Shown here one piece after another: positions 1 through 64,000 of a stretch of 64,000 nt of DNA. The position numbers were made by a program, and so were the translations under genes. The notes under the pieces are model-generated. The model made no database searches. It was not told the DNA's origin and saw only the letters and a list, made by a program, of their open reading frames with translations. Origin of the DNA: Monocercomonoides exilis PA203 (lineage: Eukaryota > Protista > Preaxostyla); the NCBI GenBank assembly GCA_001643675.2, contig LSRY02000026.1, positions 1,255,189 to 1,319,188 on the forward strand, read 5' to 3'. Position 1 is the stretch's first letter, and the number at the start of each line of letters is the position of its first letter.

Positions 1-197
1 TGTGCATCAATATTAAATTCATTGTGTTTTGATCTGTTTTCAGCAAATTTTGAGTTTTTTTAAAGTTCAAAAGGTTTGCGTTCATTTCTAACTCTTACAC
101 ATGATAAACTTACGATTGAACATTTAAACGAATTTTTATGATTATTTTCACATGTTTTAAGCTATTAACAGCTGTACCGTTTTATTTTATGTCAGGA

Positions 198-1910
198 TCA
201 ATAATAATACTTTTTCAACGTTAATTTCAAATAAAACTCAAGGGAAAACAACGATTTTTGTTTCATTTCAATATTTTTCAAAAATATTTTATGATATACA
301 GACAATAAGTTATATTTTTTATTCTCTTTCATTTTTTTTATTAAAAAGGTGAATGATTGAAAAATAGAAAAAAGAAAAGAAAAAAACCAATTTCTTTGTT
401 CCAAAAGAAGCCTTAAAGGACTTGGCGTAATTCTTTTCGCCTTTTCTGGTTCTGATGAACGTGGTGTTGAAGGAAAAGGAGATGAAGAAGATGCAGAAGA
501 AGGTTGGATTGATTTCCACTGACCTGGTAAATACCAGGCCATAGAATTATCATCTTCTTCATAATCATTTTCTTCCAAATCAATACTTTTCGTTTCATTT
601 CTATCTTTATCTTCTTTTTCTTCTTTTTCTTCGATTTTTCGCTTTTCTTTCTTTTCTTCTTCACATTTCTTTTTTAGTGCGCCTTCCTTTTCATTCTGTG
701 AAATATCTGAATAAAAAAAATGAGAAAATATAATGGTTGAAAGAGTTATCAAAAAAATCAAATAAAAGATTATGAATATAAATATGGGTAAAGAAATAAA
801 TAACAAACTGTCTATTTGTGCATGTAAAGTAGTTATTGTGGGTGTAATTAACAAGCTCGGATTCAATCTATTTTTCAATTTTATTCGATATCTCTCATTC
901 GCTATTTGTCTTGCTTTTTGTTTTAGTGAATGCTCCGTCCACAAGTTGTCCAAAATACGCTGATTAGCTTCCCCATCTGCCCTGGTCAACGGATTTCGTA
1001 ATATATGAAAATCTGTCAAACAACAAGCCACACAGAAATAATCTCCAACCCTTTCAACTTCAAATGGCCATTGTCTTCGAAAAACTGAAAAGAGGATCTT
1101 CAGACGACCGAAAAAACGTTCCACGATGACTCGATGAGTCTCTAGCTCTAGCATTCCCTCTATTTTTGTAATGATAGCAGCCAACTCAAGTCTCATACCC
1201 ACAATAGCTGAGTAAGCCGATATTTCTTCCTTTCCAAATTGATTCAATTATTGAGGATAGTGATTTTCGAAGAGAGTGAAGTCATGAGAAGAGCTAAAGT
1301 TAAATGTGCAGATGGAACTCCTTGTCTTTACTTTGAGATAGACTTCAACATCTGCTTTCACACAATATGTGTGATGTTTCCCGCTAAAAAACTTCTTCCC
1401 GAAGTCTAATCTACCTCCAGGTCTGTTGATGGGAATGATTGTGCCGTCCAAAACAATTCCAACCTCCTTCATCACTTCAATCCTGTCAGGGCGAAATGTC
1501 AAAAACATATCTGCTAATGGAGCTCTGATATGAGAAACAATACTGTGAAGAAGTCGGACAAGAGCGTTTTAAGTTTCATAGAAAAGTGAGGATAATAAAA
1601 GTGTGAGTGTTGTTGAACCGTGATGAAGAAAAGTTAGCAGCAAGAATAACTGTTCATCAAAATTATTGATTGCTTTTTGTTTCCCTCGACGATGAGGAAC
1701 TTCCATTTGAAGAATGTGAATAAGAATATCAAATTCTTCTTTTGTGAATCCAGTGAGTCGAAAAAAAGAAGAAACCGGTTCATCAAAAAAGTCACAAGCT
1801 TTTTTGATGATGGAAATTTTTTCTTTCTTTTGAAGTGATTCATTCCGTAGTGGAATAATATTTCTCCTCTCCACACTCTTCAAAACGTCCAAAAAATTTA
1901 AATGTGACAT
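198..1910 (-). pseudogene. PIF/Harbinger-like (DDE_Tnp_4/IS5-type) transposase, copy H1, disrupted
   Basis: ATG at 1910 (MSHLNFLDVLKSVERRN). Fragments 1569-1949, 1248-1508 and 198-1247 carry GIVLDGT, FSGKHHTYCVK, SSHD and RVIVERFFGRLK, with stops/frameshifts. Predicted 102-nt phase-1 intron 808..707; tail exon has WYLPGQWKS and SPLRLLL. 3' end approximate. Confidence 0.85.
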
Positions 1911-4900
1911 TGTATAAAAAAAGAACAACTTACGTTTGATCAAAACCAAATATTGAAAATTTGCTATTGTCGATCATGATTCCAATTTTTGTGAACAAGT
2001 TTTTTATAATCAAATCAAACAATTCCACTTCAATTCAGTTTTCAAATCAAATTATTGAATGAAATAACATCATGTTAATTCCTTTGAGCAAAATTTAATT
2101 GGAATGTCAATTTTGAAGAAACAACATCTAAGTGAGAAACAAAACAATGAAGCGGATTATACGGGTTAATAAACTTTTTTAGTTCAAAAGAAACAAATCT
2201 TTATCTCAATCTGAACTTTCTTTTATTTAATCAGATTTTAAAATAAAATGGATTTTAATATCTGTTCCCAGGCATCATAGATATTACAACAGAAAGTTTT
2301 GTGATCTCTCAATTATTTCAAAAAACGTTCCCATTTTTTTCAAATTATTGAACACTAAAAGTCAATAAAAAGTTCATAATTTTTTATTAAAAATACATGG
2401 AATTTGTGATATTTTGCACCAAATCTTGATTATTTCTAAGTTGACAGCGTGATGGAATGCTCAGAATGTGGTTAGGGTTACATGAAATGTATTTCAATCA
2501 ATTAACCTTGATTTATTCTTTAAAATTGAGCTTCATTATATTCAGTTAAAATTATATGCAATCACTTTATTTTTATCGCAGCTTTATGTTTCAATATCCG
2601 ATTGTGATTGTTTACGATGTCGCTTTTCACAGAAAAAAACCACAAATTAATCAATTAATTATGGGTCAATATCACCATTTATTTAAATCCTTCAAAATAG
2701 TACTTTTTTCATTTATTAGAACAATTTTGATCATTGAAACACATAATTAAAACTAATTTCAACATAATTTTGAAAAATCTAAAAAAATTGAATAATTCGA
2801 ACAAAAAGTTGATTTTTCAATGGAAAATGAACCCGTTAATTAGAAAAATATGTGAATATATCTACATATTTGGCTCTGTTTATATATGGGTAATCATTTT
2901 TGTGATCATCCTTTTTTTCGGGGTAAGTTTATGATTATGAAAAAACAGTTTTCAAACATCAAAAATGCTTTCAGGCATCATGAATAATATCAATCATCAA
3001 CTTTCAAGACTACAATTATAATAAAAAAATGGTTTTTTTTAATGATTATTATTGGATTACCATTATAAAAAACGTAACTTGTTTGATATTTGTCTTTTTT
3101 GATGAAAAACAACTTTTACGGTTCGCATATATTGCATGAATGTTTATGATCTATTATGATGATGTTGCGCTATCCAATAGAAATGCAATCATTTCAATTT
3201 GGAATAATTTTGTCAAATGTTACTGTTTTGTATAATCGTGAACAAAAATGAAAAACAAAATCACTTTATTGTTTGTTTCAAATATGCAACAACACTATCC
3301 AATATTGCATCTAACTTTGCAATAAATTGAGTGTAAGTTGTTTAATATCTAATAATTCTCTTATTTAACCGAATATTATTGTTGTTATAAAAGTTTCATT
3401 GAATTCCATATATTTCTCGTTTTCATTTTTTCTTTTCTTTAAAAATGGCATTTTATTCTTCACAGTTATTATCGATTCGCAGTTAAAAAATGTTAATAAT
3501 GTTTTTTAAAAATATAATCTGTCTGTATTTCTAAGTCCAAAAGAAAAATTGTAACAATATTGAATTTGAGACTCATTTTATATAATAAATTAATTGCAAA
3601 CAGTTCTTTTCAAAGCGAGACATTTTGAGATAATTTTTCTCCATAAACAGAAAAAATAAAGATCTCCTTCGGATTGCATTTCTTTTTCTTTTCTTTTATC
3701 TCTCACTCTCTCTTTTTTTCTTCTCCTTTTTTTCTTCAGCGCCTTCTTTGGCCTTCTCTTCTTTTCAGTCTTTCGCTTCTTTCTTATGTTTCTCTTCTGG
3801 CTTTCCTTGCTTATCTTTTTCTTTTCCATCATCTGGGCTATTTCCTAAAATTCCTTATCTTTTTTCTCTTCTCTCTTCCCTCTTCCTCTTCTCTTCATTT
3901 AATTTTTCTGTTTTCTCTTTCTCTCTCTCTTTTCCAGCCGCTCCACAAAATTTCCTTGATGCACCTCCAGAAGCATTAATAATGATGATATTGAGTGCAG
4001 ATCCTGCCAAAACGGCAGTTCAAGCCTCATTTCTTCTTTTTCACTTTCTCTCCCTGCCCCTCTTTCATCCCTTCTTCAATGGTTTCCATGAATCATCACA
4101 GAAGGAAGTGGTGCATGTGGTGTGCTCATCTGCACCTGGAAAATGAATAGTTCTGGTGGCAGAAGGCCAAGAAGAGTTTGTTGAAAATTTTATTGTTTTC
4201 TATTTTTGGAGAAAAGAAGGAAGAGATATTGTATCTTCGTTGGCAGGGCAGAGGAAGTGAATTTGCGCGATGAGAGCGGCTTGAATAGCTGAGATGTCAC
4301 TCAGAAGATGAGATAGTGAAATTGCATATTCTGAAATGAGTCAAAAAAATTCATGGATGAGAAAGAAGAAGAAGAAGAAGAAGAAAAGTGAAAACAACAA
4401 ATATATAAGTTGTTTCATGAAAGCACAAAATTACTAATTAAAAAAATATATATTCTGACCCTTCAGTACAAATATATAAAATAAAAAGTTTCGAAAATCA
4501 CACTAAACAACTCCAAAAAATGCTCATATGACAAGTCATACATATTTCACATTTCTGTTCATCTGTTTTTGCCATTTCTCCTCTTAAATCCAGCCATTAT
4601 GAGAATTATGTGGAAACCGAAAAGTCAATCATATTTACAGAAAACTTTTGATGATGTTTATTCTAGATGACCTCAAATTTGAAGCATCAGCAGAAGAAAA
4701 AGGAGAAGAAGAAGATATTGGATATGCCTGAGAAGTTTTACTGTTCGGGGAGCTCATAAAATGTGGCAGCTTATCGTTCTGCACAAACTCTTTGCTCTTC
4801 TTGTTCTCCTTCTTCAAAATCCTCTTTTTCTCTTCTATGCGTCTCCTCAACTCTGATTTCTAATTCAACTTCTCAGTCATCTTCTCGCCTGTCTTTTCTC

Positions 4901-7302
4901 CTTCATTCAGCTTCCTCAGCTCCGCATGAAGTTTTGCCTTCTCCTTTTCTGTCTGCTCTTTCATGAACCTCTTCAACTTCCTTGTCACTTTTAATAACTC
5001 TCCAGTCCACTTTGCCATCTCCTGTTCTCCATATTTTATAGAATAGTATCAGGTACTGCTTCATAACAGACACAAGCTCGTCCAAGTAGGAGATTATCTC
5101 TTGAAAATTGACAAGTTGAATTTTGTTGACCAAACTGGTTTTTTTCACTTGGAAGGAAAGAGGTTGCCTTGGCTGCTTATGGATGATATTGTAAATTGAA
5201 AAAGTGGATGGAAGCGAGGTTGGATGAGAAACAGGGTTTACTTATATGTCTTGTGGGCTGCTTGTACCGTTTGTGACTTCTGAGACACATCTGCAAAAGG
5301 ATGAACTGTGATAATAATTTTCGAAGTATTTGGCTTTTCTGATTTCTTTGCTTTCTCCTCCTCCTCTCTCTGCATAATCTCTTGTTTGTGCTCCTCAATC
5401 ATCATTCTCCTCTTTTCTTTGTTGTTCCGTGCCAGCTTTTTCATTTGCTTCTCACAACGCTATTCCTCCCAGAATATTATCGTTAGCGACAACATTGATA
5501 ACAAGTGAGTCAAATGCAACGTAAGTTTCGCCTTGGTAAGTGTAAAAATATTGTGCATTAACATAGGTTTATACATATAATGCTTCAGGTTCGTATCAAT
5601 CTCCTTCTTCTCATGCATCTGCTGCTTTTCGATCTTCAGCTTCTCCTCTCCATCATCCACAGACAGCCACAGTTAGAAAACAAGTTTCTTTTTTTTCCAC
5701 TTCTTGTTATGTTTGCTTCCACGAAGCCACTTCGATTGCCTTGTCGTCTTCTCTCCTTTTGCCTTCTTTCCATTCGCTTTGCACGGATTGCAGTGCCCTC
5801 ATCTCATTCTCTGCCTCGTGGTGTTGAAGCTCGATTTCTGAGTACTTCTTCTTTTCTCTTTCTCTTCCTTTCTCATTTAATATTTCTCCTGAGCAATTTC
5901 TCAACGCGCATTGTACTCATCTCACGTTGTTGATCTCTGTGAATGTCTTTCCTAACAATCTGACAGAGAAAATTTGAAAATCTTGACGAAAAAGAATTGA
6001 CGCCTGCACCGTTATCGTATCGCTGATGCTGAAACATAAGATTATTTTCTTCTTTGGAATGGAGAGGAGGAGGAAAATAAAAGGAGGAGGAGGAGAGGAG
6101 GAGAAGAGGAAGGAGAAGGAGGAGAAGAAGAAGAAACCAGATTATTTGAGAATACAACTAAAGTTAGATCAGATGGAGAAGAAGAAGACATAAAATTTCA
6201 TTATTGAAGTTGTCATTAGTGAACTTCACAAAGAAGTTGAACACTATCACTCGCAAAACGGGAACAAAGTTACTTTCCTTGAAAATATTAATATATAAAT
6301 AACATTTATTCTTATCATCAAAAAAAGAAATTCAGATCACATATATGCAAAGAAAGAAAAAGAAAGAAAAATCTTTTTATGAATATTTGTGTAAATGCGC
6401 TCAAACAAAAAAACGAAAGAAGGATGAATAAAGCTTAATCAGCTTCATGATAAATCGAAGCAATATGATGTCAATAACAAACTCCGTTATAAGATTCCCG
6501 CAGATATTTCTGTGATTTGAACATAACATTCAAAAGCCATGTTTTCAATTGGATGCTCATCTTTGGACTTTCCTTCGCTCTCTGAATTCTGTTCTTTTTT
6601 TCGGATTCTTTTTTCTCGGTTCCTTTCTTCGTTCATTTTCACTTCTTTCCTTATTAACAAACTATTTATCTTTTCATTCAAAATCTTCTTTGCAACTAAA
6701 AGTGAATTCCAAAAAATATTTTGGTTAATATTGAAGTGTAATTCATCTTTTAGGCAATATTTTGAATCTTTTTAAGCGTTTTTCCGTGCTTCAAAAACGC
6801 TTCGCAGGCATTTCAATTTTCTAAAAAGAAAGCGTTACAGCAAATTGTTCAAAAGTAACAGTTGCATTTATAAATCATTCACAATTGATCGTTCAATAGC
6901 ATATTTCATTGTTGCAATGAAAACAAACTTTATGAATTCGCTTTTTGATCAATGTCAATAGATAAATCATTGAATGATTTCTTCTCAATTTCAGTTAATA
7001 CCAATATTATCGTAAATTCAAAGCTAAATCAACGAAAGTTCTGGTTTTTTTTTCAACGCATTTTAAATTACTAATCTTATCTACTTTGAAAATGTGTAGA
7101 AAACTTGTGAATTATAATTCAATATTAATATAATACATTTCTTGATCTTTTTACTGAACAAAAATTATTAAAATATGAATAATTTAAATTGAAATAAATG
7201 TGATACATAATAATAAAACATCAAATGCCGACATTTGAAAAACAGAAAAAAATAAAACTAATGAAAAATTAGAATTTCAATACTGAAACGAATTTATTAA
7301 AT

Positions 7303-7487
7303 GATTGTCTGCCCTGGGAGGCTGATTCTGGACCCAAAGCCTTCAAGGGACTGTGCCGGACCGGTCACAGCACAGTTCCAGGACGGAATCAGCCTAGCCC
7401 CATTTATTTCGCTCAATAGCGAAAATTGAGGTACCAGGAAGCATTTGTTTAAAGCAAATACTTAATGGCTTGAGCAGCAGACGAATC
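7303..7487. ncRNA. Candidate structured RNA of unknown family
   Basis: GC-rich island in AT-rich DNA. Nested complementary segments: GTCTGC/GCAGAC, CCTGG/CCAGG, GGCTGATTCTG/CGGAATCAGCC, GGGACTGTGC/GCACAGTTCC, TTTCGCT/AGCGAAA and AAGCATTTGT/GCAAATACTT, plus a possible AAGCC/GGCTT pseudoknot. Strand not resolved. Confidence 0.5.
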
Positions 7488-9444
7488 AAAAAACGTCATT
7501 CGTTTCAATATAAAATTCAACAAAAGCAAAATTACTCATAAATAAAACCAGAACTTTAAAAACAAATTGTATCCAATTTTTTCCTATCATTTAATAGTTT
7601 TCTTGTAGCATTCCCTATTTCAAACATTTCTGTTTTGCGAGAATATTTTTTTGAGGATTTTATCATCCTTTCATCTCTTATGCTTTTTTCAAGGAAGTTC
7701 ATTAACTCTTTTCCTCGGGAATCTTGTGGTGAACACACAGATCTGAAAATTTGATTACCTCGTTTCTCATAGAACAAATACGTCTTTATGGACTTCGCTT
7801 CAATTTTCCTCCATCGTATTTTATTTCCAGAAGAGTGCCTGAGTTTATAAAGAAATGAAGAAAATAAAAACAAAATTTTCATAATTGTGTCACACTTGAC
7901 AAAATATCGCGTTGTCTTTTGATAACTATCCGAGTTGTTATGGTGGGAATCATATGAGTCATCTGTATGGTCTTTCAGAAATTTTATAAGTTCATCAATA
8001 TTATTAAGTGAAGGTCCATTGGACAAGTTATTTTTAACACAGTTTGTCAGATTCCCGAATTCTCCGTCACATTCACTTTTTCCATGTTTACACAGAAAAA
8101 TGAAAGAGTTGTTCGTTTGCCTCTGACGGGAGAAGAGTTATCAGAAAGGAGAAAATGCATAAGCTGGGAATTCCGAAAGTGTGGCCCTGTATCACATATA
8201 AAATGAAGAGTTTGCTTGTCTTTAACGATTTCATCTTCCAAAACTTGTTTCAGACATTCAATGGTGAAACGGTAGTCGTGAGATAGAGCGTTTGAGAAGA
8301 AGTTAAAAATGTGCTTTTCTTTGTCTCCTTTCTTGTTAACAATGTAAACAATTACACAAAAATGTGTGATTTCCTCTTTTTCGTAATAATCTCGGCTAAT
8401 TTGGTTTTTGCAAATAGGAAGCGTCCAATTCTCTTTAAAGTCGAACAAAACCAACGCTTCCGAAAATGAAATGTTCTTTTTGATTTGATGGAAGTGCTGA
8501 CGTTGATTTGACGCCAGAAAACGATGCTTTTCAATAAGTCTTATTGTTTGTTGCTCTTGATCGTTCAATGTTTGTGATTTTGTTTTAAGATATTCTTCTT
8601 TTTTCTTCAGATGATTGAACAATTCACATAAGTTGCACAAGTCAGTTCGCCTGGAAGCCCTTTTAAGGTGTTTTGTCTTTTTGTAGAAAGAACTTTTTGA
8701 CATTTTAATATTCGTAGTTTCCATTAACTTTCTGAATAGCTGCGCTTTTGTTGTATTGATGATACGAACTTTTTGTTTTTTAATATGTGAATAAGAATTG
8801 TTTGGAGAACCATGAAAGAATGGATTATTGACGTTTGCATTTTGTAAATCTTGATGTCGATAATTGTGAAGGGTTGAAAAGTTTTGATTAGGATTTGTTG
8901 ATCTGTTTTTTGTTTCACTCAATTGGCTGGATGAAATCATTTCTGGAAAGAGAGATTGTTTTCCATTTGGTTTTGTAGATGCGGTTGAATTATGAATGAG
9001 ATGATTATTAATTGTTGTATTATTTGTTTCACAGTCTTTTGAGTTCGTTTGATAATTGCAATTAGAAGAAAATTCGTTAGAAAAAGGAAGAAATGAAGTG
9101 TCTATTTCAGATGTTATAGAACATCCGGAAGGTCGATTTGACAAATCAAATAAGGTCGATTTTTTGTGGTGATTTTCTGACGAAGAATGAACATTAGTAA
9201 TTTCATCATCATATATTATTGAAGGTGAAGTGGAATGATGTGGATTTGTTGTATTAGGATGAAGTGAATAAGAAGGATCTTGTAATAAACCATCACAATT
9301 AATGCAAACCGAACGAACATTTGTTTTCCTCTGATTCACTAGTGAAATATTATTTGAAAACGAACATTTTTGATGTGATAGTCCCAATTGAAACAAATTT
9401 GGTGAAGAAATATCGGAAACAGGAATGCATCCATGATTCTCCTG

Positions 9445-10350
9445 AGAGTAAACAATCATAAACGGAATTGAACCTTTGTTTATGTGAGAGTTTGTTTCTG
9501 TTGAAATTTCATTATTGATGAAGGATATTTCTCCGTCGTCACAAATATACCAGCTATCTTTGGATGATGTACATTTTGGCGATGGGTATCTGCTTCTACA
9601 CATTGAATAAAAATGACCGCTTTCTTTTGATCCTTGATGAAAAAGCAAGGCCACCAAACTGTAATTGTGGAAATTCTCTGTATAAAAAGGATAAGAAATC
9701 ATCGTTCCTTTTGATTCAGAAAACGAGATTGCGGAGGGAATATTAAATATTCTCTTTTGGTTTTTAATGTCGGATTCGAGAGTGAATGTTAAGATGTGAG
9801 GGAATAGATAAATCTTCATCGTTGAATATTGATTAGTAATTTTCTGACATTGGAAGCAGAAAGATTCTCTGTTGTTGGTATTTGTTTCGCTTGTCCTGAA
9901 TGATTTGTTTAACTCAGAAATGACATCTCTCCCATGAAGTCGAATTAATGGGGTGGATTCAATCATTCCTAATTCCAACCTCCCGCATCCGTTGCACTTT
10001 CTGGGGTAGCAGATTTTAGCTGACATTTTATTTGCAATCATTGGAGTTATAGATGAAAGATCGCTAAACAAATTTGAAAATGTCTCATAGCATTCACCTT
10101 GTTCACCGTTTTTGAGTCCATGTCTTTTTTCCCAGTTTCTTACGAAAGGCAAGGACCAAGATTGTGGGACATTATCGTTGTTTATGTTAACTGAAAAATC
10201 CAATGGTTGAACAATGTCCAGCAAACGATGCAAATAGTGTGAAATCTTCCCTTTTCGAGTTCAAAATCGTTCTGAGTGCAAATAAATAGAACGGAACACT
10301 TGTAGCATTGCAGCGAGATAACAAGTGTTTCCCATGTTTGGTAATGGATA
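9445..10350 (-). other. USP/peptidase C19 deubiquitinase domain within the transposase gene
   Basis: N-x-GNTCY-x3-MLQ Cys box, EQGECYE, two CxxC pairs (CNGC, CFQC), FPHILTFTL, YSLVALLFHQG...GHF His box, WYICDD, PFMIVY. Confidence 0.8.
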
Positions 10351-11350
10351 ATAAGTTTTGTTTTCTCTCTGTGTTCTAGTTTGTGCAGCGTGCTGATGAT
10401 TCTGTGAACAGCATTCGATGATTGAGCTGCAAGAATAAATTGAGCCTTGACTATTCTTTATTGAATTTTCACTGGTTTCGTTGGAATAATGCAGTTCTTC
10501 ATTTTTTTCAATCTCCATGGTTTCTCCATTATTGCTTTGCGATGCTAATTCTGATAAATCCAAATTTATTTCCGGTTCGAAACAGCTTTCTTCATCCATT
10601 TCACATTGAACGTCCAAAAGCGAAATTTCATCATCTATTTCCATGTGAATGTGTTCATTGTTTTTTGAATTGTTTGATTCTTCTGCTATCTGCAAATATT
10701 CGCTTCTTGTGTTGTTTTCTGTGAAATAATGATAAAGAGGATCTTCATCTTCTTCCATTTCTTCGCTGCAATTTATGACTTTGAAATCATCATCTATTTC
10801 CATTGAAGATTCTGAAAGTGATAATTCTTCAACACTTTTAATTTAAGAACCCATTTAAAAGACAAACTGTTATTCTGTTGTGACAACTTACAAATGCATT
10901 TCGATGATTCGGTTGAATTTTCATTTATGAAATCAGTGAAAACTTTTTCATCTTCTGGGCTTATCTCTATTAAAATGTTAATGAATGACAAAGAACAAAT
11001 TAAAGATGAACAGTTTCACATTTTTTCCAATAAAGAATTAGATCAAACTTCGTTTTGATGGGGGAAGAGCAGCCTTTTTTGGAGTTCGAAAATCAAACGA
11101 CGTGTACGAGCTATTGTCCTTTGCGTGATAATAGCTTCCATGAGAGCATTCAAAGCCCAAATTGATCAATTGCGAGAGGGCATATTCCTGGCAAACACAT
11201 TTTAAAAGCGTCACTTTTGTATGTGGATTTTCTTCTCTATTATACGCAGATGCTAATCGTAAAATTATATATAGATTTCTATCTTCAGTAATCAAAAGTT
11301 TAAAAAAGTTTGATTAATATAAATACAAATACGAAAAATAAAAACTTACC

Positions 11351-13212
11351 GGCAAGTTCCAAGTATATGGACCATCGATAAAAAAATTTTTATATATTTA
11401 TAACGAAATAAAATGGAATATTAATTTATTTAAAATTAGTTATTTTTGTCGAAAAAGTGTTTTTTAACTTTCCATTTTTCTTTTGATCTGTCCCATAACA
11501 TTTTCTTGTTTTTAACAGGTTTGAAATATTTGTTTATTTTACGAAATAAACCATCTTCGAACTTATATGTTGTTATAATATAATTAGAATCGATCATACT
11601 TATTATTGCTCATTCTATGGAAGCGAGTATCTGTTCTGCTTGAAAATTGCTCTATTCAGATACGTCGAGCAGCTTTGGTTAATAGCAGAGAAATATGCAA
11701 CAGTCGCATTTATTCCTTGAGAAACGCAACAGAAAGGAGAGTTGTGAAACCTGATGGCTTGTTGAAATGAATAGTTGTTGGTGCTGTTTTGAATGAGATT
11801 CATAAATCAACATTGGATGAAAGAATGATTTATAATGGCTTATAAAGCTTTTTGAATGTTTCGGAATGACAGAAAAAAAGGCAGAAGAATAAAATGAAGA
11901 AGAGTAAAGAAAATTTTTGAAAAAGAAAAGTGTTTGATAAGATGGAAGAAGAAAGATATGATGATGTCATCCTTAGCTTTCAAGAAAAATATGATTTTAC
12001 AAAGGAAAAATATTATTTTGACGATGAATTATCGTTGAATATTTTTGATAATTTTGTGAATACTAAAAAATTTGAAATGAATAACAGCTTTGAAACCCAA
12101 TTATAAGAAGAATTGCAAAATAACGAACCAGTTTTTGATATCCTCTATTATTTTGTGTTGCCAATTTCAGATTTGAAAGCCCAGAAGTTTATTATTTTTT
12201 TGGTTTCATATATATTGGATAATATTTTAAAAAATGTGTGATTTTTTTCTTTTTGCAACATACGTTGAAAAATTAAACTGGCTTTATTTTTTTCCTATTT
12301 ATCATTTATACTTCTAATTTCAGATAATATTCTTCTTAATAAATGTTCATTTTCCTTGAAAATTTTTGATATCTCTTGAGAAAACACTTTCATCCACTTT
12401 TCAAGTCATAACTTTATTTTATTTCTTGAGTGAATGAGCGTTTCAAACAAAAAAATAATAAAATGAAAATTCAAAAAGATGAAGTGAATGTTTTTGCAGA
12501 TCAATTATTAATATTCAAAATGATCTGAATAATACTCAAACAAACAAAAATTGCCAAATTCAAAGTGACTAATATAATGGCCTAGCCTAATAACATTATC
12601 ATCATATCCTTCTTCTTCCATCTTATCAAACACTTTTCTTTTTCAAAAATTTTCTTTACTCTTCTTCATTTTATTCTTCTGCCTTTTTTTCTGTCATTCC
12701 GAAACATTCAAAAAGCTTTATAAGCCATTATAAATCATTCTTTCATCCAATGTTGATTTATGAATCTCATTCAAAACAGCACCAACAACTATTCATTTCA
12801 ACAAGCCATCAGGTTTCACAACTCTCCTTTCTGTTGCGTTTCTCAAGGAATAAATGCGACTGTTGCATATTTCTCTGCTATTAACCAAAGCTGCTCGACG
12901 TATCTGAATAGAGCAATTTTCAAGCAGAACAGATACTCGCTTCCATAGAATGAGCAATAATAAGTATGATCGATTCTAATTATATTATAACAACATATAA
13001 GTTCGAAGATGGTTTATTTCGTAAAATAAACAAATATTTCAAACCTGTTAAAAACAAGAAAATGTTATGGGACAGATCAAAAGAAAAATGGAAAGTTAAA
13101 AAACACTTTTTCGACAAAAATAACTAATTTTAAATAAATTAATATTCCATTTTATTTCGTTATAAATATATAAAAATTTTTTTATCGATGGTCCATATAC
13201 TTGGAACTTGCC
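11351..13212. mobile_element. Non-autonomous foldback element with 615-bp TIRs and 8-bp TSD (Merlin- or MULE-like ends)
   Basis: Arms 11351-11965 and 12598-13212 are near-perfect inverted repeats with termini GGCAAG...CTTGCC. AACTTACC is duplicated at 11343-11350 and 13213-13220. Confidence 0.9.
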
Positions 13213-13655
13213 AACTTACCGTTTATTATTTTTTGAATCTGGGGAAATATTTTTTTACCCGTATTTGTATGGAAAAACATGTACTTCAGCATTTTCACAC
13301 AATCATTTGCAGATTTGTTTGATAGATACTCCCAAACATCTCTGCATCTTTCGCTTTTCCTCGAGTTTGATAAAAGAGAAAACTTGATTCGTTCCATGAT
13401 TCAACAAAAAATAGTTTATTCTTTGTGATAACAAAGTTCCACAAATGGGATGATCTGCGAAATCTTTTGTTGTTGATAATTTTAACTTTTAAAAACTAAC
13501 ATCAATGCGTGGAAAATGAATAAAGAGCACATGTATTTTTTGAATTGATGGATATTGAACACTTTTCAAATTTCAAGTATTAGATTTTATTTAGCGTTTT
13601 CACTGAGAATTTTCTTAATTATTAGTTTATCCTGACAAATATTCATTGAACGAAA

Positions 13656-13680
13656 GGGGGGGGGGGGGGGGGGGGGGGGG
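13656..13680. repeat. Poly-G tract (25 nt)
   Basis: Direct observation. Confidence 0.9.
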
Positions 13681-15893
13681 AAATGTGTTTCTGCAGAACG
13701 GAAGCTTGCACCGATACAACTTTTGAATGAAACCAGGTTTGGCTGCTTTAAACGATTTTTATTTAAAGCAATACAAATTTTCACAAATTCTCCTTTTTAT
13801 TCCCTTTTGTGTCATTTCAATTCAACAAAAGTGAATTGCAGAGATTCCAATTTAAAAAGCAACAATAATAGAAAAAAATATTGGCTCTTGAAAAAGATGT
13901 GCTTTTATTTAACGATGTTCGACAAATAGATCACATGAATATATTTGCTCAATCAATTGTAGAAAATACATCCAATGTTTTCTTATCAATCCACTGTTTT
14001 CCGGTACATTCAAATTCATTTGTTTGCTCCTTTATGATTTTCTCTCCTTTGAATAAGTGCTTATTTATAAGGCATCTGCAACCAGACATCCTCTAAGTTA
14101 AAAATTTCATTAGGCTTTAGAGAGAATATTCGAAAAACCATCCAGAGCAAACAAATTTTTATTACATGTAGTCCACTCAGTGAGAGCAATGCTGAATGAG
14201 AGATTACTAAACAGATTAGAATGAATATTTGAGGAAGCAACGTGCCTAGAAGCAGTTGTGCAGATGATAAAAAGCAAGAGATATCAAAACTTGATGAATG
14301 ACATTATATGACTCCAACGAGCGCAGCTGAAGCAGTTAGGGAAGAACAATGAGGAAGGAAGAGAAAGAGATAATTGCAGCGAGGGATAAGAGGAAGAAGA
14401 GTAAAAAAAAGGAAATAAAAGAATTGAAGTTATATACTGAGATGAAAAGTCGAACAAAGTTGCTGAACATATATCGGAATATGGAAGAATTGAAAGTTTT
14501 GTCGAGTATTCACAAGAATATAATGAAAAAGTTTTGATACTGTCTATTTATCTGTTTTAGAAATGCTTTTAAGGGAAAGTTGAAGAAGATGTGATGGTAG
14601 AAGAAAACAAAGAAAAAATAGAGAAAAATAGGAAGAAAAAGAAGCGATTAAACCGATAAATGAAACAGCAACGCATAAAAAAGTTCGTTCAAATGAAAGT
14701 GGTGAACAGCAAAGCCAATGAGAATGATCGAGAAGATCTGGATACATCGCAATCCATCAATTTCTTGATCTGATAATAACATCGACTTTTTCTATTATAA
14801 ACATATGCTTTTATTAATGAAACTTTGGATTCATTCCTGTCGAATTTTTGGTAGTTTTCGCATGAAACAAGCGAAAATACAAGTTATTCTCATTTATCAT
14901 CATCGTCAACAATTGGCTCATTGCCTTATCATTACTCTTCGCCAAGCAACATGAATGCACGAAATTCTTCGTTCACTTCTTTTTCTCCTTCTCCTTCTCC
15001 TCCTTCATCATCATCATCATCATCTTCTTCTTCTTATCAGCATTCTTCATCAACCATTTCACTCAACTCACATTTTCCTTCATCAAAATTCATTTTTCTT
15101 TCACAATTATCGAAAAAATACTTTTATCTCCTTTCATATCGCAACCTCATCTTCAAACAAACTTGTTTCTTCCTTAGCCAATATTGCTCAATTGCGGAGC
15201 TTCAGCAGATAATTTTTTCACAACTCTTCCACAATCGCGCTCCTCTTTCATCTTCCATTCGACTATCTTTCATTTCCGAGCTTCAGCTTCCTTTCAACTT
15301 TCAATCAACAGTCTATCTGTTTCAAAATAATCATTCTAAAATGGCTGCGCCAACTTCAAAATATTTATTCAACCTCAAAGGGTTCTGTGAAGCATTGTGT
15401 TTACAGTTGGAATTGCTCTCAATTTGTGATTAGAGTTTTGGAGCAAGAATTTGGTTTATTCTTGTTTACTGATTTTTTTAATTGTTCTTTTCAAACTTAT
15501 TGAATTTTTGGAAATGTTAAATATAAAAATAGTCACAAAAAAATAAGTTTCTACGTTGATTTATGATCTTTTGGTTGCATTTTTAAAAATACAATAATAA
15601 CAAATAAACAATTGAAAAGAGAAATTCACAAAAGTCACTAATTACAAATATAAACGACCATTTTAACAAAGGAAATGGCATATGCATGAGTAGTCAATTT
15701 GGTTGTTTACACTTTACACTTCTCGAAAGAACTGAAGAAATCTGATATACATTTACAAACTTTATTGATGTTTACACAGTCAAATACAAACATTCTGTTA
15801 TATCTCCTTTTATTTTGCAATCAATATAAACCGAATTTTTTGAATATTAACAATTCAAAGTTCGATGTCATGCAATCTACAACGATATTTCAA

Positions 15894-15952
15894 AAAAAGA
15901 AAAGAAAAAGAAAAAGAAAAAGAAAAAGAAAAAGAAAAAGAAAAAGAAAAAG
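15894..15952. repeat. (AAAAAG)n microsatellite
   Basis: Direct observation; source of the KRKRKR ORF. Confidence 0.9.
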
Positions 15953-16124
15953 AAAGAAAAAGGAAAACACAACGAAGTTTCATCATTTTGAGGTGAATGA
16001 CTTCATCAACTGTTGAAACTTTCTGATGCGAAAATTGAAGAAACCAAAGTGAAGCTTGTTTGTCAACTTTTAAAAAATTATCTCACATCTCTTTCACATT
16101 TTTATTTCAGGAAAACAGCACAGC

Positions 16125-19100
16125 ATGATTCTTGTCGTTCTAATTTTTTTGTCTTCGTCTTATTCAACTGAAGCAGAACATAGATCTTCTTCTCCATTCA
16201 GGAGGCAGAGCAGCGAAGAGAAGAAAGCGGAAGGAGATGACAAGAAATTATCATCTTCATCTTTGCCTGCAATTAACTCTTCGCATGCGTCGGCGGTTTA
16301 GTCGTCATACACATCGACCGGAGCGATGTACGATATCGAGAGGTGGCTGGGGTGTATGAAAATCAAAAGATTTCGTAACTGATGAAGCAACAGACGCTTC
16401 AAGGGATATGTTGTGGCTCGGCGGGGAGTGCTGAATGGAGGTGTTACGTGTGCATACGATGTGATGCTTTCTGCGATGCTTTTGGTTCTGCTGGTAGCGC
16501 AGATTCTGTCACATTCAGCGTCTGTGGGAATGAAGTCGGTGAGTAAGTGGATCGTTGCAGCGGCAAATGTAGGTGCGCTCCCATTGATCTACGATCTATT
16601 TGAACCGTCGCTGCTGCCGTCTGTGATAGCGCGGCTGGTGTCGCAATCGCTGCAGTCGAGGCGTGTGGTAGAAAAGCTGGAAGGCAAATTGATGGGATGA
16701 AGGAGAAGAGGAAAGGAGTGAAGAGAAAAAGATTGAAGAGGAAGAAAAGGAGAGAGCGAAGAATGAGAAGAAGGGGATTGAGAAGAGACTGGTTTCGCTG
16801 ACACAAATGATCGGGATAGAGCGGATTGTCCCACTACGTGATGTGAGCGAGAAGATGGTGATGAAGGAAGGGAAGGCGATTCTGTCTGCAGATTGTCCTT
16901 GTGGGGAATATGAGCTATTTGAGTGGGCGACGGGGCTGCGGACGTCTATTTCGCTGAATGAGTCATGAAAGATGGTTGAAAACAACGAGAAAGATGGAAT
17001 GAAGGGTGAAAACATTATCGAAAAATCGAAAGAAGAAATCAATTGCGGTGTGAGACAGGACAATACATCGCTTCTAAATGGTATGCGGAAGACTTGGTGA
17101 CGAGGAGGTGATGCTGCAGTTGTGATTGTGGGAGTTAGGCAGATGAGAGAAGGAGCGGAAGCAAGAAAAGTGGAGGTGACTTTGAGCAACTGCACAGTGA
17201 TTACGCGTGTGCATGTGTTTGGGAGTGTGCTTGCGCAGGTGTTTGATGCAGAGATGCAGCTGACGGGGTTGGAGTAAGGAAGTCAGGCAGAGGTGGATAC
17301 ATCAAAGGTGGTGGGGTCGTTCTTCACGTCGGACAAGAGGCTGGGCACAGAGCAAGAATACATCCAGCGAAGATAGACGTCAGCAGTGCGACTGGGGAAC
17401 ACGCTGGATGCGCCTTCTGTGCTGATGCACAGGGTTGTGACGCAGGAGACTTAGAGGAAGGAGGCAAGTGCATTTGCAGGGGATCTGATCTGCGGAGGAG
17501 CAGCAAGCGGAGAGATGATGATAGACATGTTGGCGAGGAAGAAGAAGAAGATGATGATGAACGTTGTGATAGGAGAGGGAATGGGAGCAGCGCAGAACTG
17601 GAGGAGAAGTGTTTCAGACTGGAAGAACATCAACTTTTTGGAGGTTACAAGTGCAGTTGTGCTGAACGAAGCACCATAGGAAGGAAAGAGGAGGCGTGCG
17701 GTTATCCCGAAGGAAGTGATTGCAGGGAAAGGGCAGAGCACTGTTTCAGTGGTGGCGACAGATGATGAGCATGTGGTGGAGAAGGTGGTGGGTGTGGATC
17801 TGAGTCCGTTACGTGGGAGATCGAAAACGGAGGGAAGAGAAGGAGAAGAAGAAGGATGATTGAGGGAAATGCAGCTGATGAATGTGTTTGACCCGAAGAA
17901 GAATGTTTTACAGAAGATGCACTCGGAGCTGATTCTGAAAGAAAGTGTTGAAAAGAAGATATTGTGAAGCAATTGATGAAAACGAAGAGGAAGAGAAAAA
18001 GGAAGAAGAAAAGGAGAAAGAAGAGAAGGAGAAGAATTGCTGGAGAGGAGTTTGAGGAGGTGTGTGGCGTCTGTGGAGAAAGTGAATGAGAAGCTGAAAT
18101 CGCAAGAAAGAGTCAAGAAATTAGAGAAGAAACTGTTTGAGACAGCTAATCAATTGAGATTAGTTGTTGGTGGTTTCATTGATGCAGAAGAAGAAGAAGA
18201 AAGAGGAAGAAAGAGCAGTGTGAAAGGAGCATCGGGACGAGCATTCAACAAAGGAGGGGATTTGGGGAAGATGGAAATGCAGGTGAGGACGATGGAAGGG
18301 AAGATAATTCGAGTTTGTGTGACGAAGAAGACTACTGTGGAGGAGCTGAAGGAACTTGTGCGGAAGAAAGAAGGGATTCCGCTTGACATGCAGAAGATTG
18401 TCTTCAACGATGTGCAGCTGAGTGACATGCGCACGATGAGCGGGTGCTTCATCCGGAACGACGAAGAGCTGAAGCTGATGCCGTGTCTGCTGGGGGGTGC
18501 AATGGATGTTCAAGGGCAGATGGTGCAGATGGAGAAAGGATCGAGGCCTGGAGCGAGAATGGCAATGCCGATGGTCGGGATGGCTAGGGCAGGTGCGGAG
18601 GCAGGATAAGGGCAGAGGCCGAGAATATCGATGCAATCGAATGCATGGCAGAGGATAAGCAATGCTGGCGTGATGCCTCGTTGGGCAAATTATTTTTGTG
18701 GCTCTTTCTTTATGGCTATTCCATCAGATCCTCAGATGGCGATGCCTATGGGAATGCAGATGACAGCAGAGAATGTGCACTATGGCTTCACTTCTGCTTT
18801 AAGTGGCTCTTGCGACTTTTCTGCAGATGGTGGTGCTTGTGCTGAGGAAGAAGAAGAGATCGCTCCAGTTGCGAAGTTCCAGCAGGTGGTGAACACGAAA
18901 GAATACCGAGAGAACCAATATCATCGTTTGGCGTCATCTCGTTCTGTGCTGATTGAGTGGAACCATTTCTTCCTGGACTATGCGCGACATCTGTTTGGGT
19001 GTGTCGGGGAGGAGATGGGCAGGGATGCGCGCGAGTGTGGGAGGGCCGTTCATTTTGTGTCAGCGAATGTGATTGAATACACTGATTCATTTGCGTCAGT

Positions 19101-19782
19101 GGCGTTTGCAGCCGCGCTGACAGATGTTTGTGTGCATCCTGTTTGTGTGGAAAAGGCGATTGAGATGAGGGGAGGAAGTGCGAGTGCGTCTATTTGGAGC
19201 AAGGACACAGCTGTGGTGCTGTTTGTGAAGGAGATGGAGGAATTTGAGGGAGGGAAGGAAGGAACTGAAGAAGGAGAAGGAGAAAAGGAAAGAGAAAGAG
19301 AAAGAGAATAAGAGAGACAAGTGAGGAAACAAGGGCTGCAGTTGAATGGCTTGGGGAAACGAGTGGAGATGAAACAGGTGGTTGTGTAGGAGTTTGTGTA
19401 TAACGTAAGCGAAGAGTGGGAGATGAATGAGGAAGGGAGGAAGGCGAGGAAGTATGCGGAGTGGGAGAAGATGCTAGCGGGGAGGGTGTATGTGTGCGAT
19501 GTGGTGCTGACGAACACGACGGCAGCGCAGAGGTCGATGGAGGTGCTGATGCAAGTGCCAGGACGGTCAATTGTGCTGCAAAGGGGCAGTGCGACGAGGA
19601 CACGGAGCGTTGTTCCGGGTGCGTATGGGACGCAGACGGTGTCGTATGTGGTCTATTTCCCGGAGAGTGGGGAGTTTGTGCACTATCCTGCGTTGGTGGC
19701 GATGCGGGGGGGGGGGGTATGTGTGCTGCAGCCGAGAGGGAATGCACCGGGTGAGGGCGGAAGCAGAAGGTGTGGCTGGTGA
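16125..19782 (+). pseudogene. Decayed large GC-richer gene with an embedded ubiquitin-like domain; C-terminal part resembles the Dictyostelium AbpF / bacterial macroglobulin-like family
   Basis: ORFs 18037-18609, 18631-19311 and 19396-19782 are in one frame, broken by TAA/TAG. Motifs TKEYRENQY, NHFFLDYARH and VYVCDVVLTN..VLMQVP..YFPESGEFVHYP. Family call is from recalled motifs only; start is approximate. Confidence 0.55.
18271..18498 (+). other. Ubiquitin-like domain (exactly 76 aa, ends LLGG)
   Basis: MEMQVRTMEGKII...TVEELKELVRKKEGIPLDMQKIVFNDVQLSD.RT....I.....L.L...LLGG aligns without gaps to ubiquitin/NEDD8. Confidence 0.85.
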
Positions 19783-20992
19783 TAAAGATAAAGCAAGCTT
19801 GTCACAGGAGAAAAGATGTTGCCATATGTGTGGAATACAACATCACCAGCCGAGTGCAAAAAGTTCGAGAAGAAGAAAAAGTCGAGACACTCGATCCGTT
19901 CGTTCGAACAGGTTTCAAAGATTGTAGGGCGGCGCTGATGAACGAGTCTAGATGGTTGAATGCAGAAGACGGAGACTCAAGCGGGTTGATGCTCACGCTG
20001 GTTGCGCTTAACATTTTTTGATGTTTTCTGGGTCACTTCTTCAAATACACTCCATTCAATAACAACATCTTGTTCAACTTCATTTTTTAACTCTTTTTGA
20101 ACTCTTTCAAATGCTCAATTCACTTACTCCTTCCGGCTAAATATTCTTCATCGTCAAATTAAAAATGTTAAAAATTGTTATTGACAACATGAAATATTTC
20201 CCTCTGAAAATTCACCGATCGTTGTAATAGTTATATGCAGAAGTTATATTTTTTGAGAATATTGCAACAAAAAAACGGATTCAAAAAATCCAAATATAAA
20301 TTAAACTTTAAAGAAAAAACAAATTACAAATAACCAATTATAAAAATGCTTCTTTTGCTCAAATTTTTGTGAGATGTATTTGCTTATACAAAAAGTTGAT
20401 ATCAATTCTGAGATTTGAAAATTTCTGATTGAATAAAATTTTATATACGTATCTTAATATTTAATTTTCTCGAAAAAGAATCGAAACATCCATTGTAAAT
20501 TTTGTAAACATCTATTTTCAAGATAGATCAAAAAGAAAAAACTCTAATTCACCAAAAATCAGCAATTGTAATTCTTATGAGATCAAAAAACATAACTTTT
20601 TAAATCTGATTGATTGTCGACCAAATGAAGTTTGTAACATGTTTTAAAATATTATCACGATAACATTTGTTTTTCAAGAATAACGGAAACTGAATGAAAA
20701 AAAACAATGTCGATGTTTCAAAATTATGATAAAAAGCTACAATTCAAGTTTAAAATAAAGGATTTCGAAGAGTTTCACGAGAGATTTAAGCTTTATTGAT
20801 TTTTAGATGATTTCCGTTCAAATTCTTATTGAAAAATTTTCGAACCAAAAAAAATCAGACCGAAAATTTTGACAGATAAAGTATGATCCCAAAAAGAATT
20901 ACCCATATGTATTGGAAAAAGAATGAAAAAGATGAAACAAATGAATGTGTACCGAAAAGAAAAACATTAACAGTGTTGATAGTATTTGATAT

Positions 20993-21491
20993 GGGTGATT
21001 GTTTTAAAGTTCGATTTTTCTCTATCATCATTTTCGGTTTGAGAATTCACCAAGAATAGAGATAAAGGAACATTGCGAAGTTGTTACTTTTTTTTAAGAT
21101 AATTATTTATAAATACATTCTTTTACGTCGTCTTTTAAACAAGTATCATGATTTTAATCTTTTCAAAGAAAAAATCCTCATCAAAGAAAATAAACATTTG
21201 AAAAAGCAGCACCCTGAAAAAATATATGGGTGATTCTTTTTGAAAAGTCACAAATGTTTAATTTTCAAATATATCAAAAATTTCATTTATTGTTCAAATT
21301 ATTGTTTCAGCTCACAAATCTCCTCAAGAATGTTTGAAATAGCATTCTTAAGAAATCGATTCCATTTATGTGGAGTTTGATATTTGTTAACAAAATATTT
21401 TGCAAAATATGTAATTTTTGATTTATTTGAAAATTAAACATTTGTGACATTTCAAAAAGAATCACCCATATGATTTTTAAAATAAACGCCC
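20993..21491. mobile_element. GGG-terminus MITE (outer), ATAT TSD
   Basis: Left end ATAT|GGGTGATTG and right end AAACGCCC|ATAT. Removing the inner MITE restores an end matching the 49681 MITE. Confidence 0.65.
21228..21467. mobile_element. GGG-terminus MITE (inner), about 55-bp TIRs, ATAT TSD
   Basis: GGGTGATTCTTTTTGAAAAGTCACAAATGTTTAATTTTCAAAT ... ATTTGAAAATTAAACATTTGTGACATTTCAAAAAGAATCACCC, with ATAT on both sides. Confidence 0.85.
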
Positions 21492-22658
21492 ATATTTTTG
21501 GGCGATTATTTTTGAAATCACATCTTTATTCGGAGTGTTGATATTTCAAACATTGTTTATCATTGAGTATTGAATTTATATTCATATGCAAATTCATAAT
21601 ATCTGTTTCAAAAACAAATACTTAGCTCAAATAAAGATGCGGACGAACTTATTTAAGCCTTTTCATTTTTCATCGTTAACTTAAAAGCTTTTGCGACAAA
21701 TTGATTATTCGAAAAATTTCAAAGCAATAATACGAAATCAAAAATAATACCCAATTTATTACCGTATTTTTTTGGACACGCTTGTGTCCATATACTCTCC
21801 TGGATTTCACAATCTTCGTTGTAAATGTCAACTTTTCCTGATTCGATTTGGAGAATGCACGCGTTATCATCTCCTTCTTCATCGCAAATATCTCGGGGGT
21901 TAAAAGCAACTGTGTATTTGTAATATTGAAATATTTAACAAATGAGGTGATCTACATTTTTTTTTCTCGGCAGTTCAGTTATTAAGAAAAAAAAACATTA
22001 ATTAATTTATCATCAATTCCATCAAAATGTTATGATCGATAAAAATGAAATTATCAAATTTTATTCACATTGAATCGCATTCCTGTTTCAGTATTTTCGA
22101 ATTCACAAATTAAAAAAACTTTCAAATGTTGTCAACCATAAGCTCTCAAACACTTACACATACACAACTCATTACTGTTAATTATCGTTCCTTCCAATAT
22201 AAAAACTTCAAAAAAGAGCATTAGAATCTCCTTTTTTTCTTTTATTAACTCAAATGATATTATATTTAACCATTTCATCATATCATTTCTTTCCGTTGAA
22301 CCTAAATAAACAAATTTTTGTTACATTCTTCCTACACGCTCCCTAATGTTGTTTATTTTTCCACAATTAATTGCATCATCAATTTCCAAAACAATATCTT
22401 CTTTTCCGAGTATTAGTCTCACACTCAAAATGAGAATTCATGATAATGATGTAGAAACAATATGCAAATAAGCTATTGTTTAACGACAAACTACTGTCTG
22501 ATATGAGCGTTAATCAATTCATATTTTGGGTCAGAAATTAAATATCTGCGACACATTGAAAAATAGTTAACTCACGACAGTCATTGCCCGGAAGTAACAT
22601 GAGTACCGTAGGTATATACCACATGAAAAATAATCACGATACTACCCATTGTTCATAA

Positions 22659-22727
<69 letters not shown>

Positions 22728-23193
22728 AATTATAAAATCCATTTGTATAATATAAAATGGATTTCAAAAACAAATCAGTTTTTCTTTGCATTTCGAGTTT
22801 TAAAATCGAAATATTAATTTTTTTGTTGGATTGATAAAAAATTTTTCTATACACATCACTTCACCTAAAAAATGTTCACATCCAAAGGCATGTGCTGCAG
22901 ATGTTAATCAGAAATAATAAAGAATAAGAAAAATAATGTTGTTTTTCAGATGATAAATATTTTGAAATATCCTTCAAATATTTAATGAATTTACTGCAAG
23001 CCGAACACCTCCTTTATTTTTTGTTTCGTTGACTAGGGTGAATTTCAAATTTTTTCTTAATGATGTTCATTTTTTCGTATAATAAAATAAGATGATATTG
23101 ATCAATCTCTCCACACTTTCTTTCAAATCTTGAACGGGCTTATTACAATAAACAAAATCTGATGTCTTATTCGGAACAAAAGACATGACTTAT

Positions 23194-23250
<57 letters not shown>

Positions 23251-24208
23251 GTTGAATGATTTGAATAATCAAAACTTATATAAACTTATTTTTTTTTTTG
23301 TAAATGAAAAAATCTAAAAAACTGTATCTTTGATCTTTTCGCATAAAAATTTCAACAACTTTAGATTTTCTGATGCTGATTTGAACAAAGAATATCTTTC
23401 AGCCATATTTATTGTTGTTTTAATCATAAATATTTCAATATTATTTTTAAAAGTAAAGAGTGAATTTGCGAAAACTTTTCTTGAAGAAAGAAAAAAGAAT
23501 TGAATAAAATACTAGGACGAACATTTCATTATAAAAATAATGTTACGTTGTTTGTTCTTCATATATAATTTGTTTCACCAGCATTATTTCAAAATGAGAA
23601 TTTTTGCAAACGAATTATTAATTAAACAAACGAAATTACGAAATTTGTTCAAATAAACAAAAATAAAGACAAAATTAGAATTTTTGCAATAGATATGAAA
23701 ATCTCTCATATATTTATTAGAATAAAAAATTTTTGAAAAAATAATTCTTTAGCGAAAAATTGAAAGTTTTCAAAAATATTATTCACACACACAAGAAGAT
23801 TATTCCAATACACAATTTGTGCAAATACATGAGTCAATATGGTTTTAAAACATTTTCGTAATTGTGAACAAAATTTTATTTTTTAAGAATTGATGATTAA
23901 TTTGCATTCAAAAATTATTTATTTTACAACTCAAAAATTCTCGTTTTATTTGCAAAATTATTATTTTGAATGCAAAGTTTATTATTATAGATAATAACTG
24001 TTGTTATTAATATTGTGAAAAAAAAAGGTAAAAAAAATCAAAACTTCATTTAATGGTTGTGCTTAACAAACACTAATGAAAATCAAAAACAAATAAATTA
24101 AATAACAGATAGAAAAGTCATGCCGCATTAACATCAATTATTAATCGATGAAATTGAAGCAGTGCTCCTAATAATGACTATTTTTGCTCAAAAAAAAACT
24201 AAAAGATT

Positions 24209-24282
24209 CGCCCGCTGAGGGGGTCGAACCCTCGACCGTTAGATTAAGAGTCTAACGCTCTACCGTACTGAGCTAAGCGGGC
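24209..24282 (-). tRNA. tRNA-Lys(CTT)
   Basis: GCCCGCT acceptor stem, TAGCTCAG..GGTAGAGC D arm, TTAGA-CT CTT AA-TCTAA anticodon arm, GGTTCGA T loop, T-rich terminator downstream. Confidence 0.95.
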
Positions 24283-24870
24283 TCAACGGCTAGCGTGTCA
24301 AATACCCGGGAATAATTCCCTTTCTAATTATTAAAAAAAAATCAAACAAAAATAAATCCCATTTTGAGTTCGAAGCAAAATGTTCTTAGTGATTTTTCTT
24401 TCTAATATGAACAAGTTGACTTGAAACAACTTATGATTCAACTGTTCATTTGAATGTTTGTAACATTTTTTCTTTGTTTTATTCACTAACTTCTAATTCT
24501 TTGATAATTGCTTTTTCATATTTTTCATTCGATTATTCGATGAATCCAAACTAACGCAAAAACAACAGATGTAATTATTCACCACAATTCATGTGGAAGA
24601 ATGTACAAATGAGTTTTTATAAAATTCAACAAGTTTGTTATGTTTATTTTGTTTTGACATAAAAATTGAGTTTGTATTTTGTTTTTCTTATTGAATAAAA
24701 ATATTCGCTTATATGAATGTTTTCGTTGATTTTCTATTACGAATTCTTTCAAGTTATAAGCAATATAAAGTCTGTACTGAAATGTGCTAACGGGGAAGTT
24801 GAAAATCCAATATTCAATTATTTCGCCTATGTGATAACAAGTATCTTAATCAATTAACATGTAATTTAAC

Positions 24871-27800
24871 ATGACACATCTCAACATCATCCCTCTCAGT
24901 AACTGTCCACTCCTCACTGCCCAACACCACTCCGCTGCCTCCATCTGCTCCTCCACTTGCCAAGTCCAACCAGCAACAAAATCTCCACTTTTCCTCTCTG
25001 CCCATGCCTCCCTCGCACTCACAAACTTCTCCCTCGCCACCCCTCAACCAGCCATCTTCTCCTTCCTCCTCTTCTCCACACCAAACAGTCTCCTCTCAGA
25101 TCCCCACTCTCCGATCCCTGCCTCCTTCTCCATCTCCCACTCCTCTTTCTCCTCATTCATCTCCCTCATCCAGCCTTTCCTTTTTTCTCCTTCTTCCCTA
25201 TCTTCCCCTTCCCCTTCCCCTTCTCCATCCCTTTCCTTTTCTGCTTCATCTTTCTCATCCTCATCCTCATCATCTTCTTTTTCTTCTCCTTCTCCTTCAC
25301 CTTCTCCTTCTATTTCCTCTTCCTCTTCCCCTTCCCCTCTCCATATCCATCATCAATCCCATCCCCACCTCCAAATCCACCTCAACCTCCATTTCTCAAA
25401 CACCCTTTTCTCAAACATCTCATCTCCTCAATCCCATCCATCTCTTCCATCCCTTCCTTCACACTCACTCAACCCATTCACCTCAACCACCTCTTCCTCT
25501 TCTCTCTCTTCCACCAACACCTTCATCAATATAATCCCCTCCTTCTCTCTTCACTCTTCTTTCCACTTCCTCTCATCCACATACACTGTCTGGCACAGCT
25601 GGCTCATCCTCTCCCCTTTCTCATCTCTCCTTCGCTCCTCGTTCTCCTCTCCTCTTCACTCTGCAGGAGTCGCTGTAACTGACTTCTTTGCTCATGCACT
25701 CATCCATCAGCCTCTTACTCACGCTGAATCTTTTGCTCTTTCCTTGTCATTCGTCCATCCGCCTTTATCTGCCTTACAAACACTCCAAAGAACACAGTCT
25801 CCTTCTCATCCATATTCATGTTCATATTCTACCTCTTCTTCTTCTTCCATCTGTTCCTCTTCTTCACTCACCCCACCTACCGGCTATGATGAAAGCCCCT
25901 CTTCCTTCGCACCTTCTGAACAATCAAACTCACCCGACTCTCCCTCTGCCTTCCTCAGCCCCCTCTCTGCACATAAGTCTCTTTCTGTACGTGCTGCTGC
26001 CTCTCCTCTCAGAAGATCCACCGATTCTAATTCGGAAAGTTGGCTGCAGCCAATCCCGCCAACACCTTCAGACAGAATTGAAGGCATTGACGGCACAGTG
26101 GCTGTTCTCGAGACACTAAGCGAGATCGACGAAGCACGAAGTCCTGGGTTCAAGGCACGCACAAAACAGTTCGATTATCAATATGAAAAGATCACAACAC
26201 TCTCTGCGCTTTTAGCAGATAATGGACATTGCAGTGCAGATTAGAACAAGCTATTCTTCTTCATCATCATTCAAGGCATCATTGTCACATGCTTATATAC
26301 CAATTTGTGCTCTAACCTTTTCTTCACATCAGATTCAAAACTTGTGTGGTATATCCAACAGCTCTCAAAACACAGGTGCATATGCAGCTGCCTCAGCCAC
26401 AACTGCCCTGCCTCAGTCTGTCCTCCTCTTCTCCCCCATTATCTGCCAGTCTGCCCTCTTCCCTCTCCTCTCTCCACTCACCAAGGACATCGAGCTGCTG
26501 ATCACTCCAATTCTTTCCTTTGCATCGCAGCAGAAGGAGAGCAGAGCAGACAAAACAGCCAAGCAGCACTGCATGAACACCACAAACAGCAGCCAGCTGC
26601 CCTCTCAGCTGCTCAGCAGTACTGGCTAGATGCTCAGTGGTCACCGCATCCGGAAGATCAGCGAGGCAGACAGCGCAGCCCCATTGTCTCTGACGTCGAC
26701 GACGATGAACGAAGGTTTCATCACCAGCTGCGCCAGAACGTGTTCAGTCTGCTTGTCAATGCAGTCAATCCAATCATGTCTCCACTCGCATTCCACAAGG
26801 AAATGACTTCTTTGGCACAGAAAGGCTGGAAGAGAAAAGCAGTGCTTTGGGTTATCCACAGTCGGCTTCATCGTCTTCTGTATTGCTGGCTCCTGTTATG
26901 CCAACTTCTCCTTCATCTTCTTCCTCTTCTTCCACATCTTTTGCATCATCCTCGTCATCTCTTCCTCAAACAACGATGTATCTTCCCCCTTCTTTTCCCT
27001 ATGCTCTTCTCCCCTCTTTCTATTCCACCTTCATTTCCCGGCACCGCTCTATTTCTTCTGTCCGTGATGCCCTCTTCCTCCTCTCCTACACTATAAAACA
27101 AGCCTCCTTCGAGCACCGCATCATCAGCGCTGCGCAAAAGCGGAACTTTCCTGATTCCATTCTTCCACCTGATATGCTCTCTCTTCTCAACACAGAAGGT
27201 GACTTTGCAGAGAGTAAGGACTTCTTCTCGACAGTGGATGAAGGAGAGCTGAAAAGAGCAATTGGAAATGAAAATTCACTATTATTAGCTTTACTGTTTA
27301 TTTACTCAGAAATGATGGTGTACGATTCAGATGCAAATGGTTGAGACTTTGTGTGCTCACACAATGTCTGTGGAGGAAGAAATTTCCATACAAATACCAC
27401 CTTTTTCAGTCAAAGCTGCAATTCACAGCAAACAAATAAGAATCAAACAGGAAGAAACAATTCTTTATGTGAGATAAGCATCAATCCATTTGCTGATCCA
27501 TCCAACGAGATAATCGTGTCTTCTGAGCAGCAGAGGCCGCTTCAAGGAACAATCGGCGGCTTTCTGTTTGTGGCAGACAAGAATGGGATTAACGGATTCC
27601 GCAAAGCAGCTGTTGTGTCTACTCAACAGGCGAATGATCAGAAAGGGATGGGGATGATGGGGGTAGTATCAGCAGCAGCAATGGGGCTATCAACAATGGG
27701 CATTGGGATGTCCTCCTTCTCTGTGATGGCAACACAGTCACAGGCAGCATTCGCATCCATACGCGACACACAGCAGTCTGCGTGTATTCTCCCACAAACA

Positions 27801-29369
27801 GGCAGACACTCCTCATGTGCTCCTCTTCCTCTCTCCAATGTTCCCACTGCGATGACTGTCTCCTCCTTTCCACGTGGAGTGAGGTGGGACGGAGATGGAT
27901 GCAGCGGGCAGATCACACTTATCGACAATCTGACGTCACATGATGGCACTCAGAGGAGGGAAGCCAATCAGAGTCAGAATAGCAGCAACAACGGAACAGG
28001 GAATGAGAGGCAACACTCTCGTTCGAACTCAACCGAAACTTCATTTTCAATAATGAAGAAGCGAAGTGGGCTGGGCGCAGATGCGATGGAGAGAGACATG
28101 TTGTGTGCCAATCTGAGAGCTCTTTTCAGTGCGCCTGTGGTTGATCCATCAGTTTACACTGTTGTGGAAGAGCTTCCTCCATTCGAGCTGAACCAGCTGC
28201 TTCTGCACCTGTGCCTGTTCGACCCGCCCATTATCACGCGCGCTTTTCTGCCAGAAGACTCGCTTCTTGTGGTGATCGAGTGTGTGGGATTAGACGAAAA
28301 CTGCCTTTCCAGTGTTGGCAATGTGCCCAGCAGTGACTGCTTCCACTGGCTGCATCGCTTTGGTACTGTTCCTTCCTTTGGCAAGTGGGATGAGCAGTAC
28401 ACAGACAACATAAGCAAAATATACATCCTTCAGACGGCTGTGTCTGCTGCTCCGCCTGCACAGTTCTTTGTGAATGATACTTCCACTTTCTCATCATCTT
28501 CCTCCACCACCTCATCCTCCTCCTCTTCTTCGACAGGCGCGGCTCCTTCTCGTTCAAGTTCCACATCAAAATTAACCAACGCTCCATCTGACAATACACC
28601 ACCTCTTCAAAACTCTTCCTCCACGTTGTATGTGCCCTCAGTGAGAGAAGCCATTTTTGTGATGCATCCGAGCACATCCACAATGACTCCATCTTCTTCG
28701 AGTAAAGAAAACTACACTTCTGGTATCTCCCTCCTCCTTCTCCCAACAACCGCACAGCTTTCACCTTATTCCTCTTCCTCATTTGCTAAGCATTCTGCAT
28801 TCAACTCATCTCATCTCACTTATCTCCTCACTCTTCATCCTCCTCTTGTCGACTTTGGGCGCCCGTTTGTAATTGAGCAGCTCACCTCGTACGCCACGCC
28901 CAGGCAGCAAGTGACTGTAAAGGCGTCTTTTGAGCGATGTGGGCAGTCGATGGAAACGCGCATCACAGCCGTGCACAGACGGGGCCACGTGTTCAGCATG
29001 GCAAGGAGATGTGTGCTCAGAATGGCAAGTGCTGCTTCATCAGACGGAAAAGTCGCATCGGTGGGGATGTCAGCAGCAGCTGTGGTGAGCTTCGTGCAGG
29101 CGCTGAGTGAGATTTTGGAAGGTGTAGCTGTTGGTGGGATGAATGTGGCACATGGATCAGAACCGAAGGCGTGCTCTTCTGCTTCTCAACTAATCTCAAA
29201 GGCAGCTTTCAACAGAGATGAAAATGAGGATGGAGATACATTGTTGGGAGACAAAGTGCCTTCAGATGATGGGAGATTGTCTGTTCCTGCAAGAGCGCGC
29301 TCATCTTTATCTCCTCCTCCACCTCCTCAGCTTCCTTCCCTCAGCTCTTCCGTCAACCAGCTGGCTTAG
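24871..29369 (+). pseudogene. Ser-rich cargo gene of element A, several stops/frameshifts, function unknown
   Basis: ORF chain 24871-26244, 26305-27096, 26847-27344 and 27351-29369 in a GC-richer block; near-identical to the cargo of B. Confidence 0.6.
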
Positions 29370-29649
29370 CAGCATCTTAACCCCTCAAATCTTTCAGTCA
29401 CAAACCCAGTTTCATGCTCCAACGAAAAGTTGTTTTAATGAAATGTATTTATCATATTTATCTGTGAAAGTTTTTTATAGAAAAATGCAGAAAACCTGAA
29501 CACTTCTTCAAGTTGAAATATCGAAATAATCGATTGAAATTTTCTTTCAAAAAAAGTTATGATATTTCTATTATGGAAACGAATAAAAGAGCCTTAATCA
29601 AGTTATTGTTAATATTCCCCCTTTGCTTTATTTTTGCGATGAGGAAAAA

Positions 29650-30350
29650 ATAGATGAATATTTAGAAAATGAAAATCATCAAGAAGATGCAAGATAGAAG
29701 GCTGCCGAAGTAGAGAATGATTCAATGACGCTTGATAACAATGCTGTTGGAATCAATGAAGTCAACAGGGAAGAGATGTTGCTTGAATTGTTGGATGCAA
29801 TGGAATCGAAGAAGCCAAGGCATGCAGATTTATTTAAGAACGGATTTGTTACGAAAAGCAGTATCTATCGTGCTGCAAAGGCAAGGAAGGAAGGGACATC
29901 TGCAGAATAAAACGACGCCCAATTCTGAACAGGCGAAACAAATCTTCATTCTTCTCAAACATTAAAGATTAAATACAACCTGGTGACTTTCCGTGCGCAT
30001 AACATGTGAGACATAGTTGGATTTTTCTTTCTTTTTTTTAAAAGTTTTGGATTTGTATCTTTTTGTTTGTATTTAAAAAGCAATAGACGTAGAAGCTGAA
30101 TTTCAACACAAGTCAACTCCAAATTTTTAAGTGTACTGCACTTGGCAATATTCTTTTATCAATTCGAATGAGTACCTTCACTTGGTCCATCTTATCCATT
30201 TGTCAGTTGAGAGAGCTACTCATTCAACAAGTAATGCCTTTTTCTTGGTTTGAAAAAAAGACAGACATTTATTTGATGAGCATCAGAACAAATCGGAATT
30301 AATTTATAATTTGGATGAAGTGTCTTCATTTGCATCTGATGTCAAGCCCT
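29650..30350 (+). pseudogene. Remnant 5' half of pogo transposase
   Basis: Clear diverged match to 38547-39260 (LLELLDAMESKK, VTKSS.YRAAKARKEG, same intron, NLDE); the rest of the catalytic core is missing. Confidence 0.8.
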
Positions 30351-30850
30351 TTTTTGTAATCAGCTTTAAATGATCAAAAATTAAAGAAAAGCCTAAGTCT
30401 TTTCTTGCCCTTAGGTGAAAATTCTGTACACAATTTATGTTATTTGAATATTTTCAACTGTTTTTTTATAAGGGATTGGTGAGAAATTGTTTATTGTTTC
30501 AAAAATTATACGCTTTATGTTTTAAATCATTGTTTTTTTTTCTTTCTGTTTTGATACATGTTATTTTTCAAGTTTCATTTTCAATCAAGTTGGAATTCAA
30601 ATTATTATTTTGAAACGTTTATTTTTTAATGAATGAGATAGAAATAAATTTATTTATTTTATTTTTCAAAAATTTTCTAATTTTTTTGAAACAATGCGAT
30701 GTTTGAAATTTTTTTATTAATAATAAAAGCATTTCCATGTCAATTGGTTAATAAGACATTAAAAATACTCTTCAGAAAAAAAAATAAAATAAAAAATAAT
30801 CGAGTTCCGGGTTTATGACACGTCCCGGATTTTTTACACACTAGCTAGCT

Positions 30851-33190
30851 GAACTTTTCTGAATTTATCTTATCAATACGTATTGTATTAGTTAATTCGT
30901 ATTCTTTCCTTTATTTCCGTTTTGAGTCTATCAAAACGGTTTTCTGTCAATCTTTTTTGATCTTCAGAAAATTTTTAATATGTTTTTTATCTGATCATAA
31001 TTTTTTGTATCTTTATAATTTCTTATGAAATACAATGATCAAAGTTTTGAAACGCTGGAATCAGTAATTATAATTTATTAACGACACATTTATGAAGTGT
31101 TTGATTATCATCTTTCACTCTGATTCTGTGACATTTTTATCTCTAATGTTTTCGTTTTTTGAAGATGTGAGAGTTTTGTAATTTAAAAACGGATTGAATA
31201 TGTTTTCCCCATATAACTCTGAAGCTTTCCATTTATTGTTAATTGCGATTTTTGTGTTTTTCACAAAAAAATTTTCATATCAATAATGTTTGTTATGCTT
31301 TTTTATGAAAACAACAAAACAAGAGTTTTTTCTATGACGAAATTTATTGTTTTTTTATTTTTAACAAGAAAAAAATGAAAAGTTTCAAAACTGTTCATTG
31401 TTATATAATTTTTTGAGGTGTCTGAACAATAGAGGAAAAATAATAATAAAAAACAGTTCTAATGTTGACAATTCAGTAAAAACTGAAGGGGTGTTTGATT
31501 AGGTTTTCTGGTTGAATTTTGTGTTGAAGATGACGAAGCGGATGAGGAAGATGATGGAATTAAAGGAAACTGTTGTGATGAAGGTGGAAAAAGTGTGCTA
31601 ACAGGTTTCCATTGATTTTGGATAAACCATGACAAAGAATTATCAGCATTTTGAGGCTGAATGTTGTGCTCGTCCCTTCCCCTACTCAGTAAGTCTGATC
31701 TCTGCTGCTCTCTTTGGATCATAACTTTCTCTTGTTCATTTTCTCTTCTTTCTTTGGCTTTTAATATTGCGTATGTCTCATCTGAGCTATCTAAAATAAA
31801 ATTAAATATTAATATGGGCAACGAGAAGGAAAAAAAGTCAATAAATCAGAAAATAAATGCAATATGGGTATTTAAGTGTTCAAAAAACTTGTTGATTCTG
31901 CAGTTAAAGACGTAATTGTGGGAGTTAATGAATCTTTTGGATTAAGTTTGTTTCTTAATCTGGCTAGGTATCTTTCATTTGTAAGGCTCTTTGCTTCCTG
32001 TTTTCGAAGATAATCGCTTATCATTCCATCCAAAAATCTTGAATTTGCTTGTGAGTCATTCGCAGTGAGTGGATTATGAAGAATATGAAAATTAGTTAGG
32101 CAGCAAGCCACATTAAAATAGTCAGCTATTCGATCAATTTCGAATATCCATGGTTTGCGAAAGATGGAGAAGAGTGTTTTCATCCTTCCAAAGAACCTTT
32201 CAACTATTACACGATGGGAAGCAAGCTCCTGTGTGCCAACGGGCTTTGTTATGATAGCGTCAAGGTCTGGTCTGGCACCAATATATGCAGAATCAGCTAG
32301 AATTTTAGAGCCCTCCAGTTTTGATTCAAACAATGGATAATGCTCTTTGAATATAACATAGTCATGCGTGGAGCCTGAGTAAATAGCGCTAATGGTGCTT
32401 GCTGTGCCAACCTTTGGGTTAACACCCACTTCTGCCTTGACACAGTAAATGTGGTGTTTTCCACTAAAAAACTTTTTTCCATATTCCAATCGACCCCCTG
32501 TCCGATTAGTCGGAATCATAGTGCAATCAAGCACTATTCCAACATCCTTCATGCCCTCTATTCTGTCTTTGCGGAACGACAGAAAAAGATCGGCCAAAGG
32601 CGCTCGAAGACGAGACACAATGGAATGAAGCAGTCTAACAGTCGCACTTTGATAGTCGAGTTTTTTTTGAGGCAAGGATGTTTGTGAGGGTACAAGAGCC
32701 GTGATGGAGAACATTCAAAAGCAAAAATAATTGCTCTTCCTGTGTGTTAATTGCTTTTGTTTTTCCCCGATGAGGAAGTGAATCATCTGGAAGCAGCCTT
32801 AGTAACATGTCAAATTCTGATCGCACAAAGCCCGTGAGTCAAAAGAATGCACGAGATGGGTCCTTCACATCTTTGTATGCACATTCGATAAGTGATAAGT
32901 TTTCTTTTCTTTTCGTTGATTCAAAATGTTCAGGGATTGCGTTTCTTCTTTCAACACATTCCAAAACATCCAAAAGTGGAGCTTGAGACATCTCAAAAAA
33001 TTGTTGAAAATTATGTCAACAAAAATACCCTTAATAAGGATACCATTTTTTATGATCACGATCCCATGATTAATGATATTGGACTTGACTCAATCAAAAC
33101 GGTTTTGAGTCTAACTTTTTGGTTTTATGAACTACTAATTGGACTCAGACTGAGCTAACGGGTATTGATTAAGTAATTTCGTTTAAGTTC
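30851..33190 (-). mobile_element. Harbinger-like element H2
   Basis: Imperfect ~30-bp TIRs GAACTTTTCTGAATTTATCTTATCAATAC versus revcomp GAACTTAAACGAAATTACTTAATCAATAC; subterminal GACTCAATCA-type motifs; contains the transposase. Confidence 0.7.
31459..32991 (-). pseudogene. Harbinger-like transposase H2 (early TGA plus frameshift)
   Basis: MSQAPLLDVLECVERRN..., GIVLDCT, FSGKHHIYCVK, GSTHD, ILADSAY, RVIVERFFGRMK. The 98-nt intron 31888..31791 joins the tail exon containing WFIQNQWK and TPLQFLL. Confidence 0.9.
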
Positions 33191-33769
33191 TAGCGTGTCA
33201 AATACCCGGGAATAATTCCCTTTCTAATTATTAAAAAAAGATCAAACAAAAATAAATCCCATTTTGAGTTCGAAGCAAAATGTTCTTAGTGATTTTTCTT
33301 TCTAATATGAACAAGTTGACTTGAAACAACTTATGATTCAACTGTTCATTTGAATGTTTGTAACATTTTTTCTTTGTTTTATTCACTAACTTCTAATTCT
33401 TTGATAATTGCTTTTTCATATTTTTCATTCGATTATTCGATGAATCCAAATAAATGCAAAAATAACAGATGTAATTATTCACCACAATTCATGTGGAAGA
33501 ATGTACAAATGAGTTTTTATAAAATTCAACAAGTTTTTAAAGTTTAAATTGTTATCACACATTATTAAGTTTGGAATAAAATATTCTCATAGTGTGTGAA
33601 ATATTCACTAATATAACTGTTTTTATTGATTTACCGTTACGAATTCTTTCCAGTTATAAGCAATCAAAAGTCAATACTGAAATGTGCTCGCGAAGAAGTT
33701 GAAAATCCAAGATGCAATTATTTCGCCTGTGTGATAACAAATCTCTTAATCATCAACACCTCCTTGTGC

Positions 33770-36700
33770 GTGAACGATCTCAACATCATCTCTCTCGGCG
33801 GTTGTCCACTCCTCACTGCCCAACACCACTCCGCTGCCTCCATCTGCTCCTCCACTTGCCAAGTCCAACCAGCAACCAAATCTCCACTTTTCCTCTCTGC
33901 CCATGCCTCCCTCGCACTCACAAACTTCTCCCTCGCCACCCCTCAACCAGCCATCTTCTCCTTCCTCCTCTTCTCCACACCAAACAGTCTCCTCTCAGAT
34001 CCCCACTCTCCGATCCCTGCCTCCTTCTCCATCTCCCACTCCTCTTTCTCCTCATTCATCTCCCTCATCCAGCCTTTCCTTTTTTCTCCTTCTTCCCTAT
34101 CTTCCCCTTCCCCTTCCCCTTCTCCATCCCTTTCCTTTTCTGCTTCATCTTTCTCATCCTCATCCTCATCATCTTCTTTTTCTTCTCCTTCTCCTTCACC
34201 TTCTCCTTCTATTTCCTCTTCCTCTTCCCCTTCCCCTCTCCATATCCATCATCAATCCCATCCCCACCTCCAAATCCACCTCAACCTCCATTTCTCAAAC
34301 ACCCTTTTCTCAAACATCTCATCTCCTCAATCCCATCCATCTCTTCCATCCCTTCCTTCACACTCACTCAACCCATTCACCTCAACCACCTCTTCCTCTT
34401 CTCTCTCTTCCACCAACACCTTCATCAATATAATCCCCTCCTTCTCTCTTCACTCTTCTTTCCACTTCCTCTCATCCACATACACTGTCTGGCACAGCTG
34501 GCTCATCCTCTCCCCTTTCTCATCTCTCCTTCGCTCCTCGTTCTCCTCTCCTCTTCACTCTGCAGGAGTCGCTGTAACTGACTTCTTTGCTCATGCATTC
34601 ATCCATCAGCCTCTTACTCACGCTGAATCTTTTGCTCTTTCCTTGTCATTCGTCCATCCGCCTTTATCTGCCTTACAAACACTCCAAAGAACACAGTCTC
34701 CTTCTCATCCATATTCATGTTCATATTCTACCTCTTCTTCTTCTTCCATCTGTTCCTCTTCTTCACTCACCCCACCTACCGGCTATGATGAAAGCCCCTC
34801 TTCCTTCGCACCTTCTGAACAATCAAACTCACCCGACTCTCCCTCTGCCTTCCTCAGCCCCCTCTCTGCACATAAGTCTCTTTCTGTACGTGCTGCTGCC
34901 TCTCCTCTCAGAAGATCCACCGATTCTAATTCGGAAAGTTGGCTGCAGCCAATCCCGCCAACACCTTCAGACAGAATTGAAGGCATCGATGGCACAGTGT
35001 CAGTGCTGGAGACACTCAGCGAGGTCGACGAGGCACGAAGTCCTGGGTTCAAGGCACGCACAAAACAGTTCGATTATCAATATGAAAGATCACAACACTC
35101 TCTGCGCTTTTAGCAGATAATGGACATTGCAGTGCAGATTAGAACAAGTTATTCTTCTTCATCATCATTCAAGGCATCATTGTCACATGCTTATATACCA
35201 ATTTGTGCTCTAACCTTTTCTTCACATCAGATTCAAAACTTGTGTGGTATATCCAACAGCTCTCAAAACACAGGTGCATATGCAGCTGCCTCAGCCACAA
35301 CTGCCCTGCCTCAGTCTGTCCTCCTCTTCTCCCCCATTATCTGCCAGTCTGCCCTCTTCCCTCTCCTCTCTCCACTCACCAAGGACATCGAGCTGCTGAT
35401 CACTCCAATTCTTTCCTTTGCATCGCAGCAGAAGGAGAGCAGAGCAGACAAAACAGCCAAGCAGCACTGCATGAACACCACAAACAGCAGCCAGCTGCCC
35501 TCTCAGCTGCTCAGCAGTACTGGCTAGATGCTCAGTGGTCACCGCATCCGGAAGATCAGCGAGGCAGACAGCGCAGCCCCATTGTCTCTGACGTCGACGA
35601 CGATGAACGAAGGTTTCATCACCAGCTGCGCCAGAACGTGTTCAGTCTGCTTGTCAATGCAGTCAATCCAATCATGTCTCCACTCGCATTCCACAAGGAA
35701 ATGACTTCTTTGGCACAAAAGAGGCTGGTGGGGAAAAGCAGTGCTTTGGGTTATCCACAGTCGGCTTCATCGTCTTCTGTATTGCTGGCTCCTGTGATGT
35801 AAACTTCTCCTTCATCTTCTTCCTCTTCTTCCACATCTTTTGCATCATCCTCGTCATCTCTTCCTCAAACAACGATGTATCTTCCCCCTTCTTTTCCCTA
35901 TGCTCTTCTCCCCTCTTTCTATTCCACCTTCATTTCCCGGCACCGCTCTATTTCTTCTGTCCGTGATGCCCTCTTCCTCCTCTCCTACACTATAAAACAA
36001 GCCTCCTTCGAGCACCGCATCATCAGCGCTGCGCAAAAGCGGAACTTTCCTGATTCCATTCTTCCACCTGATATGCTCTCTCTTCTCAACACAGAAGGTG
36101 ACTTTGCAGAGAGTAAGGACTTCTTCTCGACAGTGGATGAAGGAGAGCTGAAAAGAGCAATTGGAAATGAAAATTCACTATTATTAGCTTTACTGTTTAT
36201 TTACTCAGAAATGATGGTGTACGATTCAGATGCAAATGGTTGAGACTTTGTGTGCTCACACAATGTCTGTGGAGGAAGAAATTTCCATACAAATACCACC
36301 TTTTTCAGTCAAAGCTGCAATTCACAGCAAACAAATAAGAATCAAACAGGAAGAAACAATTCTTTATGTGAGATAAGCATCAATCCATTTGCTGATCCAT
36401 CCAACGAGATAATCGTGTCTTCTGAGCAGCAGAGGCCGCTTCAAGGAACAATCGGCGGCTTTCTGTTTGTGGCAGACAAGAATGGGATTAACGGATTCCG
36501 CAAAGCAGCTGTTGTGTCTACTCAACAGGCGAATGATCAGAAAGGGATGGGGATGATGGGGGTAGTATCAGCAGCAGCAATGGGGCTATCAACAATGGGC
36601 ATTGGGATGTCCTCCTTCTCTGTGATGGCAACACAGTCACAGGCAGCATTCGCATCCATACGCGACACACAGCAGTCTGCGTGTATTCTCCCACAAACAG

Positions 36701-38266
36701 GCAGACACTCCTCATGTGCTCTCTTCCTCTCTCCAATGTTCCCACTGCGATGACTGTCTCCTCCTTTCCACGTGGAGTGAGGTGGGACGGAGATGGATGC
36801 AGCGGGCAGATCACACTTATCGACAATCTGACGTCACATGATGGCACTCAGAGGAGGGAAGCCAATCAGAGTCAGAATAGCAGCAACAACGGAACAGGGA
36901 ATGAGAGGCAACACTCTCGTTCGAACTCAACCGAAACTTCATTTTCAATAATGAAGAAGCGAAGTGGGCTGGGCGCAGATGCGATGGAGAGAGACATGTT
37001 GTGTGCCAATCTGAGAGCTCTTTTCAGTGCGCCTGTGGTTGATCCATCAGTTTACACTGTTGTGGAAGAGCTTCCTCCATTCGAGCTGAACCAGCTGCTT
37101 CTGCACCTGTGCCTGTTCGACCCGCCCATTATCACGCGCGCTTTTCTGCCAGAAGACTCGCTTCTTGTGGTGATCGAGTGTGTGGGATTAGACGAAAACT
37201 GCCTTTCCAGTGTTGGCAATGTGCCCAGCAGTGACTGCTTCCACTGGCTGCATCGCTTTGGTACTGTTCCTTCCTTTTGCAAGTGGGATGAGCAGTACAC
37301 AGACAACATAAGCAAAATATACATCCTTCAGACGGCTGTGTCTGCTGCTCCGCCTGCACAGTTCTTTGTGAATGATACTTCCACTTTCTCATCATCTTCC
37401 TCCACCACCTCATCCTCCTCCTCTTCTTCGACAGGCGCGGCTCCTTCTCGTTCAAGTTCCACATCAAAATTAACCAACGCTCCATCTGACAATACACCAC
37501 CTCTTCTTTTCTCTTCCTCCACTTTGAAAGTGCAATTAGAAAGAGCAACGACTTTTGTGATGCATCCGAACACATCCACAAAGCCTCCCTCTTCTTCAAG
37601 TGAAGAAAACTACACTTCTGATCTCTCCTCCGCCCACTTCCAACAACCGCACAGCTTTCACCTTATTCCTCTTCCTCATTTGCTAAGCATTCTGCATTCA
37701 ACTCATCTCATCTCACTTATCTCCTCACTCTTCATCCTCCTCTTGTCGACTTTGGGCGCCCGTTTGTAATTGAGCAGCTCACCTCGTACGCCACGCCCAG
37801 GCAGCAAGTGACTGTAAAGGCGTCTTTTGAGCGATGTGGGCAGTCGATGGAAACGCGCATCACAGCCGTGCACAGACGGGGCCACGTGTTCAGCATGGCA
37901 AGGAGATGTGTGCTCAGAATGGCAAGTGCTGCTTCATCAGACGGAAAAGTCGCATCGGTGGGGATGTCAGCAGCAGCTGTGGTGAGCTTCGTGCAGGCGC
38001 TGAGTGAGATTTTGGAAGGTGTAGCTGTTGGTGGGATGAATGTGGCACATGGATCAGAACCGAAGGCGTGCTCTTCTGCTTCTCAACTAATCTCAAAGGC
38101 AGCTTTCAACAGAGATGAAAATGAGGATGGAGATACATTGTTGGGAGACAAAGTGCCTTCAGATGATGGGAGATTGTCTGTTCCTGCAAGAGCGCGCTCA
38201 TCTTTATCTCCTCCTCCACCTCCTCAGCTTCCTTCCCTCAGCTCTTCCGTCAACCAGCTGGCTTAG
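33770..38266 (+). pseudogene. Ser-rich cargo gene of element B
   Basis: Near-identical to 24871-29369, with additional indels. Confidence 0.6.
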
Positions 38267-38546
38267 CAGCATCTTAACCCCTCAAATCTTTCAGTCACAA
38301 ACCCAGTTTCATGCTCCAACGAAAAGTTGTTTTAATGAAATGTATTTATCATATTTATCTGTGAAAGTTTTTTATAGAAAAATGCAGAAAACCTGAACAC
38401 TTCTTCAAGTTGAAATATCGAAATAATCGATTGAAATTTTCTTTCAAAAAAAGTTATGATATTTCTATTATGGAAACGAATAAAAGAGCCTTAATCGAAT
38501 CATCGTTGATATTCCCCCTTTGCTTTGTTTTTGTGATGATGAAAAA

Positions 38547-40035
38547 ATGGATGAATATTTAGAAAAGGAAGATTGTGGAGAAGATTCAAGCCAAAAGGAT
38601 GTCGAAGGAGAGGATGATTCAATGACGCTTGATAACAATGACATTGAAATCAATGCAGTCGACAGGGAAGAGAAGTTGCTTGAATTGTTGGATGCAATGG
38701 AATCGAAGAAGCTTAGGCCTACAGGTTTATTCAAGAACGGATTAGTTACGAAAAGCAGCTTTTATCGTGCTGCAAAGGCAAGGAAGGAAGGAAGGGACAT
38801 TTGCAGAATAGGAAGACCCCCAATTCTAAGCAAGCGAAGTTAAACTACATTCTTCACAAAAATTAAAGATAAAATACAACTTGGTGCCTTTCCGTGTGCA
38901 AGACAAGTGAGAGACATAGTTGGATTTTTCTTTCTTTCTTTCTTTTTTTAAAGTTTTGTGTTTATATCTTTTTGCATGTTTTTATTAGGCAATAGAAGTC
39001 ATATCCGAAGATCAACACAAGCCAACTCAGAGCACTCATGTGTGCCGCACTTGGCCATATTCTTTTATCAAGTCGAACGAGGACCTTTTCTTTGTACATC
39101 CCATTCATTTGCCAGCAGCGAGAGCTGCTCATTCTACAAAGGAATGCCTTTTTCCTTGGTTTGAAAAAGTTAAACATTTATTTGATGAGCATCGGTATAA
39201 ATCGCAATCAATTTTTAATCTGGACGAAGTGTTTATCACGACACCTGAAGTCAAACCCAGCCTTGTTGTTACTTCAAATAAAAAAGATGCATGCATGACG
39301 CCAGAGCCATCTCTCCCAGCAGGTGTCTCAGGGCTCTTCATGGTTTCAGCAGATGGAGTGAGTTATCCAGCCATTTTCAAAATCAGAGCAAAAAAACTAC
39401 CAAAGGAATACTCAGACGCTACTGAACACTCATTACGGTTTACGGTTGATAACACTCCCTCAATGACTACAGAAAGCTTCCGGTTCTTTTTCGAAAAAGC
39501 GATTGTTCTGTTTATGATCCAAAGAAGGAAATTCGTCAAATCCAAAGAAGAGCATTGTTCACTATTCATGGATTCACTTGCTGCTCATTTGTCAAGGAAT
39601 ATCATACAATGTGCGAAGGATAACAGAATTGATCTATGCTTTCCTTCTTCACATACTTCTCATTTGGTTCAACCTTTGGATCTCTACGTTAATACCAATT
39701 TTAAAAATTCTCTAAGAATAACTGATTACGAAACTCATGAATCCAATGCGAGTAGTGCAAGGAGAAACTTTGTTTTAAAATTGAGAACTGCATTGCATGC
39801 TGCATTTAGTCCCTCTACAATCACAGCTTCATTCAGAGATGCAGGCATCTGGCCTTTCAACCCTGATGTTGTGCTATCTAAACTTCCAGAGAAAAAGCCA
39901 GAGTGGGCAAAAGTATCTTCAAAAATCATGGATCCTCAATTACCTTATTTCAATGGAAGAATTTTTTTATCAACAGACCCAATGGCCCCTTATGATGACG
40001 GAGTTCATCCATATTTTTTTAATTTTCATGTTTAA
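38547..40035 (+). pseudogene. pogo/Fot1-like DDE_1 (DD35D) transposase with one premature TAA
   Basis: GRPPILS HTH linker, TAA at 38841, phase-0 intron 38919-38988, IFNLDE, LFMDSLAAH and SHLVQPLD; 35 residues between the last two Asp. Confidence 0.9.
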
Positions 40036-42780
40036 TATTTTGTTTTAATGTTTTATTTCAATAAAAGAAAAATATATGATAGTTGAATTTTTTTCATTTG
40101 TTTTCAGAACAGATATCGTTCATATTTGAAATAAAATCAATTATTAAAAAACGAAAAAAATGAAGTTCCGGGTTTATGACATGTCCCGGATTTTTTATAC
40201 ACTAGCTTTAGAACTTAAACGAATTTTCCCAGCCGCACCAAACTGATTGAGTCACAGCGTATTATATTTATCTTATAGAATGTTATTCAATCAAATCGGT
40301 ACTTTTTCGCTTTCAAAGTTATACCTCTGTGACGTAACAAATCACTTGAAGCCTCGTCCGTCACCAAAAAAAAAAAGTAAATAAATAAATAAAAATAAAA
40401 ATATAAATAAAATAAAATAAAATAAAATAAAAAAAATAAAATATAACTTTTCAAATAGATTTCATCAATAATATTCACCACAATTTATTCAAATAATACA
40501 TTTTTGAAGTAATTTTATAAAAGAGAAATGTTTAACTTTTATTATGGATATAAAAAAATAATTGTGGGTTTATTCTTCGTTATTTAATCTTTGAAGATAA
40601 ATATCTTTGAAAAAGCATCTTTGGCGTTTCTTCGTGGGTGTGTGTGTGTGTGTTTAGTTAATTGCTTTTTTTAGAAATGAATTTATTTTGAATAAGAGAC
40701 AGACAGCGAGAAATGTTTGAATGAAACGGAAGGAATCATCAAGTGCGATCAGAAGCAGCACAATTTGGGTTGACTTGCAAATGGATAAGTTTTGGAGAAA
40801 TTGTTGAAGCGATTGACGAAGTGCAGAGAGATGGGGGAAGTGAATGTGAATGGGCCGGGTTTCTGGAGAGAAGATTCAAAAGAAGTGGGGGAGGTGGGAA
40901 AGGATGTGGATTGGAAGAGAAAATATGATGAGAGGATGAGAAAAGTGCAAAAGTGTATAATTATTCCTCTTTCAATTAAAAGATATTTTGAACAATAATA
41001 GCATATTATAAATAGCATAAATAATTACACTTTTGGTGGAACAGTTCTTTGATATATCTTCAAAATTTTCATCAACATATATTTTTGATCAATCTTTTTA
41101 TTAAATAATTGAATCTGTCTATTTTTTTTTTTTTTTTTTTTTTTTTGTGCGAATGCGAAAGAACTGAAGGTTGATTGTTGCATTGAACAATGCGCTGCTA
41201 ATGGTATCATGAAATATGTTTGACTTTGTGTTATTTTTTCTCTTTTCTCTTGTTTTTCTTTTTATTTCTAACTTTCTCATTTTGATTAATAACTGATAAT
41301 TCAAAAAGATATTTATGAAATTTATCCATATTGAACTGTTCATTGAATATTTATTTGTGATTGAAAATATTGAAAACTTCAAATAATAAAAAATATTTAA
41401 CAAAAATGGAGAAGCGAATTGTATTATTTGGCTGCAATCAGTCGAATTCATGTATTTTCAAAAAACGGAATGGAAAGTTGTTCAAAACCTGGCTGATCAT
41501 GAAATGGTTTGTATTTTTCTATTGATACTTTTCCAGATCAAAATGAATTTCTATTTAAAAGCAACAAATGAAATACAAAATTTGGTGGTGATTTTTTAAA
41601 CTCATTAACATTCAATGCTCCTACAGAAAATTAGCCAAGTCAATTTTCAATCAATGATTGCCAATTCGCAAACAACAAATATGAAAGTTCATTTTTATGG
41701 GGAGGTGCTGTATTGTTTTTCAGAGATCCATTTTTCTGGATGAACAGAGTAAAATGCATCTCGTTTTGTTTCATCAATGGCAACTACGCTTCTTGTGGAA
41801 AGTGGAATGATGCATTTTTAAATGGAAGTGTCATCCTTCAATCTCCATTTATGAATTGTGTGTCAACAACCACTTCATCAAAAGTCTTGAAAGCCAGAAA
41901 TACGTTCCATGAGTATGTTAACATTCACCAACATCTTATTGTTTTGCTCTTTTGATTTGAAACAAAAAACAACAAAAGCCTATTCTTCATTCTTTTCTTT
42001 CACTTCTTCTTTTTCTTCAATGCTTTTTTCAATTTTTCAACTTTTTCCTGTTCTTTGCCTAATTTATCACTTGTGATTATTTATCATTGCTGTAAAGTTT
42101 CATAGCTACTCATTCTTAAACTCATCCAAACTCTACAACACGTCATTCTGAAGCTGCTTAATCGATCCCATTATTTGTATCGAGCCTTTCTTCATCTTTT
42201 CAACACTCTAAACCAATGACATCCTCTGACTATAAAAAAACAAATTGAATTAATATTTTCCTATTCTCATCTGAGCCATCATTCTCCACCTTCTCATCTT
42301 CATCTCATTTCTCTTCTTCACTATTGAAAATGACAACAAATCTCATCAATAATGATGCGCTTCATGCTCCACTTCAACTGTCCATTAGAACGATTGCGTT
42401 GGACTAGGAAAACATCTTCTTTGATGCCTGTACGATGCACGGATCAAATTTTCAATTGATAAAGAACAGCGACTAATGGAGGCTGCTCATGTGGTTGGCA
42501 AAGCAGGTGAATTCGAAGCTGACGAAAAAGGGCATTTAGAGAGAAGTGATAGAAAAGGAAGAGAAGGAGAGAAGAGAGAAAAGCTCGTTCCGATGAAGGG
42601 AAGACAAAGTTTAGTGCGAAAAATGTTATCATCATTGCAGAATTTTAAAGTTCTTCAAATAACTTTGTTTTTGATGTTTGTTCATAAACAACACTGCATT
42701 TCCCCCTTATTCTTCATCCTCTACCTTCTTCTTCATCAATTTTAAACTCTTTCTCATTATCAGCTTTCATGTCAACTTCT

Positions 42781-42900
42781 TCACCTTCTTCTTCACCTTC
42801 TTCTTCACCTTCTTCTTCACCTTCTTCTTCACCTTCTTCTTCACCTTCTTCTTCACCTTCTTCTTCACCTTCTTCTTCACCTTCTTCTTCACCTTCTTCT
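42781..42900. repeat. (TCACCTTCTTCT)x10 perfect minisatellite
   Basis: Direct observation. Confidence 0.95.
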
Positions 42901-44944
42901 TCGCTGTCTTCTTCCTCTTCTTCTTCCCCTTCTTCTTCGCTGTCTTCTTCTCATTCTTCCTCTTCTTCTTTTTTCAAAGAAATCAACATTTCAATTCAGA
43001 ATAATTGAAGTTCAGTCTCTTTCAGATTATTAATGAAATAGAAGTGAAGCGCAATGAATCAAAAATAGAAGGAACTTCATTTGACGATTTTTTAGCAAAA
43101 GAGAAAAAAAGAAAGAGAGAAAGAGAGAAAGAGAGAAAGAGAGAAAGAGAGAAAGAGAGAAAGAGAGAAAGGGAGAAAGAGGAAAGAGAAAAAAAGAGGA
43201 AAAAAAGAGAATTCAATCATGACAAACTTCATCAATCAAGTTCATTTTGAATCAGGTTATTGCCCATTTTCTTCGTTGACAAATTTCTTGATATATAATC
43301 ATCATAAACGACATCAAGATTGTATTCGTCAATTAACTTTTTTTGGTTCTTTTTAATATTTCTAAAGAAGTTCCACTTCAATCTTCTCCTTTCCCTTTTT
43401 TAATTTATTAAGGATGATCCAAGATAGAGAGAAAGCTGAGTCAGAAGGAGGATTAAAAATCAAACAACAAATCAACATAATTACCGATTGTGTTCGAATC
43501 TTTTCGAAGAAGATGGACGGGAACTATTTGTTCAACGAATATTCAAAATGAAGATAAAAATCAAGAGTTGAATTTAATATTTTCTTTTTTATTTTAAGTC
43601 TGAAAACAAAAACATTTTTAAAATTTTTGAAGCGTTTTTTTTCATTTCATTTAGTGAGAATAATGAATAAAAGTTACATTAACACTAGTGATGTTGCAAA
43701 TAAATTCATTGCTTAAAATATTTTGAAAGTTTCCTTCGTAATTTAGTGATGATTAAATGTTGACATAAAGCTTTTTATCAAAAAAACTTAGAATTCCATG
43801 AAAGCAAATGACAACATCACTGAATCCTTTTTCTCATCCTTTCATGCTTTTTCATTTTCAATGCTTGTCGAATCTTTTATTCCATTTCATCATCATCTTC
43901 TTCTTTTAATTGCCCAAGAATATAAGTTAAAAAATCCAAGCTATTCAATTCCACCATTGAATCCAATATTTGTCTCTTCATCACCTCCAGAACAACATTA
44001 AAAGGACCTCTGTTCAACAAAGCATCAATTATCACAGCTGTGTCAAATGCTGTTTCTGATCAAAAGATTTAAACATCATTTGTATATTTCTCCGTTATTT
44101 TCCTTTGATGATTGCAATAACTTAACAATGACGCCAATAAGCTCAGCAGATTCTTCAGTCCAAGATTTACAATTGTGAAAATAAATTTCCAACATTTTGA
44201 TCCATCTATTAAAAATAAGATCATCTTCAATTTCTTTTTCTTCTTTTTCGTCTTTCATCTTCCAGTCCGCACAATTTGACAGCTTTTCAAGTTATTATAT
44301 TGCTTCTCACAAAATGCAGCTTATTCAAGATCAAATCTTCTCAGTTTCTTTCATCGCGAAGTCAAATTATCAGATATTCCTAAGCAAACTGACAAGCAAG
44401 CTTTATTGTGTTCTGTTGCTCTTGATGACATTCGATGATCTCCTTGATTTTATTAAAATTTAGTTCTTAGACAGTTTTTTTTTTGAAAAAAGAGTGCGAA
44501 AAATATCAATAACATTCAAAAACGAAATAACAAAGTTCATACGCAATGTCCAATGTAACTCAAAGGCAAGAAATCAATTACTACTTCTTTTTGAAATAGC
44601 TCGTTTTTCTTTTTGCTATAAGTGAATTTTGAAAGATGAAAAAGACAAACATTATGTTGATCCTCCTCCATTTCATCATGTAACTGAAAATGCATTCGAA
44701 AAGATTTGGAATAAGCATTTTTTTGTCTTTTCATCGTTTAATAATATGTAGCTGATATTCATTCACAAATGAAACTCTTCTTTTTTTTGAAGAACTGTAA
44801 AAAAATCTGAAAAGATCGGATTCAATGAAAAAGAGTTAAGTATTTTTCTGAATATTATGTATTTTTCACAATATGACGAATAATAAAAGAGAAACAAATG
44901 CGATATTGATGCGAATAAATAAATCTTCAAGAAAAAATCAAAGT

Positions 44945-47868
44945 TTACAGAAGCAACAAAGAGTTTAACGTTTCAATCGAAAGAGAATGCCTTCGGTCTC
45001 CGACTATTCGTTTCAAACGAGAAAAAAGTCTTTCGCACGACACCTCACTGCAAGGTGCTGTGACTAGGCAATAACAAATGTTCGCTTAGATTGTGTGGAT
45101 TCTTCCCAAGGCTGCAATGTGGCTGTTAAAAACAGCTGATCCTTCAGCTGTGGAGTAATCTGAAAGGGCTGCGGTATACTGTTTGAATAACGAAAGACAT
45201 CCAATTTTAATATCCTTATTGCATATTGTTAATGTTTTCTCAACGAAAACTGAGAATGATCCAAAAATTCTTCCATAGCAATTTGAAAAAAGAATTTCTT
45301 CAATTTTGGTTATGATATTGCCAATCTCTTCTTTGGTGTTATCCATTGGATAATTCAATTTATCATTTGCACCCAAAAGAATAACCTCCTCCGATTCATT
45401 GTCTTGTTCATGATAGGATTGTTCCTCTTGTTCGAAAGAAGCTTCTTTTGAAGAAGTTCCTTCTGTATTTTTGAAGGTAATTGAACAATTTGTGGATCTT
45501 GTTTGATAATGAAAACGTTCAATGCTTTCTTCATTTCCACAAAAATCTTCCTCCAAAAATAAATCATCCTGTTCATCGAAGTTATAAAAATCATAACAAT
45601 CTTCTTCGTTCTCTACACTTTCTTCATCATTTTCTTCATCGCTATATTCATTACTTCGATCGCTTAATAATGTCGCTTCCAAGTCTTTCAGAATTTGTTG
45701 TTATTCATCCATCTGTGAATCAAAAGCATCGGATGATATCCATTCTGATCTCATTGAGTTAATCGAAGAAGGAGAAGATGAAGAAGAAGAAGAAGAGGAA
45801 GAGGAAGAGGAAGAGGAAGAGGAAGAGGAAGAGGAAGAGGAAGAGGAAGAGGAAGATGAAGAAGCTGCACTCGCTGATGATTGAAGTTGATTTTCTTTCG
45901 ATAAATTAACATCAGAAAATGCGTGACGAAAATTGCTCAAAGAAAGCGGAGATGATACCGTGTGAAATTCTTTGGAATTTTCATTGTCTTGTTGATGATC
46001 GATAGAAGATAAACACAAGCCAGTTGATGAAGCTGAAAGATTAAGAAAGTTGATTATTCAATAATTGTTTTGTGTGATAAGAAAATATTTAATATATATG
46101 AAAAATGACAGACAATTTTTTGATTGACACAGTTTTTCAAAATATGCATCACCAAATTTGCCTAATCTGAGCTTTGTTCCTCCTTCTGGCGTAGGAGCAT
46201 AAGATAAGGCAATCAAATCTCCTCTTTCTCCTACCAATAAATAATTAAACAAAGTTATCCAAATATGAATTATTGCTCCAACCCATTCACTCGTTTGAAA
46301 GTGTTTATTTTTCAATAACAACTGAAAACAGGACATAGCTTCCAATAGTTTAGGAAAAACTGAACAAAGTTTGAGATTGTTGCTTTCAAAAGCAAAATGA
46401 AGCTTTTGAAGAGGATAAAGCAAAATTTCAGTTTTAATGGTATTTAAAACCGAAATATGATCCAATAAATCGTTTTTGACAATTATGTAGCGTTTTTTCC
46501 GAATGAAAGTGCAAATTTCACTTATGCAAAACCATCTGGTACAAATAAATGCAGGACAATTCGATTTGAGTAGTTTTTTCATAGCTATCGAATGTGAATG
46601 CTTTGAAAACTCTGTTAAAACTTCTTTTTCCATCTTAAGAAATGAATTTTCTTTAAAAGAATGGGTAATAACCAAATTAATGAGATGATTGCAGCAATAA
46701 ACGTGGAAAGGCCTAATTGAAATTGATGATAACGAACATTCGTCATCCTTTTCTTTTGATAATTGTTGCAACGCCATTTTTTGTGGTAGTAATCCATCAC
46801 TGCACAATGATCTAACTTCAGCTCCGTAACTCATCACTTCCTTGATGCATGTTTTCGTTATATTTTTGTAATCTTCACAACTGAAGCAGGGATTTGTTAA
46901 TTTCCAAAACAATAGAATTTTAAGAGTGAATTACCAATGTGACAATTGCGCATTTTTTACCAGCTATTAATCCTCCATCTATCATAAGACCTACACATTG
47001 ATCTTTAATTGCATTTCCTCTCTCCTGAATGGTTTTCGATTTTCTTTCTTTAATCAAATTTGTAATTTTCGTGGGAGTCAGATAAGGAAATATTGAAGAA
47101 CTTGGAGTGTCTGTATGATGTTGTGAGTATTGAATTAAGGTTTTTACAAAAGAATTAAATTCCTTTGATCCTGCAGAAAGAAAAGACAGGTTGCATCGAG
47201 AAATAAGATTTAAAAACAGATCGCATAAAATGTTTGGTCTTTGATTATATTTGTTCTCCGAAGGAAGCACTTCCTTTGCAGTTTTATCTTTTGTTGTTTT
47301 TTTTGTCCAAAACCATTTGTCCAGCATTGCATTTAGTAACGAGCACTTGTGTGATTTGATTGATATCGAATTTTCCCTTCCTGAGCAGCCGCAAGCCACT
47401 TCGTTCTTTTCACACATACACATAAACATACGATGCCCATCTATTTTTGTTATTCCATCAGGCTTCACACGATAGTAACAAATCCAAATGTCATTGCACA
47501 AAATCTGGAAATGGAGCCTATTTATGAATTCATTCTTTTTAGTCGGATGTTTATAACCTTGAAGGTTTATGGCAAAAAATATTATACATTTATTGATAAA
47601 TGAGAAAAATAAAAATTTTATTCAAAGCAAACAAACATATAACTTTTTCATTGATAATGATTGGTTCGACGTGAACAATGCTGCAATTTGCTTTTTCAAG
47701 TTCTTTCAATTTTCTTTCAAACGATACACGCTGAACGAAAAGTGGAAAATTTGAAAAAATAGATCAAACAAAAACAGAAATATTCTAGCAAACAATTGCG
47801 AAATCTTCCAAAGACTTGAAAAGGCAAATTGGAAGAGATTTGACGATTGCATCTGAATTTTCAGCCAT
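44945..47868 (-). pseudogene. hAT transposase, intron-containing, disrupted
   Basis: GLMIDG, LCSDG, CCNHLINL (CxxH), CTRW, LLYPL and C-terminal APCSEVSCERLFSRLK (about 45010-45060, after an in-frame TAA); long poly-Ser/acidic insert; putative ATG at 47868. Confidence 0.85.
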
Positions 47869-48329
47869 TTTAACTTTTGTCAGTGACGGTCAATGACTGT
47901 CAATGACAAATTTTGACATAATAATTCCTCAACTGACTTTTTTTGTCTTTCAACAATTTGAATATTGGGAGATTGATCTTCAAAAACGTTAAAAAAATTT
48001 TCCAAAAATTCAAAAAATTGTTAATTTCTAATTTATTTTTGTTGATTGTGTTATGAAAAAATAGAAATATGTAGAAATAATATTTTTTTTGACAAATCGA
48101 TAAAGTCCTGTCAGTCATTTTGTCATTATTTCAAAATTCTCTTGTCACGTCACAGAGGTATACTTTGATGGATATAATTCAATATGAGTGAATAAATACG
48201 AACAAGTTCTTTTTAACACTTTTTTGATCTGAACAGGTCATTTCGTGCAAATTAATCCAAATCGTTTTTTATTGTTTTCTCGTATATTGATATCGTAAGT
48301 TCTTTTCACGATAATTCAATTTTTCTATC

Positions 48330-48731
48330 CTATACCTCTGTGACATGACAAGAGAAAATTGAAAAAATAACAAAATGACTGACAAGATATTTATGATTTG
48401 TTAAAAAGGGTTATTTATAACGATTTCATTATTCTTAATTACAATAATACTGAATTTGAAAATCTTTGTTAATAATACTTTTTGTTGTGAAAAATTAAAA
48501 ATTAAATATTAAATGTTCAAGTTCCCAACATGAATTTTTTTCACAGAAAATGTCAGTTGTGGAATATTTTTGTCACAATTTGTTATTGACAGTCACTGAC
48601 GGTCGCTGACAAAAGAGAAAAAACGACAAAATATAACACATGCTATCAACGAATCTTTTCCAAAGAGCTTTAAAAAGTCTTTAGTGGTCTTAGCAATAGT
48701 TTATTTTATTTAAATTTGAATTAAAAAACTT

Positions 48732-48765
<34 letters not shown>

Positions 48766-48810
48766 TGACAGACGAGGATTCATGTAATTTGTCAGGTCAC
48801 AGAGGTATAA
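48330..48810. mobile_element. hAT MITE with 8-bp TSD TTTCTATC
   Basis: TTTCTATC|CTATACCTCTGTGACATGACAA ... TTGTCAGGTCACAGAGGTATAA|TTTCTATC. Confidence 0.9.
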
Positions 48811-49557
48811 TTTCTATCACTTTTTTCTTTTTTAACTTTTTGTATATTCTTCATTTGATCAGAACTATTTGTCTTTTTGTAATATCTTTTGAAACACTTT
48901 GATCTGAGATTTTGCACATAAATGTATGTTATTGCAAAATCTCAGATCAGGGGAATCATTTCGTCAGAAACGTGAAAGCTTTGTTTAATTCTGAAAAAAA
49001 GATTAATTTTAATTTTAATTTTTAAATGACAGACAAATGATTTTTTAACTTGTCAAATCACAGAGGAATAGTTTTTTCTTCAATCATCTCTTGCTTGCTG
49101 ACAAAATACTCAATTTACATATTTAAATAAGATCATAATAGGAAGAGAGATTGGCAAAAATGTATAGCAAGAAACAGAAATATTCATTTTACAAATTTGC
49201 AAACAGGTTTGTTTTATCATAATATTTCATCCCGTAAGCAAAGTTTGATAACAGCTAAAATACTCAGATCAAAAATAACTGACAATTGTTTTTGAAAAGA
49301 TCACACAAAAAATCTGATTAATCAGAATTGATAAATTTTAATCAAATAAGATTGATTAGAACTTGATTAATTTGACTGCATCTTAATGACATTAGATCGG
49401 TCAACATCCAATAAGATCGATCTAATGTTATTAAGATGCAGTCAAATTGGATGTGACTCAGTCACATCCGATGTTTTCAATTCTGGGTTTCATGATCACT
49501 TTAAAAATATGTTTTTTATGGGTCATTTCACTTGCTTGTTTCTCTTTTTTTCACAAA

Positions 49558-51343
49558 ATGTCACAATCAACTTTTTTTAAGACATATTAGAGAGAGTGGA
49601 AAAGAGAAATACTATCACTGCACCAGTGCACATCGCTCCTTCACCTGCAAAAAAATCCCTCATCGAATCTGCTTGCAAATGGGTGATTATTTTTGAAATC
49701 ATATCTTTTTTCGGGGTGTTGATTTTTCAATGACTGAAAGTTTTTCGAAAAAGGTTTTTGCTTCAAATAAGAAAAAGCATGATAACTGTTTTTTAAAACA
49801 AATGGTTTTTCCGAATCAAGGATTAAAATGCATTCAATAAGCCTTTTTTCTTTTCAATTCGTTTTTATTGATATTTAAGAAATATATTTGCTCCGAAATT
49901 TTTGAATGAAAAAATATGATTTCAAAAATAATCACCCAAATATATGAAAGTTGATAAAACTCATGCATTTTTCCGACTCACTGGATTTGTTCGTTTTGAA
50001 TTTGATTTGCTCTATCAGTTATTAAGCAAAGAAATCCCTTTTCATCGGGAAAAAAAAAAACAATTGAAAAATTTGAGGATCAACTCTTTTTTCTTTTGAA
50101 TTTTTGCATCTTGGATCAACATCCTTCACTCATTTTCTCGTTTCTTCTTTTTATGAAACACAAAATTCAAACAATTAAATTGCTTCATAGCATTGTTCAA
50201 AATATAAAAGTCAATCTGATCGATTTGTTTATCACATTTCGACCAGATAGATTAGATGATATGAGAGATGTGGGTTTTGTGGTTGACTGCACAGTTCTTA
50301 CAACCAACAGACCAGCTGGAAGCTTGCAGTTTGGAACAAAATTCTACAGCGGGAAGCATCATATCTACTGCGTAAAGGCTGAAGTTGGTGTAAACCCGCG
50401 CACCGGAACAGCCAGCACTGTCAGTTCCATTCACACCGGCTCAACACACGACTTTTCTATCTTCAAGGAGCATTTCCCACAATTTAAGGCGCAGCTTGGA
50501 GGGTCAAAGGTGTTTGCGGACTCGGCATACATCGGGGCGAGGGCTGATTTGGATGCATATATTACGAAACCTGTCGGAACTCCTCAGCTGGCATCGCGGC
50601 GAGTCATAGTCGAGCGTTATTTTGGTCGTTTGAAGACTCTCTTCGCTGTCTTTCGCCACAATTGGTCATTTCAGGTCGAAAAGATTGCTGACTACTTCAT
50701 TGTTACATGCGCACTGACAAACTTCCATATCCTTCACAACCCATTAACTGGACTTTACTGCAAAGCCAATCAGAGGTTCATCAATGAACTGTACCTAATT
50801 ACAACAAGAAAAATAGAAGCAAGGAGACTTGTCAACGATCGATATCGGGCTAAACTTAAGAATAGACTCAATCCAGAGGCCTCTCCAACTTCTAGAATTT
50901 CAGTTCTGCTTGCAGAAGTAGCTGGCGTGATTTTTTATTTTTTACCCATATTATTCTTTATAACGTTTAATTTCTTCTTTTTCATATTTCAATAACCATA
51001 ACTATCTTTTTCAGGTGATTCTGATGACCAACAAACCCAAAATAGTGAAAAAGAAGAGAAAGAAGAAGAAAAAGAAGAAAAGGAAAAGAAAAAGAAAATT
51101 TCTATTGAAGAAAAAGAAAAAAGAAATGAAATTATTATGTTGAATAGTTAAAATGATGAAATTGAAGATGAAAGAAATAATGTTGTTGGCACATGGTTCA
51201 TTCCGAACCAATGGAAAAGTCTTCGCCTTCTTCAACAATCTTCTTCTTCAACTTTTCCTTCTTCGTCATGTTCATTATTTGATGAAAAAAGAAAAAGAGT
51301 AAGTGAATCACCTTTACAATCACTTTTAGCCAACAAAAAATGA
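49558..51343 (+). pseudogene. Harbinger-like transposase H3, interrupted by a MITE and frameshifts
   Basis: MSQSTF..ILERVEKRN, GFVVDCT, YSGKHHIYCVK, VFADSAY, RVIVERYFGRLK; intron about 50925-51014; tail WFIPNQWKS ... SPLQSLL. Confidence 0.9.
49681..49937. mobile_element. GGG-terminus MITE, 24-bp perfect TIR, AAAT TSD
   Basis: AAAT|GGGTGATTATTTTTGAAATCATAT ... ATATGATTTCAAAAATAATCACCC|AAAT. Removal restores the local H3 frame (ACKYMKVDKTHAFFRLTGF). Confidence 0.92.
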
Positions 51344-51404
51344 GTTTTTTCTTATTTTTTTATATAAACATTCACCTTCATCACCTTTTTTGATACGCAC
51401 AATA

Positions 51405-51853
51405 CATTCTAAACCGGATATAATCACATCAGTTTTTGCTCAACTTTTTGTGACTATATCTGATTGTGATTACACACGATGAGCTTTACACAGAAAAAAA
51501 TAAAATTTACTTTTTGAAATAATTAATTTTGGGTCGATTTTTTTATTTATGGAAATTCTACACAAATACACTTTTTTCACTTGCTTGAACAAATTTTTTC
51601 ATAAATACACATTATTTTGACTTATTTGAGCACATTTTAGAAAAAGCGAAAAATTAAAATTTTTGATCAAAAAATCGATTTTTCATTGAAAAAATCACCC
51701 ATAATGATAAAAAATGTGATTATATATTTTCATCCCTGTGATTATATGCTATTGAAAATGAATGAAATATTGGTCTGAAATGTTGGTGCATCGAAAAATG
51801 TGACTATAAACGAATGTGATTATATTCGACGTGATTATATCCGGTTTAGACTG
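51405..51853. mobile_element. Tigger/pogo-like MITE with CA(G/T)TCTAAACCGGATATAATCAC TIRs
   Basis: 23-bp TIR with 1 mismatch; TA on the left flank (TT on the right); multiple internal GTGATTATA repeats. Confidence 0.8.
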
Positions 51854-52420
51854 TTCACTTTTGATGTTTCAGAAAATATTTGTTTTTGTTGTTATTAAAC
51901 ATACTTAATAAAAATTTGAAATTTTGATTGAAAATAGTTATTAACTCTTTAAAGCTTAAAATAAAAAATGAAAATATGAAATGAATGAAAATGAACATAG
52001 AAACAAACACATATATATGCAAATATTTAAAAATACATTCAAATATACTATTCCTGTAGTTTAATTTGTTTAAAAGTTGGTAATCCTTGCAAAAAATACA
52101 TAAAAACTTGATATAAATACATAGTATGAAAAATAGATAAAAGTGTAAAAACTGATCAAAAATGGCTTTTATAATATCTATTAAACACACATACCAAATA
52201 TTGAAACACAACTAAAAACATTGGCGAAGAAATCAACAAAACAAAAAAAGTTAAGATCACAACACTCAAAACAAATTTAATTGATAATTCCGAAGCTGAA
52301 AACATGTGAGATTGAGGAAATTCGATTAAAATTAGTTAAATTCGACAAACCAGACTAAAATCGATTTGATTGAGTCACATTTTCGCGACCCAGTCAAATC
52401 AATCAAGTTCTCTTATAATA

Positions 52421-54772
52421 GACCTTTGACGATTTTATGTATTCAATTTTCATAAGTCGATTCTTTTTCACAAAAGTTTTTTATAATACGAATTAGATTC
52501 AGAAAATACCGTATTGAATTTCTCACAACCAGTAAAACAAATGTTGGGAAAATGATCCTTCAAAAAAAACCTCAATTAATGGGTGGTATTGTTTATAACG
52601 CTTTTTATAAGTGAACATCATGTCTCAAATCAACATTGAAAGCATTCTTGAAAGTGTTGAAAAACGTAATGTTTTGCCGAAAGCTCTTCAAATCAAAACA
52701 GAAAAAGTTCAACGTTCCATCATTGAAATAGCTTGCGAAAAACTTGAAGATCCATCTCGCTCATTTTTTCGATTGTCAGGGTTTTCAAGAAATGAATTCG
52801 ATCTCTTGTTATCACTACTGCAAAAAGAATCTCCTCAGCACCGTGGAAGGGACAGAGCAATTAACACTTTGGAGGAGCATTTGTTTTTGCTACTGAATTT
52901 TTTGCATCATGGTTCCCCAACACTAACCTTTTCGATTGCTTCGCCTTTCTACGATTCTCAAAGTGCGACTAACAGATTGTTACATTCAATAACATCTTCT
53001 CTCAAACACCAATTGGCAGATTTATTTCTAACATTTCGCAAAGACAGGTTGGATGAAATGAAGGATGTTGGGATTGTGCTAGATTGCACTGTGATTCCTA
53101 TTTGCAGACCAGGAGGAAAACTGAAGGAAGGAAAGAAGTTCTATAGTGGAAAGCATCATTACTATTGCGTTAAAGTGGAAGTTGGAGTAAATCCAAGGAT
53201 GGGAACAGCGAGCACAATAAGCGAGGTTTACACAGGTTCAACACACGATTACAGCGTGTTTAAAGAGCACTATCCAAAGTTCCAGGACAAAATGGAAGGA
53301 TCGAAAATACTAGCAGATTCAGCTTATGTGGGTGCGAGACCAGAGCTGGGGGCTGTCATTAGCAAACCAGTTGGGACAAAGGAAATTTCATCAAAAAGGG
53401 TTATTGTTGAACGTTTTTTCGGAAGACTTAAGACATTATTCTCTGTCTTTCGTCATCCTTGGCCTTTCGATGTTGAAAAAATCGGAGAGTACTTTTTTGT
53501 TGCTTGTTGTCTCACTAATTATCACATTCTTCAAAACCCTCTCACAAAAAAAGACGAAGAAGCAAATCAACGATTTTTAGACAGTTTGGTTTACGATTAT
53601 TTACAGAAAAAAGAAGCAAAACGGATTGCTAATGAAAGATACAACACGAAAATCAAAAATAAATTGAATCCTGGAAATATGCCAGCACCCAGAATTTCTT
53701 CTCTCGGAACCCAAAGAGAAGGTTTACTAATTGAAATATTAACCATAACTTTGTTTTTTATTCAATTAAAACATTTTTTGAACATTCACATTAACCATAT
53801 TTTTTTTTGTTAATTTATAGGGCAAACACAGAATTTAGTCTCCATTGATCATGCCATAAGCAGAAGAGAAGAAGAAAGAGAACAGCTTGAGAGCCTAAGA
53901 GAAGAAGAAAGGGTTTGTTTATTGGAAAGAGAAAGAGAAAGAGAAATTCCAGATACACAATCAACTGATCACTCACTTGATTGGTTTCTCCCTGGGCAAT
54001 GGAAATCAACAAACATTTTCTTGCTATCTTCTTCTGCTCCTTTTCCAGTTTTTCCGACTTCCTCTTCATCTTCATCATCAGCTTCTGCATCTTCATCTTC
54101 AGCGACTCATAATACTCAAATTCTGAGTCCGCTTCAATTATTATTAAACCAGCGAAATGATTAATTGAAATATAAATACAAAGCTATTATGAATTTTTCA
54201 CTTCAATATCAACAATAATAAAAACACTTGGTTTTGTTCAAATTGTTTTTTTTTTTTTAATGAATGCTTTTTTTGAACAAAGATCATATAAAATTTTTAT
54301 GAAAATTTTCTTTCAACAGCTTTGTTGATTAGAAACTTTTTCTCATAAAAACAATCACTCCAATTTGAAATGATAAAAGTTATTAATATAAAAAAATGAA
54401 TTGTCATAAAAATATATTTCATTCACATTATTTTTAAAAATCGATCATGTTTGTTTAGACGAGTAACTTCCAAAACTGCACTTGTAATAATCATCTGAAC
54501 TAAAACGAATTTCAGTAATCAGTTCAAATAAAAACGAAACACACTTAATAACACCAATTCAAACTTATTGTTCGATTTATGAAAAAATTTCTACCAACAA
54601 CAACAAGAACAAAACACAAAAAAAGCGATCAAATCACTTCCATAATATGCTTATTCAAGATCAAAAAAAAGTTAGATCAAATACCGAATTGAGAACGTCA
54701 ACACTAAATAGAAAAATAGAAAACAAATTGATTGAATCAAAACGAAATTACCCGATAAATTCGTCAAAGGTC
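52421..54772 (+). mobile_element. Harbinger-like element H4 (intact, potentially autonomous)
   Basis: TA|GACCTTTGACGATTTTAT ... ATAAATTCGTCAAAGGTC|TA (18 bp, 1 mismatch). Confidence 0.9.
52620..54164 (+). CDS. PIF/Harbinger-like DDE transposase, two exons (52620-53721, 53821-54164)
   Basis: Uninterrupted ORF with FFRLSGF (HTH region), GIVLDCT, YSGKHHYYCVK, GSTHD, ILADSAY and RVIVERFFGRLK. The 99-nt GT..TAG phase-1 intron joins in frame to the exon containing ORF 53922-54164. Confidence 0.9.
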
Positions 54773-54779
54773 TAGTAAG

Positions 54780-54850
54780 GCATTAGTGGTATAGGGGCAG
54801 CATGCTAGCCTTCCAAGCTAGCGACCCGGGTTCAAGTCCCGGCTAATGCA
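54780..54850 (+). tRNA. tRNA-Gly(TCC)
   Basis: GCATTAG/CTAATGC acceptor stem, CTAGC-CT TCC AA-GCTAG anticodon arm, CCGGG-TTCAAGT-CCCGG T arm, TTTT downstream. Confidence 0.95.
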
Positions 54851-54898
54851 TATCTTTTCCCTTTTTAATTCATTATTGATAGATATTTGACGAATGCC

Positions 54899-55035
54899 TT
54901 TTATTTTATTTTATTTTATTTTATTTTATTTTATTTTATTTTATTTTATTTTATTTTATTTTATTTTATTTTATTTTATTTTATTTTATTTTATTTTATT
55001 TTATTTTATTTTATTTTATTTTATTTTATTTTATT
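54899..55035. repeat. (TTTTA)n microsatellite
   Basis: Direct observation; mirrored, slightly shorter, at about 59815-59943. Confidence 0.95.
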
Positions 55036-55049
55036 TTTTATTTTTTATT

Positions 55050-55099
55050 TTTTGTAACTGACAAAAGATTTTATAGCTTGTCATGTCGCAGAGGTATAT
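55050..55099. mobile_element. Solo hAT 3'-type end
   Basis: TTGTCATGTCGCAGAGGTATA matches the hAT TIR; a similar solo end lies at about 49025-49071. Confidence 0.65.
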
Positions 55100-58000
55100 G
55101 TGAAATATTTGTTTTTTAATTCATTAATTAATTTTGTATTTATTGAGTAAATTGAATAAAAATTTTATTTTGATTTTATTTCAAAAAGTTAACATTTTTA
55201 ATTGCATAACTTTAACATCAGCGGCACACACCAGATAAAGGGTCTCTTTGAAAAATGACGAAGATTTTTTCTGAAACTTGAAGACAAGAATTTGTATTTA
55301 AATAATTTTTAAGTTTTTTTTTACTCGAAATACAAAAGAGTTGTGATGCTTTTTAATAATACATAACAAACTGATCATTCACTTTCAAATAGTTTTAATT
55401 CAATTAACATTTTTGAGGTTATTATTCTGTGGAATAAGTACACTTCAGTGAAGTTACTGATGGCACTGACTTATGTGAAGGTCACTTTTCCAAACTACGG
55501 AAGATATTTGTAAACATTTTTTAATGAAGATTGTTTCATTTGAATATTTTAACAAAAGAAAATTATAGAAAAATGAAATTCATGATATTAGAAATCGAAA
55601 AAGCAGAAAATTTGTTTGAAGGAATTGAAAATTTGAAAGTTTAATAACTTCAATTAAGTGGGAAATCATTCATCTTCTTTTATCACTTTGGTGATACTAT
55701 TTGAAAAAACACTGTTGTATCATTTTAGAAGTGAATAAAAATGTTTCTTTTTAAATTCAAATTTCAGTTCCCTCTCACAGTAATCCACAAAAAAGAATAT
55801 TGTGTCATTGCCAAGAATCTATTTCCATTCAGAAAAAAATAAATGAAATGAAAACTGAAATGTGATGAAAATATAAGTCTATAACATATATTTATTTATT
55901 TTCATTTTTTTCATTTTCGTTTATATTTTTATTTGTATTATTCTTCTTGGAAAGTCACAAATGTTTAATTTTTCGATTAAATAAAAAATTCATATTTTGC
56001 TCAAATTTTTGTTCACACACATCAAACTTTACCAATACAAAATCCTTTTTTGATAATGCTATCACATTCATTCTTGTGCAGATTTGTGAGTGGGAACAGA
56101 TATTTAATCAAGATATGGATGATAATTTTTGAAAACATATTTATTCAATCAAAAATTTCTGTTCGAAATTTTCCCTTGAATATCAACAAAAGAACACTGA
56201 AAAATGAAATGGTCTATTAGTAGCATCTTCATCTTCATTTGTGCTAAAACATTTGTTTTTAAAGCAGTTGTGATAATTCAACAATTTGAACGCAAAATCT
56301 CTTCCCAATAGCAAACAACATTTGAAAAATAAACACCCAAAAAAAGTTATGATTTCATAAATTATCACCCATATAAAATTAAAAATTTTCAAAAGAATTA
56401 AACATTTGTAACTTTTCAAAAAGAATTACCGGCGAGATATTATCTGGTTGACAGAAGAGTTGAGAAAAATGGCAAATGCTAAATGTTGAGTTTTCTTTTT
56501 CTAATAACGGAAAAATTCTTTTTATTCGGCGAAGTTTCTTCTGTCATAATCTGTTTTAATCGAGATGAAAATAAAAAAATAATGGGTACGATCATTGAAA
56601 AATTTTGCATTTTTTCATATCTCTTCATATGTCTTCCAAACATTGATGAACTCTGTTGTTAACTTATTTAATTTTGTTGTTTATATATTTTAATTACACA
56701 AAATCATAAATTTTTGATTTTAAGTTATCAAATCACAAATGCTATTAAATGTGCTTTCTCTTATTATCTTCACCAGCAAACAGAGAGTTTTCGTCATAAA
56801 AGTGTGCAAACATATATCATATTGTTTGTTAAAGAAGAGGAAATGCGCAAATGTCAGTCATTTTTATTTTTAATTGTTTATGAAATATTTTTAACTTCAA
56901 TTTTTCACTGAAAGCGAACGGAATCTTAGTGTTGAATATTTAGAATCTTTTTTTAATAGGAAAAATTTATTTATTTGAAACTGTGTTTTCAAAAATTATT
57001 TTTATTAAAAAGAGGATGAATTGGATGATGATGTTTAAAAGATGAAAAACTAGAATTTGAACGAAAGAATTTTGAATATTGAAATAAAATGAAATAAAAT
57101 TCTAACGTTAAAAAAGCATATATCATAAATGGAAATACACAAGGAAATAATAATATTTAATAAAAATTCAAAAGAATCAAAACCAAACATCATTTTTATT
57201 CATTATCGAAAAAAGTTCAACATAATGAACAAAATACTGAAAGTGTGAGTTGTTTGTCGGAAAAAAACAATTGATTGTTTCGAAGTATTTTTCTTCGCTT
57301 CATGGAATACTGCGTTTATGTTATTGGACGCAACCTCTATCATTTTTTTCTTTTTATTCCTCACACCTGCATTTTCACCAACAAAAAACAAAAACAATCT
57401 CAGTGTGGCTAATGTGATACTGATGACATTGCATGAAATAATAATCCTTTCAATAAAGCCAAAATATTTCAGAACATATAAAACAAGTTTCTATCCTCAA
57501 GTTTCAAAAAAATTATCATTTTTCGAATTCGCCAACTTCACTCAACCTCAATACAGCCGTATTTTTATTTTTGAGATGCTAACCAAAGACATTTCTTGCT
57601 TGAAAATTTGCATGAATATTTATTCAAAGATAAATTTATCATTCGTTCAAAGAATTCAATTTTTGTTCATTCCTTTCTTTCTTTATCATTTTTCATTACA
57701 ACAACACTGTGCACAAAATATGAGAATAGACTTATCAATCAAAAATACTTTTTGCTTTAAAAATACATCAAATGTTTTTTAAATGATTAAAATTTTAATT
57801 TCAAAGGAATTATTATTCTATTATATAATAAAAAGCAATTTAAAAACACTCTTAAAAAATTAAGACAACTTAATCGTTTCAATACTCTTTGACTATTAAG
57901 GCGAAAGTTCAAAAATTTCAACACTAAGATTCCGTTCGCTTTCAGTGAAAAATTGAAGTTAAAAATATTTCATAAACAATTAAAAATAAAAATGACTGAC

Positions 58001-59991
58001 ATTTGCGCATTTCCTCTTCTTTAACAAACAATATGATATATGTTTGCACACTTTTATGACGAAAACTCTCTGTTTGCTGGTGAAGATAATAAGAGAAAGC
58101 ACATTTAATAGCATTTGTGATTTGATAACTTAAAATCAAAAATTTATGATTTTGTGTAATTAAAATATATAAACAACAAAATTAAATAAGTTAACAACAG
58201 AGTTCATCAATGTTTGGAAGACATATGAAGAGATATGAAAAAATGCAAAATTTTTCAATGATCGTACCCATTATTTTTTTATTTTCATCTCGATTAAAAC
58301 AGATTATGACAGAAGAAACTTCGCCGAATAAAAAGAATTTTTCCGTTATTAGAAAAAGAAAACTCAACATTTAGCATTTGCCATTTTTCTCAACTCTTCT
58401 GTCAACCAGATAATATCTCGCCGGTAATTCTTTTTGAAAAGTTACAAATGTTTAATTCTTTTGAAAATTTTTAATTTTATATGGGTGATAATTTATGAAA
58501 TCATAACTTTTTTTGGGTGTTTATTTTTCAAATGTTGTTTGCTATTGGGAAGAGATTTTGCGTTCAAATTGTTGAATTATCACAACTGCTTTAAAAACAA
58601 ATGTTTTAGCACAAATGAAGATGAAGATGCTACTAATAGACCATTTCATTTTTCAGTGTTCTTTTGTTGATATTCAAGGGAAAATTTCGAACAGAAATTT
58701 TTGATTGAATAAATATGTTTTCAAAAATTATCATCCATATCTTGATTAAATATCTGTTCCCACTCACAAATCTGCACAAGAATGAATGTGATAGCATTAT
58801 CAAAAAAGGATTTTGTATTGGTAAAGTTTGATGTGTGTGAACAAAAATTTGAGCAAAATATGAATTTTTTATTTAATCGAAAAATTAAACATTTGTGACT
58901 TTCCAAGAAGAATAATACAAATAAAAATATAAACGAAAATGAAAAAATGAAAATAAATAAATATATGTTATAGACTTATATTTTCATCACATTTCAGTTT
59001 TCATTTCATTTATTTTTTCTGAATGGAAATAGATTCTTGGCAATGACACAATATTCTTTTTTGTGGATTACTGTGAGAGGGAACTGAAATTTGAATTTAA
59101 AAAGAAACATTTTTATTCACTTCTAAAATGATACAACAGTGTTTTTTCAAATAGTATCACCAAAGTGATAAAAGAAGATGAATGATTTCCCACTTAATTG
59201 AAGTTATTAAACTTTCAAATTTTCAATTCCTTCAAACAAATTTTCTGCTTTTTCGATTTCTAATATCATGAATTTCATTTTTCTATAATTTTCTTTTGTT
59301 AAAATATTCAAATGAAACAATCTTCATTAAAAAATGTTTACAAATATCTTCCGTAGTTTGGAAAAGTGACCTTCACATAAGTCAGTGCCATCAGTAACTT
59401 CACTGAAGTGTACTTATTCCACAGAATAATAACCTCAAAAATGTTAATTGAATTAAAACTATTTGAAAGTGAATGATCAGTTTGTTATGTATTATTAAAA
59501 AGCATCACAACTCTTTTGTATTTCGAGTAAAAAAAAACTTAAAAATTATTTAAATACAAATTCTTGTCTTCAAGTTTCAGAAAAAATCTTCGTCATTTTT
59601 CAAAGAGACCCTTTATCTGGTGTGTGCCGCTGATGTTAAAGTTATGCAATTAAAAATGTTAACTTTTTTGAAATAAAATCAAAATAAAATTTTTATTCAA
59701 TTTACTCAATAAATACAAAATTAATTAATGAATTAAAAAACAAATATTTCACATATACCTCTGCGACATGACAAGCTATAAAATCTTTTGTCAGTTACAA
59801 AAAATAAAAAATAAAAAATAAAATAAAATAAAATAAAATAAAATAAAATAAAATAAAATAAAATAAAATAAAATAAAATAAAATAAAATAAAATAAAATA
59901 AAATAAAATAAAATAAAATAAAATAAAATAAAATAAAATAAAAGGCATTCGTCAAATATCTATCAATAATGAATTAAAAAGGGAAAAGATA

Positions 59992-60062
59992 TGCATTAGC
60001 CGGGACTTGAACCCGGGTCGCTAGCTTGGAAGGCTAGCATGCTGCCCCTATACCACTAATGC
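59992..60062 (-). tRNA. tRNA-Gly(TCC), mirror copy
   Basis: Exact reverse complement of 54780-54850. Confidence 0.93.
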
Positions 60063-60069
60063 CTTACTA

Positions 60070-62407
60070 GACCTTTGACGAATTTATCGGGTAATTTCGT
60101 TTTGATTCAATCAATTTGTTTTCTATTTTTCTATTTAGTGTTGACGTTCTCAATTCGGTATTTGATCTAACTTTTTTGATCTTGAATAAGCATATTATGG
60201 AAGTGATTTGATCGCTTTTTTGTGTTTTGTTCTTGTTGTTGTTGGTAGAAATTTTTTCATAAATCGAACAATAAGTTTGAATTGGTGTTATTAAGTGTGT
60301 TTCGTTTTTATTTGAACTGATTACTGAAATTCGTTTTAGTTCAGATGATTATTACAAGTGCAGTTTTGGAAGTTACTCGTCTAAACAAACATGATCGATT
60401 TTTAAAAATAATGTGAATGAAATATATTTTTATGACAATTCATTTTTTTATATTAATAACTTTTATCATTTCAAATTGGAGTGATTGTTTTTATGAGAAA
60501 AGTTTCTAATCAACAAAGCTGTTGAAAGAAAATTTTCATAAAAATTTTATATGATCTTTGTTCAAAAAAGCATTCATTAAAAAAAAAAAACAATTTGAAC
60601 AAAACCAAGTGTTTTTATTATTGTTGATATTGAAGTGAAAAATTCATAATAGCTTTGTATTTATATTTCAATTAATCATTTCGCTGGTTTAATAATAATT
60701 GAAGCGGACTCAGAATTTGAGTATTATGAGTCGCTGAAGATGAAGATGCAGAAGCTGATGATGAAGATGAAGAGGAAGTCGGAAAAACTGGAAAAGGAGC
60801 AGAAGAAGATAGCAAGAAAATGTTTGTTGATTTCCATTGCCCAGGGAGAAACCAATCAAGTGAGTGATCAGTTGATTGTGTATCTGGAATTTCTCTTTCT
60901 CTTTCTCTTTCCAATAAACAAACCCTTTCTTCTTCTCTTAGGCTCTCAAGCTGTTCTCTTTCTTCTTCTCTTCTGCTTATGGCATGATCAATGGAGACTA
61001 AATTCTGTGTTTGCCCTATAAATTAACAAAAAAAAATATGGTTAATGTGAATGTTCAAAAAATGTTTTAATTGAATAAAAAACAAAGTTATGGTTAATAT
61101 TTCAATTAGTAAACCTTCTCTTTGGGTTCCGAGAGAAGAAATTCTGGGTGCTGGCATATTTCCAGGATTCAATTTATTTTTGATTTTCGTGTTGTATCTT
61201 TCATTAGCAATCCGTTTTGCTTCTTTTTCTGTAAATAATCGTAAACCAAACTGTCTAAAAATCGTTGATTTGCTTCTTCGTCTTTTTTGTGAGAGGGTTT
61301 TGAAGAATGTGATAATTAGTGAGACAACAAGCAACAAAAAGTACTCTCCGATTTTTCAACATCGAAAGGCCAAGGATGACGAAAGACAGAGAATAATGTC
61401 TTAAGTCTTCCGAAAAAACGTTCAACAATAACCCTTTTGATGAAATTTCCTTTGTCCCAACTGGTTTGCTAATGACAGCCCCCAGCTCTGGTCTCGCACC
61501 CACATAAGCTGAATCTGCTAGTATTTTCGATCCTTCCATTTTGTCCTGGAACTTTGGATAGTGCTCTTTAAACACGCTGTAATCGTGTGTTGAACCTGTG
61601 TAAACCTCGCTTATTGTGCTCGCTGTTCCCATCCTTGGATTTACTCCAACTTCCACTTTAACGCAATAGTAATGATGCTTTCCACTATAGAACTTCTTTC
61701 CTTCCTTCAGTTTTCCTCCTGGTCTGCAAATAGGAATCACAGTGCAATCTAGCACAATCCCAACATCCTTCATTTCATCCAACCTGTCTTTGCGAAATGT
61801 TAGAAATAAATCTGCCAATTGGTGTTTGAGAGAAGATGTTATTGAATGTAACAATCTGTTAGTCGCACTTTGAGAATCGTAGAAAGGCGAAGCAATCGAA
61901 AAGGTTAGTGTTGGGGAACCATGATGCAAAAAATTCAGTAGCAAAAACAAATGCTCCTCCAAAGTGTTAATTGCTCTGTCCCTTCCACGGTGCTGAGGAG
62001 ATTCTTTTTGCAGTAGTGATAACAAGAGATCGAATTCATTTCTTGAAAACCCTGACAATCGAAAAAATGAGCGAGATGGATCTTCAAGTTTTTCGCAAGC
62101 TATTTCAATGATGGAACGTTGAACTTTTTCTGTTTTGATTTGAAGAGCTTTCGGCAAAACATTACGTTTTCAACACTTTCAAGAATGCTTTCAATGTTGA
62201 TTTGAGACATGATGTTCACTTATAAAAAGCGTTATAAACAATACCACCCATTAATTGAGGTTTTTTGAAGGATCATTTTCCCAACATTTGTTTTACTGGT
62301 TGTGAGAAATTCAATACGGTATTTTCTGAATCTAATTCGTATTATAAAAAACTTTTGTGAAAAAGAATCGACTTATGAAAATTGAATACATAAAATCGTC
62401 AAAGGTC
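60070..62407 (-). mobile_element. Mirror copy of element H4
   Basis: Same TIRs, reverse orientation. Confidence 0.88.
60672..62210 (-). pseudogene. Mirror copy of H4 transposase with homopolymer frameshifts
   Basis: Matches 52620-54164 except for 1-2 nt deletions in A/T runs, possibly sequencing errors. Confidence 0.8.
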
Positions 62408-62969
62408 TATTATAAGAGAACTTGATTGATTTGACTGGGTCGCGAAAATGTGACTCAATCAAATCGATTTTAGTCTGGTTTGTCGAATTTAACTAATTTT
62501 AATCGAATTTCCTCAATCTCACATGTTTTCAGCTTCGGAATTATCAATTAAATTTGTTTTGAGTGTTGTGATCTTAACTTTTTTGTTTTGTTGATTTCTT
62601 CGCCAATGTTTTTAGTTGTGTTTCAATATTTGGTATGTGTGTTTAATAGATATTATAAAAGCCATTTTGATCAGTTTTACACTTTTATCTATTTTTCATA
62701 CTATGTATTTATATCAAGTTTTTATGTATTTTTGCAAGGATTACCAACTTTTAAACAAATTAAACTACAGGAATAGTATATTTGAATGTATTTTTAAATA
62801 TTTGCATATATATGTGTTTGTTTCTATGTTCATTTTCATTCATTTCATATTTTCATTTTTATTTTAAGCTTTAAAGAGTTAATAACTATTTTCAATCAAA
62901 ATTTCAAATTTTTATTAAGTATGTTTAATAACAACAAAAACAAATATTTTCTGAAACATCAAAAGTGAA

Positions 62970-63413
62970 CAGTCTAAACCGGATATAATCACGTCGAATA
63001 TAATCACATTCGTTTATAGTCACATTTTCGATGCACCAACATTTCAGACCAATATTTCATTCATTTTCAATAGCATATAATCACAGGGATGAAAATATAT
63101 AATCACATTTTTATCATTATGGGTGATTTTTTCAATGAAAAATCGATTTTTGATCAAAAATTTTAATTTTCGCTTTTTCTAAAATGTGCTCAAATAAGTC
63201 AAAATAATGTGTATTTATGAAAAAATTTGTTCAAGCAAGTGAAAAAGTGTATTTGTGTAGAATTTCCATAAATAAAAAAATCGACCCAAAATTAATTATT
63301 TCAAAAAGTAAATTTTATTTTTTTCTGTGTAAAGCTCATCGTGTGTAATCACAATCAGATATAGTCACAAAAAGTTGAGCAAAAACTGATGTGATTATAT
63401 CCGGTTTAGAATG
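62970..63413. mobile_element. Mirror copy of the CAGT-type MITE
   Basis: Reverse complement of 51405-51853. Confidence 0.8.
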
Positions 63414-64000
63414 TATTGTGCGTATCAAAAAAGGTGATGAAGGTGAATGTTTATATAAAAAATAAGAAAAAACTCATTTTTGTTGGCTAAAAGTGATTGT
63501 AAAGGTGATTCACTTACTCTTTTTCTTTTCATCAAATAATGAACATGACGAAGAAGGAAAAGTTGAAGAAGAAGATTGTTGAAGAAGGCGAAGACTTTTC
63601 CATTGGTTCGGAATGAACCATGTGCCAACAACATTATTTCTTTCATCTTCAATTTCATCATTTTAACTATTCAACATAATAATTTCATTTCTTTTTCTTT
63701 TTCTTCAATAGAAATTTTCTTTTTCTTTTCCTTTTCTTCTTTTTCTTCTTCTTTCTCTTCTTTTTCACTATTTTGGGTTTGTTGGTCATCAGAATCACCT
63801 GAAAAGATAGTTATGGTTATTGAAATATGAAAAAGAAGAAATTAAACGTTATAAAGAATAATATGGGTAAAAAATAAAAAATCACGCCAGCTACTTCTGC
63901 AAGCAGAACTGAAATTCTAGAAGTTGGAGAGGCCTCTGGATTGAGTCTATTCTTAAGTTTAGCCCATTATCGATCGTTGACAAGTCTCCCCTTGCTTCTA

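Follow-up and report, generated by a model that had tools for sequence, protein, structure and literature searches.

Why should two DNA transposons lie head to tail directly in front of a tRNA gene? In the 64,000-nt stretch of the Monocercomonoides exilis PA203 genome analysed here (contig LSRY02000026.1; hereafter the window), the plus strand carries H3, 10 bp (52411-52420), H4, 7 bp (54773-54779) and tRNA-Gly(UCC), in this order. The tRNA gene (54780-54850, plus strand) is supported by ARAGORN, by Infernal/Rfam (58.5 bits) and by its flank sequence; it is transcribed away from the stack and followed within a few bases by a T-run. At the protein level, H3 and H4 share only ~55% identity, and their terminal inverted repeats (TIRs) differ; they thus represent two subfamilies of the PIF/Harbinger type. 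Distal to H3 lies a remnant of the 3' subterminal region of an older Harbinger element (49278-49355, plus strand; 79% identity to the corresponding part of an L014-type element). The preliminary description, made from the letters alone, had already placed a decayed H3 with two MITEs and an intact H4 in tandem 7 bp before tRNA-Gly, and this held when examined with ARAGORN, Infernal, Pfam and the TIRs. Its element ends at 52410 and 54772 are amended to 52412 and 54774 if an inferred 2-nt 3' extension is included, and its claim of a 30-kb transposon 'island' remains unconfirmed with regard to transposon content throughout.

H4 (52421-54772, plus strand, or to 54774 with the inferred extension TA) is an intact element with GACC...GGTC termini and a perfect 12-nt TIR (12/12). 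Exon 1 of its transposase gene (52620-53721, plus strand) provides 367 codons without interruption (52620-53720), and residues 154-300 match DDE_Tnp_4 (PF13359; Pfam, E=7e-26) across the whole 158-position profile. By analogy with the family, the catalytic D, D and E positions likely lie in VLDCT, LADSAY and VIVERFFGRLK. A 99-nt GT-AG intron (53722-53820, plus strand), which leaves both exons in the same frame, is predicted from the sequence and is supported by the observation that the tail is conserved among copies only in the frame of exon 2. Exon 2 (53821-54164, plus strand) encodes this acidic, serine-rich tail with the conserved short motifs W..P.QW.S and PLQ.LL. The two exons were searched separately rather than as a joined protein, and Pfam returned no family match in the N-terminal 153 residues or in the exon 2 tail. 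We found no further ORF of at least 80 aa outside the transposase gene, and the non-coding remainder of H4 amounts to only 199 bp and 610 bp. That H3 and H4 each encode only one protein, a transposase from a spliced gene, without a second ORF is part of our best explanation, and we regard it as likely.

H3 (49359-52410, plus strand, or to 52412 with the inferred extension TC) is decayed, and was identified by its TIRs and DDE_Tnp_4 domain. The 20-nt TIRs (49359-49378 and 52391-52410) differ by one mismatch (19/20), and both terminal ~100-145 bp are found again at ~90% identity at many other loci. The transposase remnant with DDE_Tnp_4 (50012-50944, plus strand; Pfam E=1.5e-19; tblastn 55% identity to H4 residues 64-374) has lost its N-terminal ~63 residues and has a stop in its tail. 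MITE 1 (~49677-49941), located within the 5' part of H3, has 30-nt inverted arms that are 97% complementary, and copies with 79-85% identity occur at L046, L044 and L035. MITE 2 (51407-51855), within the 3' part, has relatives at L036, L018 and L044 and is missing from a sister copy (L026:1-1278; 92-94% identity) that aligns without a break across the MITE 2 site.

The flanks of the elements bear on how they were inserted. In 15 of 24 elements, H3 included, the 3 nt abutting the 5' end perfectly match the 3 nt at offset +2 after the 3' ..TC. This offset 3-bp model fits best among those considered: a 5-bp duplication (TANTA) is met in only 7/24 elements, a 3-bp duplication abutting both termini in 0/24, and a TA duplication was likewise set aside. 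The flank analysis therefore supports a target-site duplication of 3 bp (NTA); the duplicated triplets are mostly CTA, but also ATA, GTA and TTA, and do not meet the TWA (TAA/TTA) criterion. At the locus itself, the H3 duplication is perfect (TTA, 49356-49358 and 52413-52415), while that of H4 agrees at only 2/3 positions (ATA, 52418-52420; GTA, 54775-54777). The inferred insertion sites relative to the tRNA are -10..-8 for H3 and -5..-3 for H4.

This arrangement is not confined to one locus. The 82-Mb genome contains ~105 transposase-bearing Harbinger copies, the same set being recovered with two different queries; our survey covered the 30 best loci with short flanks, and 10-kb flanks for 17 of 77 same-strand clusters. 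ARAGORN placed a tRNA at a fixed position in 10/30 of the best loci, equivalent to 9/29 independent loci, with 6-11 bp between element terminus and tRNA in all nine. Eight tRNA species are represented (Gly, Thr, Asn, Phe, Tyr, Val, Leu and, twice, Lys), and seven of the adjoining tRNAs were confirmed by Infernal. The element points its 3' end toward the tRNA in 8/9 cases, and it ends upstream of the tRNA gene, which is left intact. Allowing for 3339 tRNA-like loci, ~0.03 adjacent ends would be expected by chance against the 9 observed (our own arithmetic), and the tRNA adjacency of H3/H4 relatives is thus not due to chance. An Rfam scan of 32 loci detected only tRNA, and no 5S, U6 or 7SL. One further copy (L016) adjoins a tRNA-like unit called by neither ARAGORN at default settings nor Infernal, and was counted as ambiguous.

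Most of the non-tRNA loci among the 29 adjoin another transposon end at a distance of ~2-10 bp. All other resolved 3' ends abut the 5' end of another element, with TACTA as the modal junction; of 29 pairs of neighbouring copies no more than 6 kb apart, 27 are on the same strand. Seven downstream regions were available for copies sharing at least 55% identity with H4: four reach a tRNA, and three reach the next same-strand Harbinger element toward one. Seen from the tRNA side, a Harbinger element occurs within 20 kb of 17/63 sampled tRNAs, the nearest lying upstream in 16 cases and downstream in one; the remaining 46/63 have no transposase-bearing Harbinger within this distance. For the long C62 stack, continuity down to its tRNA is only presumed. 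Pogo elements, from a second superfamily, are found at the same tRNA-side positions as the Harbinger elements. A third superfamily (Merlin/IS1595) was considered for L037 at tRNA-Phe; the ORF is real (E=1e-19), but no TIR was found, the terminus beside the tRNA looks Harbinger-like, and docking of Merlin/IS1595 at this gene is no more than a possibility.

The tRNA habit belongs to particular Harbinger lineages, since those 48-53% identical to H4 are mostly scattered and mostly not tRNA-associated. Their copies end in unique DNA, and in eight of nine clusters no tRNA or other Rfam match was detected within 10 kb. One such lineage has ~15 loci, all solitary; three of its copies are intact and nearly identical. 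A scattered lineage has the same GGTC+TA terminus, yet attracts no stacks. The conserved C-terminal tail was considered as a candidate tether and rejected as a sufficient targeting determinant, given that the scattered lineage has this tail too. According to the preliminary description, tRNA-anchored insertion would be refuted if most H-family copies lay far from Pol III genes; the H3/H4 lineages do not meet this condition, whereas the distant lineages do lie mostly away from tRNAs.

We consider it likely that these patterns reflect tRNA gene-directed integration by a PIF/Harbinger-type clade, in a narrow upstream window and with sequential stacking. The data show how the elements are built, their genome-wide association with tRNA genes, its spacing and orientation bias, and its restriction to particular lineages; active targeting, however, rests on this pattern alone, as neither a new insertion event nor an empty versus filled site has been seen. 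The clade would integrate just upstream of tRNA genes, at a 3-bp target ~2-11 bp before the mature 5' end, which is approximately where Pol III is expected to start. At tRNA-Gly(UCC), H3 would have arrived first, at TTA 8-10 bp upstream of the gene, followed by H4 at ATA/GTA 3-5 bp upstream. The arrival of H4 would have pushed H3 outward, where it decayed and gained two MITEs. Every integration would renew its trinucleotide on the tRNA side, allowing the next copy to reuse the site; this renewal would account for the oriented, gap-free stacks, and re-entry of new copies into the regenerated trinucleotide for the 5-nt TACTA junctions. Given that the flanking tRNAs belong to many species with unrelated sequences, we infer, though it has not been shown, that what guides the transposase is not DNA sequence but the Pol III pre-initiation complex (TFIIIB/TFIIIC or a polymerase subunit). 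The age order proposed initially, with the distal H3 as the older copy, fits the duplication pattern but otherwise rests only on decay. Divergence from the nearest relative is similar for H3 (92-94% identity) and H4 (96% over most of its length), and the caveat that the preliminary description gives the opposite order at tRNA-Lys still stands.

Three other explanations deserve consideration. The locus might be a coincidence or an assembly artefact, as it lies at most 15 kb from the inferred contig end, next to a 6.1-kb inverted duplicate with the error profile of unpolished nanopore sequence. This duplicate (57904-64000, minus strand) repeats 50814-56950 at 99.2% identity over 6.1 kb and runs to the last base of the window; it contains the end of H3, H4, tRNA-Gly and 2.1 kb of downstream sequence, and its arms are separated by a 953-bp unique loop. 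Of the indels between the arms, 31/33 fall in homopolymers, and nearly all are missing from the 57904-64000 arm. The window's third tRNA, tRNA-Gly 59992-60062 (minus strand), comes with its own 'H4'; both lie in this contig-end duplicate, and the tRNA was therefore rejected as an independent case. The H3-H4-tRNA junctions, however, are located in the well-polished proximal arm, where the H4 frame is open, and the same geometry is found again on many other contigs, which all but excludes this explanation.

Selective retention is harder to dismiss, though we still find it unlikely. Under such a safe-haven scenario, elements would insert approximately at random at NTA/TA sites, and only copies just upstream of tRNA genes would survive selection in a gene-dense genome. 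According to the genome paper, 62.6% of chromosome length is coding (PMC8767320), and pogo elements at the same positions could reflect a shared permissive site. Yet selection alone predicts neither the 6-11 bp spacing, nor the strong orientation bias, nor the repeated use of a trinucleotide, and sister Harbinger lineages have persisted at a distance from tRNAs as solitary copies that are intact and nearly identical, so insertions elsewhere must be tolerated. Still less probable, in our view, is nesting, in which the end of a resident element, or the TA+CTA motif beside it, is what new copies recognise, and the tRNA gene matters at most for the first arrival. It is favoured by the nearly invariant TACTA junction within stacks and by H4-family copies (L002-L004) that lie between other elements and not beside a tRNA; by geometry alone, H4 could also have been there first and H3 inserted 5 bp upstream of it. 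Against nesting, the spacing is the same in nine independent stacks, which begin at eight tRNA species, and the scattered lineage that shares the GGTC+TA terminus draws no stacks. The internal copies L003 and L004 are followed by the end of a non-Harbinger element, and the pogo-type element between L004 and tRNA-Leu could simply be a later arrival.

Targeting of tRNA genes is a textbook survival route of retrotransposons in compact genomes, and for Ty1, Ty3 and TRE5-A it depends on integrase or ORF1 making contact with Pol III factors. A close parallel to the clade proposed here is Ty3, a Metaviridae LTR retrotransposon of Saccharomyces cerevisiae (PMC5911963). It likewise inserts in a short stretch upstream of the genes for many tRNA species; as is generally known, it integrates a few bases from the Pol III start and is guided by the complex and not by sequence. 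Ty3 is, however, a retrotransposon with a retroviral-type integrase, whereas the H3/H4 clade is of the cut-and-paste type: it has DDE_Tnp_4, duplicates 3 bp of its target, is strongly biased in orientation and forms long head-to-tail stacks, and TFIIIB dependence has not been shown for it. TRE5-A and DGLT-A of Dictyostelium likewise insert position-specifically upstream of tRNA genes in a compact protist genome (PMC5006619, PMC6101501, PMC9012585), but both are retrotransposons, and the TRE5-A target lies ~50 bp upstream (PMC9012585). In a paper on the convergence of tRNA targeting, DNA transposons are not mentioned at all.

DNA transposons specialised on multicopy RNA genes are known. Dada elements of fish and other animals target small-RNA genes, including tRNA genes (PMC8869645), but they belong to another superfamily and insert within the RNA gene itself, at a specific sequence, each lineage being tied to one or few RNA species by primary-sequence recognition. 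The H3/H4 clade, in contrast, lies upstream of many tRNA species, leaves the gene intact and does not meet the inside-gene criterion of Dada. Pokey, a cut-and-paste piggyBac element of Daphnia, also has a specific multicopy RNA-gene target (PMC3849761); it differs in superfamily, in using a target sequence inside 28S rDNA and in lacking a Pol III link. Canonical PIF/Harbinger elements (PIF, Ping/Pong, Harbinger) share DDE_Tnp_4, short TIRs and a 3-bp target duplication (PMC2213677, PMC4482050), but they depend on a further protein of the Myb/MADF type, their duplications are TWA and their copies are dispersed, whereas H4 has room for one spliced gene and shows NTA duplications (mostly CTA), a 2-nt 3' extension and tRNA homing. 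In the literature searched, we found no account of homing to tRNA genes in general, at their upstream edge, by a cut-and-paste DNA transposon, and the genome paper of M. exilis mentions neither tRNA nor Harbinger (PMC8767320).

For annotation, our reading accounts for the oriented transposon stacks beside tRNA genes in this assembly. If targeting is real, the comparison between the targeting and the scattered sister lineages, ~45% apart in protein, offers a natural route to the targeting determinant, and a small single-protein transposase might place DNA at a predictable, harmless site. Such targeting would also constitute a new case of convergent evolution across transposon classes. A bolder reading joins two claims: that in one eukaryotic cut-and-paste clade the Pol III complex came to guide integration into a self-regenerating trinucleotide immediately before tRNA genes, and that pogo acquired the habit independently in the same genome. 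We lean toward this reading by a narrow margin; if it is true, the 'safe harbour' strategy of retrotransposons would exist among simple DDE transposases, too.

The tRNA-Gly(UCC) gene at 54780-54850 (plus strand), called by ARAGORN and Infernal alike, is preceded by two PIF/Harbinger-type DNA transposons, H3 and H4, stacked head to tail. H4, the tRNA-proximal element, is delimited by GACC...GGTC termini (52421-54772) with perfect inverted repeats of 12 nt, and its GGTC end is separated from the tRNA gene by 7 bases. Its exon 1 contains 367 codons without interruption (52620-53720/1) and matches the whole Pfam DDE_Tnp_4 profile (E=7e-26), followed directly by a predicted GT-AG intron of 99 nt and by exon 2 (53821-54164), which codes for a serine-rich, acidic tail; the two exons were searched separately, not as a joined protein. 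H3 (49359-52410) ends 10 bases before H4 and has inverted repeats of 20 nt that differ at one position. It retains a DDE_Tnp_4 match (E=1.5e-19); its transposase is decayed, with the N-terminus gone and a stop within the tail. H3 also carries two MITEs, at ~49677-49941 (30-nt arms) and 51407-51855, the latter being absent from its sister copy at locus L026 (92-94% identical). The two MITE families (~265 bp and ~449 bp) recur in or beside Harbinger copies on several contigs, and related copies are found at loci L011, L018, L035, L036, L044, and L046.

H3 and H4 share only ~55% protein identity and differ in their termini; they therefore represent separate subfamilies rather than a tandem duplicate. 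Just distal to H3, the 3' region of an older Harbinger survives as a remnant (49278-49355). The preliminary description, whose coordinates and account of H3, H4, and tRNA-Gly held, had arranged the elements by age, with the old copy distal and the young copy proximal. This order is supported only in part: it fits here through decay alone, and identity to the nearest relative is similar for H3 (92-94%) and H4 (96% over most of its length). A further Harbinger copy at 747-1910 (minus strand) has an open frame of 591 codons and is 85% identical to the subfamily of locus L009; its 3' end would fall past the left edge of the window.

The tRNA-Gly locus is also part of a 6.1-kb inverted repeat (50814-56950 vs 64000-57904; 99.2% identity), which reaches the last base of the window and whose arms are separated by a unique loop of 953 bp. 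We infer that the window ends where the contig ends. Almost all indels between the arms (31/33) are located in homopolymers, and nearly all are missing from the distal arm. Two origins are possible for the duplicate, a very recent inverted (palindromic) duplication and a nanopore artefact at the contig end, and under either one the second tRNA-Gly and its 'H4' add no independent support. A (TTTTA)n microsatellite (~54895-55051) follows tRNA-Gly at a distance of ~45 bp and is two units longer in one arm than in the other.

Four models of target duplication were compared on 24 elements with both flanks. A model in which the 3 nt abutting the 5' GA.. end recur at an offset of two bases beyond the 3' ..TC end was perfect in 15/24 cases, as against 8/24 for the mirror-image offset, 7/24 for a 5-bp duplication, and 0/24 for a 3-bp duplication abutting both ends. 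Given that the offset model also wins in all cases separating the models (L002, L008, L013, L019, L020, L022, L025, and H3), we infer from the flank comparison that the elements carry two extra 3' bases (usually TA) and a 3-bp duplication, as in the superfamily. The duplicated triplet is NTA, mostly CTA, and not TWA. The 5-nt junction TACTA, nearly invariant within stacks, would thus consist of TA plus a shared CTA, and each newcomer would re-use the triplet regenerated on the tRNA side by the previous insertion. At the tRNA-Gly locus, H3 including its 2-nt extension (49359-52412) is flanked by TTA on the left (49356-49358) and on the right (52413-52415), followed by TA (52416-52417); H4 including its extension (52421-54774) is flanked by ATA on the left (52418-52420) and GTA on the right (54775-54777), with AG (54778-54779) preceding the tRNA. 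The target-site match is perfect for H3 and holds at two of three positions for H4, and this layout places the H3 target at -10..-8 and the H4 target at -5..-3 relative to the tRNA.

Searching the nanopore assembly of Monocercomonoides exilis (101 contigs, 82.3 Mbp; PMC8767320) over all 82,301,135 bases with the H4 exon 1 protein yielded 104 loci. A query from another subfamily recovered essentially the same set, which indicates a nearly complete inventory of transposase-bearing copies. The preliminary description had proposed sequential, tRNA-anchored insertion, to be checked in the flanks of other copies. ARAGORN with intron detection placed a tRNA in a constant position with respect to the element at 10 of the 30 best loci, corresponding to 9/29 independent loci, as L006 duplicates L001. 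The adjoining genes encode tRNA-Gly, Thr, Asn, Phe, Tyr, Val, Leu(CAA), and, twice, Lys(UUU); Infernal confirmed seven of the nine, leaving the two intron-bearing Lys(UUU) genes supported only by ARAGORN. These putative genes (L020 on contig C62 and L030 on C23) have an 8-nt intron and fall below the Infernal threshold, and one of them was labelled 'Stop(tta)' by ARAGORN.

A distance of 6-11 bp separates the element terminus from the mature tRNA 5' end; the tRNA is in every case oriented away from the element, whose 3' end faces it in 8/9 cases (exception L013). All other resolved 3' ends are followed at ~2-10 bp by another element's 5' end (six loci remained unresolved), except at L016, where the 3' end adjoins a tRNA-like unit called by neither ARAGORN default nor Infernal. 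This unit (oriented positions 3809-3900, contig C17) contains A-/B-box-like motifs and a T-run, starts 8 bp past the element end, and is possibly a decayed tRNA gene. Neighbouring copies no more than 6 kb apart are on the same strand in 27/29 pairs. At L002, two inverted Harbinger 3' ends of the L008 type (oriented positions 1177-1236 / 3790-3849) flank an H4-family copy, whose protein is 96% identical to that of H4, and create a 60-nt inverted repeat around it.

Adjacency at this frequency is not expected by chance: among 58 ends, nine are found upstream of a tRNA at a distance of no more than 12 bp, vs ~0.03 expected, an estimate based on 3339 tRNA-like candidates as a rough upper count. The reverse survey scored 63 tRNA genes picked without regard to transposons. 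A Harbinger was present within 20 kb of 17, the nearest being upstream in 16 and downstream in one, or ~13 vs 1 once neighbouring tRNAs were merged. Elements of a second superfamily occupy the same sites. At L032, L033, and L042, the tRNA-touching element is of the pogo type (DDE_1; 4-8 bp away), and a pogo-type element likewise adjoins the tRNA-Lys of the window at 10 bp. At L037, an IS1595/Merlin-type ORF (7594-8673, plus strand; DDE_Tnp_IS1595, E=1e-19) lies between the Harbinger and tRNA-Phe; no TIR was found for it, and the end closest to the tRNA, 9 bp away, resembles a Harbinger terminus, so that the ORF is possibly nested within an older element.

Could selection alone keep copies beside tRNAs, without any preference of the element? 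Examining the 10 kb beyond the 3' ends of 17 of the 77 same-strand Harbinger clusters, we found that all seven regions whose copies share 55% or more identity with H4 reach a tRNA (L032, L033, L039, L042) or the next same-strand Harbinger towards one (L038, L040, L041). In contrast, neither a tRNA nor a member of any other Rfam family occurs within 10 kb of 8/9 clusters at 48-53% identity; these copies share the GGTC+TA 3' end, beyond which unique and unrelated DNA begins. One such lineage comprises ~15 solitary loci, none near a tRNA in the flanks examined (3' parts at L047, L035, L045, L046, and L036), and three of its copies (C91:640783-642537, C13:450232-451998, and C31:887276-889039) are 96-100% identical, with open frames of 588-592 codons that extend across the intron without a frame change. 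Solitary, intact copies away from tRNAs indicate that scattered insertion is tolerated in this genome, and the contrast between lineages assigns the tRNA association to particular ones. Both points speak against selection alone, which we consider unlikely, and favor targeting encoded by the element as the probable explanation. This preference rests on the pattern, as no empty sites or new insertions were observed.

In the literature searched, tRNA-upstream targeting was reported for retrotransposons only, and Dada and Pokey were the only DNA transposons found to target RNA genes; the M. exilis genome paper (PMC8767320) mentions neither tRNA nor Harbinger. Dada inserts inside specific RNA genes via sequence recognition, whereas the H3/H4 clade sits upstream of tRNAs; Pokey differs in using 28S rDNA as its target. 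The transposase tail contains, in order, the conserved motifs W..P.QW.S, a serine-rich stretch, and PLQ.LL, which, judged by sequence, resemble short docking motifs. Given that a variant is also present in the scattered lineage, the tail is not established as the targeting determinant.

We have shown the position, orientation, stacking, and lineage restriction of these elements, as well as their 3-bp duplication. What guides them is inferred: since eight tRNA species, whose leaders are unrelated, flank the elements, the Pol III pre-initiation complex is a more likely guide than DNA sequence. By analogy with Ty3, which is guided by the Pol III complex and not by sequence (PMC5911963), we propose that this complex would direct the integration of tRNA-associated Harbingers as well.
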